A stretch of DNA of 64,000 nt, taken from contig NC_086097.1 of NCBI RefSeq assembly GCF_963921235.1, positions 54,624,001 to 54,688,000 of the forward strand, read 5' to 3'. Below are positions 1-64,000 of this stretch, piece after piece (position 1 is the stretch's first letter; every line of letters begins with the position of its first letter). The translations under genes were made by a program, and so were the position numbers. The DNA comes from Mobula hypostoma. Its lineage: Eukaryota. Under the pieces are notes generated by a model. It had not been told where the DNA came from and did no database searches. It saw only the letters and a list, made by a program, of their open reading frames with translations.

Positions 1-20
1 TTCCATCGAGGACAAGATTT

Positions 21-147
21 TCAATTCCTGATAAGTGTCAGAAACTCTTCTCGGGTCTTTGGGTCTTCCCGAAACACACCCAACATAGTGCTCGTTACTG
101 TTTTACTGTTCATCTTTTGAACTCCCCTCATTACCATGCACATATGC
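21..147 (-). CDS. GCH1: GTP cyclohydrolase 1, exon 6 (last coding exon)
   Basis: CTTTGCAG|G CAT ATG TGC ATG ... ATC AGG AAT TGA. Translates (T)[41 protein letters not shown]. The six exons sum to 759 nt in frame. Confidence 0.98.
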
Positions 148-1756
148 CTGCAAAGAAAAGTTGCATTAGGAACTGTTGTCCATCTCTCTTTCCCATGAAA
201 TCCTCCAGAAGTGTTTGTTTGTTCAGTAATATTAGTCTAACTTCATTCCATTAAAACTTTTAAATTTAAAGAAAATGTTCGTAGTGATTTTGTAACTGGA
301 CTACCAAGTTTTCCATTTTTCAATATCAACCTCTAGCGGGTGCGCATTTTGTTTTGCCGGTGGTGGGGAGGGGGGATTGTTGCTCGCCGCCACTTACACG
401 CGGTGGGGGGGCTTTGGGTTTCTCGCGTTTAACTAGTTTAACTGTTGTTCATTCTTTGGGGCACTTCTCTGTTTTCGTGGATGTTTTGAGAAGAAAACAG
501 ATTTCAGGATGTATATTGTATACATTTCTCTGACATTAAATTGAATCTTTGAACCGACCCTGAGTAATATTTAAATTGTGAACTAACGCCATTAAGATTT
601 TACTGTACTCTTATTCTTCTGCTTTTCCTTCATATTTCATCTTCTATTTCCTTGTGTTTTTTTTTAAGTTGCCTTCTCTTGGTTTTTAAAGTTTTTCAAA
701 CCCCTAACTTCCCACTAACATTTGTTATATTATACGCCCTCTCTTCTGCTTTTATTCTGTCTTTGACTTCCCTTGTCAACCACAGTTGTCTCATCATCCC
801 ATAAGAACACTTCTTCGGGATGCATCTACCCTGCATCTGATGCATCTGATTTCAGCTTCTCCCTCCGAAACTAGTTCTGGGAAATGAGCCTGGCCGGGTG
901 ACTAGCCTTTCAGTGGGAGAGCATTTGGAGAACAGTGATAACAACACCTTAAGTTTTAAGAGGTTATGAAGAAGAGCAGGTCTGTGGGAAAGTACCAAAG
1001 GGATGGGGGGGTGGGGGGGAAGGAGGACAAATTACGACATTGAGACAGGAGCTAAGGGTCATTAACTGGGAGCAGCTGTTATCAGGCAAGTCCATATTTG
1101 ACATGTGAGACTTGTTTAAAGACCATTCTGGGATACATGCCATTAGGCCTTGATGGCATATATCAGGAGAAGGAATGGGTCGGATACACGCAAGCTAGGA
1201 TTACAAGAGTCCCGGGAGGAGAGAGGGGATGCATAAATGTACTCAAGAAAGAAATCAGCAAAGAGGCAGAAGGTAGCTTTGGTAGAGAAGATTAAGGCAA
1301 TCCACACAAATTTTATAATTATATTTACAGTAACCAGGAAGAAAAATAGGGTTCCTCAAGGACCAAAATGGACTGCAGGAGATGGGTGAGATCCTCAATG
1401 AATATTTCTCCTCTGTTTTTACCATAAAGGCAATGAAGACTTTGGACCTTGAGAAAGTAAATGGAGAAGTCTTGGGAACAGTCTGCATTGCAACAGGGGT
1501 AGTATCGGATGTCTTAATCTGTATAAAGGGAGATCAATCTCCAGAGCTTCATCAGATCTATTCAAGAAAACTGTGGCAAGGCAAAGAAGAAATTGTGGGA
1601 ACAAGACTGGAGCATGGCTAATGTTATGCCTTTTTTATTTAAGAAGGCTGCAAAGATAAGCCTGGGAACTGTACTCCAGTTATCTTAATATCTGGGGTTG
1701 GTAGTTGCTAGGGGGATTTCTGAGGGATAAAATTTAGAAATACAGGCTGATTATCA

Positions 1757-2950
1757 GAGTCACGTTTATTATCACCAGCATGTGACGTGAAATTCGTTAA
1801 CTTAGCAGCAGCAGTACAATGCAATACATAATCTAGCAGAGAGAGAAAAATAATAATAATAACAAATAAAATAAAACATAATAAATAAACAAGTGAATCA
1901 ATTACGTATATTGCATAGATTTTTTAAAATGTATATTTTTAAAAAAGTGAAGCTTTAACATCCATTTAGGAATCGGATGGCAGAGGGGAAGAAGCTGTTC
2001 CTGAATCGCTGAGTGTGTGCCTTCAGGCTCCTGTACCTCCTACCTAATGGTAACAGTGAGAAAAGAACATGCCCTGGGTGCTGGAGGTCCTTAATAATAG
2101 ATGCTGCCTTTCTGAGACTCTGCTCCCTAAAGATGTCCTGGCTACTTTGTAGGCTAGTACCCAAGATGGAGCTGACTAGATTTACAACCTTCTGCAGCTT
2201 CTTTTGGTCCTGTGCAGTAGCCCCTCCATACCAGACAATGATGCAGCCTGTCAGAATGCTCTCCACAGTACAACTACAGAAGTTTTTGAGTGTATTTGTT
2301 GACATGCCAAATCTCTTCAAACTCCTAATAAAGTATAGCCGCTGTCTTGCCTTTTTTATAACTACATCGATATGTTGGGCAAACACGAGGAAATCTGCAG
2401 ATGCTGGAATTTGAAGCAACACACGTAAAAGTTGCTGGTGAACGCAGCAGGCCAGGCAGCATCTATAGGAAGAGGTACAGTTGACGTTTCGGGCTGAGAC
2501 CCTTCTTCAGGACTAACTGAAAGAAGAGCTAGTAAGAGATTTGAAAGTGGGACGGGGAGGGGGGATCCGAAATGATGGGAGAAGACAGGAGGGGGAGGGA
2601 TGGAGCCAAGAGCTGGGCAGGTGATTGGCAAAAGGGATACGAGAGGATAATAGGACAGGAGGCCTAGGGAGAAAGAAAAGGGGGAGGGGGGGAAACCCAG
2701 AGGATGGGCAAGGGGTATAGTGAGAGGGACAGAGGGAGAAAAAGGAGAGAGAGAAAAAGAATGTGTGTATATAAATAAATAACGGATGGGGTACGGAAGT
2801 GGGTCATTAGCTTCTGAAACATCAACTGTACTTCTTCCTAGAGATGCTGCCTGGCCTGCACCAGCAGCTTTTATGTGTGTTGCTCGATATGTTGGGACCA
2901 GGTTAGTTCCTAGGTGTCAAGATCTCTGAGGATCTAACCTGGTCCCAACA
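1757..2950 (-). mobile_element. Rex1/Babar-type LINE 3' fragment
   Basis: KKARQRLYFIRSLKRFG...ESILTGCI..WYG...RFRNSFFPSAIRFLN. Interrupted by a Penelope insert at 2380-2883. Confidence 0.85.
2380..2883 (-). mobile_element. Penelope-type 3' end insertion with inverted terminal copy and hammerhead motif
   Basis: 13-bp TSD TCGATATGTTGGG (2367-2379, 2884-2896). Minus strand carries CTGAAGA-AGGG-TCTCAG-CCC-GAAACGTC. Nearly identical to the start of the element at 63392. Confidence 0.8.
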
Positions 2951-3370
2951 TATCACTCTAGTCAGCGTAGCTGTGTGCGTAGGAAATCACCTCTCATGAA
3001 TTTAATTGAGTTTTTTAAAGAAGTAACAAGAAGGTCGACCATGGTAGTCTAAAAGACCATGGACTTCAATAAGGTCATTGATAAAGTTCTGCATGGTATG
3101 CTGCTATGGAAAGTTGGATTGTGTGTGATACTGAGAGAGCTAGCTAATTGGATAAAGAATTGGCTTGAGGGTAGGAAGCAGAGGGTGATGACGGGAAGCT
3201 ATTTTTCCAGACTGGAGGCCCATGAGTCATGGTGTTCCCCAGGGGTCTGCGCAAGTCCTACTGCTATTAGGCATCAATGTCAATGATTTTGATGAGAATA
3301 TACAAGGCATGGTTTGTAAGTTTACCTAAAAAAAAGGTAGAGTAGTTGGCAGTGAAAATGGTCACCAGGA

Positions 3371-4642
3371 TGTCTGACGAATCTCATAGAATTTTTTGAG
3401 GATGTAACTAGTAGAGTGGATAGGGGAGAACCAGTGGATGTGGTATATTTGGATTTTCAAAAGGCTTTTGACAAGGTCCCACACAGGAGATTAGTGTGCA
3501 AACTTAAAGCACACGGTATTGGGGGTAAGGTATTGGTGTGGGTGGAGAATTGGTTAGCAGACAGGAAGCAAAGAGTGGGAATAAACGGGACCTTTTCAGA
3601 ATGGCAGGCGGTGACTAGTGGGGTACCGCAAGGCTCAGTGCTGGGACCCCAGTTGTTTACAATATATATTAATGACTTGGATGAGGGAATTAAATGCAGC
3701 ATCTCCAAGTTTGCGGATGACACAAAGCTGGGTGGCAGTGTTAGCAGTGAGGAGGATGCTAAGAGGATGCAGGGTGACTTGGATAGGTTGGGTGAGTGGG
3801 CAAACTCATGGCAGATGCAATTTAATGTGGATAAATGTGAAGTTATCCACTTTGGTGGCAAAAATAGGAAAACAGATTATTATCTGAATGGTGGCCGATT
3901 AGGAAAAGGGGAGGTGCAACGAGACCTGGGTGTCATTATACACCAGTCATTGAAAGTGGGCATGCAGGTACAGCAGGCGGTGAAAAAGGCGAACGGTATG
4001 CTGGCATTTATAGCGAGAGGATTCGAGTACAGGAGCGGGGAGGTACTACTGCAGTTGTACAAGGACTTGGTGAGACCACACCTGGAGTATTGTGTGCAGT
4101 TTTGGTCCCCTAATCTGAGGAAAGACATCTTTGCCATAGAGGGAGTACAAAGAAGGTTCACCAGATTGATTCCTGGGATGGCAGGTCTTTCATATGAAGA
4201 AAGACTGGATGAACTGGGCTTGTACTCGTTGGAATTTAGAAGATTGAGGGGGGATCTGATTGAAACGTATAAGATCCTAAAGGGATTGGACAGGCTAGAT
4301 GCGGGAAGATTGTTCCCGATGTTGGGGAGGTCTAGAACGAGGGGTCACAGTTTGAGGATAGAGGGGAAGCCTTTTAGGACCGAGGTTAGGAAAAACTTCT
4401 TCACACAGAGAGTGGTGAATCTGTGGAATTCTCTGCCACAGCAAACTGTTGAGGCCAGTTCATTAGCTATGTTTAAAAGGAAGTTAGATATGGCCCTTGT
4501 GGCTACAGGGGTCAGGGGGTATGGAGGGAAGGCTGGGTTCTGAGTTGGATGATCAGCCATGATCATAATAAATGGCGGTGCAGGCTCGAAGGGCCGAATG
4601 GCCTACTCCTGCACCTATTTTCTATGTTTCTATGTTTCTATG
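3371..4642 (+). mobile_element. Young 5'-truncated CR1 LINE with uninterrupted RT C-terminal ORF (3416-4543)
   Basis: 375-aa ORF with YLDFQKAFDKVPH, GVPQGSVLGP and KFADD. Typical CR1 3' UTR ending in (TTTCTATG)3. Confidence 0.95.
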
Positions 4643-5399
4643 ATTTACAGATGGATCTTAATTGGATAGGTAAGTGGGCCGAGAAACAGCAAATGGACTT
4701 CAATTTGGATAAATGCGAGATGTTGCATTTTTGGAAGACAAATGAGGGTAGGACTTGCACAGTGAACAGTTGGAGCCTAAGGTGTGTTGTAGAACAGGGG
4801 GACTGGGAGTACATGACTCGCTGAAAGTGGGGTTGCAGGTAGACAGGATGGTAAAGATGACTTTTCATCAGTTAGGGCACTGAGTGTAGAAGTTAGGATG
4901 TTACGCTGCAGTTGTACAAGATGTTGGGTGAGGCCACAAATGGAATATTATATTTAGTTTTGATCATCTTACTAATGGGAAGCTTAATGCTGGAAAGAGT
5001 GCCGAGGAGATTTATAAGAATGTTGCCTGGATTTGGGGGTCTGAGTTGTGGAGAGAGGTTGAGCAGTTTAGGAGAGCAGGAGAATGAGGTGTTTACAAAA
5101 TTATGAGGGCATAATGTAGATAGGATGAATGAACTTAGTTTTTTAAACCTAGAATTGGGAAATCAAGGCACCAAGATCAGAGGGGGACAGATTAAAAGGA
5201 ACCTGAGGGACAACTAGTTCCAGCCAGACAGCAGTTAGTTTATTTCATGATCTTCCAGAAGTGGTTAAAACATTTAAAAGGTGCTTGGGCAAATACATGG
5301 ATAGGTAAAGTTTAGAGGGATATGGACCAATGTAGGTAAATGGGAATCTTGGTGGGCATGGCCCAGTTGGGCCAAAGAACTTGATTTTCTGTACTCCAT

Positions 5400-6295
5400 T
5401 TGACAAGGTTGCTCATATATGCTGATTCATAAGATCAAGATATATGGGATCGACAGGACCTGCTGGTTTGGTTTCACAATTTGGCTTGCCCTTGGGGGAA
5501 GGATGTTATTCCAGCTTGAGGTTCATGCTAGTCTTTTCCCACAGGATTAGTGCTGGGACTTTTTTAGATGAAAATATAGATAAGTGGGTTAGTAGATTTG
5601 CAGACACCACCAAGCTTGGTGGAGTTCTGGACAGTGAAGTAGGTTGTCAAAGGACACCACTCTGAAAGCGGCCATATGAGTAAATAGGGTCGTAAAGAAT
5701 CCTATCTATGCCTTCACTGGTTGGTCTACTGAGTACAAGAGCAAGGAGTTATGTTGCGGACATATAAAACTTGTCAGGCTGTACTTGGAGTATTGTGTGC
5801 CCCATCGCAGGAGGAACGTGGACAATTTGAAAAGAGTACAGAAGAGGCTTAGTAGGATGCTACCTAGATTAGAGAGTAGTAGCTAGGAGGAGATATCAAA
5901 CAAACAGGTTATTTTCTCGGAAGCAGAGTGAAGACTGGATAAAAGTTTATAAAATTATGAGGTTCATAGGCAGGGTCGAAGTCAGAATCTTTTACCCAAG
6001 GTAGAAATCTCAAATACTAAAGGTATTTAAGGTGAGGGGTAAAGTTTAAGAGAGATGTATGAGCGACTTTGTGTTTTACATAGAGTGATGGGTGCCTGGA
6101 ACAGGCAGCCAGGGATAGTCATGAAAGCAGATGCAACAGTGGTGTTTAAGAGGCTCTTGGACACATGTATAAGCAGGGAGTGGAGATTAATGGATCATAC
6201 GCAAGCAGAAGAAATTTAGTTTAATTTGGCACTGTGTACTGTAAAGATTTGGTGGGCTGAAGCCATGTTACCGTGTTGTACAGTTCAAAGTTCTA
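5400..6295 (+). mobile_element. Degenerate CR1 3' portion
   Basis: KWVSRFADTTKLGGVLDSE remnant and a CR1-like 3' end. Another CR1 3' end lies at about 6680-6875. Confidence 0.75.
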
Positions 6296-7030
6296 AAACA
6301 GATTGCTAGTATGGTGCACTTGTCAGAGAACATGTAGTCTACACTAAGTTTACTAGCATGCTGTCTGGGTGACTACAGTGATTGTATTCTCACAAAGACA
6401 TTGTAGCAGCTCACTAAATTTAATTCAGCCACACTTCACCATACCAATGAAGAACACACTATCATTACTAATACTGACCAGACATGTTTTGATCCTGCAA
6501 GTTCCTATCAATATTAATATATATTAGTTGTCCATCACTCCCTTCTCAGATAATTAATATAAATACTCACATTCACATGGATATAAAATCATATCCAAAA
6601 TGGACTTTGATTTATCTGAGCATTCCAATTAATGAAAAACACTTTCACTTTTGTAAATTTCATGTGATTCATTAAATTGCTACAGGTGGCTGTGGAGGCC
6701 AAGTCATTGGGTATATTTAAGGCCGGGCTTGATAGGATCTTGGTTAGTAAATGTGTCAAAGATTCCAGGGAGAAGGCAGGAGAATAGGGCTGAGAGGGGT
6801 AATGAATTAGCCGTGATGGGATGGTGAAGCTGACACAATGGGCTGAATGGTCTCACTCTGCTGTCTTATGGTCTTAAAAACACTAACAAATTCAGTGAGA
6901 TTCTTAACTATAAAAACAGCACATACTCTCAATAATACAATCACCAACTTAATGTTGGATTCATTTTCAAACTGTACTAAGAATTATTATAGAGAAAGAA
7001 GGAGTTTAGCTTTTTTGTATTCAGAACTTA

Positions 7031-7168
<138 letters not shown>

Positions 7169-7889
7169 TTACTTTAAAATGGGAAATTAGAACTGTACTT
7201 AATGATGTTTATTTCAATATACTTTTTCTGATAAAACTAAATTCGGACCCGGATCAGCGCTCACTCTTTATCGAAGGACTGAGTTCATGCAGCCACTCTC
7301 CCTGTATGCAGACGAAAAGATGTTTCCAATATTCTGAGATTTATGTGATTACTGGGCTGTATTTTATATCGGCCTCCTTCAGTTTTTTTGGTGTTTTCTT
7401 TCTTGTGGCCAATTGGTGGCTAATTTTTTGTATATGGGGGGGTGGTTTTGGTGCTACTGTCGCTGTTCTTTTCTATGAGTGAGGGGGTCAGGGATTATTA
7501 TTGTAGCCGTTTTTTTCTGCGAGTGAGGAGGTTGGCGATGGTTATTGTCACTGTTGTTTTTTTCCACAGATGAGGGAGTCAGGAGTTGGATGCTATTGTC
7601 ACTTTTTTTTGCATGGGGAGGGGGTAGAAGATATTGGGTTCTGCAAGTTTTGTTTCTTTTTTGTGCAGGGGAGTTGATGTTTTTTCTTTCATCAACTTCC
7701 ATGGTCTTTCTGTATTTCATGGCTCTCAGGAGAAGACAAATATCAGAGTTGTACATGTATACTTTGACAATAAAATGAACCTTTAAATTCCTACTATATA
7801 GTAGTTTGATACGCTTCATGCAACAGGCAAGTGTTTGAATATACAGCTATTAGCATAAAAATATATTAAATCCTCATCTCTTCTCATTA

Positions 7890-8330
7890 CTTCTGTCTGC
7901 GAGGAGGGCATATGTCAGGTGGTAAAAACCCTTCATGGTGGATGTCACGTTCTTGAGGCACTGCTCTTGAAGATGCCCTTAACAGTGGGGAGGGTTGTGC
8001 ATTTGATGGAGCTGGCTGAGTCAACAACTTTGTGATCCTGTGCAAGGGAGCCTCCATAGCAGGTTGTGATGCAACCTGTAAGAATGATCTCCACCATTCA
8101 TCTGTAGAAATTTGCGAGAATCTTTGATGGACATCCTCAAACTCCTAATGAAGTCGAGCCACTGATGTGCCTTCTGCATTACTGCATCAATATCTTGGGC
8201 CCAGGATAGATCCTTCGAGACGTTGACGCCCTCGAATGTAAAGCTTTCTACCTCAATGAAGACCGGTGCATGTTCTGCTGACTCTTCCCATTCCTTAAGT
8301 CCACAATCAATTCATTGATGTTTAACAATT
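7890..8330 (-). mobile_element. Degenerate Rex1/Babar fragment
   Basis: Nucleotide similarity to the copy at 2050-2380. Confidence 0.65.
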
Positions 8331-8774
8331 TTCATTGAACAGTGGCCCCACTGGGTTAGTTTGTTAATTATTAGACCAAACAGCACAAAGAGTATAGTTA
8401 AAATTAGGTAAGCATAGAAGAACACGCGTAGCAGTATGCCATAAAACTTACTCCATATTCCGTAATTGTGTTCATCTGACAGGCTCAGATTCACACTCCT
8501 GCTATGTCCTGAAACTTTAGTTCCCCTCTCTATCTCAGCCTAGAAAAGATTCAGTGATTCAAATACTCCACCCACAAGATCTGTAAAGAGTATTCCATAT
8601 TTGTCTTAAAAGGAGTGTAGGTGTTTCTATGAACTTGTGCCTCAATGTTACAGATTTCCCCATGAGGGACACTTCCTCTTGTCATCTATCCTGTCAAATC
8701 CCACCAGAATATTATGTGGTAAAATGCATATCAAATTTAAAAATAAAACATTGGCAGTTTAATTAACTACATAC

Positions 8775-8806
8775 CTTGAAGTCTCCTACTGTAAATCTCA
8801 ACAATT
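8775..8806 (-). CDS. GCH1: GTP cyclohydrolase 1, exon 4 (32 bp)
   Basis: TTTTCCAG|A ATT GTT GAG ATT TAC AGT AGG AGA CTT CAA G|GTATGT. Translates (R)IVEIYSRRLQ(V). Confidence 0.97.
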
Positions 8807-10473
8807 CTGGAAAATCAAAATTCAGAATGAGCAATTAATTTAAGCATGTACATAAATGCTGTAGAAATGCTTCAGTAAATTACAACAAACTTTTCCTTTC
8901 ACTCAGTCTTTTTTTCCCTAGTGTGGCATGATCACAAAAAATGGCATTTAAGTAAGTCTTAATGTTATTGCTTCTCTATGATATTTGCCATTTAATATCA
9001 AAATCCATAATAACATTAATATCTGTACTTTGATATGGCATTTTTCTGAACTAAGTCAGCTAAAAAAAAATACCAGGAGGATGCATTTGAGAAAATGTTT
9101 TATAGTAATACATGTACAACAGGTTTATGAATAGATAAACCAAATGTTTCAATAGCAACAAGATATTCATGGTAATTGAAGTGTAAATGGAGTTAATTTG
9201 CATAATTTTGATTGCCAAGGTGAATTTCCATTTCAGATTCATGGAGATGCATCCTGAAGGTAAGGAAGGAAAGTCGGTATTCCATAGATGATCAAATATT
9301 AATGAAAGAAATAGTGCTGGAATAGCAACTGATCAAAGAGGCTGGCTTTACTAAATGATGGAAAGTTCATTTACTAATTCACAGAACATGAGGACTTCGC
9401 CAAAGAATGATAATTTATTTGCTTTAAGTAAAACATTAGCTCGAACTGCTGGGATAGTTTAACACTTGACAGATGTCAACACACTCAAATAATCAGCTTT
9501 TGGCTACTATGCAGAGATTACTTTGGAGTCATCTTTGGAATCTATTGTAAACGCACAGGTACAAGGTGTTTTTTATTGGATAAATGAGTGTTGCAATATT
9601 CAGATATTTCAGCCTTGAACCTGCTGGTCCATCTTTCTTTGATGTGTTACTGTTGACTATGAAATATTCCCATTAAGGGTGGTAGTTGCTAAATATGCTG
9701 AAGGAAAGATCTTTACACCTGAGGAATTACAGAAAAATGAAATCTAATTTATGTAAATATTCGCAATTGAAACTAATTAATTTTTGCTCCAATTCTACAC
9801 TTCAAAAGGTGTGTTAGTAGATAAATTATAATTGATTTATTACAAAACATAAACTAGTTAACCACATAATTGACTGAGACATGTAACAAAAACAAATGCA
9901 ACATTACAGGACTGCACCAATGATTGATTTGTGATTTCTGAACAAAAATCAGATTTTCAGTTTGAGTAGATCTATTCTTCTTTCCCTTGAGGATAAATAC
10001 ATTAAAAATATCTGACAACCTATAAGTACAAAATCAAACTGTTGTCAAAATATAATTAAAGAAAGATTGTTGATATATACGAAACAAACAGAAATATATG
10101 TATTCTCTTCACCATACAGTGACATTCTGGCTGATAGTCTCATTCAACCACATTCCTGCCATTCTTAATATTCTCGATCCTTTTCCTGCCCCAAAAATAT
10201 ATTGACTTCAGTTAAGCACCTACTCAATAACTTGGCATTCATATATATCTTAAGTGTATCTTGAATCCAAAATAATTAATGAATTAGCCCAGATGTTTTT
10301 TGAAATTACGGTTTGTTAGCAGTACACCATATCTGATATATTCAACAGTCATTTTGCACCAATTTCTTAAGGTAAATGTAAGATGTTAAATAAAAACAAA
10401 GCAATGATGGAAGGCATTGATTTGAAGTAAATATGCCCTCATAGTTCCTCATTCACAGCTATTCACTACTTAC

Positions 10474-10529
10474 CTGGCTAGCTTGCTAAGACCAAGGAGC
10501 CGCTTCTCAGGTAGATAACCTATATGTAC
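10474..10529 (-). CDS. GCH1: GTP cyclohydrolase 1, exon 3 (56 bp)
   Basis: TTCTGTAG|GTA CAT ATA GGT ... CTA GCC AG|GTAAGT. Translates VHIGYLPEKRLLGLSKLA(R). Confidence 0.97.
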
Positions 10530-11689
10530 CTACAGAACGGAAAGAAAACATTGACTCCATCTGACCACACAATGAGGGGACCGAGAACTTTCTCAGCCAG
10601 GTCAAACTGAAATATCTAAACACAAAAGAGATGCTGATATTTTCTGATGGGTCCCGAATCAGTATGAGGCCAAATGTGTGCAATGGGATGACCATGCAAT
10701 TGTAAGCAGCCTTTTGGAATAAATAGCAAGCTGTGAGTAATACTGCTCCAGGAAAAGGTGTTCATTCAACTACAAGACAATGAACTAAACTATATGCAAC
10801 TCTGATTTTCTAGAGGTACTAACAGCCAGTGTTATATCTCTCAAGTCTTTGGCAAAACGGACATTACAGAAGATTTCCAGTAATGCAATGGTCATGCAAA
10901 TCTACATCAATGGCATTTGGGTATCTTTTGATCACACCAATATATAGTAATGTTCAACAGTTAAATATGATTAAAATAGTTCATGAAGAAAAATTACTGG
11001 CACACATGCACCATGTTACAGTAGTTTTAACTTCTTTCTTCTGTCAAACCAAAGACTTAGGGTATTGCCACAGATAACAACAATTGGGGAAATGCAATTT
11101 TGTTTCATTGGGTGCTTGCTCCTATTCAGGCTAACTGAAATAGTGCACATCCAACTGAAACCATTGTTTCTACAAACTCCCATTTGTTGCATCTTTCACT
11201 CTCTCTCGCTCTCTCTCAAGCTCTTAGGCCTAGTTACCTGGCTAATTTGCTCACTCCTATAACTTTTCTGTTTGGTATATAACCAATTGAAACCTGGAAA
11301 AAAAGGAGAGAGTTTCAAAGGTAGAGAATCTTACATTTAATAGATTATATTGGTAACTCTGGTTTATGAGTAGAAAATATAACTGAAGAGGCAATAAAGG
11401 AAATTAGTTTGCATTTCAGCAGGATTAATCCTGGTTAAAGGATGTTTAAAGGGCAAAAAACAAACCTGGCAGGTTACAGTAGCATGTTGTGTTGTAATAT
11501 GTATTGCATCCTCGATTCTCTGAATGCTAGATTTTGTGACTTTCTCCCAAGCTTCCGATCACGGGTACAGTTACCTGTGGACCTTAGTGTCAGATTTATA
11601 AAGCAAGCGGAACTTGTCCAAACTTTCTGAAAAGTTTGAGATCGTCTGAGTTATTATACAATTGGCAAACACCAATAAAAAGAAGTTAA

Positions 11690-12390
11690 GTTTAAGCAGA
11701 GCAGCCATAGTGTGAGTGGGATGGAGTTAGAGTGAGGAACTAAGTCTTTGGCTCAAAAGCTTCGGGGAGGAGAGGCAGAGGCTAGTTTGAGTTTTTGTCC
11801 TATTTACCTTTCTTTCTGTCTTAGTGTCTAACTAATGTGGTCAGAATGGTTCCCTGGTCAGAGATGTGCTCCTCATACAAGATTCAGGAGATTTGGGAGA
11901 TCGCCAATATGGTGCAGCTCCTAATGGACCATGTCAGCAAACTAGAGATGGAGGCAGGATGACCTTCGGCTCATTTGGAAGAAAGAGTACAGATAGGTGT
12001 ACAGAGAGGTAGTCATACCCAACTTGCGGGAGAAAGAAAAGGAATAGGCAGTTAGTATGGAGTACCCCTGTGGTCATTCCCCTCAATATCAAGTGGACCA
12101 CCTTGGATACTGCTGGGGTTGCGGGGGTGAATGACCTACCAAGGGAAAGCAGCAGTCACCAGGTTCTGGCACTGCAGCTCAGAGCGGAAGGGCCAGAACA
12201 GAGGAGAGCAGCAATGATTGGGGATTCAATAGTTAGGGGAACAGACAGGAGATTGTGTGGACATGGAAGATATTCCTGGATGCTCTTTTGCTTCCCAGGT
12301 GCCAGGATCAGGGACATCTCAGATCAGCTCCACACCATTATTAAGGGGGTGCTGAGTAGCTAGAAGTCATGGTACACTTTGGTACCAATA
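11690..12390 (+). mobile_element. CR1 5' region / ORF1 (SGNH-esterase-like) fragment
   Basis: MIGDSIVRGTDRRLCG...CFPGARIRDISDQL, the GDS motif of the CR1 ORF1 esterase. Confidence 0.75.
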
Positions 12391-12702
12391 CAATAACCTT
12401 CCTGCAATGATTGATTAAAATGTGCCTGCATTCATCTGAGTTGAGAAAAATGAAGCGGATTTCATAGACATTCAGGATTCTGCGAGGAACTGACCATTGT
12501 TTGTGAGAGGTTGCTTTTCTGGCTGATCAGATTATAATGTTCTTTAGAGAGGGGTAATTAAAAATCTCTGAAATACAGGTGACCCAAATATTATGTTTGC
12601 TCTGGTTACAGAAATGTGCTGTTGTGAAATTCACAAGCCATAAACACAAAAACATAAGATACAGAATGAAATTTGTTTTTACAGAAATAGTGTCTTTTTC
12701 AA

Positions 12703-13445
12703 AATTTTTTTTTTGCTCAGCATAACAAAACTTTCAATTTACAGATACATTTACATTTCGTCCCCTCAAGGATATCAGCTATCAGAACACTTCCATCAAA
12801 ATATAGACATCACCCCAACATCCTATACAAAAGCCCTTATTAGTATAGCAGACAGGTTTACATCTATACACTGCAGAAAAGGTTGCCATGTTTTCTGAAA
12901 ACTATTTGTTTTTGAGTGTACCATACATGTCAAAAAGCCCAAAGGAATGTATTCCATGATTAATTTACGCCAACCAAAAAGTCCAGGGGCCTTATCGGAT
13001 ATCCAACAAAGTAAGATGTTCTTCCTCGCACAAAAAGTCAGGATGTTAAAAAGATTTTTCTGATGTGCATTAATAATACGACTGCTGGGTAAGCCTAAGA
13101 GGAAAGACACTGGGTCCAGTTCAAGCTCCATCTTCAGAATCTTTTCCATTTCACACAAAATATTACTCCAGTATGCCTGAAGTTTGGGACAAGTCCAAAA
13201 ACAGTGGGTAAAAGTTCCAGTATTTACTTAACATTTAGAACACATTGGAGGAACCCCAGTCTTAAATTTCGAGAGACAATCTGGAGTCAGATGGGCTCTG
13301 TGCAGAATTTTGAGTTGCAATGCTTTAGTTCTATTACAAACTGAAATTTTCTTTGCATTATCACAGATATCTTCCCATGTTTCAGCTGTCATTTGTACTC
13401 CCAGCTCTCCCTCCCAGACCCTTCCCAGCTGCTCAGTCTCAGGAT
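12703..13445 (-). mobile_element. L1-clade LINE 3' fragment
   Basis: ORF2 C-terminal zinc knuckle (CSKC...THCFWTCPKLQAYW) and ARKNILLCW...KTWQPF. A-rich tail, seen as a T run at about 12704-12714. Confidence 0.8.
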
Positions 13446-14699
13446 GCTGTAAAAAGTACTGAGAAATTGTATGTCTAAAAGAAGTATTAAAGAAACACCA
13501 AATGTTTTGTTTTTACCTCTCGTGTTTTGTTGGATTTGGTGGGAAATAGAGATTAGCATTATGGAAAACCATGATATGGGTGGTTTGTAGGAACACTACC
13601 ACTCCATCGCATGAAAGTTACCTGTGCACCGTTTTTGCAGGGCTGTGGATCTTTGGTTCATGAATTGATCAAATCAAGAGCAAAGTTTTTTTTAATATAT
13701 CATGGGAATGAATGGAGAAGGAAACAAGGTGTTGAAGGCTTTGGGATCAGAAATGATCACATTGATCAGCAATGCAGTTTTGGGTCCCTAGAGTTTAATC
13801 CTCGACCTAATGTTGTTAAAGTGAGAAGAACCAAGAATACTACAATTAGGCAAACCATGACAGCTGTTTGGATCTATTATTTCATTATTGTATGCTTTTG
13901 TTTCAAGATGTGGAGAAGAGCATTAACTAATTGATTGAAAAGTGAGTCTTTAAATCCCCTAAATAACCTAGACCAAGCAACAATCCCCATTAGAATAAAT
14001 GTAGCAATTTATAATTCCTCTTCCATCTAATATTGTTTTAAAAATAAATTGAAGAAAAAATGATTATGAACAATCCTGCTACATAAACATTTTGTCGATA
14101 AAAATGGCAGTAATCTTTATCCAGGATTACATAGGCAATTGCTCTATTTGTCCCCAAATCAAAGGAATGCACAAACCCAGCAAAACAAAACATAACACTT
14201 ACAATATATTATCAGATCAAATGTACTGCAGGCAATAGAAGATAAGAAGACTTTTTCCTCCCCAAAACATTTGAACATTGTACTATTTATTATTCTGCAG
14301 TTAAAATTCAGCGATGAACTATAGCCTAAATTGGCCACTCTTTTGCTGGTCCAACAAAAGGAACAGTTTGCAGGCCGTTCTACTGTTGACTTTTATGTCT
14401 GGTTGTTGCAAACACACTCTTAGACAATGCAGATGTCAGATGCCATTACACTTGATCTGCTGCTCTGCCAAAGGGCTCAATATGAAGTACAAAATGCAAA
14501 ATGTTCTGAGCGGAAGGGCCAGTTGCATTCTACACCTGGTAATTCCAATTAATAGGTTGGGGTTGCTGACCTTAGTAGTAAACTGCAGCAGTTTGTTTTA
14601 TTTGAAAGCAATATTAAACAGTTAGTACATTTTAAAAGTTAATACCTAGGGAACAGATTAATATTTTTATTTAAACCAGTCATGAAAAATGGTTTATTC

Positions 14700-14920
14700 C
14701 AGCACCACCTGTATGGATTTTGTATGTTCTCCCTGTGACTGTATGGGTTTCCTTCGCGTCCTCTGCTTTCCACCCCATGTCCAAAGATTTACTGGTTAGT
14801 AGGTTAATTGGTCATTGTAAATGGTCCTGTGATTAGACTAGGGCTAAATGGTGTGTTGTTGGATGGCGTAGTTCACTGGGCCGGAAGGCTGTGTCCCGCA
14901 TTGCACCTCAGAAGTAAGTA
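14700..14920 (+). mobile_element. V-SINE (HE1-like) fragment
   Basis: V-domain-like GTTCTCCCTGTGACTGTATGGGTTTCC...CCAAAGA...GGTTAATTGGTCATTGTAAAT. A more degenerate minus-strand copy lies at about 28780-28930. Confidence 0.7.
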
Positions 14921-14944
14921 ATTTTTTTTTTACAGTGAGCTGTC

Positions 14945-16835
14945 AACAGATGGAGGAGATCTCAAAAGGATTTTTTGCATCTGTATCTCTACCGGATATG
15001 GACACAGAGTCTATAAACTGAGGTATACAGTAACAAGATTATGAACCATATATGGAATATAGAAGAGGAGGCTTTTGCTGTCTTAAGGCAAATTAGGGTG
15101 GAAAAATACCCAGGACTTGACAAGGTCTTCCCTCGGATCTTAAGGGAAGTTAGTGTAGAAATCAGAGTTTGGCAGAGGTATTTAAAAAATCCCAAACTAC
15201 AGGTGAGATGCTGGAAGACTGGAGGATAGCAAATGTTCTTCTGTTGTTCAAGAAAGGTTCTAAGAATAAGACAGAAAATTATTGGTCAATAAGTCTGACA
15301 TTGGTAGAGGGTAAATTATTGGAAGGTAAATTATTGTAAGGTAAATTATTGAAATTATTACAAGTATTTGGATAGACAGAACCTGATTAGGAATAGTCAT
15401 AGTGGCTCTGTGCGTACTAGGTAGCATCTGATTAATCTTATAAAGTTTTTTTTGAAGAAGTTACCAGGAAAGTTGAAGAAGAAAAGGCGTGGATGTTGTC
15501 AAGATAGACTTTAACAAAGTGTTTAACGAAGTCCTGGATGGGAGGCTGGTCAAGGAGGTTCAGTCACTCGGTATCCAAGATGAGGTAGAAAATTGGATTT
15601 GACATTGGCTTCATGGGAGAAACCAAAGAGTGGTACCAGATGCAACACACACAAAATGCTGGAGGCACTCAGCAGGCCAGGCAGCATCTATGGAAAAGAG
15701 TACAGTTGATGTTTCGGCCAAAAGAGTATGTTGACTGTACTCTTTTCTATAGATGCTGCCTAGCTTGCTGAGTTCCTCCAGCATTTTGTGTGTCTTGTTC
15801 GGATTTCCAGCATCTGCAGATTTTTTCTTGTTAGTGGTCGAAGATGGTTGTCTCTCTGACTGGGGGCCTGTGACTAGTGGTGTGCTGCAGGGATCAGTGC
15901 TGGGTCCCTTTTCATTTGTCATCTCTGTCAATGATCTGGATGATAATGTAGCTAACTGGATCAGCAAATTTACAGATGACACTAAGACTGGGGGTGTACT
16001 GGACAATGAGGAAGTCTATCTAAGCTTGCAGCGGGATCTGGACCAGCTGGAAAAATAGCTAAAAAAAAAACGGCAGATGGAATTTAATGCAGACAAGCGT
16101 GAAGTGCTGCACTTTGGGAGGAGAAACCTGGGTAGGACTTGCAGTGGACAATGGGTCACTGAGGAATGCGATAGAACAAAGTGATCCATAATGGGGAGAC
16201 AAATCCATAATTCCTTGAAGGCGGTGTCACAGAGTGCTTTTGGCATACTGGCCTTCGTAAATCAGAGTTTTGAGTACAGGAGTTGGGGTGTAATAGTGAA
16301 GTTGTATCAGACATTGGCGAGGCCAAAGTTGGAGTATTGTATGCATTTCAGGTCACCTACCTACAGGAAAGATATCAATAAGATTGAAAGAGTACAGAGA
16401 AAATTTCGAAAGATGTTACTAAGACTTGAGGACCTGAGTTTTAGAGAAAGGGTGAATAGGTTAGGATTTAATCCCTGGTGCGTAGGAGAATGAGGGGGAA
16501 TTTAAAGAGGTATACAAAATTATGAGTATTAGAGTAAATACAAGCAGGCTTTTTCCACTGAGGTTGGGTGAGACTGGAACTTGATGTTATGTTTTAAGAT
16601 TGAAAGGTGAAATATTTAAGAGGAATCTTCTTCACATAGAAGATGGTGCGAGTGTGGAACAAGTTGCGAGTGGAGGTGGTTAATGCAGGTTCGATTGACA
16701 GAGGTTTGGATGTCCATGGATGGGAGAGGTATGGGGGGCTATGGTCCAGGTGCAGGTCGGTGGGACCAGGCAGAATACCAGTTCACACTGACTAGATGGA
16801 CTGAAGGGCCTGTTTTTGAGCTGCAGTGCTCTGTA
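14945..16835 (+). mobile_element. CR1 LINE (degenerate ORF2 3' half) with nested Penelope fold-back insert at about 15641-15833
   Basis: GVLQGSVLGP, KFTDDTK, RPKLEYC. The insert has inverted arms and a degenerate duplication (AGTGGTACCAGATG / AGTGGTCGAAGATG). Confidence 0.85.
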
Positions 16836-17556
16836 ACTTCATTCGACCTTCTTTCCCTGCAGCCTGTCGCAGGAATTGGCTGGGCCTCAAGCTTTAACAT
16901 CAAAGACAGGCATTGTTTGTATCAACTGAGTGTACAACTAAACACCAGATTGAGATTCCATCTCAGGATTACACTTTTTTTTTGCTGCAGCTAGTCCCAG
17001 TCTAAAATTAAAAATTCATATGGAGGAGGAGTGTTGGAAACATAATCCTTAAGCCCAACAATGAGGGCAGAATTGCAAAAATATTGCAAGAATACTAATC
17101 ATTTTTTTTACTGGAAATGGTCATGGTAAAATTCAATATTCACTAAATATTTATTGACCATTGCTGTTGAATTGATCCCTTAGGCTTGATAGAAAACAAA
17201 CATCCCCTTACAGAGACCTGCTCATGCAATAATTTTCAAATTGTATTAAGGTTCTGTCAGTTGTGATCTGCTTTATTTTGGTGATGTCTATCCTGGAGCA
17301 TTCCTTGCACTCACTAAAGAATTTTTAAATAAATGTCAAGGGCTTTTCAAATGCTCAAGCTCTCGGTGTTGGTGGTGGGGTAAATCAACCTCTTTCTATT
17401 GGAAATCAGCCTTCAAAAAAATTAGTGCATGACCCAGAAACCAACATTATGTCACTTTTCTCATTAGACGTTTTATCTCACTGTGCAGTTTCACTACAGT
17501 GTGACATTGTATTCAGATTAGCCACTCAGTTAATGCTGTGGCTGATCTCAACTTCA

Positions 17557-17754
<198 letters not shown>

Positions 17755-17869
17755 TTAAATCGCTACTCATCATTTGGAGCGAATGGAAAGCATTTCAAAT
17801 TGCTTAGTTACAAGTAGTTAGCAGAAGCTGTAACATCTTTCAACACACACAATATGCTGGCGGATAAAT

Positions 17870-18395
17870 CCATCTCCAATGCCAGCACATCATTTCTTAG
17901 ATAATGTGCCGAAATGCTCCAAGTGCAGTCAGACCAATTCCTTATAAAGCTTCAGGATTACATTCTTGATTTTATATTCTAGTTCTCTCAAAATGAATGC
18001 CAACATTGAGTTTGCCTTCATTACCACCAACTCTACCTGCAAGTTAACCTTTAGGAAAGGACCTCTCTAAAGAAGGGGGTTCCCAAACATGTTTATGCCA
18101 TTGCTTAATGGTATTGGTCCATGGCATAAAAGTGTTTGGGAACCCCTACTTTAGAGATTCCTGCACAAGGCCTCCCGAGTCCCTTTGTACCTCTGATTTC
18201 TAATTGCTCCCTGCTTAGAAAATAGTTTTATGCTTTTTTTAGCCTTCTACCAAAGTGCATGACCAGATATTGTTTTACACTGTATTCCATCTGCCACTTC
18301 TTTATGCATTCTCCTAATCTGTCTAAATCCTTCTGCAGATGCCCTGCTTCCTCAAAACTATCTGTCCCTCCATGTATCTTTGTATCATCCACAAA
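17870..18395 (-). mobile_element. CR1 fragment
   Basis: Reverse-complement similarity to other CR1 RT regions in the window. Hosts the hAT MITE. Confidence 0.7.
18073..18148. mobile_element. Tiny hAT (Charlie-like) MITE
   Basis: Palindromic, with TIR AGGGG(G)TTCCCAAAC / GTTTGGGAACCCCT and a degenerate 8-bp TSD CTCTAAAG / CTTTAGAG (Charlie-type NTCTAGAN). Inserted in a CR1. Confidence 0.7.
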
Positions 18396-18599
18396 CTTTT
18401 AGATTTTAGAATTGCCAGTAATGCACACACCACTGCCTCTACTTCCTCAGACGGCTGATGAAATTCAGCAAATCCCCAATAAGGATGAACTTTCAATCTA
18501 CATGGCCCTTGCACTTCATTTGTCCACCTGCACTACAATTTCTTTTTATCAGTAACACTATATTCTGCATTTATTCCTTTTGTACCTCTGCAATGTACT

Positions 18600-20700
18600 T
18601 TTGGAATGATCTGTCTGAAAGGGGTGGTATACATGTTCTTATCTCCTCAATGATGCTGAAGTTGAAAGGGTTGAAAGCTTCAAGTTTCTAGGAATGAACA
18701 TCAGCAACAGCCTGTCCTGGTCCAACCACAGCCAAGAAAGTTCACCAACACCTCTACTTGTTCATGAGGTTAAAAAAATGTGGCACGTCCCCATCGACCA
18801 TTACCAATTTTAATCAATGCACCATAGAAAGCACCCTACCTGGATGCATCATGGCCGCTCCACTCTGCCTGTGACTGCAAGAAGCTGCAGAAAGTTGTGG
18901 CTCAGTTCATCACATCACATCACAGAATCCAGCCTTCCATCTCTGGACTCCACCTGTACTGCTCGCTGCCTCAGTAAAACACTCAGCATAATCAACCCTG
19001 GATATTTCCCCTTCTCCCCTCTACCGCTGTGCAGAAGGTACAAAAGCCTGAAAGCATGTACCACCACGCTCGAAGACCGCTTCAACTCTGGTTTTAAAAG
19101 ACTACTAAATGGCTCCCCATTATGACAAGATGGATTCTTGACCTCACAGTCTACTTTGTTATGATCTTACACCTTATTATCTACCTACACACTGTGTAAT
19201 GATTTGATCTGCATGAACGATAACGCAAGACAAGCATTTCACTGTACCTGGGTGCATGTGACAATAAAAAGCTAATTCCAATTCCAAAGAGCTTCTCCCT
19301 GTATCTTGTACATACCACAATAACAAAGCAATTATCAATTAGCCAAGGAAATGTCTTTTAAGAATATAGAAAAAATACTTCTAAGGCATTAACTTTGCCT
19401 GCTCTCCCTATTCCTTTTCAAAGAATTCAGTATCATTATTCAAGCAAGATTTTCCCTTGTAAGATCTAAGCTGACTAAAAGCTGGGCCTCTGTACCTCCC
19501 TCTGCAACTGGATCCTCGATGTCCTCACCAGAAGACCAGAGTCTGTGTGGATCAGAAATAACATTCCTTTGAACAATACCTCACTTTTTTGCACTATTTA
19601 TTTAACACACACACTTCTTACAGAGGCCCAGGTTACAGGGCGAAGGCTGGGAACTGGGGTTGAGGAGGAGAAAAAAAAAGGATCAGCCATGATTGAGTGT
19701 TGGAACAGACTCGATGGGCTAGATGGCATAATTCTGCTCCTGGTCTTATGGTCTAACATCTCCACCTCTCTGATAATCAACACTGGTGCACTTCAAGGAC
19801 GTGTGCTTAGCCCACTGCTCTACTCTCTTTACACCCATGACTGTGTGGCCAGACACAGGTCAAAACTCATCTGCAAATTTGCTGATGACACAACTATTGT
19901 TGGCAGAATTTCAGATGGTAACGAGAGGGTGTACAGGAGGGAGATATATCAGCTAGTTAAGTGGTGTCGCAGCAACAACCTTGTACTCAGCATCAGTAAC
20001 ACCAAAGAATTGATTCTGGCCTTCAGAAAGGGCAAGATGAAGGAACAAACACCAGTCCTCACAAAGCCATCGAAAGTGTAAAGGGTGAGCAACTTCAAGT
20101 TCCTGGGTGTGAGCATCTCTGAGGGTCTATCCTGGGTCCAACATATTGATGCAGTTACAAAGAATGCACAACAGCATCTGCGTTTCATCAGGAGTTTGAG
20201 GAGATTGGTATGTCACCAAAGACACTTGCAAATTTCTACCGATGTACCGTGGACAGCATTCTAACAGGCTGCATCATCGCCTAGTATGCGAGTGGGGGAT
20301 ACTGCACAGGATCGAAATAAGCTGCAGAAAGTTGTAAACTTAGTTAGCTCCATCATGACACTAGCCTGCCCAGCATCCAGGAGAAAGGCCTCAGAAAGGT
20401 GGCATCCGTTGTTAAGGACCCCCATCACCCAGGACATGCCCTTTGCTCACTGCTACCATCAGGGAGGAGGTACAGAGGTCTGAAGATACACACTCAGTGA
20501 TTCAGGAACAGCTACTTCCCCTCTGCCATCAGATTTCTGAATGGACATTGAACCTATGAATAATACCTCACTACTTATTTAACACACACACACAGTTCTT
20601 ACTGTTATTCGGTTTTTATGATGTATCACACTGTACTGCAGCCATATAACAACAAATTTCATGACAGATGCTGGTGATATTAAAATTGATTCTGATTATA
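18600..20700 (+). mobile_element. Two Rex1/Babar LINE 3' fragments (about 18650-19285 and 19480-20700)
   Basis: NTGALQGRVLSPLLYSLYTHDC, KFADDTT, KTKELI-like motifs. Short tandem tails (AATTCC, GATTCT). Confidence 0.8.
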
Positions 20701-21104
20701 GTAGTTTTATTTCCAGTTTATATTTTTTCCTTTAGGATGGAGTTCATTACATTTCTTGCCACTAAAGAAGGCTACGAACAGCCAATAGTTTTGATATTAC
20801 TGTATATGCTTTTATCCTGCCTTTGCTTTGAGGAACCCATTCTCATGTGAACTCTGGTTTTTCTCTTAGGGGTGGTTCAGAGCAATGTACATTATTGAGG
20901 TACTCTGGACATCCATAAGGAATCCTGAGGATTCTGAAATATTTTGTGATACAAAGCAGACATTTTACTAATTGTTCAGAATCACTCTAATGGTTTTAAG
21001 ATTTACAACACCAAACTCAAAAAAGGGAAAGGAAAGAGATTAGGCATAAAGAAATAGGAGAAAAGAGTGCTGGAGGATAAAAAAAATTATGCAGTATGAC
21101 ATGA

Positions 21105-21650
21105 CATGGAGTACTGCATGCAGTTTTGGTCTCCTTACTTGAGGGATATACTGGCTTTGGAGCAGAGTGCAGAGGAGGTTCACCAGGTTGATTCCAGAGA
21201 TGAGGGGGTTAGACTATGAGGAGAGACTGAGTTGCCTGGGACTGTACTCGCTGGAATTCAGAAAAATGAGAGGAGAACTTATAGAAACTTATAAAATTAT
21301 GAAAGGGATAGATAAGATAGAGGCAGGAAAGTTGTTTCCACTGGTAGGTGCCACTAGAACTAGAGGACATAGCCTCAAGATTCGGGCGAGTAGATTTAGA
21401 CGGAGACGAGAAGGAATTGTTTTTCCCAGACGGTGGTGAATCTGTGGAATTCTCTGCCCAATGTAACAATGGAGGCTACCTCAGTAGATATGTTTAAGAC
21501 AAGGTTGGATAGATTTTTGCATAGTAGGGGAATTGAGGGTTATGGGGAAAAGGCAGGTAGGTGGAGATGAGTCCATGACCAAATCAGCCATGATCTCATT
21601 GAAAGGCAGACCAGGCTCGTGGCCTACTCCTGCTCCTATTTCTTATGTTA
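21105..21650 (+). mobile_element. CR1 3' fragment
   Basis: QRRFTRLIPEMRGLDYEERL...TRTRGHSLK plus 3' UTR. Confidence 0.85.
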
Positions 21651-22884
21651 ATGGAGAGTTGGAGACAACTGGGAAAGAGCAAGTGAAGGGGATAAAAAGG
21701 AAATTAAAAATAGTACAATATTATCTACTCTGTTTACATGCAGAGCTAAGATTTTAAGAAAATTTTACTAGTACTCTGTTGAAGAACATTTACTGAAGAA
21801 ATGTAAATTCCAGATCCAATTTCTGAACAGGAACTATAAAACAATATTCTACAGCCAGTTCAAATGATTAAAAATAAGAACCATGTAAATGAAGTTTCAT
21901 TCCTGTTCCTCAGTCTCTCTAGCAAAGTGAATAAAGACAACAAGATGTTATCAACTGTTATTTTCAATTTGATCCAAGGAAACTCACTTTATTGCTCTAG
22001 AGGTCTGAAGATCCAAAAGATTATGGAAGTAAGCAGGAAGTCTTTTGAAGCATGACACTGTGATTTCACAATGGAGTGCAGCATTTCATAGTTTTTTCCC
22101 AGTGCGGTAATTATGCAGATGTGAATAGGTAACAGTTATTGTTTCAATCATGGAAATTCGAATACAGAATTTATGAAGTGGAGATTAAAAGTAATATAAC
22201 AAACAAACAACTTTTTTGTTGGAAGTGTCTGAATAACTCCTGCCATTTATGTGTTTTGTTTTTCTAACTTGTTTCTTTTAATTAGGCAAACCAGTAAGCT
22301 GAATGGTGATCTGAGCAGCTACATAAAATACCATAATGCAGAAAAAGGAACTTGAAAAGATGTTTGATGACACTGGCAATTAAAAATATTCTGTCACAGA
22401 AACGGGACTTCTTCCTCAAATTTCTTCCTCTAGATACCTTATTTCAAAATATTCTGGCAGAGAAATCAATTTCCTGAATAGACACTTGGTTGGCTGGAAA
22501 TGATGCATCAACTATTGCATCAGAATATTTAACCAGAGTGATTAAGCAAAATGTATTTCCATTTTTAAACACAAGTAGCTTTGTGGCTTCAATTTTCTTT
22601 CATTCTTAATTTTCTTTCCAACTTAGTTTTGATAAATCTTTGTGCTGTTGGAAAATCCTCATCTGCAAACCCTCCACTGTCTCTATGTTTCCTATTCCTC
22701 AAGTTTCACACCCTGTTCAACCCTACCCTGACGAGAAATAAAATTTCCATGTAGTTCTTTCATTTTAGTATACTGTATTGCATTCCCACACACAAAAAAT
22801 TAAGCACATAGCTAATTGCCAGCATCTTTCAATATACTTATTTTCTGAGAAACAATAAGCAAGAGAGATAGAAATGAATAATGC

Positions 22885-23385
22885 CTTCCCATTCCCATAT
22901 GTCCATGGTCTCCTCTACTGCCGCGATGATGTTGGTGGAACAACACCGTATATTCCATCTGGGTAGCCTCCAGCCTGATGGCATGAACACTGATTTCTCA
23001 AACTTCCGTTAATGCCCCACCCCCCTCACCATTCCTCTCTCTCATCTTCTCTCCTTACCTGCCCATCACCTCCCTCTGGTGCTCCTCCCCCTTTCCTTTC
23101 TTCCATGGCCTTCTGTCCTCTCCAATCAGATTCCCCCTTCTCCAGCCCTGTATCTCTTTCACCAATCAACTTCCCAGCTCTTTACTTCACCTCTCCCCAC
23201 CCTCCCAGTTTCACCTCTCACCTTGTGGTTCCTCCTCCCCTCCCCCCACCTTCTTACTCTGACTCCTCATCTTTCCTTCTCCAGTCCCGATGAAGGGTCT
23301 CGGCCTGAAATGTTGACTGTACTTTTTTCCACAGATGCCACCTGGCCTGCTGAGCATTTCCTCCAGCATTTTATGTGTTGTTTTT
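22885..23385 (+). mobile_element. Penelope-type 3' end with degenerate hammerhead motif (23282-23319)
   Basis: GIY-YIG C-terminal remnant (EQHxIFHLGSLQPDGMN), pyrimidine-rich UTR, then CAGTC-CCGATGA-AGGGTCTCGGCCT-GAAATGTT-GACTG. Confidence 0.75.
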
Positions 23386-24014
23386 ATTCCCTCTTGTTCA
23401 TTCGCACAAAATTAAAAATCAAGAAAGCAAAGCTGAATAATTTTGTTTTATAAAATCCACGTTAAATGAATGGTTAAATGCTGGGATATTTAATTAACTG
23501 AATTTAATTTAATCTTTTCAAACCTTTCAGAGTTGGCATTTCTGAAAATATTTCCACTTACTTTGAAAAACATTTTCTCCTCAATCCATTTTTCAAAAAA
23601 TGCATTATTACTTGTGGCTCACAGGATCAAAGTAGCACTGCACAATGTTAATTTCCTGTCTTTTATCCATGACCTTTGTCTGTAATTACAGAAACTACAA
23701 AGTGTGCATAATTCTTAGTTGTTAAACATAGACTTCAAACAAAACGCTTGCACTGTATCAATGGGCTTTATTGATTGCATTGGCTCCTTACAGTTCTCAT
23801 AGTCAAGGGTGGTAGTGGGGACAAGCTCCCAATACTTATTAAATGCTCCCAATGGCATGCGTTTCAAATAGCCTCTGACAACCAAGTCCAGCTACTGGCC
23901 TCCATGTGTGGCTTAGCTACTAAGCCCATCAGAACCATTTCTACTGACAGGAGAAGGGGCAAAGGTGGGTTACTGGTGCCTTAAAACCAGTTACTTTGGG
24001 CAGATAGAGCTCAT

Positions 24015-26413
24015 CTACCTAGGGAGTTCACGACTGTTACTATCACAACTGTGTATATTCTGCCGCAGGCTGACACCGACCTGGCTCTCAAGGAACTGTA
24101 CGAGACCATCAGCACCCTGGAGACTGCACACCCAGAGGCTGCCTTCATCATCGCTGGTGACTTTAAAAGAGTGTGACTGTCTGAAGTTTCTCCAAAGTTT
24201 TGTCAACACATCCAGGTGAGCACACGGGGAGATAGCATACTCGATCACTGCTACTCTCCCTTCCGCAATGCTTACAAAGCGCTCCTCCATCGGCCATTTG
24301 ATCAGTTGGATCATTCCTCCATCTTGCTTCTGCCGATGTAGAGGCAGAAGCTGAAACAAGAGGCAGCCATGGTTAAAACCATCCACTGTTTGTCCGATCA
24401 ATCGGTCTCCATGCTACAGGACTGCTTTGATGACACCAACTGGAATGTCTTTCATGATGAGGATGTCTCCGAGTTCATGGATGCGGTCACAAGCTTTATC
24501 CGGAAGTGCATCAAGGATGTTGTCCCCCAAAAATTGGTCAGGGTCTATCCAAACCAGAACCCCCAGATAAACAGTTCCAAGCGAGCAGCACTTATCACAC
24601 GAGATAGAGCTTACATTGCCGGTAACCAACAGGAACTCAAGAAAAGTAGCTAACATCTATGCAAAGTCATCAAGGCAGAGAAATGACAATACAGGGACAA
24701 GGTCCAGACACAACCCTCCACCAACAACGCATGCAGCTTATGGCAAGGTCTGCACATCATCGCAGACTTCAAAGCTAACCGCAGTGGTGCTGCCAACATC
24801 GCTGCCTCTCTCCCAGATGAGCTAAATCTTTTATACGCTCGGTTCGATATCACCAACACTGAGCCCCCGAGGAGAGCCGCTGAAGCGACCTGCACCTTGG
24901 TCATCTCTGAGGCTGAAGTATGCAGCTGTTTACAACAAGTGGACAGTCGTAAGGCTATGGGACTGGACAGCATCCCAGGGTGGGTACTCAGGATATGTGT
25001 GGCACAACTGGCAGGTGTGTTCACTGACATTTTTATTCCCCTCCTGCTTCAAAACATCCACCATTGTCTCTGTACCTAAAAAGACCAGGGTAACATGTCT
25101 GAATGACTGGTGTCCTGTCACAATCATCTCAATAATAAGCAAATACTTTGAGAGGCTGGTCAAGGACTACATCTGCAGCTTGCTACCACCCACACTGGAC
25201 CCCCAACAATTTGTCTACTGACACAACCAATCAATGGATGACCACAATAGCCACAGCTCTACACACCATCCTTACTCATCTGGAGAAGGAGGACGCTTAT
25301 GTGAGAATGCTGTTCTTGCACTACAGTTCATCATTCAACACGATAATTCCCTCCAGGCTCGACAAGAAGTTCAGAGACCTTGGCCTTCACCCTGCCTCGT
25401 GCAGCTAGATCCTGGACTTCCTGTCAGCTCGCCAGCAGGTGGTAAGAGTGGGCTCCCTCACCTCTGCTCCTCTGACCCTCAACACAGGTTCCCCTCAGGG
25501 CTGTCTACTAAGCCCCCTCCTTTACTCACTGTATACCCATGACTGTGTCACCATCCACAGCTCCAATCTGCTAATTAAATTTGCTGATGATACTACATTG
25601 ATTAGCCTAATCTCAAATAATAACAAGGCAGCCTTCAGAGAAGAAGTCATCACCCTGACACACTGGTGTCGAAAAAACAACCTCTCCCTTAATGTCACCA
25701 AAACAAAGGAGCTGGTTGTGGACTACAGAAGGAATGGAGACAGGCTAACCACTATTGACATCAAGGGATTTGGAGTTGAGAGGTTGAACAGCTTTAAATT
25801 CCTCGGCATAAACATCACCGAGGATCTCACGTGGTCTGTACATACTGGCTATGTGGTGAAAAAAGCACAACAGCTCCTCTTTCACTTCAGACGATTGAAG
25901 AAGTTTTGTATGAGTCCCCAAATCCTAAGGACTTTCTACAGGGGCATAACTGAGAGTATCCTGACTGGCTGCATCACTGCCTGGTATGGGGACTGTACTT
26001 CCCTCAATCGCAACACTCTGCAGAGAGTGGTGCGGACAGCCCAGCGCATCTGTAGCTGTGAACTTCCTATTGTTCAGGACATTTACAGAGACAGGTGCAT
26101 AAAACGGGGGAAAGAATCATTGGGGACCTGAATCACCCCAACCACAAACTGTTCCAGCTGCTATCAATGGGAAACTGTACTGCAGCATAAAAGCCAGGAC
26201 CAACAGGCTCTGGGACAGCTTCTTCCACCAGGCCATCAGACTGATTAATTCATGCTGATACAATTGTATTTCTATGCTATATTGACTGTTCTGTTGTACA
26301 TACTATTTATTACAAATTACTATAAATTGTACATTGCACATTTAGACAGAGACGTAACATAAAGATTTTTACTCATGTACGTGAAGGATGTAAAAAAATA
26401 AAATCAATTCAAT
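24015..26413 (+). mobile_element. Rex1/Babar LINE, long 5'-truncated copy (APE remnant + RT)
   Basis: PREFTTV...AFIIAGDF, then VRMLFLHYSSSFNTI, TGSPQGCLLSPLLYSLYTHDC and KFADDTT. 3' (CAATT) tail. Confidence 0.9.
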
Positions 26414-29264
26414 TGTTGGCATGAGACTAGAATTTTATACAGGATGGATAGATAGAGATATTAGTCAAGGGGGATTGATTTTTACAGGAATTGTGCGAGT
26501 TTGTAGTCAACTCAATTATTGACAAAGTCTTATTTTCAGACCTAACCATGATAAGAAAGACCACTTCTTCATGTCTAGAAACACCACTGTAAGTCATTCA
26601 CCAATCATATGCCACTGCACAATTCTTTATAGTCATAATTAACTAATAATAATCAGGAATTAACAAAACACAGTTCTGACAATGATTTTGGTTAGTGGTT
26701 AGACAGCCAAATAAATAATCTAATTTATATTATTTAAAGATTAAACTGGAGATTTTTCAACTATCTTTCTTCCATTTAATGGCAAAAGAACACATCGATT
26801 GTCATACAAAATGATTAGCACCAGCTAAAACAATTCCAATCACTTAAATATTTCAGCAACACGTTTAGTTGACATAGAGTTTCAATCACTTGCGGATATG
26901 AAACAGTAAACATGATGACACCATATCTTTCAACAAATTGAGATTAAGTTTGACTTCACCCATTTATTTTCAGAAACTGCATTATATAAAGACAATGGGT
27001 TGATATGGCAACTGTCTCAATTGTTGCAAACATCTCAGTGTACACCCTGGTTACAGAAGAAACTGATAAAAAGCAATGAGAGTAGCTTATCAATGTTATT
27101 GTAAACCAAGGAAAAACTAAATGAAGGATATTAAACTGATATATTATTGAACAGAACTCAGTACAACATGGTAAACATACAGCTGTTCTTTTTTACTTTC
27201 CCCTGTAGTTCAGTGAGATATTCAAGTGATTTTTAAATTCTAAATGTCACAATCATAAGACTACATGTTGAACTGAAAGAACTTAAACTGGAGTCTTTCA
27301 TAGCAAACGTCCAGTGCTTTATTCACAGCTTTAACCCCCTGAACAGTAGCAGTGACAGCCTCATGGGTTTGAACTCTTTCAGTTCAATATATTGTATATG
27401 ATGGAACATCTATATTTAATGCCATTGTCCCTGAATTTATATGTAATTAAGCACCTGTTGAAATATATCAATGATGATGATATGGAAAATACAAGCATAT
27501 GTCGGCTGGGCATGTGCAAAGACAAGTGAACACACTGAGTCAGGAAGGCCCAGTAGGAAACTCTGAATGAGAAGAGGGAACAGAGTAGATCACTGTAGAA
27601 AATGTTATTTTGAACCAAGGTACAGAAGAGACTAGGTGAAGAGCTACAAGACTGAGACTTCAGTGCCCCGCAGGGAACAGTTGCATCAGGAACGTGAGCC
27701 AAAGGCAGAGGTCTAGATACTGGATAGGTTTGTGGCTGGAGCTGGGGCTCAGAGCTTTTGTGCTTTCCTTGTTCCCTTTGAACACAGAAATATTTATTCT
27801 ACTATTGTGTAACTCCAAAATCAGTGAAATGAAAGTGTGCTTGGGTATTAATGGAAAGAATTCAGTAGTCCTAGGAAATCCTCTTGTGCCATATTACTGG
27901 ACATCCAGCCTCGCCAAGGTTCTTTGTAATTGGATCAACTCTTGCATTGAAATCCTCCCGTCATAAAGGTTAACCTAATTATATACTGTACCTACATATC
28001 AAGTTTTAGAAATTTGTGAGACAGAAGCTTTTCTAAACAATTTCAATCTCTTTCAAACCTCTAACATTAAAAAAAACCTGCCTTCTATGTTTTCTTACAA
28101 AGTAAATGATGTATCATTTTGCCACATATTCAAAATATCCTGTCCTTGCCCAATCACTTATCCCATTCATAACCCCCAAACCTCTCAGCTCACACTGAGA
28201 TCTAGCACCAGGAAATTTGGATATGATATACATGATTCCTTCAACTAATTCACTGATGTGGTATGTGTGCAATTGAGGACATAGCACTAATCTCTATGGC
28301 ATCCTACTGGAAGTAACTTTCATATTCAAGAACAACCTATTTATTCCCACTTTCTTGCTCTACATTGACAAATTGTCAATGCAAAGAAGGAAAGTAGGAA
28401 TAAATGGGACAAATTGTCAATGCATGCCAGGATATTATCCCTGATACTGTTTGGTCAGCAATGAAAGTAATTTAACTTTCACACTGGTGTGGTATTATTG
28501 CTATCATTGCTAATCTAGCGTGAAGATCAATACCAAAATGGATTGTATTCCTCTAGCAGTTCCAGATTTCCACTTTTCTTTGTACAAACTTTTTAATAGT
28601 TACACTTAAAAGGCATATCACTAATTTTAAGTCACAACCGTGTCCTACTTTCATGACACAAGAGGCCACTCAGCCCAGAGTCGATTCTAGCTCACAGAAC
28701 AATTCCCAACCCCCCATCCATTTTCCATGCAATTTATTTTCTTCCACATCCCCCTTCAACTCTACTACTAGCAACCTGCAAAGGACAACTAGTCTATCAA
28801 TCTGCATGTATTTAGGATGTGGGAGAAAACTATTACATCCAGGGAAAACCCATGTGCAAACTCCACGTAGACAGTGCAGAGTTCAGTACTGGACCTTTTT
28901 GGCAGCTGCTCTACTACTTCTCTAATGTGTTGCCCATTTGCTTTGATACTAGTCATTTCTTTACATCAGACATTCCACATTAATTCAAGCTTGCTCATGG
29001 CAACTTGCCTTCATAACTTAGCTCGTTTGGATCTATACTTGGATTAAATGCCCTTGGTCTTCCAGAGTTCCTTGCTTCTCACTGTTTTCTCCAGTGTTTC
29101 CCAAACTTGCTGAATTATTATTTCCTCTCCTTGGGCACTCCCCTCATCCATGCCCTATTCTTCAATGCTAATTAGGAATAATAATTTAATTTCACTCTCT
29201 TCATCTGCCCTGCTAATGGGGAGGCTTATCCCTTTGAGCAGTCTCTTGAGGCCAGTGTTGAATG

Positions 29265-30000
29265 AACCATAGAACATTACAGCACAGAAACAGGCCTTTT
29301 GGCCCTTTTTGACTGTGCCGAATCATTTTTCTGCCTAGTCCCACTGACCTGCACCTGGACTATATCCTTCCATACACCTCTCATCCATGTACCTGTCCAA
29401 ATTTTTATTAAATGTTGAAAGTGAGCCCGCATTTACCACTTCATCTAGCAGCTCATTCCACACTCCCACCACTCTCTGTGTGAAGAAGCCCCTCCTAATG
29501 TTCCCCTTAAACTTTTCCCCCTTCACCCTTAACTCATGTCCTCTGCTTTTTTTTTCTCCCATAGCCTCAGTGGAAAAAGCCTGCTTGCAATCACTCTATC
29601 TATACCCAAAATAATTTATTTTATATACCTCTATCAAATCTCCCCTCATTCTTCTACACTCCAGGGCATAAAGTCCTAACCTATGCAACCTTTCTCTGTA
29701 ACTCACTTTCTTAAGTCCCGGCAACATCCTTGTAATCCTTCTCTGCACTCTTTCAACCTTATTAAACACAAAATACTCTGCAGATGCTGGGGTCAAACAA
29801 CACTCACAACACGCTGCAGGAGCTCAGCAGGTCGGGCAGCATCCGTGGAAACGATGAGTCGACGTTTTGGGTCGGAATGTCAACTCATCGTTTCCACGGA
29901 TGCTGCCCGACCTGCAGAGTTCCTCCAGCATGTTGTGAGTGTTGTTCAACCTTATTAATATCCTTCCTGTAATTTGTGACCAAAACTGCACACAACACAG
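29265..30000 (-). mobile_element. CR1 3' fragment with nested Penelope fold-back insert (29766-29944)
   Basis: SRGHELRVKGEKFKG...FFTQRVV. The insert is bounded by a 14-bp TSD TTCAACCTTATTAA (29752-65, 29945-58). Confidence 0.88.
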
Positions 30001-30263
30001 AATGGTTTTCACTCAATTTCTTTTAGCTCTAGAATATAAGCCATGCATGAGAAGTGTGAGTCAGTATTCTTGGGGGCGGGGGGAGAAAGGGATTTAAGAA
30101 TGGTGCACTCCTTCCATCATTTTTGAACAGATGATCATTTCATTGCCATTTCACAACGCCATTCCAAATATTCCTGTTCCACACTGAAATCACATGACAG
30201 GGATTCCCATAAGTTGCTGGGAAGTTATGAGGAGGACCTGAGAACTTTCTGAATCATTTCCTT

Positions 30264-31444
30264 TGTCACATGACTGGCAACAACGAATATAAAATTGAGT
30301 CAGGTTTTATAAAAACAAACATTTATTAAACTCTGCTCAAAAATAGCAAAATGTATTTAACCGATTAACTTAACCGGAAATTAACTGCTATACGGCAACT
30401 CTGGAACAGTTCTTAAAAGGGTAAATGTGAAAACAGTTCTTAAAGTGGTAAATTCGAACACAGTTCTTAGAATGGTAAATTCAGAAGTCCAAGAGATTTA
30501 TACAGTCAAGTAGGAGAGACTTTCTTGAAGTAAAGAATTCCTCGAAGATGTGACGTTACTGCTGATCCCAGCCGGAACCTGCCTTGTCCGCAGGATTCAC
30601 AACGACAGAAATAAAACTGTTTAAAGGAACTGACCTTTTCCTCTGGAGAATATACACTGTGCAATCCTTCCTGCTTTAGCAGAGGATATCTCAGATGCAG
30701 GTCACTATTTCTTGAACGAAGATTCAATAAAGGTCGATCCTCTCCAAAACCATCAAACGACATCAGCCTTACTCGACTCGGTGAATTCCTGTACTTTGGT
30801 AAGGTCTTCACTCTCCAATACTACTTACAATAGAAAGTAGAACTCCACTTTAAAACGAAACTGCGTCATAAGACGAATACACAGCATAACGGAGTAACTG
30901 ATGAATTAAATAAGGAACTAAACTTAAAAACTCAACTGGAAAAATTAACTGCGTCACCACAGGGGTCTCCCTTTTATATCTGTGATGAACACGTCATCAC
31001 GCAACCTCACACTGGCAGGAAAATTACATCATCCCATCACATGACCATTACCTCATGCTCATAAGATACTCAATTACATCATGGTCATAAGACAGTTACA
31101 AGATCTATAGGCATCCGTTATGTCTCATGAGACCATGGATTTGCGCCTTGGAAGGTTTCCAGGGAGCAGGCCTGGGCAAGGTTGTTTGGAAGACCAGCAG
31201 TTGCCCATGCTGCAAGTCTCCCCTCTCCATGCCACCGATGTTGTCCAAGGGAAGGGCATTAGGACCCATACAGCTTGGCACTGGTGTCATCGCAGAGCAA
31301 TGTGTGGTTAAGTGCCTTGCTCAAGGACACACACGTTGCCTCAGCCAAGGCTCGAACTAGTGACCTTCAAATCACTAGACGAACGCCTTAACCACTTGGC
31401 CACGTGCCAACACAAGTCACAAGATATCCATGAGGTATGTAACA
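30264..31444 (-). mobile_element. Solo LTR (TG...CA) in GCH1 intron 1
   Basis: Termini TGTCACAT ... ATGTAACA, with an approximate 4-bp TSD (CCTT/CTTT). Minus-strand TATAAAA near 30972-30978 and AATAAA near 30322-30327. Three internal tandem repeats of about 27 bp at 30404-30485. Confidence 0.7.
31105..31414 (-). mobile_element. tRNA-derived CORE-type SINE nested in the LTR
   Basis: On the minus strand: A box TGGCCAAGTGG, B box AGTTCGAGCC, and a CORE-like TGTGTCCTTGAGCAAGGCACTTAACC. Flanked by AGTTACAAGAT / AGTCACAAGAT. Confidence 0.8.
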
Positions 31445-34005
31445 CTTTCAATCTTTTACTAAGCTCTTGTTGTGATGGAACATGAAATAAAATGCCTGTC
31501 ATTTTAGAAGCCTAATGCTGGGATGTACGAACAAAATAGCTCAATCACACGAGTCAGATACGAGCCCAGAGCCTCAACACTGGGGATAGCAACCTGCCCT
31601 GCTAGGCTGTACTGATATGGTTCACTTATCCCATTAGTGAATCTGCATTTATCAGACATTTTGTGGTGGTATCACTCTAGTGCTCTGAGTTGTCTGCTAG
31701 AGGCAGTCTAAGCCTCTGAAACATACTGGAGGATAGATATCATTGCTGCCAGTTGATTGGTTTGAGGTCTTGATCTTTGAACAATCTTTTCCTCAGAAGC
31801 TGTACTGGCACACTGGAGGGAATGATGAATTTAAGCATTGATGTCTCCCTTCACTCATAAGTGGGTTGTGTTTTCCAAGGCCATGTTATGGACTTTTATC
31901 ATTTGTAGGATTTCTTTGCGCAATGGAACAGGGAGGTACTGATACTTACTACCTGCTATGCTTTAGTGATAATGACGACTTGGACCTGGGACTCTAAATG
32001 TGTACATCAGCAAGTGTTGTCTGCACATTGCAGCTTGGTGGTTGAGGGTGATGTGACTATGACTCCGGGAGGGAATTGCCAAGGTTGAACTAGTTCCATT
32101 CCAGTGGGCACCTATCACTCATCCTTGCATTGAGTTTACAATCCAAATGAATGATTTCATACTTCTCACTTTGAACTCCAGATTTGCCATTTACTTTATT
32201 CCTCAGAGCCATTTTGTAACTTTCTACTTTATTGACACTACTTAGTTTGCCATTTAACAAGATTCTGCCACTGAATTTCTACACATAAATTTTTCAGTCT
32301 TTCATACAAGATGTTTGAAAATAAACCAAAATGCTTTGGAATTACCCAACCAAGGTGAAGGCACCTCCTGTCAAATTGAGGTTGTAACCATTAACCATAC
32401 TTGAGTAGATGTATAATAGTTAAGTTACCCAGAGACGTTAGTTCGTATTCTATCATGGCAGCTGGGAACTTTAAGTTTAAATAATTACATAAAGTAACTA
32501 TGAAATTAAAGGAGAAATAGTAATGTTAATTGTGAAATTGCCATTTTGTCACTTAAACCCATTTGGTTCATTAACTTACCCAGTCTAGCTTAACGTGCAT
32601 CTCCAGATCTAACAATGTCAACTGGGACGGTGTGACCTGAACTGCTTCCTCATTTAATGGACAACAGGGGGTGGACAACAAATCACAGCATTTCCATAGA
32701 CATTCTATGAACAGTGAGTTTTTATTTAAATCTCCAAAACAATTCTTATATACAAAACAAAGTTGCTTTTAATTCCATATGCTGTTAATTTTATTAACAA
32801 CTTCCTGTATGGAATATTATGAAATGCATTCAAAAACTTCAATTGGCAAAAAAATATTAACTTGTTCTGTTAAATGATCCCTTCAGTGCAGTTCCATCAG
32901 ATGACTGTACCTTTGAATTCTCTTGTGCGTGAAAACTGTGCAACCCTTGCATAAGCAACAGAGAGCAGTAAATCACATTTTCCAGAAATAAGGCACACAT
33001 TGCACATTATTGTCCACAATGCAGGAATGGACAGAGGTGCTAACTACAAAAAAGGCCACACATTCTACAACTTAATGCAAAAATTAATTATAATTGCTTA
33101 CAAAGTGTAATCTTATTAAATGTTGTTTGAAGCAACTAGTGTATCCCATTCAATTCCTATCCTTTAGCAGTCTTAAAAGCAAAAGGATTGACTTTGATTA
33201 AACTTCAACATGTTGAAAACACTGTCTACACTCACTGCAGTACTCTAGTGAATACGTTTTCAAAGAAGAAATAACTCAGAATCATCATTTACAGACTTAG
33301 CCCCCAGTCCAGTTTTGAATTCTTCTCTCAGCCTTCTCTCCCTCTCTCACTTCCAACACATAAATTAACATATTGGGTCTTTTCTCTTAGCTCCAGTGTA
33401 CAATGACACAGGTGATCCATTAGTCACAGAACAAAAGCAATCTCCAAAAGCAGATATACTGTAGGGATATCTGACCCACAGTATTTTAGGCCAAACAATT
33501 ATGACAGCTAAGTAACTTCACACTTCTTGTAAATGAAAATACTAGTTCTTCCTCTTATTGAAGCAATATGATTTTGAAATCTGTTGCAACTAACATTACT
33601 TACTGTATGACTCACAGTACAAAAGTCCACAGTATGAAGTGTATGTGGTGTGTTCTGAGAACAGGCCTACAGTATTTCCCCAAGATAAATCATGTATTGA
33701 TTAGTGTTTACAAAAGGAATACTAATACCTCTGGAATAAAGTAGAGGATTTAAAATGTTCGTGATTGCAATAAACATAGATTAATTCCTTAAGAGTAGCA
33801 GACAGTTATCTAAAAAGCTGCACGAGATTTTATATCTAAGACTATTTCTCATGAACATCTTGTGCGCTCAGTGGCATCTTTCACAAGCCATGTTGAAATT
33901 TTGCCTTTGACGTTGTGAAGTTTGTTTGTTTGCTATGTGCATGACGTATATGATCGTGGTCTTTCCATGACCACGATTGTTCTTAGCAATGTTTTCTAGA
34001 GAAGT

Positions 34006-37000
34006 AATCTCGGGATTGCTGCCTGTGCCACGTGCTAGCGAGTGCAAGAATAGCATGATCGGGTATATTACTGTGTGGCTGAAAGACTGGTGCAGGGGGC
34101 AGGGCTTTGGATTCCTGGATTATTGGGGCCTCTTCTGGGGGAGGTACGACCTGTACAAAAAGGACTGGTTACACCTGAACCCAAAGGGGTCCAATATCCT
34201 AGCGGCCACATTCAATAGAACTGTTAGGGAGGGTTTAAACTAATTTGACAGGGAGATGGGAACCGGAGTGACAGGGTTGAGGAAAGGGAAAACAGAAATA
34301 AATCAAAGATAGCATGCGACAGAGATGATAGAAAGAACAGGCAGGAGATGAGGCTTAATCACAGCCAGTGGCATGAGTCACAGGGCAATAGAGGCGTGGT
34401 GCAGTTAAAACAGAAAGCAACAAATACTGAGACTGAAAGTGTTATATTTGAGTGCACACAGCAAAAGGAAAAAAATGGACGATCTTGAAATTCAGCTATA
34501 GAATAGCAAGTATGGCATTGTGGCCATCTCTGAAACTTGGCCAAAGGATGGCTGCCATTGGGAGCTGAACGTCCAAGGATACACGGTGTTTTGGAAAGAT
34601 AGGTTAGTAGGCAGAGGGGGTGGTGTGGCTCTGTGTATAAGAAATAATATTAAATCATTAGAAAGAGATGACATAGGATTGGAAGGTGTAGAGCCTCTAT
34701 GTGTTGAGTTAAGAAATGGCAAGGGTAAAAGAACCCTAATGGCAGTTGTATACAGGCCTCCAAACAGTAGCCAGGATGTGGATTACAAATTACAGCAGGA
34801 GATAGAAAAGGCGTGTCAGAAAGGCAATGTTATGATAATCGTTGGGGATTTTAACATGAAAGTGGATTGGGAAAACCAGGTTAGTATTGGACCTCAAGAG
34901 AGAGAATTTGTGGAATGTCTGAGGGATGGCTTTTTAGAACAGCTTGTTGTTGAGCCCACTAGGGGATTGGTTGTGCTGGATTGGGTGTTGTGCAATGATC
35001 CAGAGGTGATAAGAGAGCTTCAGGTTAAAGAACCCTTAGGGAACAGTGATCACAATATGATCGAGTTTACATTGAACTTTGAGAGGGAAAAAGTAAAATC
35101 CAATGTGTCATATTTCAGTGGAATAAAGGAAATTACAGTGGCATGAGAGAGGAACTGGCCGAAGTTGACTGGTAAGGGACATTTGCAATAAGGACAGCAG
35201 AGCAGCAATGGTTGGAGTTTCTGCAAAAAATGAGGGAAGTACAAGACAGATACAGTTGAAGTCAGAAGTTTACATACACATTAGCCAAATATATTTAAAC
35301 TCAAGTTTTTCACAATTCCTGACATTTAATCCTAGAAAACATTCTCTGTCTTAGGTCAGTTAGGATCACTACTTTATTTTAAGAATGTGAAAGGTCAGAA
35401 TAATAGTAGAGAGAATGATTTATTTCAGCTTTTATTTCTTTCATCACATTCCCAATGGGTTAGAAGTTTACATACACTTTGTTAGTATTTGGTAGCATTG
35501 CCTTTAAATTGTTTAACTTGGGTCAAACATTTTGAGTAGCCTTCCACAAGCTTCTCACAATAAGGTGCTGGAATTTTGTTCCATTCCTCCAGACAGAACT
35601 GGTGTAACTGAGTCAGGTTTGTAGGCCTCCTTGCTCGCACACGCGTTTTCAGTTCTGCCCACAAATTTTCTATCGGATTGAGGTCAGGGCTTTGTGATGG
35701 TCACTCCAATACCTTGACTTTGTTGTCCTTAAGCAATTTTGCACAACTTTGGAGGCATGCTTGGGGTCATTCTCCATTTGGAAGACCCAATTGCGACCGA
35801 GCTTTAACTTGCTGGCTGATGCCTTGAGATGTTGCTTCGATATATCCACATAATTTTCCTTCCTCATGACGCCATCTATTTCCTGAAGTGCACTAGTCCC
35901 TCCTGCAGCAAAGCACCCTCACAACATGGTGCTGCCAGCCCCATGCTTCATGGTTGGGATGGTGTTCTTCGGCTTGCAGGCCTCACCCTTTTCCCTCAAA
36001 ACATAACAATGGTCATTATGGCCAAACAGTTCAATTTTTGTTTCATCGGAGCAGAGGACATTTCTCCAAAAAGTAAGATCTTTGTCCCCATGTGCACTTG
36101 CAAACTGTAGTCTGGCTTTTTTTAATGGCAGTTTTGGAGCAGTGGCTTCTTCCTTGCTGAATAGCCTTTCAGGTTATGTTGATATAGGACTCAGTTTACT
36201 GTAGATATAGATACCTGTTTCCTCCAGCATCTTCGCAAGGTCCTTTGCTGTTGTTCTGGGATTGACTTGCACTTTTCGCGCCAAAGTACGTTCATCTCTT
36301 AGGAGACAGAATGCATCTCCTTCCTGAGAGGTATGACGGCTGCGTGGTCCCATGGTGTTTATACTTGCATACTATTGTTTTTACAGATGAACGTGGTACC
36401 TTCAGGCGTTTGGAAATTGCTCCCAAGGATGAACCAGACTTGTGGAGGTCCACAATTTTTTTTTCCTGAGGTCTTGGCTGATTTCTTTTGATTTTGTTTG
36501 TAAACTTCTGACCCACTGGAATTGTGATATAGTCAATTAAAAGTGAAATAATCTGTCTGTAAACAATTGCTGGAAAGATTACTCATGTCATGCACAAAGT
36601 AGATGTCCTCAACATCTTGCCAAAACTATAGTTTGCTAATATGAAATCCGTGGAGGTGATTAAACAATGAGTTTTAATGACTTCAACCTAAGTGTATGTA
36701 AACTTCTGACTTCAACTGTATATTCCAAATAAGAAATTTTCAAAGGGAAAAAGGGAAAAGGACACTGCCATGGCTGACAAGTGAAGTCAGAGCCAAAGTA
36801 AAAGCAAAAGAGAGGACATACAAGGAAGCCAGAGTTAGTGGGAAGACAGAGGATTGGGATGCTTTTTAAAATTTGTAGAAAGAAACTAAGAAGGTCATTA
36901 GGAAGGAAAAGATGAATTATGAAAGGAAGCTGGCAACTAATATCAAAGAAGATATTAAAAGCTTTTTTAAGTATATAAAGGGTAAAAGAGAGTCGAGGGT

Positions 37001-38787
37001 AGATATAGACCAATACAAAATGACACTGGAGATATTGTAATGAGAGATGCAGAGATGGTAGAGGAACTCGATGTGTATTTTGCATCAGTCTTCACAGTGG
37101 AAGATATCTGCAGTATACAGCACATTCAAGAGTGTCAGGGAAATGAAGTTTGTGCAGTGAAAATTACTACTGAGAAGGTGCTCAGGAGGTTTAATAGTCT
37201 GAGGGTAGATAAATCTCCTGGACCTGATAGAATTCACCCTCAGGTTCTGAAGGAAGGAGCTGGAGAGATTGTGGAGGCATTAACAATGATTTTGCAAGAA
37301 TCGATAGATTCTGGCATTGTACGTGATGACTGGAAAATGGCAAATGTTACTGCGCTATTTAAGAAGGGTGGGAGGCAGCAGAAAGGAAACTATAGACCTG
37401 TTAGCCTGACATCAGTGGTTGGGAAGTTGTTGGAATCGATTGTTAGGGATGATATTACGGAGTACCTGGAAGCACATGACAAGATAGGCCAAAGCCAAGC
37501 ATGATTTCCTGAAAGGAAAATCCTGCCTGACAAACCTACTGCAATTCTTTGAGGAAATTACAAGCAGGGTAGACAAAGGAGCTGTAGTAGACGTGGTGTA
37601 CTTAGATTTTCACAAGGCCTTTGCAAGGTGCCACACATGCGGCTACATAGCAGGACCAGAGCCCATGGAATTACAGGGAAATTACTAGCATGGGTGGAGC
37701 ATTGGCTGGTCAGTAGAAAACAGGGAGTGGGAATAAAGGGATCCTATTCTGGCTGGCTGCCAGTTACCAGTGGAGTTCCACAGGGGTCAGTATTGGGACC
37801 GCTGCTTTTTACGATGCATGTTAATGATTTGGACTATGGTATTAATGAATTTGTGGCTAAATTTGCCAATGATACAAAGATGGGTAGAGGAGCGGGTAGT
37901 GTTGAGGAAACAGAGAGCCTGCAGAGAGTCTTGGATAGTTTAGGGGAATGGGCAAAGTGGCAAATGAAATACAATGCTGGAAAGTGTACGTTCATGCACT
38001 TTGGTGGAAGAAACAAACGGGCAGACTATTATTTAGATGGAGAGAGAATTCAAAATGCGGAGATGTAAAGGGACTTGGGAGTCCTTGTGCAAGATACCCT
38101 AAAGGTTAACATCCAAGTTGAGTCGGTTGTGAAGAAGGCCAATGCAATGTTGGCATTCATTTCTAGAGGTATAGAATATAAGAGCAGGGATTGATGTTGA
38201 GGCTCTATAAGGCACTTGTGAGACCACACTTGGAGTATTGCGTGCAGTTTTGGGTCCTTATTTTAGAAAAGATATACTGACATTGTAGAGGGTTCAGAGA
38301 AGATTCATAAGAATGATTCCAGGAATTAAAGGATTACTGTATGAGGAACATCTGGCAGCTCTTGGGCTATATTCCCTGGAGTTCAGGAGAATGAGGGGGA
38401 ATCTCATAGAAACATTCTGAATGCTAAAAGGCCTGAACAGATTAGATATGACAAAGTTATTTCCCATGGTAGGGGAGTCTAGGACAAGAGGGCACAACTT
38501 CAGGATTGAAGGGCGTCCATTTAGAACTGAGATACGGAGAAATTACTTTAGTCAGAGGGTGGTAAATCTGTGGAATTTGTTGCCATGAGCGGCTGTGGAG
38601 GCCAACTCATTGGGTGTATTTAAGGCAGAGGTTGATGTCCTGGCTAATCAAGAACCTATCTAAGGGTATGGGGTGAAGGCAGGGGAGTGGGGATGACTGG
38701 AAGAATTGGATCAGTCCATGATAGAATGGTGGAGCAGACTCGATGGGCCGAATAGCCCATTTCTTCTCCTATATCTTATGGTCTTAT
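34006..38787 (+). mobile_element. Near-full-length CR1 LINE (ORF1 3' part, APE, RT), decayed, interrupted by the SB-like Tc1
   Basis: VISGLLPVPRA...WLHLN, ISETW...GGGVAL...YRPP...GDFN...SDHNMI, NYRPVSLTSVVGK, GVPQGSVLGP. 3' end CTTATGGTCTTATG. Confidence 0.92.
35253..36718 (-). mobile_element. Tc1 transposon of the Sleeping Beauty IR/DR family, decayed
   Basis: TIR CAGTTGAAGTCAGAAGTTTACATACAC at both ends, TA duplication at 35251-52 and 36719-20, and inner direct repeats. Transposase fragments [62 protein letters not shown] and [12 protein letters not shown], with stops and frameshifts. The 5' UTR and ATG are deleted. Confidence 0.95.
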
Positions 38788-38789
38788 GA

Positions 38790-39040
38790 TCTAAGTAGTT
38801 TGCCATTGCCTTCTTCTGGGCAAGATGGGTGACGCCAGTCATTATCAAACCTCTTCAGAAATTGTCTGCCTAGGTCAGTGGTCATGTAACCAGGACATGA
38901 TATGCACCTGCTGCTCATACGACCATCCACCACCTGCTCCCATGACTTCACGTGATCCCGATCAGGTGACCTGCAGACCAGCAGAGGGAAGGAACGCTTT
39001 ACACCTCCTTTGGTGGGGATGTATCTCCACCCCAGCACAT
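38790..39040 (-). mobile_element. RTE-related short element fragment
   Basis: Minus-strand GAAGAAGGCAATGGCAAAC, resembling RTE/Bov-type motifs. Related pieces at about 33940-34005 and 45495-45580. Confidence 0.5.
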
Positions 39041-39169
39041 AATGAATCAAAACAAGGGACTCAAAAATGTACACATGCCTGAGTGAGAAGGGTTATATTC
39101 AGCCCCACTCCAGTCAATTCCATCAGTAAGAAGCAATAATGCCGACTAGAATACCAACCTGATGTCTGG

Positions 39170-42100
39170 CAGGTAGGTGTCAAGGGTGGCATGACTCTGT
39201 TGGTAAAACATGAAATCAGATCCTTAGAAAGAGGTGACATTGGATCAGAAGATGTAGAATCCTTATGGGTAGAGTTAAGAAACTGAAAGAGTAAGAAGAC
39301 ACTGATAGGAGTTATGTGCAGGCCTCCGAACAGCAGCCAGGATGTGGCTACAATTATAAAGGGAGAAGAGAAAAGGCATGTTAAAAAGGGCAATGTTAGG
39401 ATAGTCAAGAGGGATTTCAATGTGCAGATAGATTAGGAAAATCAGGTTATTGCTAGATCCCAACAGAGAATTTGTACAATACCTACAAGGTGGCTCTTTA
39501 GAACAGCTTGTAGTTGAACTCATTACGAGAAAAGCAATCTTGCAATTTTTCTTCAAGTATAGAAAGGACTTTCATACTGTAGTGTAATGAACCGGATGGG
39601 ATTAGGGTGCTTAAGGTAAAGGAACCTTATTGGATATAGGGGAAGTAGGCCATTTGGCCCATTGAGTCTGGTTGATCCATTTTTCCTCTCAGCCCAAATA
39701 TCCTGCCTTCTCCTTGATTCCTTTCATGCTCTGACCAATCAAGAATCTATCAATAACTGCCTTAAATATACCTAATGACTTGGCCTATGCAGCCACCTGT
39801 GGCAGGCAATTCCAAAGATTCACTACTCTCTGGTTTAAGAAATCTCCCCCTCTGATCTCCTTTCAAAATGGACTTCCCTCTATTCAGAGGCTGTGTCCTC
39901 TGGTCTTAGACCACCCTATCATAGGAAACATCCTCTCTACATCCTAATGGTGCCTAATGGCAACTCCTTTACTTGCATCTTCAGAAACAGCTCTATTTCC
40001 ATCTGTAATATCTCTAGTTTTCCCTTTCAGGGTTCTTTTGAAGATGCTGACCTGGAGTTACATGCGGACTTCAGTTTCGGTTCTTTGCGGGAATAGGACC
40101 CGCTCTCATGGTTTCACAACATGCCATTATTTGATATACCAAGGATGCGGCCTAAGAGATTAGCTCGTCTTTGGAGTTCCGGGATCTTGTGGTTCTGGAG
40201 ACGGGCAGGAAATCAGCGTGTCATAGGAGATGGAAGATCTCTGGCTGTGTGCCCAGAGACCAGAGATCTTTGGGCATAGAGCTCGGAAAAAGCAATGCAA
40301 CAGACTTTTAACATCATAAATCAACAAGTTTTTTGTTATGTCTACTCTCTCGCTGTGAAATGGAAACACCCCTTTCTCCCTTGTTAGGGAGAGAGAGAGA
40401 GAGAGAGCCTGTGGCATGTTGAATACAGGGTGAACGAGTAGTCTTTGGGGTAATGCAAGTCTATGTCTTTGTTGTTGCTTTGCTGCATGCTTGAGTGCTC
40501 GGTGGTGGGTGCTGATGCTTTTGTTTTGCTGGTGGGGGGGAAGGGGATTATTGCTTTGCTGCTGCTTACGTGTGGGAGGGAGGGGAGCTGGGGAGGCTGT
40601 GGGGTTCTAACATTTAACTGTCATTCATTCTTTGGGGGCACTCCTCTGTTTTTGTGGATGTTTGTGAAGAAAAAGCATTTCAGGATGTATATTGTATACA
40701 CTTCTCTGATATTAAATGTACCTTTGAAACCTTGGAAACATCCACTCTTTCGAGGCCTTTCAATATTCCATAGATTTCAATGAGATTCCCCCTTTATTGT
40801 TCTGAATTCTAGCGAGTACAGGCCCAAAGCCATCATATGAGGAGCATTTGATATGCCTTTCTATCATGGAAGCATTTTCATGAACCTCCTATACACCCTC
40901 TCAAATGTCAGCAAACGTTCCTTAGATAAAGGGCCCAAAACTGCTCACGATGTTCCCAGTAAGGCCTCAGCAGTGCGTTGTAAAGTCTCAATGTTACATC
41001 CTTGCTTTTATGTTCTAGTCCTCTCAAAATGAATGCTAACGTTGCATTCGCCTTCCTCACCACCAACTCAACCTGCAAGTTAACCTTAAGGGAACCCTGC
41101 ACCTCAGTCCCTTGGCCCCTCGGATTCTCGAATTTTCTTTCCATTAAGAAAATTATTTACGCTTTTATTTCTTCTATCAGAGTGCATGACCATACATTTT
41201 CTGGCATTATATTCCATCTGTCGCTTCTTTGCCCATTCTCTGTCCAAGTCCTTCACTAACCTCTCTGTTTCCTCAATACTACCAGCCCTTCCACTGATCT
41301 TCGTATCATCTGTATCTTGGCCACAAAGCCATTAACTCCATCATCCAATTCATTGACATAAAACATAAAAAGAAGTCCTAAAACTGACCCCTGTGGGACA
41401 CCACTAATCACTGGCAGCCAACCAGAAAAGGCTCCTTTTATTCCCACTCTTTTCCACCTGCCAATCAGCCACTGCTTTATCCATGCTAGAATCTTTCTTG
41501 TAATACTGTGGGCTGGCTTGCAGCTTGTTAAGCAGTCTCATGCATGGCACCTTGTCAAAAGCCTTCTGAAAATAGAAGTACAAAACATCAACTGATTCTC
41601 CTTTGTCTATCCTGCTTGTTATTTCTTCAAAGAATTCCAACAAATTTGTCCGAAAAGATTTTCCCTTGAGGAAACCATGCTGACTACAGCCTATTTTATC
41701 ATGTGCCTCCAGGTACCTCAAAACCACATCCTTAGCAATGGATTCCAGCATCTTCCCAACAATAGAACCCATAGTATTACAGGAAAAATAGTAGCATGGA
41801 TAGAAGCAACACACATAAAAGTTGCTGGTGAACGCAGCATCTCTAGGAAGAGGTACAGTCGACGTTTCAGGCCGAGACCCTTCGTCAGCATGGATAGAAC
41901 TTTGGTGATTGGTAGCAGGCAAAGAGTGGGAGTAAAGACAGCCTTTTCTAAATGGCTGCCAGTGACCAGTGGTGTTCCACAGAAGTGGATGTAGCAGCTG
42001 CTTCTTTTTACATTGTATGTCAGTGATTTGGATGACAGAATTAATGGCTTTGTGGCCAAGTTTGCAGACAATACAAAGTTAGGTGTAGTGTTGAGGAAGC

Positions 42101-43025
42101 AGGGAGGCTGTAGGACAGACTAATTAGGAGAATGGGCAAATAAGTGGCAGATGGAATACAGTGTTGGGAAGTGTATGGTTGTGCACTTTGGCAGAAGGAA
42201 TAAAAGCTTAAACTATTTTCTAAATGGGGGGGGGGGAATTCAAAAATCAGAGGTGCAAAGGGAGTCCTTGTGCAGGATTCCCTAAAGGCAAATTTACAAG
42301 TTGAGTCAGCGGTGAGGAAGGCAAATATAATGTTAACATTCATTTCGAGAGGACTAGAATATAAAAGCAACAATGCTTTGCTGAGGTTCTACAAGAGGCT
42401 GGTGAGGCCTCAATTGGAGTATAGTGAGCAGCTTTGGGCCCCTTATTTAAGAAAGGATGCAATGACATTGGAAAAAGTTCAGAGGAGGCTCACAAGCACG
42501 ATACCAGGAATGAAAGGCTTATCGTGAAGAGTGTTTAATGGCTGTGGGCCTTTACTCAATGGAATTTAGAAGAATGAGGAAAGGTCTCATTGAACCCTAT
42601 AAATATTGAAAGCTCAGATAGAGTTGATGGAGAGAGGATTTTTTTTATGGTGGGGGAATCTAGGACGAGAGAATCAGAGTAGAGGGAGTTCCATTTAGAA
42701 TGGAGATAAGGAGGAATCAGTAGAATTTATTACCAAAAGCGGCTGTGGAGGCCAGGTCACAAACGAGAAAATCTGAAGGGTCTTGGCCCAAAATGTCGAC
42801 TGTACTGTTTTCCATTGATGCTGCCTGGCCTGCTGAGTTCCTCCAGCATTTTGTGTTGTGGAGGCCAGGTCATTGGGAGTATTTAACGTGGAGGTTGACA
42901 AGTTCTTGACTAGTTATGACATGAAAGGTTACAGGGAAAAGGCACAAGAATGGGATTGAGAGGGAGATGGATCAGCCATGATGAAGTGGCACAGCAGATT
43001 TTATGTGCCAAATGGCCTCATTTTG
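39170..43025. mobile_element. CR1 cluster: + APE fragment (39170-39630), - copy (39640-41760), + copy (41765-43025), with nested inserts
   Basis: RT motifs on both strands. Penelope inserts at 41806-41886 (TSD AGCATGGATAGAA) and 42760-42856 (TSD TGTGGAGGCCAGGTCA). Confidence 0.85.
39950..40735 (+). repeat. Unclassified interspersed repeat, probably a retroelement 3' region
   Basis: Its 3' part (GGATGTATATTGTATACA..TCTCTGA.ATTAAA...CTTTGAA) is shared with 336-553, and more loosely with about 7330-7785. Inserted in a CR1. Confidence 0.6.
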
Positions 43026-44391
43026 TTCCTATGTCTTATGGTCTCGTGTCAGCATGAGATCTCACTTAAAAGATGAATGCATCAGGTACATGCCCAATTG
43101 CAAAACGGTCATTAACTCTAGGGAGCCCACAAAATGACGCATATACAAAGATAAAGCATCATGTGGATCGCAACAAGGAATATGCAGCTATTAACCCATA
43201 ATGAAATTTAGAAATAAGAGATAAAAAATCTTTCCTGGTTATTTATTTGCTGTCAGTCCGGTTCACACATTGACATGAGAATATACAAAACTTACTATGT
43301 TCAGATCCAAACATGACATAATTGTTAAAAATCAGAAAGTAGATCTAGAACTGGATCATCAAGCCAATATAAAACCCAAAATAAAACCCCACTTTATTTT
43401 GGAGTGCTTCAAACTGTCACTAAATTTGCCAAAAACAAGACTTGTAAAAATGCAAATGTTAAGGTCAGTTTTGATGAGTCATGCCTGTATAGATGCACAA
43501 TCAAATCTCATATATGAAATAGAGATCTAATTGATGAAAAAGTGTTTAACTGCAATCAGAAATCACCTGTTATCAACTTAACACGGATAACGTTGTTCTA
43601 TGACAAATACCCCTGACTGTATTTCCTTACAAAATAAAATATCCTAACAACCATATTAAAGGATCCTAAAGAGGCTTTGTTTTAAATTAATCAAGTCATG
43701 GTTGGAGATAAGTATGTCTCACCAATAAAGCATAGAGCTACTTACATACGCAACCAAAGAGGTACATTCCCGTATTACCTAATCCTTTTCGTTTCCTTGC
43801 CAGAGGGGAATTTGGACACCAATTTTTTAAAAAAACACATGTCATCAGGTAGTAACACATTTCTGGAACAGGATAGACTGCTGAAAGAAAAGTGATCCTA
43901 TATAAGAGTGCTATCAAGAAAATAATTATAAAGTCCTGATGAATTGAGAATATTTGTTAAAGTCACCTACACATTGTTGACAGATCAGCTTTGTAGCGCT
44001 TCTGCATTAGGTCGGTGCTCGGAGAATAGTTTTATTCACCACAAACGCCTGTTTATTCTTTTAGACAACAGGAACCAACCTCCTCCACCTGAACACTGTA
44101 CATTATTAAATCGCATATTTTCAAGCTCGGATGACCATTTAGGTGAGGTGGCACATTTTAAAACTAAATGAAAATCGCATTGCTTCGCGCCAACTACACT
44201 TAAAAAATAAACCATTTGGCAGAAGGGCGAAATCGAATGGGGTTTGATAAACTGAAAGCTCAATCTTTGACAATAGATCACCAACAATTTTACAAGAAAG
44301 CAAGGATCTAGAAAGTCCCGAAACATTAATCACCAAGAGAGTACAGAGGTTTTTGTTTAGTTCACTACTTCCTCGTCAACGTAATCCCTAC

Positions 44392-44740
44392 CTGAAATTT
44401 TCTCTTGGTAACCCTTGGTGAAGAACTGCATGGCAGTGGCGGCTCTCCACGGCGTCCGCAAGAGCCCCTGTCTCCCGGGATCCTCGCCGAGCCCTCTCAG
44501 GATAGCCGAGTACGCAGCTTGCAGGCTCGGCAAGTTCATCTCATTATCCTCGGTGCTGCGAGTCCGTTCCTCATTCCATTGAGTTGCCGCTCTTGGCTGC
44601 GCAGTCCACTGCGGCGACTCCGAAAGTCCGTTCAACCAGACTCCCGTTTCATCGCTAGTGGGCACCGGGAGCCTGCTCGAACCGGCACCGCTCAACGCCA
44701 CGGCCTTGCTCCCGTCAGCGAGCTGCTCTGCGTAATCCAT
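44392..44740 (-). CDS. GCH1: GTP cyclohydrolase 1, coding exon 1
   Basis: ATG at 44740-44738. Translates MDYAEQ...[48 protein letters not shown](D). Phase-1 donor G|GTAGGG at 44391, the same position as in vertebrate GCH1. Lies in a CpG-rich island. Confidence 0.96.
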
Positions 44741-45020
44741 GAACGTTGTGTGTGTGTGGTTAGACAACACCTTACGGTGACGAAAACGGGTTTGTCCGCT
44801 CTGACAAGCCGCCAGTGCTCGTCTCCTTTAATACAAGTAGGATTTCAGCGGCAACCTGTCATTGGCTGCGTAGGTTGCCGCTCCCCCACTTACAGAACAC
44901 ATTCATTCATTGAACACTCGGCTGAGATTAGTGACAAAACCGCCTTCACTCAACCCCAATCACAAATGTGAAAATAGAGGAGGCAGATCTGGAAAACTAG
45001 GCGAAGCCGCGGCAGATGGA
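44740..45020 (-). promoter_or_regulatory. GCH1: GCH1 proximal promoter / 5' UTR (CpG-rich, TATA-like and CCAAT boxes)
   Basis: On the minus strand: CAGCCAATGA (ATTGG at 44861-44865) followed by a TATA-like TATTAAAG (about 44826-44833), roughly 90 nt upstream of the ATG. CpG density is far above the rest of the window. Confidence 0.7.
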
Positions 45021-47572
45021 ATTTAAAACGGACGAGTAATGAACACTAACTAGATGGTCAAATTCTAGTAGTGAGAAAATGGCAGAGAAGTTTGAAGTTT
45101 CGGAGTGTTCGTACTTTGAGACTGTAGGGTGCAAGTCCACAGCTCGTTGAAAATGTTGACACAGATGCTTGTCCTAACAGATCACGGGTTTGAGGATCAG
45201 AGTGGGGATGTTATGTTACAGTTGCACGTTATAAACACTGATTATACCACACATAAAGATTATTGTGTACAATTTTGGCCACAGCACTACAGGAAGGCAC
45301 TGATAGGCATGAGTACATTAGAGATTCTCCAGCCTGCAGCAAAACCCAATCACACATTGTGCATCCAAAAATATATGAGAATTGGCAGCAGGTGTATTAT
45401 CACTGCCATAAAGTGAAAGTAGCTGTTTTGTTCAGCAGTACACAGTTTTATAAGACATGACAAGACAGTTTTGTAAGTTACAAATAATGCATCATCATTA
45501 CATGCCGTGGATGATCATGGTCTTATGACCATGGTTGTTCTTGACAAATTTTTCCATAGAAGTGGTTTGCCTTTGCCTTCTGAGGAAAGCATTTAATATG
45601 CTTGTCTTCGCAGGTCGAGGTATTGTCGATCAGAGTAGGGATATCATATTGCAGTTGCACAAAAACATTAGTTACACCACACATAAGATTATTGTGTACA
45701 GTTTGACACCCTACTACAGGAGGGGCTGATGGGTGTAAAGAGTGCATTAGAGATTCACCAGAGTCTTGCTCGGAACGAAGGAGACATTTAAACATCTCTA
45801 GGGTGAGATTTTCGCCCCAAACAGAGGGCTATGAATTCCTGGAAAAAGATGGTTGCAGTTGCAACACTTAAAATGTGTTTGGACAGGTATTAAAATTGGA
45901 AAGGTGGAGAGGGATTTAGATCTAATTCAAAATTGACCTAAAGGTTCTTTTTCTGTGGCATATAGTTACATAACTACTCGATGGTAAGAATTCACGCCAT
46001 GTACAGTATTTGGCCTAAAATCAAATTCAGACAATGCAAGGAAGAAAAATGGTAATAGATGCATTAAAACTGTTCCAAATGACTGGGAAGTACAGAATCA
46101 TTAGTCCAGTCTCAGGGTAATGGAGTATACCATTTAGAACTACATCCAAGTTTTCTTATCCTAGAACCAGATGAAATAGTGGAGGCAAAGTCAGTAAATA
46201 TACTTAAGAAAAAGGTGCATATATTTCACAATTTTATGAATGTATCCCTCTCACCATAGGCTCGTAATGAGTTAGTTATTACTGTGAATACAAGCTAATA
46301 GTAACCTACCTCTACAAGGCATGGAAATAACAACGAAAATGCCATTTCCAATAAATAAACATGTCTAACGTAAATATGATTTGGGTAAACACAAAATAGA
46401 GGTTTCAATGTTCCTTCTGAATGAAATTAAGGCAATTACCTATATGAACATCGACCCACCAAAGCAAATTCACTGTTCACCAGGAACCACTAATTTGGCT
46501 CACGCCAAGCACTAACTTGGATCAAAATTGTATTGACAAAATATTTTAAACTATAACAAGCAGAATAATACTAGATAATACAAAATAAAGGGCCCATCGT
46601 ATATATTTGTCTATAGTGTGCATGTAAGTGTTGGAGCTCACTGTTGCATAATCAATTCAGTTTGCTTCATTATGTTTACTCACGGTACCGAAATGGCTCT
46701 GCGCTGAAGAACCAGTCCAAGTGAAAAAAAATCCATGCAACATCCAAGGAAAAAGGCATCAAACTTTCTCTAAAGTTGTGTGCTAGATAGCTAGCTAGCC
46801 AAAAGTTAACCATGAGACCAAAGTCTGTATGAGGATTGTTGTGTATGTGGCCTGGTTACACAACAATACTATTAATAAAAACGCTGGAGACAGGAGCATG
46901 CTTAATAGCGCATGCTCAATATGTGTCTAATAGCGCATTCAACGACGTTACTAAAAAAAATATAAAGTAGTTCCTTATTATACTGTAGGCTATATGGTAC
47001 ACTTCTCCGCTTTTAATTTAATAGTGTATCAACTTCTTTTTTACTGGGGCGCTATGCTAAACAAATATGTTTACCCCCCTTAACATACAAACACCTACCA
47101 TTTGTTTACTTAGTATCAAATTATAACAAAGTAATGTAATAATATCAAATTATGACAAGCCTTTTTTTTACTTTTGTTCTAAGACCCATTTATAACTCAA
47201 GTCTCTGGGGGGGGGTCTTCTCTGCCTCTCCAGGTAATGTCTGTCAATAAACTTGTTTGTTTTAATACAGATTTCCATATAAAAGTCATGAAAAGTTGAT
47301 CTCTGAACATAGGGAGTTAAGAAGATCTGCGCCGCCAACTTGCTAAGAGTTCTAGGCAGCAGATCACCTCTGTATGATGAAGACTCCTCTGTGCAGCTGT
47401 CCTAGATATATACGCAGCTTCGTGCTATCACTTGTCTTCCTTACCCATGTCTCATTTGTTCCAACTGAGCTAGTTACACAGCCAATCTTCATATTCTCCT
47501 TAGATTCCAAATAGATAGCCTGACCTTTATGATACCATCTCTTATCGCAATATAACTTTCCATCTGCTATTC

Positions 47573-48352
47573 ATGCTTCATATCTTTGTGCTGGTGATTC
47601 AGCAGGAGCGCTGGGAAGACGCTCAGGAGAAGACGGAGATGCTGTCACTTTTTGTGGAACACATCATTTTGGGAGTTAAAGAAATACATGATAAATTGGA
47701 GAACAAGGTTGCATTCTACACTGGTCAATTTGCAAAGAATTTGAACAGTAACTCTGATGTGAGATCCCGAGGGCTCTTTCAGGCTGTGATTCAGGTCCTC
47801 AGGGACTGTAAAAATAGTGCAGGATGTCTGTTCTTCAGGTATGATCTGAAAGAATGTACAATTTGCTTAGGAGAACTCAACGATCCCATCCTGCTTCCAT
47901 GTGATCATTTTTACTGCTTAAAATGTATAAAGCAGTGGCTTGAATCAGGACAACGATTCTGTCCACTGTGCCGTAGTTCTCTAGACGATGATTATGTACC
48001 AGCGGTAACAGAAGAAATAAGTAAAGCTGTAGCAAAATTAATCATATTTCACAAGAGGTGATGCATTTTTTGTAGCTTCGGTTTCCATGGTCTGCTTCAA
48101 AGATGACTTGCCATCAACAAGAAGTGCTTGGTGATCTGCTGTCTCTGCTAGTTATACAAAAGTCGGGACAATCCAATGACTCACAGAAGGATCAGTACTT
48201 TACCAGTAATCGTTCACCATTTGATGAAGCAGTTGATCGAAATCTTGTTGTTCGTTCCATTGTTCTTAAGCTGCTGTTAAAGTACAGTTTTGCTGATATT
48301 AAAGATTACCTGCAGTGCTACCTGTCTGGCTCAAGAGGGAGAATTCCTTCAG
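47573..48352 (+). pseudogene. RNF213: Processed (intronless) fragment of RNF213/mysterin covering the RING region
   Basis: SLFVEHIILG...SDVRSRGLFQAVIQVLRDCK...CTICLGELNDPILLPCDHFYCLKC...CPLC, then after frameshifts AFFVASVSMVCFKDDLP / EVLGDLLSLL...SPFDEAVDRNLVVRSIVLKLLLKYSFADIKDYLQ. This is collinear with RNF213. Frameshifts near 48060 and 48115; no introns. Confidence 0.9.
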
Positions 48353-48354
48353 GT

Positions 48355-48575
48355 GCACATTCAGCTGGTGGCGTAGTGGCATCAGCGCCGGACTTTGGAG
48401 CGAAGGCTCCCGAGTTCGAATCCAGCCGGCTCCCTTGCACGCTTTCCATCCGTGCTGGGTTGAGCATCGAGCTAGCAACTCGGCCTCGTAAAAATAAGAA
48501 AGCCTGCTAAAAAAAAACGGCGTCATGACAGCATCCCGATGACTCCACTTGGAGTTAGGGGCTTTCTTCTTCTTC
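48355..48575 (+). mobile_element. tRNA-derived SINE (tRNA-Gln-like head), CpG-rich and probably young
   Basis: A box TGGCGTAGTGG, GGACTTTGGA loop, B box GAGTTCGAATCC, acceptor-like pairing AGCTGG/CCGGCT, and a (TTC)n tail. The anticodon stem is unpaired, so this is not a functional tRNA. Confidence 0.8.
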
Positions 48576-49309
48576 TATACAGTACAAGGATTTTCCAATA
48601 TCGGTGTCTGTCCTTCCAAATGGGTTCTGGGAGCATTTCACCATGTTCTTTACTATATTTGTTATCTGTTTTCCTTTTCTTTCTCTTCCTTCGATTCCCC
48701 ACTCTCTCTAGAAAATGGCAACACCATTCTCTCTAGAATATTCCCAAGACAATCCTATTTATTGGCCGATTCAACAAGCCTAACTTATCAATCAACTGAA
48801 TTTTTATTTTAAACAGCACTGTGAAAAGGGCTTCATATGTTTTCCTTCTCACGCTTCCCCTACCATACTTGTTCTTTTGGTTCATTTTGCACTGCATGTC
48901 ACTTTGGAATGGGTATCCAAGGCATATGCAAAATATAATAAAAACATTCCATTCAGGGAACTCTGCTTACAGATGCCAGGAAGGAGGATGGAGTTAGTAG
49001 CTAGGAAGTAGATTTTATGGAGTGGATAACAGATAAACACTCTTAAACCAACTTCCATCTTCAAGTTATAAAATTTTTCTTATCTATGTGATGATTGCAA
49101 TTTGATTCAAACTCTAAACTAACTCTTCCACATGATTTGCATAATTAAAATCCAGGTTAAGATCCTTCATCTGGACTGGATAGAGAGCAGGGAGATATCT
49201 AAAGTACCCAACATTCATATACAGTATAGTTGGAAGAAATTAATTATTTTTTCAGTTCAGAATGTTGCACAAGCAGCATGACGAATCAACAGAACAGAAC
49301 AGAACACCC

Positions 49310-51445
49310 AGATGGTATGCTGCCTCCCAAGTGCCAGGGTCAGGGATGTCTCAGATCGCGTCCACAACATTTTGGAGAGGAAGGGGCAGCAATGACATAG
49401 GAAGGAAAAGCAATGAGGTCCTGAAAAGAGAATTTAGAGAGCGAGGTAGAAAGCTGAGAAGTAGGAACTCCCGGGTAGTAATTTCTCGATTGCTATCTGT
49501 GCCACATGCCAGTGAGGGTAGAAACAGGATGATTTGGCAGATAAATGCGTGGCTGAGAAGCTGGTGCAGGGGACAGGGCTTCAGGTTCTTGGATAATTGG
49601 ATCTCTTCTGGGGGAGGTATGACCTGTTCAAAAGTGACGGGTTGCACCTGAACCCGAGGGGGACCAATATTCTCACGTGCAGGTTTGTTAGAGCTGTTGG
49701 GAAGGGATTAAACTAACTTGGCAAGGGGTAGGAACTGGAGTGAAGGGACTCAGGATAGGTTGGATGATAAACGTCAAGATAGCGTGCAGTCAGACTGTCA
49801 AGAAGGGCAGGCAGGTGATGGGACTTAGTTGCAGCCAAGAGGCTGAGTATCAAATCATTAGGGATGCAGAATCAGAAAGGATAGCATATATGTTACTCAA
49901 GGTGTTGTATCTAAATATGTGTAGTATAAGAAATAAGGTGGATGATCTTGTTGCAATATTACAGATTGCCAGGTATGATGTTGTTGCCATCACTGGATCG
50001 TGGCTGAAGGATGGTTGTAGTTGGGAGCTGAATGTCCAAGGTTACACATTATATCGGAGAGATAGGAAGGTAGGCAGAGGGAGTGGTGTGTCTTTACTGG
50101 TAAAGAATGGCATCAAATCAGTAAAAAGATGTGACAAAGGATCAGAAGATGTTGAATCCTTGTGGGTTGAGTTAAGAAACTGCAAGGGTAAAAGGATGTT
50201 AACGGCAGTTATATACAGGCCTCCCAACAGTGGCTGGGAGGTGGAACACAGGTTACAACAGGAAATAGAAAAAGTGAGTCAAAAGGGCAATGTTATGGTA
50301 GTCATGGGAGATTTTAATACGCAGGTCGACTGGGAAAAATCAGGTTGGTAATGGATCTCAAGAGAGTGAGTTTGTTGAATGCCTAAGAGAACTTTTTAGA
50401 GTGGTTTGTTGTTGAGCCTACTAGGGGATCAGCTATACTGGACTGGGTGTTATGTAATGAACCGGAGGCGATTAGGGAGTTTAAGGTAAAATAACCCTTA
50501 GGAACCAGTAACCACGATATGATTGTCTTCAACTTGAAATTTGACAGGGAGAAAGTAAAGTAGCAGTATTTCAGTGAAGTAAGGGAAATTACAGTGGTAT
50601 GAGAGAGGAGTTGGCCAAAGTAAATTGGAAGGAGCTGCTGGCAGGGATGTCAACAGAGCAGCAATGACGTGCGTTTCTGGGAAAAATGAGGAAGGTGCAG
50701 GGCATGCGTATTCAAAAAATGAAGAAATACTTAAATGGTGAAATAGTACAACCGTGGCTGAGAAGGGAAGTCAAAGCTATTGTAAAAGCAAAAGAGAGGG
50801 CATACAACAAAGCAAAAGTTTGTGGGATGATAGAGGATTGGGAAGTTTTTAAAAATCTACAGAGAGCAATTTAAAAAAATTAGAAGGGAAAAGATGAAAT
50901 AATATAATATCAAAGTGGATAGTAAAAGTTTTTTCAAGTATGTTAAAAATAAGAGAAATGAGAATGGCTATATGACTGCTAGAAAATGAGGCAGGTGAAA
51001 GAATAAAGGGTGACAAGGAGATGGCTGATGAACTAAATGAGTATTTGGCGTCAGTCTTCACTGTGGAAGACACTAGCAGTATGCCTGATGTTGTAGTGTA
51101 TGAAGGAAGAGAAGTGGGTGCAGTTACTGTTACAAGAGAGAAGGTGCTCAAAAAGCTGAAAGACCTGAAGGTACATAAGTCAACGGACCAGAGAAACTGC
51201 ACCCTAGGGTAATAAAAGAGGTAGTTTTGGAGATTGTGGTGGCATTAGAAATGATCGTTCAAAAATCAATGGATTCTGGCATGGTGCCAGAGGACTGGAA
51301 AATTGCAAATGTTACTCCACTCTTTAGAAAGGAAGAAGGCAGCAGAAAGGAAATCATAGACCAGTTAGCCTGACCTCAGTAGCTGGGAAGATGTTAAAGT
51401 CAATTGTTAAGGATGGCCCAATTCTGCTCCTATGTCTTATGGTCT
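49310..51445 (+). mobile_element. CR1 LINE (ORF1 end, APE, start of RT) with internal deletion joined to its 3' tail
   Basis: GSNDIGRK...VVISRLLSVP, then YLNMCSIRNK...YRPP...GDFN. Jumps at about 51413 to GGCCCAATTCTGCTCCTATGTCTTATGGTCT. Confidence 0.88.
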
Positions 51446-52551
51446 AAACTCATCTTGGGCTTCCAGCTGGATAAAAGTATCGATCATAACCGACGTTTTG
51501 ATGAAAATCTCTGCCATCTTCATCAGGAATGATGGCTGAGCATTTCTAGTCTGGGGGTATATATACACCCCCCCGTCCGTCCTTCCTGATTGGTTATTCC
51601 TCATGCAATCAGATTTCCACCGTCCCACCTTGTTTACAATCAAATTCTAGTTCTTACTTGGAACGAGACCTTCGTCTTTTTTAAAGTTCTCTTTCTCTAG
51701 TTTTATTTCGATGGTTTCCTCAGTAGGGGGTCCCAAAAGTCATTGGTGCAGCACAGTAAGTTTTGTGCTGTCGAAGTCAATCCTATGGCCTCTGCGAATA
51801 CAATGTTCTGCTAACGCCAATTTCTCCAAGTAGCCGAAACAAAAACACCTCCTGTGCTCCTTGATACGGGATTCCACCATGCACCCCGTCTGGCCAATAT
51901 ATGCTGCTTCATATTCACAGGGAATCCTGTAAACACCAGCCATCCTGAGTCCCAGGTCATCTTTGACCCACATAAGCTGGGATTTGAGCTTCCTTCCTCA
52001 AAGAGCAGCTCTTTCTACTTTGATTTACTGTGTGAAAACTATTTTGGACCCAGAGAGTTTCCATGAGGAAATAAAATTATGCACAAATCAAATTGGCAAG
52101 GAGTCTATTGGAAACTCAATCACACAGACTTAGGCTACAACAATAACAGCCTCCATTATGCCTCCCAACATGGAGTGCTTCTTTCTACTTTGATTAACTG
52201 TGCAAAAACCTACGGACCTGAGACAATTACACACAATGTTCCTACAGAATGGCTACAATGTGGAGGAAATCAATCGAGCCCTTAAAAGGGCTGACTGAAG
52301 AATCAGGAAACCTAACAATGAGGAGAACCCGTTGCCACTACCTGTCTTCTCTATATCTCCATGGTTTCTGGAAGGATCACCAGGATCCTGAAGAAATATC
52401 AGATTAATACCATCTATAAACCTGTAAGGAAGCTCAGATCACTGAACTAGATATACCAAGGCATTATCCCTGATGAAGATGGCAGAGTTTGTCATTGAAA
52501 CATCAGTTAAAATCGATACCTGTACCCAGATGGAAGACCAAGAAGAATTTA
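51446..52551. mobile_element. Rearranged Penelope-like element (GIY-YIG endonuclease), second family
   Basis: Minus arm GVYRIPC...AYIGQTG...RIKEH...ALAEH. Plus arm RT C-terminus (FLQNGY...KPVRKLRS). Inverted terminal copies carry CTGATGA...GAAAC motifs. Confidence 0.85.
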
Positions 52552-54249
52552 GGGGATAAGAGAGATGGTGATGAGGGAGAACATAACATGCTCTTGGACT
52601 AAGTGCACACTTTCATCGGAGGACAAAAGTGGGCAATCAAAATCTTTCATAATGTACACAAATGCACTAAATGAATTTACAGCATGTATTCCAATTAATG
52701 CCAGTAATAAGATATAAAATTTCTGCAGAGAATAAGATTTTAAATCCTAAAATCAGCCCCTGAAAAAATAATTTTGGAAATACAGTAAACAGATTTAAAA
52801 ACTGGGTAGACATGATATCAAATTTAATCCAACTTCCGAGCACTACACAACAAACATTGTCCAGTAAGATTTTTTGATTTCATAGTATCTAGATTACATA
52901 TCTAAATTTATAACTTAAGTGTTATAAATTTCCTATAGCTACCTTTTTTTTTCCAATTTCCTTTTTTCAGACTGGGAAAGTCTTAACATATATTCAGTGA
53001 AGTAAATACCCAAGTTAAAAAAAATTGTTTCCGATTTATCAAAAGAAAATATTACACAATTTCCTAATGCAAGATCTGATGAATGTGAATGTACAAACCC
53101 TTGAGAGATTACAGGAATACTTCAACCGTAGTTCCTTACTCAAGAACAAAATCTGAGGTGAACAAGCAAAAACTGAGCATCAGTCTTAAACCCATTTTCT
53201 CCCTTAAATGATATAAATCTTTCTTTTACACATGATGATTGCAATTGGATCCAAACTCTAAACTTGTACCGATGCAAATCCCAACCTTCCACATGATTTG
53301 TACAATGAAGCTAAGTTGCAGCATGTTCTTGAATTCTATCTAACAGCATGGGAGAGTAACACAAAGTACGGGAGGAACTCAGTGGGTCAGGCAGCACCTG
53401 TGGAGGAAAATGGACTGTCGGCATTTCAAGTTGAGGCCCTACATCTGGACTGGTTAGAGAGAGGGGAGATAGCCAGTATAAAAAGGTGGAGGGACAGGCT
53501 GGTATAAGAGCTGCCACTGATAGGTGCACACAGGTGAAGCGTGGATGTTAGATAAGTTCAAACTGTAAAGAAAAACCTTGCCCTAGGCAATCACTGGATG
53601 ATCATATTGAAACATCATTTCACCACCCCATCTCATTTCATTCCTATTTGTGACGGTAGAATCAAAAGTGACCCTAAATCCAAAAAGTGATTTTTAAAAA
53701 ATTAAATCATCAGAAGGTTAAATCCAATACAAGAGATCATGGACTAAATATTACTTAAGAAGACACTTAACTTCCAGATGAATTCAAACTCTGAATCAAC
53801 AGCTGGTCCAGATTCTACGTAGCACCCACAGCATCAATCAATAATGTTTTCACAGACACCACCAATACTTAAGGAAGAGCTTGGTTCAATTTATATAACA
53901 ATATCTACAAGAGCTGTCTTCCATGTTTGTGAGAATATAAAATGTAACATAAACAAGTCCTTAGTATTTTAAATGGATAAGCCTATTTCATATTGTTCCA
54001 GACGTGTCTTAACATCTTTGTGACAATGGAACTGTGTTGTAAAGATTTATAATGTTTTGAGGAAAGCAGCAGAGTAAATACAGTTAATCGGGGCAGCCAC
54101 TTATTTGGGACAATTCTTAAAAAACAAAAACTAATCAAGAAAATAGCTGGGATTCCCTTTGTTTACTTAGGTCACTATGCCACTTGTCTATTGTCTTAAT
54201 TGGGGCAGAAGATTGTTGCCAAATAGTTTCTAACTAGCAAGTGCAATTA

Positions 54250-54922
54250 TGAAGAAAGCATGGCAGTGTCTCTAGTTATAGCTTGCAAAAAAATCTCCGT
54301 AACATCTAAAACTTAGACAAACTTCTACAGATGTGTGGTGGAGAGTATATTGACTGGTTGTATCACAGCTTGGTATGGAAACACCAATGACCTTGAATGG
54401 AAAGCCCTACAAAAAGTAGTGGATATGGCCCAGTCCATCACAGGTAAAGTCCTCCCCACCATCGAGCAGAGCACATCTACATGGAGCACCGTTGCAGGAA
54501 AGCAGCATCAGTCATCAAGGACTCACACCACCCAGGTCATGCTCTCTTCTCACTGCTGCCTTCAGGAAGATACAGGAGCCTCAGGACTCACACTACCAGG
54601 TTCAGGAACAATTATTACCCCTCAGCTATCAGGCTCTTCAACCAGCGGAAATAACTTCACTTGTCCATCACTGAACTGTTCCCACAGCCTATAAGGGACT
54701 CTTCATCTCATGTTTTTGATCTTTATTGCTCATTTATTATTATATTTTCTTTTGTATTTGCACAGTTTGTTGTTCTTGGCATATTGGTTGTTTGGCTGTC
54801 TTGTTGGGTGCTGATTTTATTCTGGTTCTTAGATTTACTGAGTATGCCTACAAGAAAACAAAATTCAGTGTTGTATGTGGTGACATATGTACTTTGATAA
54901 TAAATTTACTTTGAACTTTGAA
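54250..54922 (+). mobile_element. Rex1/Babar 3' fragment
   Basis: VESILTGCITAWYG...LQKVVDMAQSITG. (ACTTTGA)n tail. Confidence 0.8.
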
Positions 54923-55362
54923 CCAATTAAGGGATAGAGAGAGCAAACGAAATTCACAAGGGGGCAGAATTCTAGACAATTGGTATTAAGGACAAAGTGC
55001 AGACTAAGGTACAATACAGTAAGCAAATATGATTATAAATGGTTCAATTTGCAAAACAATAGTGCAGAGCTCGGAATAAATGAAATATAAATTGTATTTT
55101 TGAAGGAGCAAGGGCAAGATAGCTCAGAAAATTGTTAACTCGAACGTATGATTTACAGAAGCAGAAAAGATGTACAAAGTCAGAGGTCAAAAAGAGAGCA
55201 ATTGCATGCAGAAGGAAAAGAACTTGCAGTCTTAAGGACAGAGCAGCAGCAAAAGAGATCTGCACCAGTTACACAGAATGCAAACCTCTGACGAACAAAC
55301 CATGACTACCATTGTTATATTGAATGGAACTTAATAAAATCTGTTGCGCTCATGCCAATATA

Positions 55363-57388
55363 CAGTGGCATGCAAAAGTTTGGGCACCCCGGTCAAAATT
55401 TCTGTTACTGTGAATAGCTAAGCAAGTAAAAGATGACCTGATTTCCAAAAGGCATAAAGTTAAAGATGATACGTTTCTTTAATATTTTAAGTAATATTAC
55501 TTTTTTATTTCCATCTTTTACAGTTTCAAAATAACAAAGTTTGGGCACCCTGCATGGTCAGTACTTAGTAACACCCCCTTTGGCAAGTATCACAGCTTGT
55601 AAACGCTTTCTGTAGCCAGCTGAAGCCCAATTTATACTTCTGCGTCAAATGTACGCCGTAGGTACCGCGTACCCTACGCCGTAGGTGACGTACACCTCCC
55701 CAAAAAAGTAACTCATGCGTTGTGGTGCCGCAGACTGCAACAACTGTGATTGGTCCGCTTGGTAGCATCACATTTCCTCCTACGCATTTCCGGTTGCTTT
55801 TCTCTGCCATGTCTGTACACTGATGCGAAATAAATAGTTGGAGATGATGAAACAAATCGTCAAATCTACCTGCCAACATCCGAAAATATTTGAAATGCGT
55901 TACCTTGTCCATGTCTCTCACGAAGAAAATTGACACAGTAGCATAGAAACCCTACCGCCAACTAGCGTCTTGGCGGTGAATTGCAGACACAACTACGCAT
56001 GCTCGCTACGGCATAGGGCGACGCAAAAGTATAAATCAGGCCTATGGCATAGCCCGTACACACAAATATAAATCAGGCTTAAGAGTCTTTCAATTCTTGT
56101 TTGGGGGATTTTCACCCATTCTTCCTTGCAAAAGGCTTCTAGTTCTGTGAGATTCTTGGGCTGTCTTGCATGCATTGCTCTTTTGAAGTCTATCCACAGA
56201 TTTTCGAGGATGTTTAGGTCGGGGGACTGTGAGGGCCATGGCAAAACCTTCAGCTTGCGCCTCTTGAGGTAGTCCATTGTGAATTTTGAAGTGTGTTTAG
56301 GATCATTATCCTGTTGCAGAAGCCATCCTCTTTTCATCTTCAGCTTTTTTACAGACGGTGTGAAGTTTGCTTCCAGAATTTGCTGGTATTTAATTGAATT
56401 CATTCTTCCCTCTACCAGTGAAATGTTACCTGTGCCACTGGCTGCAACACAAGCCTAAAGCATGATCGATCCATCCCCATGCCTAACAGTTGGAGAGGTG
56501 TTCTTTTCATGAAATTCAGCACCCTTTTTTCTCCAAACATACCTTTGCTCATTGCAACCAAAAAGTTCTATTTTAACTTCATCAGTCCACAGGACTTGTT
56601 TCCAAAACGCATCAGGCTTGTTTAGATGTTCCTCTGCAAACTTCTGATGCTGAATTTTGTGGTGAGGATGCAGGAAAGGTTTTCTTCTGATGACTCTTCC
56701 ATGAAGGTCATATTTGTGCAGGTGTTGCTGCACCGTAGAACAGTGCACCCCCACTCCAGAGTCTGTTAAATCTTCCTGAAGGTCTTTTGCAGTCAAATGG
56801 CCTATGTGCAGTTCTCTCAGAAAGTTTCCTTGGTCTTCCAGACCTCAACTTGACCTCCACCGTTCCTGTTAACTGCCATTTCTTAATTACATTACAAACT
56901 GAGGAAACGGCTACCTGAAAACGCTTTGCTCTCTTCTTATAGCCTTCTCCTGCTTTGTGGGCATCATTTATTTTAATTTTCAGAGCGCTAGGCAGCTGCT
57001 TAGAGGAGCCCATGGCTGCTGATTGTTGGGACAAGGTTTGAGAAGTCAGGGTATTTATGAAGCTTTGTAATTTGCATCACCTGGCCTTTCCTAATGATGA
57101 CTGTGAACAAAGCCATAGCCCTAACAAGCTAATTAAGGTCTGAGACCTTGGTAAAAATTATCTGAGAGCTCAAATCTCTTGGAATGCCCAAACTTATGCA
57201 TGGTGCTTTTTTTTCCACTCTAAAATTGTACAAAACAAAAATAATACACTAACCTTGCTTACAACATTGAAAAGAATGTTTCACCTTTAACTTTATGACT
57301 TTTGGAGATCAGTTCATCTTCTACTCACTTAACTATTCACAGTAACAGAAATTTTGACCAGGGGTGCCCAAACTTTTGAACCCCACTG
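55363..57388 (-). mobile_element. Tc1 (DD34E, IR/DR type) transposon, second family, decayed
   Basis: TIR CAGTGGCATGCAAAAGTTTGGGCACCCC.GGTCAAAATTTCTGTTACTGTGAATAG, TA duplication at 55361-62 and 57389-90. Transposase pieces GEGYKK...GRPRK, WTDEVKIELFG, QQDNDPKH, SPDLNILENLW and AKGGVTKY. Confidence 0.93.
55624..56079. mobile_element. PIF/Harbinger-like non-autonomous element nested in the Tc1 transposase
   Basis: Splits the transposase codons ...RLL|AGYRK. TIR AGCCCAATTTATA / TATAAATCAGGCT. 3-bp TGA/TAA duplication at 55621-23 and 56080-82. No transposase. Confidence 0.72.
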
Positions 57389-58646
57389 TACATCTTACTG
57401 ATAATGGTTTGTTGTACTAACAAAAAAGTTTCTTGAACTGGGTCAAATCCAAATTAGCAAATGTTACAAGAGGGGAAAGCTCATAAATATGAATAAGAGA
57501 TCCTTCATTTAGTATGCTTTGCTTTGGATACATATTGGAGCTCAGCTTCATTATCCAGTGGCTACATACTCACCAGTTCTTGGTTCTGCATGTCTTACCA
57601 GCTTCCTTCATTTGATGGTATGAGGCATCTCTCTGTTGAAGCTGATCCTTCTGGCACTTGAAGCTCTACAGAAAGCATAAATCATTTACTTTCATTCAAA
57701 AAATTTTTAATCACCTAGTCCACCTGCAGTTAACCAAAACAAGATGTCATTGTCTCCACATTTGGTCTTCATAACTTTTTCCACCAACATAGCTGCAAAT
57801 AAAGAGAAACAAACATGTGCACGAAAACTGGAAAAGTCAAAGAGAAATGCACAATTTATTGCAACACTGAGGGGACAGATGAACATTACCTCACTCTGTT
57901 CAGCATGAAGTTGAGCTTTCCATTTCGGGTAACCCAGACCCAGACTCCTGGTGTCCTCCTCTCACACACATTTCTTCTCCCTTTGTTGACTTTCCCCACC
58001 TGGTTCCATCTGCCCATGCCATCTCCTCCCCACCTGGGTACACCTCCCCACTCCCCTACACGATATCACCCCTCTCCCCACATAGTGCTCCATACTGGCA
58101 AACTTTCCTCTTAGTCCTGCTGCAGAGACATGACTGGAAACATTGACTTACACATTTTGCCTCCACAAATGCTGCTCAACCCACTGTCGTGCTGGAATGT
58201 GGAACAAAAAAGAGACACCAGCACTTTTTTTTTGTTCCAGATTATAGCATCTGCAGTCTCTTTTGACTTCATAAAAACTGAAAACTGGAATCTAAACAAA
58301 ATCCAACACCTTGGAGGATATGAAACAAATCCCAGTGGTTTGGCATCTGACTCTCTGGATGGTATTTCCCACATTTCCCTTCCACTTGCCAGGTCCCCAG
58401 ATTCCCATATCCCCTGTCAGCTCACCAAGGCATCAGATCCCCACTCCATTGAAATGTACTAGATTCTTTGAAATCTTATTGTGTAATATCTAAAATGAGA
58501 ATTAAAAATGTGTTGGAGTATTAATAAAAGAACATCTCAGCCCAGAAAATCTGCTGGTCCAGCACCTATCAAAATCCTGAACATACTTACAAGTAATTAA
58601 ACGCCTACTGTTCAGATTAGCAACAAGTTCCAAGTAAGCCCACCAA

Positions 58647-58718
58647 TTTATTAAAAGGAGTATTCAAATAAAATTTACAATTTACCCTTTTGGAACAACG
58701 CAATATCGAAAATTTATT
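58647..58718 (-). terminator. WDHD1: Candidate WDHD1 polyadenylation signals
   Basis: AATAAA on the minus strand at 58713-58718 and 58647-58652, about 450-520 nt downstream of the stop codon. Confidence 0.4.
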
Positions 58719-59169
58719 GCTATATTATTCATAATAAACTCTACAACACAGAAGTATTACTAGTGCCATAATCTTCATCAAAGAAAGTTGTTGCAGTCAA
58801 AATTAATTTGATTCACCTGTCACATGACCTTCCACTCACTTACTTACTATTGCACACTATCTCTGATAGGTAACTGATTGCAGGTCCTCTTCACTTGCAG
58901 CCAAAACAGCTACCTTAAACCCCACCATAAACTATCCGCTTTTGAGTAGAACACCATTTGACTGAACAGCAGAACTGCCACAAGTGATAAACCCAATGCA
59001 TGTTGTAAATGTAAACTTAATAAAAGAGATATTAAATATCCCCAATGCAACAAAGTTCATTTTCAAGAACATTTATAACTCAAGCTTGTCCAAACTTAAA
59101 TTTAATAAATGCAATTTACAAATAAGATTCTATTATGTTCAGATCATGTTGAAACAATTTACAGCATCG

Positions 59170-59376
59170 TTAGTCCTTTTTGAAAGCAAAGGCAGACAGT
59201 CTTGAATTCACAGTTGGATGTTCCGGTTTCTTCTTTTTGGCAGAAGCATCAGATTCTTCAGAATTTTCCTTTCTGTCTTCTAGTTCATTCACACCCTGCT
59301 CTTCTGTACGCTTGCGTTTTTTAACCTCTGTATCAGGCACAGTATTGGTAGCACTTTTAGCCCTCTCTGTCCAGGC
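59170..59376 (-). CDS. WDHD1: WD repeat and HMG-box DNA-binding protein 1 (AND-1/Ctf4), last coding exon
   Basis: TTTATTTTCCAG|GCC TGG ACA GAG. Translates AWTERAK...EVKKRKR...AKKKKP...NSRLSAFAFKKD*, matching the WDHD1 C-terminus (human ...QKLSAFAFKQE). WDHD1 neighbours GCH1 in vertebrates. Upstream exons lie beyond the window. Confidence 0.93.
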   Translation of the reverse strand, partial: AWTERAKSATNTVPDTEVKKRKRTEEQGVNELEDRKENSEESDASAKKKKPEHPTVNSRLSAFAFKKD

Positions 59377-59729
59377 CTGGAAAATAAAATCATTGAATGA
59401 TCTGACCATTTTGGAATTGGGATAACTATTTAACTACAACTAATTCTAACTTTTCTTTGACTGAAGGGTTAAAACAGGAGATGCAAAAAATGTTTACTAT
59501 TGACCTGGCCTCTTTAATAGGTAGGAATCTAAACTATAGATACTTTAAGTAAATTGATGATTTGCAAGTTGAGAACTTACTGGACTAAAAACCCAAATGT
59601 TACTAACTTAGAATCTCACCATGTCAATTTGTGAAGCTGAATCCCAAAATATACCCCTGGTAATTAATGGACTAATAGCATAAAATGCTGCATTCTTTCT
59701 TGGGCAGGCAAAAAGTATTAAGACTCCAT

Positions 59730-60810
59730 TGCAACACACACAAAATGCTGGAGGAACTCAGCAGGTCAAACAACATCTATAGAAATTGATCAACAGTCAT
59801 CATTTTGGGGCGAGACCCTTCTTCAGGGCTGAGAAGATGCCAGAATAAAAAGGTGTGGGGAGGAGGAAGGAGGCTGGCTGGAAGGTGATAGGTGAAGCCA
59901 GATGGGTGGGAAAGGTCAAGGGCAGGAGTGGGAAAGGTCAAGGGGAATCTGATAGGAGAGGACACAGGGGGAACTGATAGCCAGGTGAGAAGAAGTATTT
60001 GGTCAGAGTGGTGGTGGGGGTAGGGGGGAGGGGGAATGTTTTAAAACTATATGATGGAATATTCAAGCCATCAGGTTGGAGGCCACTGAAATGGAATACA
60101 AGGTGTTGCTCCGCCACCTTGAGGGTAGCCTCATCTTCTCATATTGGCACAAGAGGAGGCCATGGACCGACATGTTGGAATGGGAATGGGAACTGAAATT
60201 AAAATGTTTGGCCACCAGGAAGTTCCAGTTGTGGCGGATAGAGTGGAGGTACTTGATGAAGCGGTTTCCCAGTTTAAGACAGGTTTCACCAATGTACAGG
60301 AGGCCGCATAGGGAGTACCGGACACAATAAACAACCCCAGTTGATTTGCAGGTGAAGTTGCCTCACCCAGAAGGATTGTTCGGGGCCCTAAATGGAGGTG
60401 AGGGAGGAAGTGTAATGGGCAGGTGTAGCATTTAGGCCGCTTGCAGGGTTAAGTGCCAGGATGGAGATTAGTGGCATGAGATGAATGGACAAGGGAATTA
60501 TAGAAGGAATGATCCATTCGGAAAGTGGAGGGGGAGGGGAGGTAAAAGTATGTTTAGTGGTAGTATATCTTTCCAAATGGCAGAAGTTGTGGAGGATGAT
60601 GTGTTAGATGTGGAGGCTGATGGGATGGTAGGTGATGAACTATTCCTGTTAAACGATGGGAAGATGGGGTGAGTGCAGATGATTGGGAAATGGAGGATCT
60701 GCGGGTGAAGGCAGCATCAATGTTGAAGGGAGGGTAACCCCATTCTCTGAAGAAGGAGAACATCTCTATGAGCCCTGACCAGCATCCAGTCCAGGTATCA
60801 GATGTCTGGA
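59730..60810 (-). mobile_element. Penelope-like element 3' part, degenerate
   Basis: Same 3' end as the element at 63392. Remnants FFREWGYP and YIGET on the minus strand. Degenerate hammerhead at about 59792-59830. Further degenerate 3' ends at about 53355-53550 (-) and 57880-58260 (+). Confidence 0.75.
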
Positions 60811-60829
60811 GAAGAGGGGACTTCAAACA

Positions 60830-62715
60830 GGTCTATGGCCCAAGGATAAAAGGCAGGAGCGAGTTGCGGCAGTGTAGCAGAGCTTTGAGCAATGACCAAT
60901 TGGCGTTTGGGATTGATTAGTCAGAGCAAATTAAAGGAAGGCAGGGGCAAGAGCAGCAGCTGTCATCTGAGTGGACGTAGAATGGTGATCTTAACGCTTT
61001 AGCTCTTCAAGGCTTCAGCGAAGAGTGGCTTCACTCAAAGAAAGCAAAGGAAAGAAAAGCTCAAGTTTTTTCCTTCTCTTTATATCTGCTTAGCTAGGAC
61101 AGTAGAGATGCCAGACAGGATAGTGAAATGGCTCCTCCTGCGGGATGTGGGAACCAGGGAAACCTCCAGTGTCCCTGACAACCACATCTACGAGTAGCGC
61201 ATCCAGCTGCAGCTTCTAACAAACCACATTAAGGAGCTGAAGCTGGAACTGGATGAACACAGCTAGGAATCACTAGATTTTGGAATGGTTCCAGAAGAAT
61301 GGAAAATTGCAAATGTCACTCCAGTCTTCAAGAAGGGAAAGAGGCAGAAGAAAGGAAACTATAGGCCAGTTAGTTTAATCTCAATGATTGGGAAGATGTT
61401 GCAGTTGATTATTAAAGATGTAGTCTCAGGGTACTTAGAGGCACATGATAAAATCAGGCGTAGTCAGTATGGTTTCTTCTAGAGAAAGTCTTGCCTGACA
61501 AATCTGTTGGATTTCTTTGAAGACAAAGGAGAATCAGTTGATACTGTGTACTTGGGATTCTCAGAAGGCCTTTGACAAGGTGCCACACGAGGCTGCTTAA
61601 CAAGCTACAAGCCAGCCCACAGTATTACAAGAAAGATTCTAGCATGGATAAAGCAGTGGCTAATTGGCAGGAGGCAAAGCGTGGGAATAAAGGAAGCCTT
61701 TTCTGACTGGCTGGCAGTGACTAGTGATGTTCTACAGTGGGCTGTGTTGGGACGGATTCCTTTTCCGTTATATGTTAATGACTTGGATGATGGAATTGAT
61801 GGCCTTGTTGCAAAGTTTGCAAACGATATGAAGATAGGTGGAGGGCAGGTAGTTTTGAGGAGGTAGAGAGGCTACAGAAAGCCTTAGACAAATTAGGAAA
61901 ATGGGCAAAAAAATGGCAGATGGAATACAGTGTTGGGAAGTGTATAGTCATGCATTTTTGGTAGAAGAAATGAAAGGGTAGACTATTTTCTGGAGGGAAA
62001 ATACAAAAGTCTGAGGTGCAAAGGGACTTGGGACTGCAAGATTCCCTAAAGGCTAATTCGCAGGTTTAGTCCGTGTTGAAGGTGGCAGGTGCAATGCCAG
62101 CATTCATTCAAGGGGACTAGAATATAAAAGCAAGGACGTAATGTTGAAATTTTATAAAGTATGGTGAGGCCTCTCTTGGAGTACTGTGAGCAGGTTTGGG
62201 CCTCTTCTCTTAGAAAGGATGTGCTGAAACCGGAGAGGGTTCAAAGGAGGTTCACGAAAATGATTTCAGGATTCAAAATGCTTGTCATATAAAGAACATT
62301 TGATGGCTCTGGGCCTATATTTACTAGAATTCAGAAGAATGAAGGGTGACCTCCTTGAAACCTATGAAATGGTGAAAGGCCTTGATAGAGCGGATGTGGA
62401 GATGATGTTTCCTATGGTAGGAGAGTCTAAGATGAGAGGACACAGCTTCAGAATAGAGGGGTGTCCTTTTAGAACGGAGATGAGGAGGAATTTCATTAGC
62501 CAGAGAGTGGTTAACCTGTGGAATTATTTGCCACAGCCAGCTGGGGAGGCCAAATCTTTATGTTTATTTAAGACAGAGGGTTATAGATTCTTGATTGGTC
62601 AGGGCATGAGGGGATATGGGGAGAAGGCAGGAGATTGGGGCTGAGAGAAAAACTGGATCAGCCATGATGAAATGGGCCAAATGGCCTAATTCTGCTCCTA
62701 TACCTTATGATTTTA
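60830..62715 (+). mobile_element. CR1 LINE (5' UTR/ORF1 start fused to RT half by internal deletion)
   Basis: ORF1 N-terminal CxxCxMW-like remnant near 61130-61260, then VPEEWKIANVTPVFKKG...NYRPVSL and a 3' tail. Confidence 0.85.
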
Positions 62716-63391
62716 TCTGATTCCATTGGAATCATCAAGCAAAAGGGAACATTTCAGCCTCCTAAATCAAGGACTCCATTAGACTAGCAAGGTTGCAGCG
62801 ACAGGACAGCCACTACCAAAACTCATGCCCCTGCAGAAGGGATAAATAGGCTGAGGCAAAAATTAGAAGGAGGTGATTAAAACAAAGGTTAAAAAAATGT
62901 GAGAAAAGCTAACAAGTTATATTTTGAGCAAAGTAGCATTGGTATTCAGATTTATAATCAAAGTGTTGAAAAAAAAATTAAAAATGCTAGAAGCATAAAT
63001 TCGGTTTAAAAGAGACTTGGTTACAACCAAAGCACAAGTAGAAGTTTAAATTATTTTTTTAAAAAAACAAAAATCAGGAAAATGGGAGAGGGATTGGAAG
63101 TTGGGCAAACAAGACAATAATTACAGAAGAAATTGAATGACAGAGTGAAAACTGAACCAGTAGAACAGCAACGATGCAAGATTTGGGTAAGAGGTAACCA
63201 TAGACGTCACGATAATAGTGATGCCTGAGGGATGGTGAATCAACATGGAAAGCAGGGAAACACAAAGCAAATAAACTGTATTTTGTTAGAATGGGTGATA
63301 CTTTAAAAGGGGATGCAAAACTACTCAAGCAAAATAATAGATTTCATAAAAGTAATCATATGGTTCTCCAAAACGTGTTTTAGTTCAATGG

Positions 63392-64000
63392 CAACAACAG
63401 GAATTCTGCAGATGCTGGAAATTCAAGCAACACACATCAAAGTTGCTGGTAAACGCAGCAGGCCAGGCAGCATCTATTGGAAGAGTTTCAGTCGACGTTT
63501 CAGGCCGAGACCCTTCGTCAGGACTAACTGAAGGAAGAGTTAGTAAGAGATTTGAAAGTGAGAGGGTGAGGGGGAGATCCAAAATGATAGGTGAAGACAG
63601 GAGGGGAGGGATGGAGCCAAGAGTTGGACAGGTGATTGGCAAAGGGGATATGAGAGGATCATGGGACAGGAGATCCGGGGAGAAAGACGGGGGGGGGGGG
63701 AACAGAGGATGGGCAAGGGGTATAGTCAGAGGGACAGAGGGAGAAAAAGGAGAGTGAGAGAAAGAATGTATGTATAAAAATAAATAACGGATGGGGTACT
63801 AGGGGTAAGTGTGGCACTAGCGGAAGTTTGAGAAGTCGATGTTCATGCCATCAGGTTGGAGGCTACCCAGATGGAATATAAGATGTTGTTCCTCCAACCT
63901 GAGTGTGGCTTCATCTTTACAGTAGAGGAGGCCGTGGATGGACATGTCAGAATGGGAATGGGACGTGGAATTAAAATGTGTGGCCACTGGGAGATCCTGC
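63392..64000 (-). mobile_element. Penelope-like element 3' end (runs off the window)
   Basis: Minus strand EEQHLIFHLGSLQPDGMNIDFSNF (GIY-YIG C-terminus), purine/pyrimidine-skewed UTR, intact hammerhead motif. Confidence 0.85.
63490..63525 (-). ncRNA. Minimal type-I hammerhead ribozyme motif (Penelope-associated)
   Basis: Minus strand AGUC-CUGACGA-AGG(GUCUCGG)CCU-GAAAC-GUC^-GACU. All core nucleotides present, stem I AGUC/GACU, stem II AGG/CCU, loop-less palindromic stem III (ACGU). Confidence 0.75.

Follow-up and report, generated by a model that had tools for sequence, protein, structure and literature searches.

We report a dead transposon of the Sleeping Beauty (SB) clade in the first intron of GCH1 of the ray Mobula hypostoma, and we consider it very probable that the element crossed horizontally between bony and cartilaginous fishes. 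The element was studied in a stretch of 64,000 nucleotides (the window, whose coordinates are used throughout), in which a preliminary description had pointed it out as a candidate for such a transfer. The features on which the analysis relies are the following, where L001 is the reference SB element described below.

17584..17688, minus strand: second coding exon of GCH1, bordering the intron downstream, placed by protein comparison
34003..35250, plus strand: CR1-type LINE before the insertion, 73% identical to a copy at 49477-50699
35251..35252, no strand: TA target-site duplication, low-coordinate side, placed by the empty-site register against a second CR1 copy
35253..35481, minus strand: IR/DR end of the right (3') side, containing an outer and an inner repeat for transposase binding; differs from L001 at 13 of 228 sites
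35482..36495, minus strand: broken SB-clade transposase gene, residue 3 to the stop codon, placed by alignment with L001, with HTH_SB and DDE_3
36495..36496, minus strand: junction of a 171-bp deletion, placed by alignment with L001, with loose ends at 36495 in 3 of 4 listed runs
36496..36718, minus strand: left (5') IR/DR end, 24 differences in 222 sites from L001
36719..36720, no strand: TA target-site duplication, high-coordinate side, placed by the same empty-site register
36721..38787, plus strand: the same CR1-type LINE after the insertion, 72% identical to 50752-51415 and 71% to 61267-62716
44393..44740, minus strand: GCH1 coding exon 1, upstream border of the intron, 114 of 116 residues identical to Mobula birostris GCH1

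The Tc1 element occupies 35253-36718 (1,466 bp) between TA copies at 35251-35252 and 36719-36720. Its outer ends are identical at 32 of 33 bases (window self-BLAST, E 2e-8), and each end is made of an outer and an inner direct repeat with a spacing of 198 bp. The left and right IR/DRs are alike at 149 of 238 positions, compared with 156 of 236 in L001. The element thereby combines the terminal inverted repeats and TA target-site duplication of Tc1/DD34E transposons with the ends of the SB clade, which measure about 220-230 bp, contain an outer and an inner repeat each and are not identical on the left and right; this IR/DR architecture is listed as an SB feature (PMC7827188). A TA-flanked Tc1 of about 1.47 kb with asymmetric IR/DRs of about 230 bp, as initially described, is indeed what the coordinates give.

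The LINE split by the element has an endonuclease-like frame (34502-35146) within its 5' part. This LINE is probably a CR1, as it was labelled in the preliminary description and as an ORF2 peptide suggests. When its flanks are compared with another copy in the window, the register is kept across the site: in each copy the two aligned parts are separated by four bases, which means that a single TA was duplicated without any loss of sequence. The insertion is therefore as clean as had been claimed. Since the element lies between GCH1 exon 1 (44740-44393) and exon 2 (about 17688-17584), its placement in intron 1 also stands, and a Tc1 element splitting a CR1 in this intron is a confirmed observation.

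The six coding exons of GCH1 were all located on the minus strand of the window (about 44740-44393, then 17688, 10529, 8808, 7120 and 146), and the SB-clade element has the same sense as the gene. Exon 1 shares 114 of 116 residues with Mobula birostris, 109 with Hypanus, 99 with Pristis and 83 with Amblyraja, then 79 with sharks, 66 with Callorhinchus and 63 with Salmo salar. Exons 2-6 are identical to Salmo at 123 of 129 residues and all exons together at 186 of 245, the first 55 or so residues being without alignment to Salmo (53% coverage). The host had been presented as a probable cartilaginous fish, with a teleost host named as grounds for giving up the transfer; exon 1 shows a myliobatiform ray, most likely of the genus Mobula (114/116 to Mobula against 63/116 to Salmo). 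Two further observations concern this locus. An intronic open frame on the minus strand (7457-7723) is 96.6% identical over 89 residues to an alternative C-terminus, that of M. birostris GCH1 isoform X2. Upstream of GCH1, two adjacent intronless open frames lie on the plus strand at 47519-48510, and Pfam assigns a C3HC4 RING finger to the first of them; they presumably resemble a piece of RNF213, and are perhaps a processed or captured fragment.

The identity of the transposase was established on protein structures, on Pfam domains and on a full-length element. Pieces of the minus-strand frame match only Sleeping Beauty structures, namely 5CR4 (E 3.6e-65) and 2M8E/6URS, and the piece covering the PAI domain is identical to 2M8E at 39 of 42 residues. 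Pfam recognises HTH_SB and DDE_3 in the transposase pieces, two of the seven submitted pieces having no Pfam match. The SB-like peptides quoted in the preliminary description are present in this frame and match the SB structures 5CR4 and 2M8E. As reference we used L001, a metagenome contig with a complete 1,639-bp SB element, whose protein is identical to the pT2 vector transposase at 336 of 340 residues and to trout copies at 94%. In the same contig, a different Tc1-like element (about 46-1610) in the opposite orientation adjoins the SB element at a shared TA, as judged by eye.

Aligned with L001, the window element shows 99 substitutions in 1,463 sites (93.2% DNA identity, K2P 0.071), which are distributed over the left end (24/222), the gene (62/1009) and the right end (13/228). 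The non-coding ends are 83.6-94% alike to SB, including 89% and 94% per end, while the coding part is identical at 947 of 1009 sites and the transposase remnant at 286 of 333 residues. Coding DNA identity exceeds 80% within the SB clade and is 61% to SB-like elements (PMC9777934), and the coding identity found here lies above the former value. The likeness of both IR/DRs and transposase to SB, which had been put forward ahead of any alignment, is thus confirmed by an alignment that includes the non-coding ends.

The copy is dead, as had been noted from a deletion of the 5' UTR and ATG, from stops and from a changed catalytic residue. Compared with L001, a deletion of 171 bp at 36495/36496 has taken the start codon and the 5' UTR, along with the final 6 or so bases of the left inner repeat; the gene contains five frameshifting indels (+2, +1, -8, +2, -1) and three premature stops (residues 105, 195 and 268). 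In the catalytic triad (residue numbering of PMC7827188), D153 and E279 are retained and D244 is replaced by E. These positions align in register without a gap, which preserves the DD34E spacing of 34 residues between the second D and the E. The dS to L001 is 0.056 and the dN 0.067 (ratio about 1.2), fourfold sites differ at 7 of 123, and 18 of 58 CpG positions have the typical change. Together, the ratio and the CpG-type changes indicate the neutral decay of a dead copy. An intact frame of 340 residues, the 5' UTR and the triad, which characterise an autonomous element, are all lost or damaged here, and we reject any function for a copy that is deleted, frameshifted and neutrally decaying.

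The main question is whether such an element could have been inherited from the gnathostome ancestor, with slow evolution in cartilaginous fishes and selection on the transposase and ends keeping it similar on both sides. Mutation and synonymous rates are indeed very low in sharks (PMC10587355, PMC13100897), and a topology that unites all teleost SB rows and leaves the ray rows outside stands, being 3.9 log units worse than the best one without rejection (AU p 0.083). The dates nevertheless speak against inheritance. Cartilaginous and bony fishes separated about 450 My ago (PMC10787021), and the whale shark and zebra shark, separated for about 50 My, have a median dS of 0.061-0.111 (PMC13100897). 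Scaled by hand to 450 My, with host dS extrapolated, this shark rate leads to an expected dS of about 0.55-1.0 against the 0.056-0.071 seen, and the 6.8% DNA divergence of the element lies some 8-18 times below this slowest vertical expectation; the teleost synonymous rate is faster than the shark rate used for the scaling. In other words, the element and its SB relative, with a dS of 0.056 and fourfold differences at 7 of 123 sites, diverge as much as two sharks that split about 50 My ago. Selection offers no way out, the dN/dS being about 1.2. As the element dS is far below the expectation of even a slow shark clock and the copy evolves without selection, shared inheritance is very unlikely.

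Other parts of the window argue in the same direction against vertical descent. Its CR1 copies are only 72-73% alike among themselves, and the first 55 or so residues of GCH1 fail to align with Salmo. On the other side of the balance, GCH1 exons 2-6, at 123/129 residues, are more similar to Salmo than the transposase remnant is to its reference (286/333), as expected under purifying selection. Outside the window, and again against vertical descent, TcMar elements make up 3.28% in skates and 2.30% in rays and are nearly absent from sharks (0.14%) and chimaera (0.03%) (PMC12361510). We regard vertical descent as effectively refuted by the dS of 0.056 where extrapolation from sharks gives about 0.55-1.0, and give it next to no credence. 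The horizontal transfer proposed in the preliminary description is, in turn, supported by this divergence.

A low divergence might also come from an artefact, either salmonid DNA or a laboratory SB vector assembled into the ray sequence, and the sequencing runs provide some ground for this suspicion. Reads were mapped on 32500-38500 for 4 of 24 listed runs, one for each of four organisms. Each mapped run gave 51,000-192,000 records with a depth above 100,000 on the element, while flank bins at a distance from it never exceeded 41, a low depth that we take as chance, and all four cover the SB element without the flanking CR1. The majority letters of each run depart from the window at 92-95 positions, and every one of the 40 listed majority letters is the L001 letter when compared by eye (96 sites in all, 56 being outside the list). 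Being rich in SB and lacking a LINE that is recurrent in this window, the four organisms are not rays; we infer that they are teleosts, probably salmonids. Reads of the ray host were not recognised, none of the 24 listed runs holding half of the words of the window (best share 0.41). The best read holders are non-ray organisms.

Against an artefact stands the exact duplication of a TA in a ray CR1 whose register continues past the site. The 99 substitutions, the eight or so indels and the CpG-type decay (18/58) exclude a vector, and contamination of that kind was rejected. Salmonid contamination is contradicted by six ancestral residues in the window that are missing from salmonid SB, and by a second ray copy. 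The latter (P0026) is an independent Mobula hypostoma gene model, in which about 200 SB transposase residues are joined to the LACTB2 winged-helix domain. P0026 and the window share seven residues against L001 in 197 compared sites, and this set is absent from all other SB-like proteins examined (254 of 549 after the identity filter). The seven shared residues indicate a ray subfamily and not contamination, and we hold an artefact to be highly improbable. As a LACTB2 isoform X2 model, P0026 is itself either an exonised SB copy or an annotation artefact.

P0026 is the only chondrichthyan name among the 98 matches of the protein search; a search at shorter length gave no further chondrichthyan name in the best 120 of 444, and ten protein clusters with intermediate residues contained no ray name. 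In metagenome contigs, 2 of the 80 loci kept belong to the SB clade (L001 and L012). L012 was considered as a member of the ray subfamily and rejected, only two differences from L001 being common to L012 and the window. No match to the element was obtained in plasmid records, nor in viral contigs searched by pattern and by protein, and the 15 loci from prokaryote genome contigs reached at best 58% identity, none being SB-clade.

Two trees were used to place the ray copies, neither of which includes the near-SB elements named in PMC9777934 (eels, tarpons, alfonsino, tuna and bichir, given there by codes). In the 26-row tree, the two ray copies group with salmonid and vector SB (97/94) and remain outside the salmonid cluster (87/95); a group of Sparus, Coilia and Prochilodus stands beside the SB rows within a wider clade (100/99). 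The 13-row tree likewise puts the ray rows with salmonid SB (89/89) and sets the salmonid cluster apart from them (90/97), the two ray rows pairing at only 75/79. The window row therefore belongs to the same branch as the SB reference transposase. Of 37 sites at which SB and the Sparus/Prochilodus group differ, the window shows the SB residue at 24, that of the outer group at 6 and a different one at 7. The six outer-group residues range over residues 143 to 317, and P0026 agrees at both of those it covers. The window copy thus carries only part of the derived residues of the narrow salmonid SB subfamily, to which we do not assign it. The element had first been described as of the salmonid SB type; salmonid-type SB is the closest sequence found, while the ray copies form a sister subfamily just outside it. 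Judging from these residues and branches, the ray family most likely diverged from the SB line slightly ahead of the emergence of the salmonid form.

This position bears on the donor. With the ray rows outside salmonid SB, the donor need not be a salmonid. A real transfer from salmonid SB itself, in which the ray residues would come from later change or from recombination with another SB-clade family, draws on the salmonid-type SB being the closest sequence found, on the SB residue at 24 of 37 separating sites and on values of only 87/95 and 90/97 for the branch between salmonid and ray rows. We nonetheless think it quite unlikely, given the outer-group residues at 6 of 37 sites, their spread from 143 to 317 and the agreement of P0026 at the two it covers. 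A similarly intermediate state is found in P0294, an ENA protein. This SB-clade fragment is SB-like in its background but, as the ray copies do, retains outer-group residues at 143 and 230; its host, teleost or otherwise, may be closer to the donor.

The direction of transfer is likely from teleost to ray, although the topology that leaves the ray rows outside is not rejected (AU p 0.083). A reversed course, from ray to teleost, or a parallel one, in which both lines would have received the element separately from a third host, would agree with the branching of the ray rows outside salmonid SB, with the age of the copy, which is roughly tens of My and not young, and with the record of SB in a mollusc (PMC9777934). 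It is countered by the diversity of the SB clade in ray-finned fishes, 107 species in 33 orders (PMC9777934), and by the best trees, which nest the ray rows among teleost elements; we keep it as possible, if rather doubtful. As for the age, three-way distances of 31, 27 and 40 in 197 sites assign about 70% of the divergence of the window copy to its terminal branch, and a rough estimate at the shark rate would make the window copy some 35-80 My old.

We therefore favour a course in which an active SB-clade Tc1 element would have crossed between teleost and ray lineages, most likely from teleost to ray, either directly, perhaps with prey, or through a shared parasite or virus. It would then have multiplied in the germ line of a myliobatiform ray, where the transposase of the family would have cut and pasted one copy into a TA of a CR1 already present in GCH1 intron 1. 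The TA would have been duplicated by host repair, and the inserted copy has since decayed without selection. The 171-bp deletion may date from before the jump, the defective copy being mobilised in trans, or from after it. In the SB mechanism (PMC7827188), the four repeats are bound by the transposase, which brings the two ends together, excises the element and inserts it at a TA; this dinucleotide is then duplicated during repair by the host. The TA duplication and the clean ends seen in the window are products of this established mechanism.

A second TA-flanked Tc1 was observed at 55361-57388 on the minus strand. It has IR/DR-type ends but belongs to another family, with about 50% protein identity to SB, and an element of about 420 bp with inverted ends of 22 bp (about 55620-56045) is nested near the 3' end of its transposase gene. 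We consider this second Tc1 a candidate second import, possibly of the ZB-like family of PMC9777934. On a tentative view, which we would call conceivable and short of probable, the ray SB could be the relic of a pre-salmonid master that entered myliobatiforms some 35-80 My ago, the skate and ray excess of Tc1/mariner could be owed largely to repeated imports from bony fishes, the second Tc1 being another of these, and some copies could have entered transcripts, such as the LACTB2 isoform model.

The finding concerns a new host group and a known process. It extends the host range of the SB clade to cartilaginous fishes, a group barely covered by the large transfer screens, and the ray copy is a dated neutral marker common to both sides of a 450-My split. 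With slow mutation in rays, their copies may keep an older state of SB than the salmonid copies do, and the ray SB family offers a direct test of whether the TcMar bursts of skates and rays came from outside. We assume that the Mobula assemblies are probably later than the 2022 SB survey. According to that survey, the SB clade is found in 107 ray-finned fishes and one mollusc, with none in Chondrichthyes, and transfer concerns 65.7% of SB hosts (PMC9777934). A vertebrate-wide screen counted at least 975 transfers, mostly of Tc1/mariner elements in ray-finned fishes (PMC7070016), and exchanges of Tc1 elements between fishes are commonplace (PMC7070016, PMC9777934). The main text of PMC7070016 has no mention of cartilaginous, shark, skate or Chondricht, and chondrichthyan terms are absent from the consulted text of PMC12400950. 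DNA transposons represent 2.90% of the M. hypostoma genome in a mobulid genome preprint whose relevant passages leave transfer undiscussed (10.64898/2026.10.27.761883). In the literature searched, mostly open-access and apart from repeat databases, SB or Tc1 transfer in rays was nowhere described.

Several known systems can be compared with this element. For rays and skates, PMC12361510 describes a TcMar excess with one or more bursts, in the parts consulted without family-level assignment or mention of horizontal transfer. The Tc1 elements of the DTSsa1 group, shared by teleosts and lampreys, resemble our case in their high identity over a deep vertebrate split and in the neutral decay of copies; they differ in being of another family and in showing 95-99% identity with a parasite-host link, and PCR was negative in the cartilaginous fishes tested (PMC3516227). 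The ZB-like Tc1 of one chondrichthyan is similar as a teleost-centred DD34E Tc1 clade in a cartilaginous fish, but it is a separate clade, the SB and ZB groups being 52-54% identical in DNA, and intact copies are reported for it (PMC9777934). Unlike the SB clade as surveyed, the present element lives in a host group for which that survey had no SB or SB-like element (PMC9777934). Finally, it departs from the rebuilt SB (SB10/SB11/SB100X) and the natural salmonid elements behind it in its ray host, its six residues of the outer teleost group and the deleted, dead state of the window copy, and is like them in the IR/DR ends, the TA duplication, the DD34E spacing, the PAI domain (39/42) and the 93.2% identity of its DNA.
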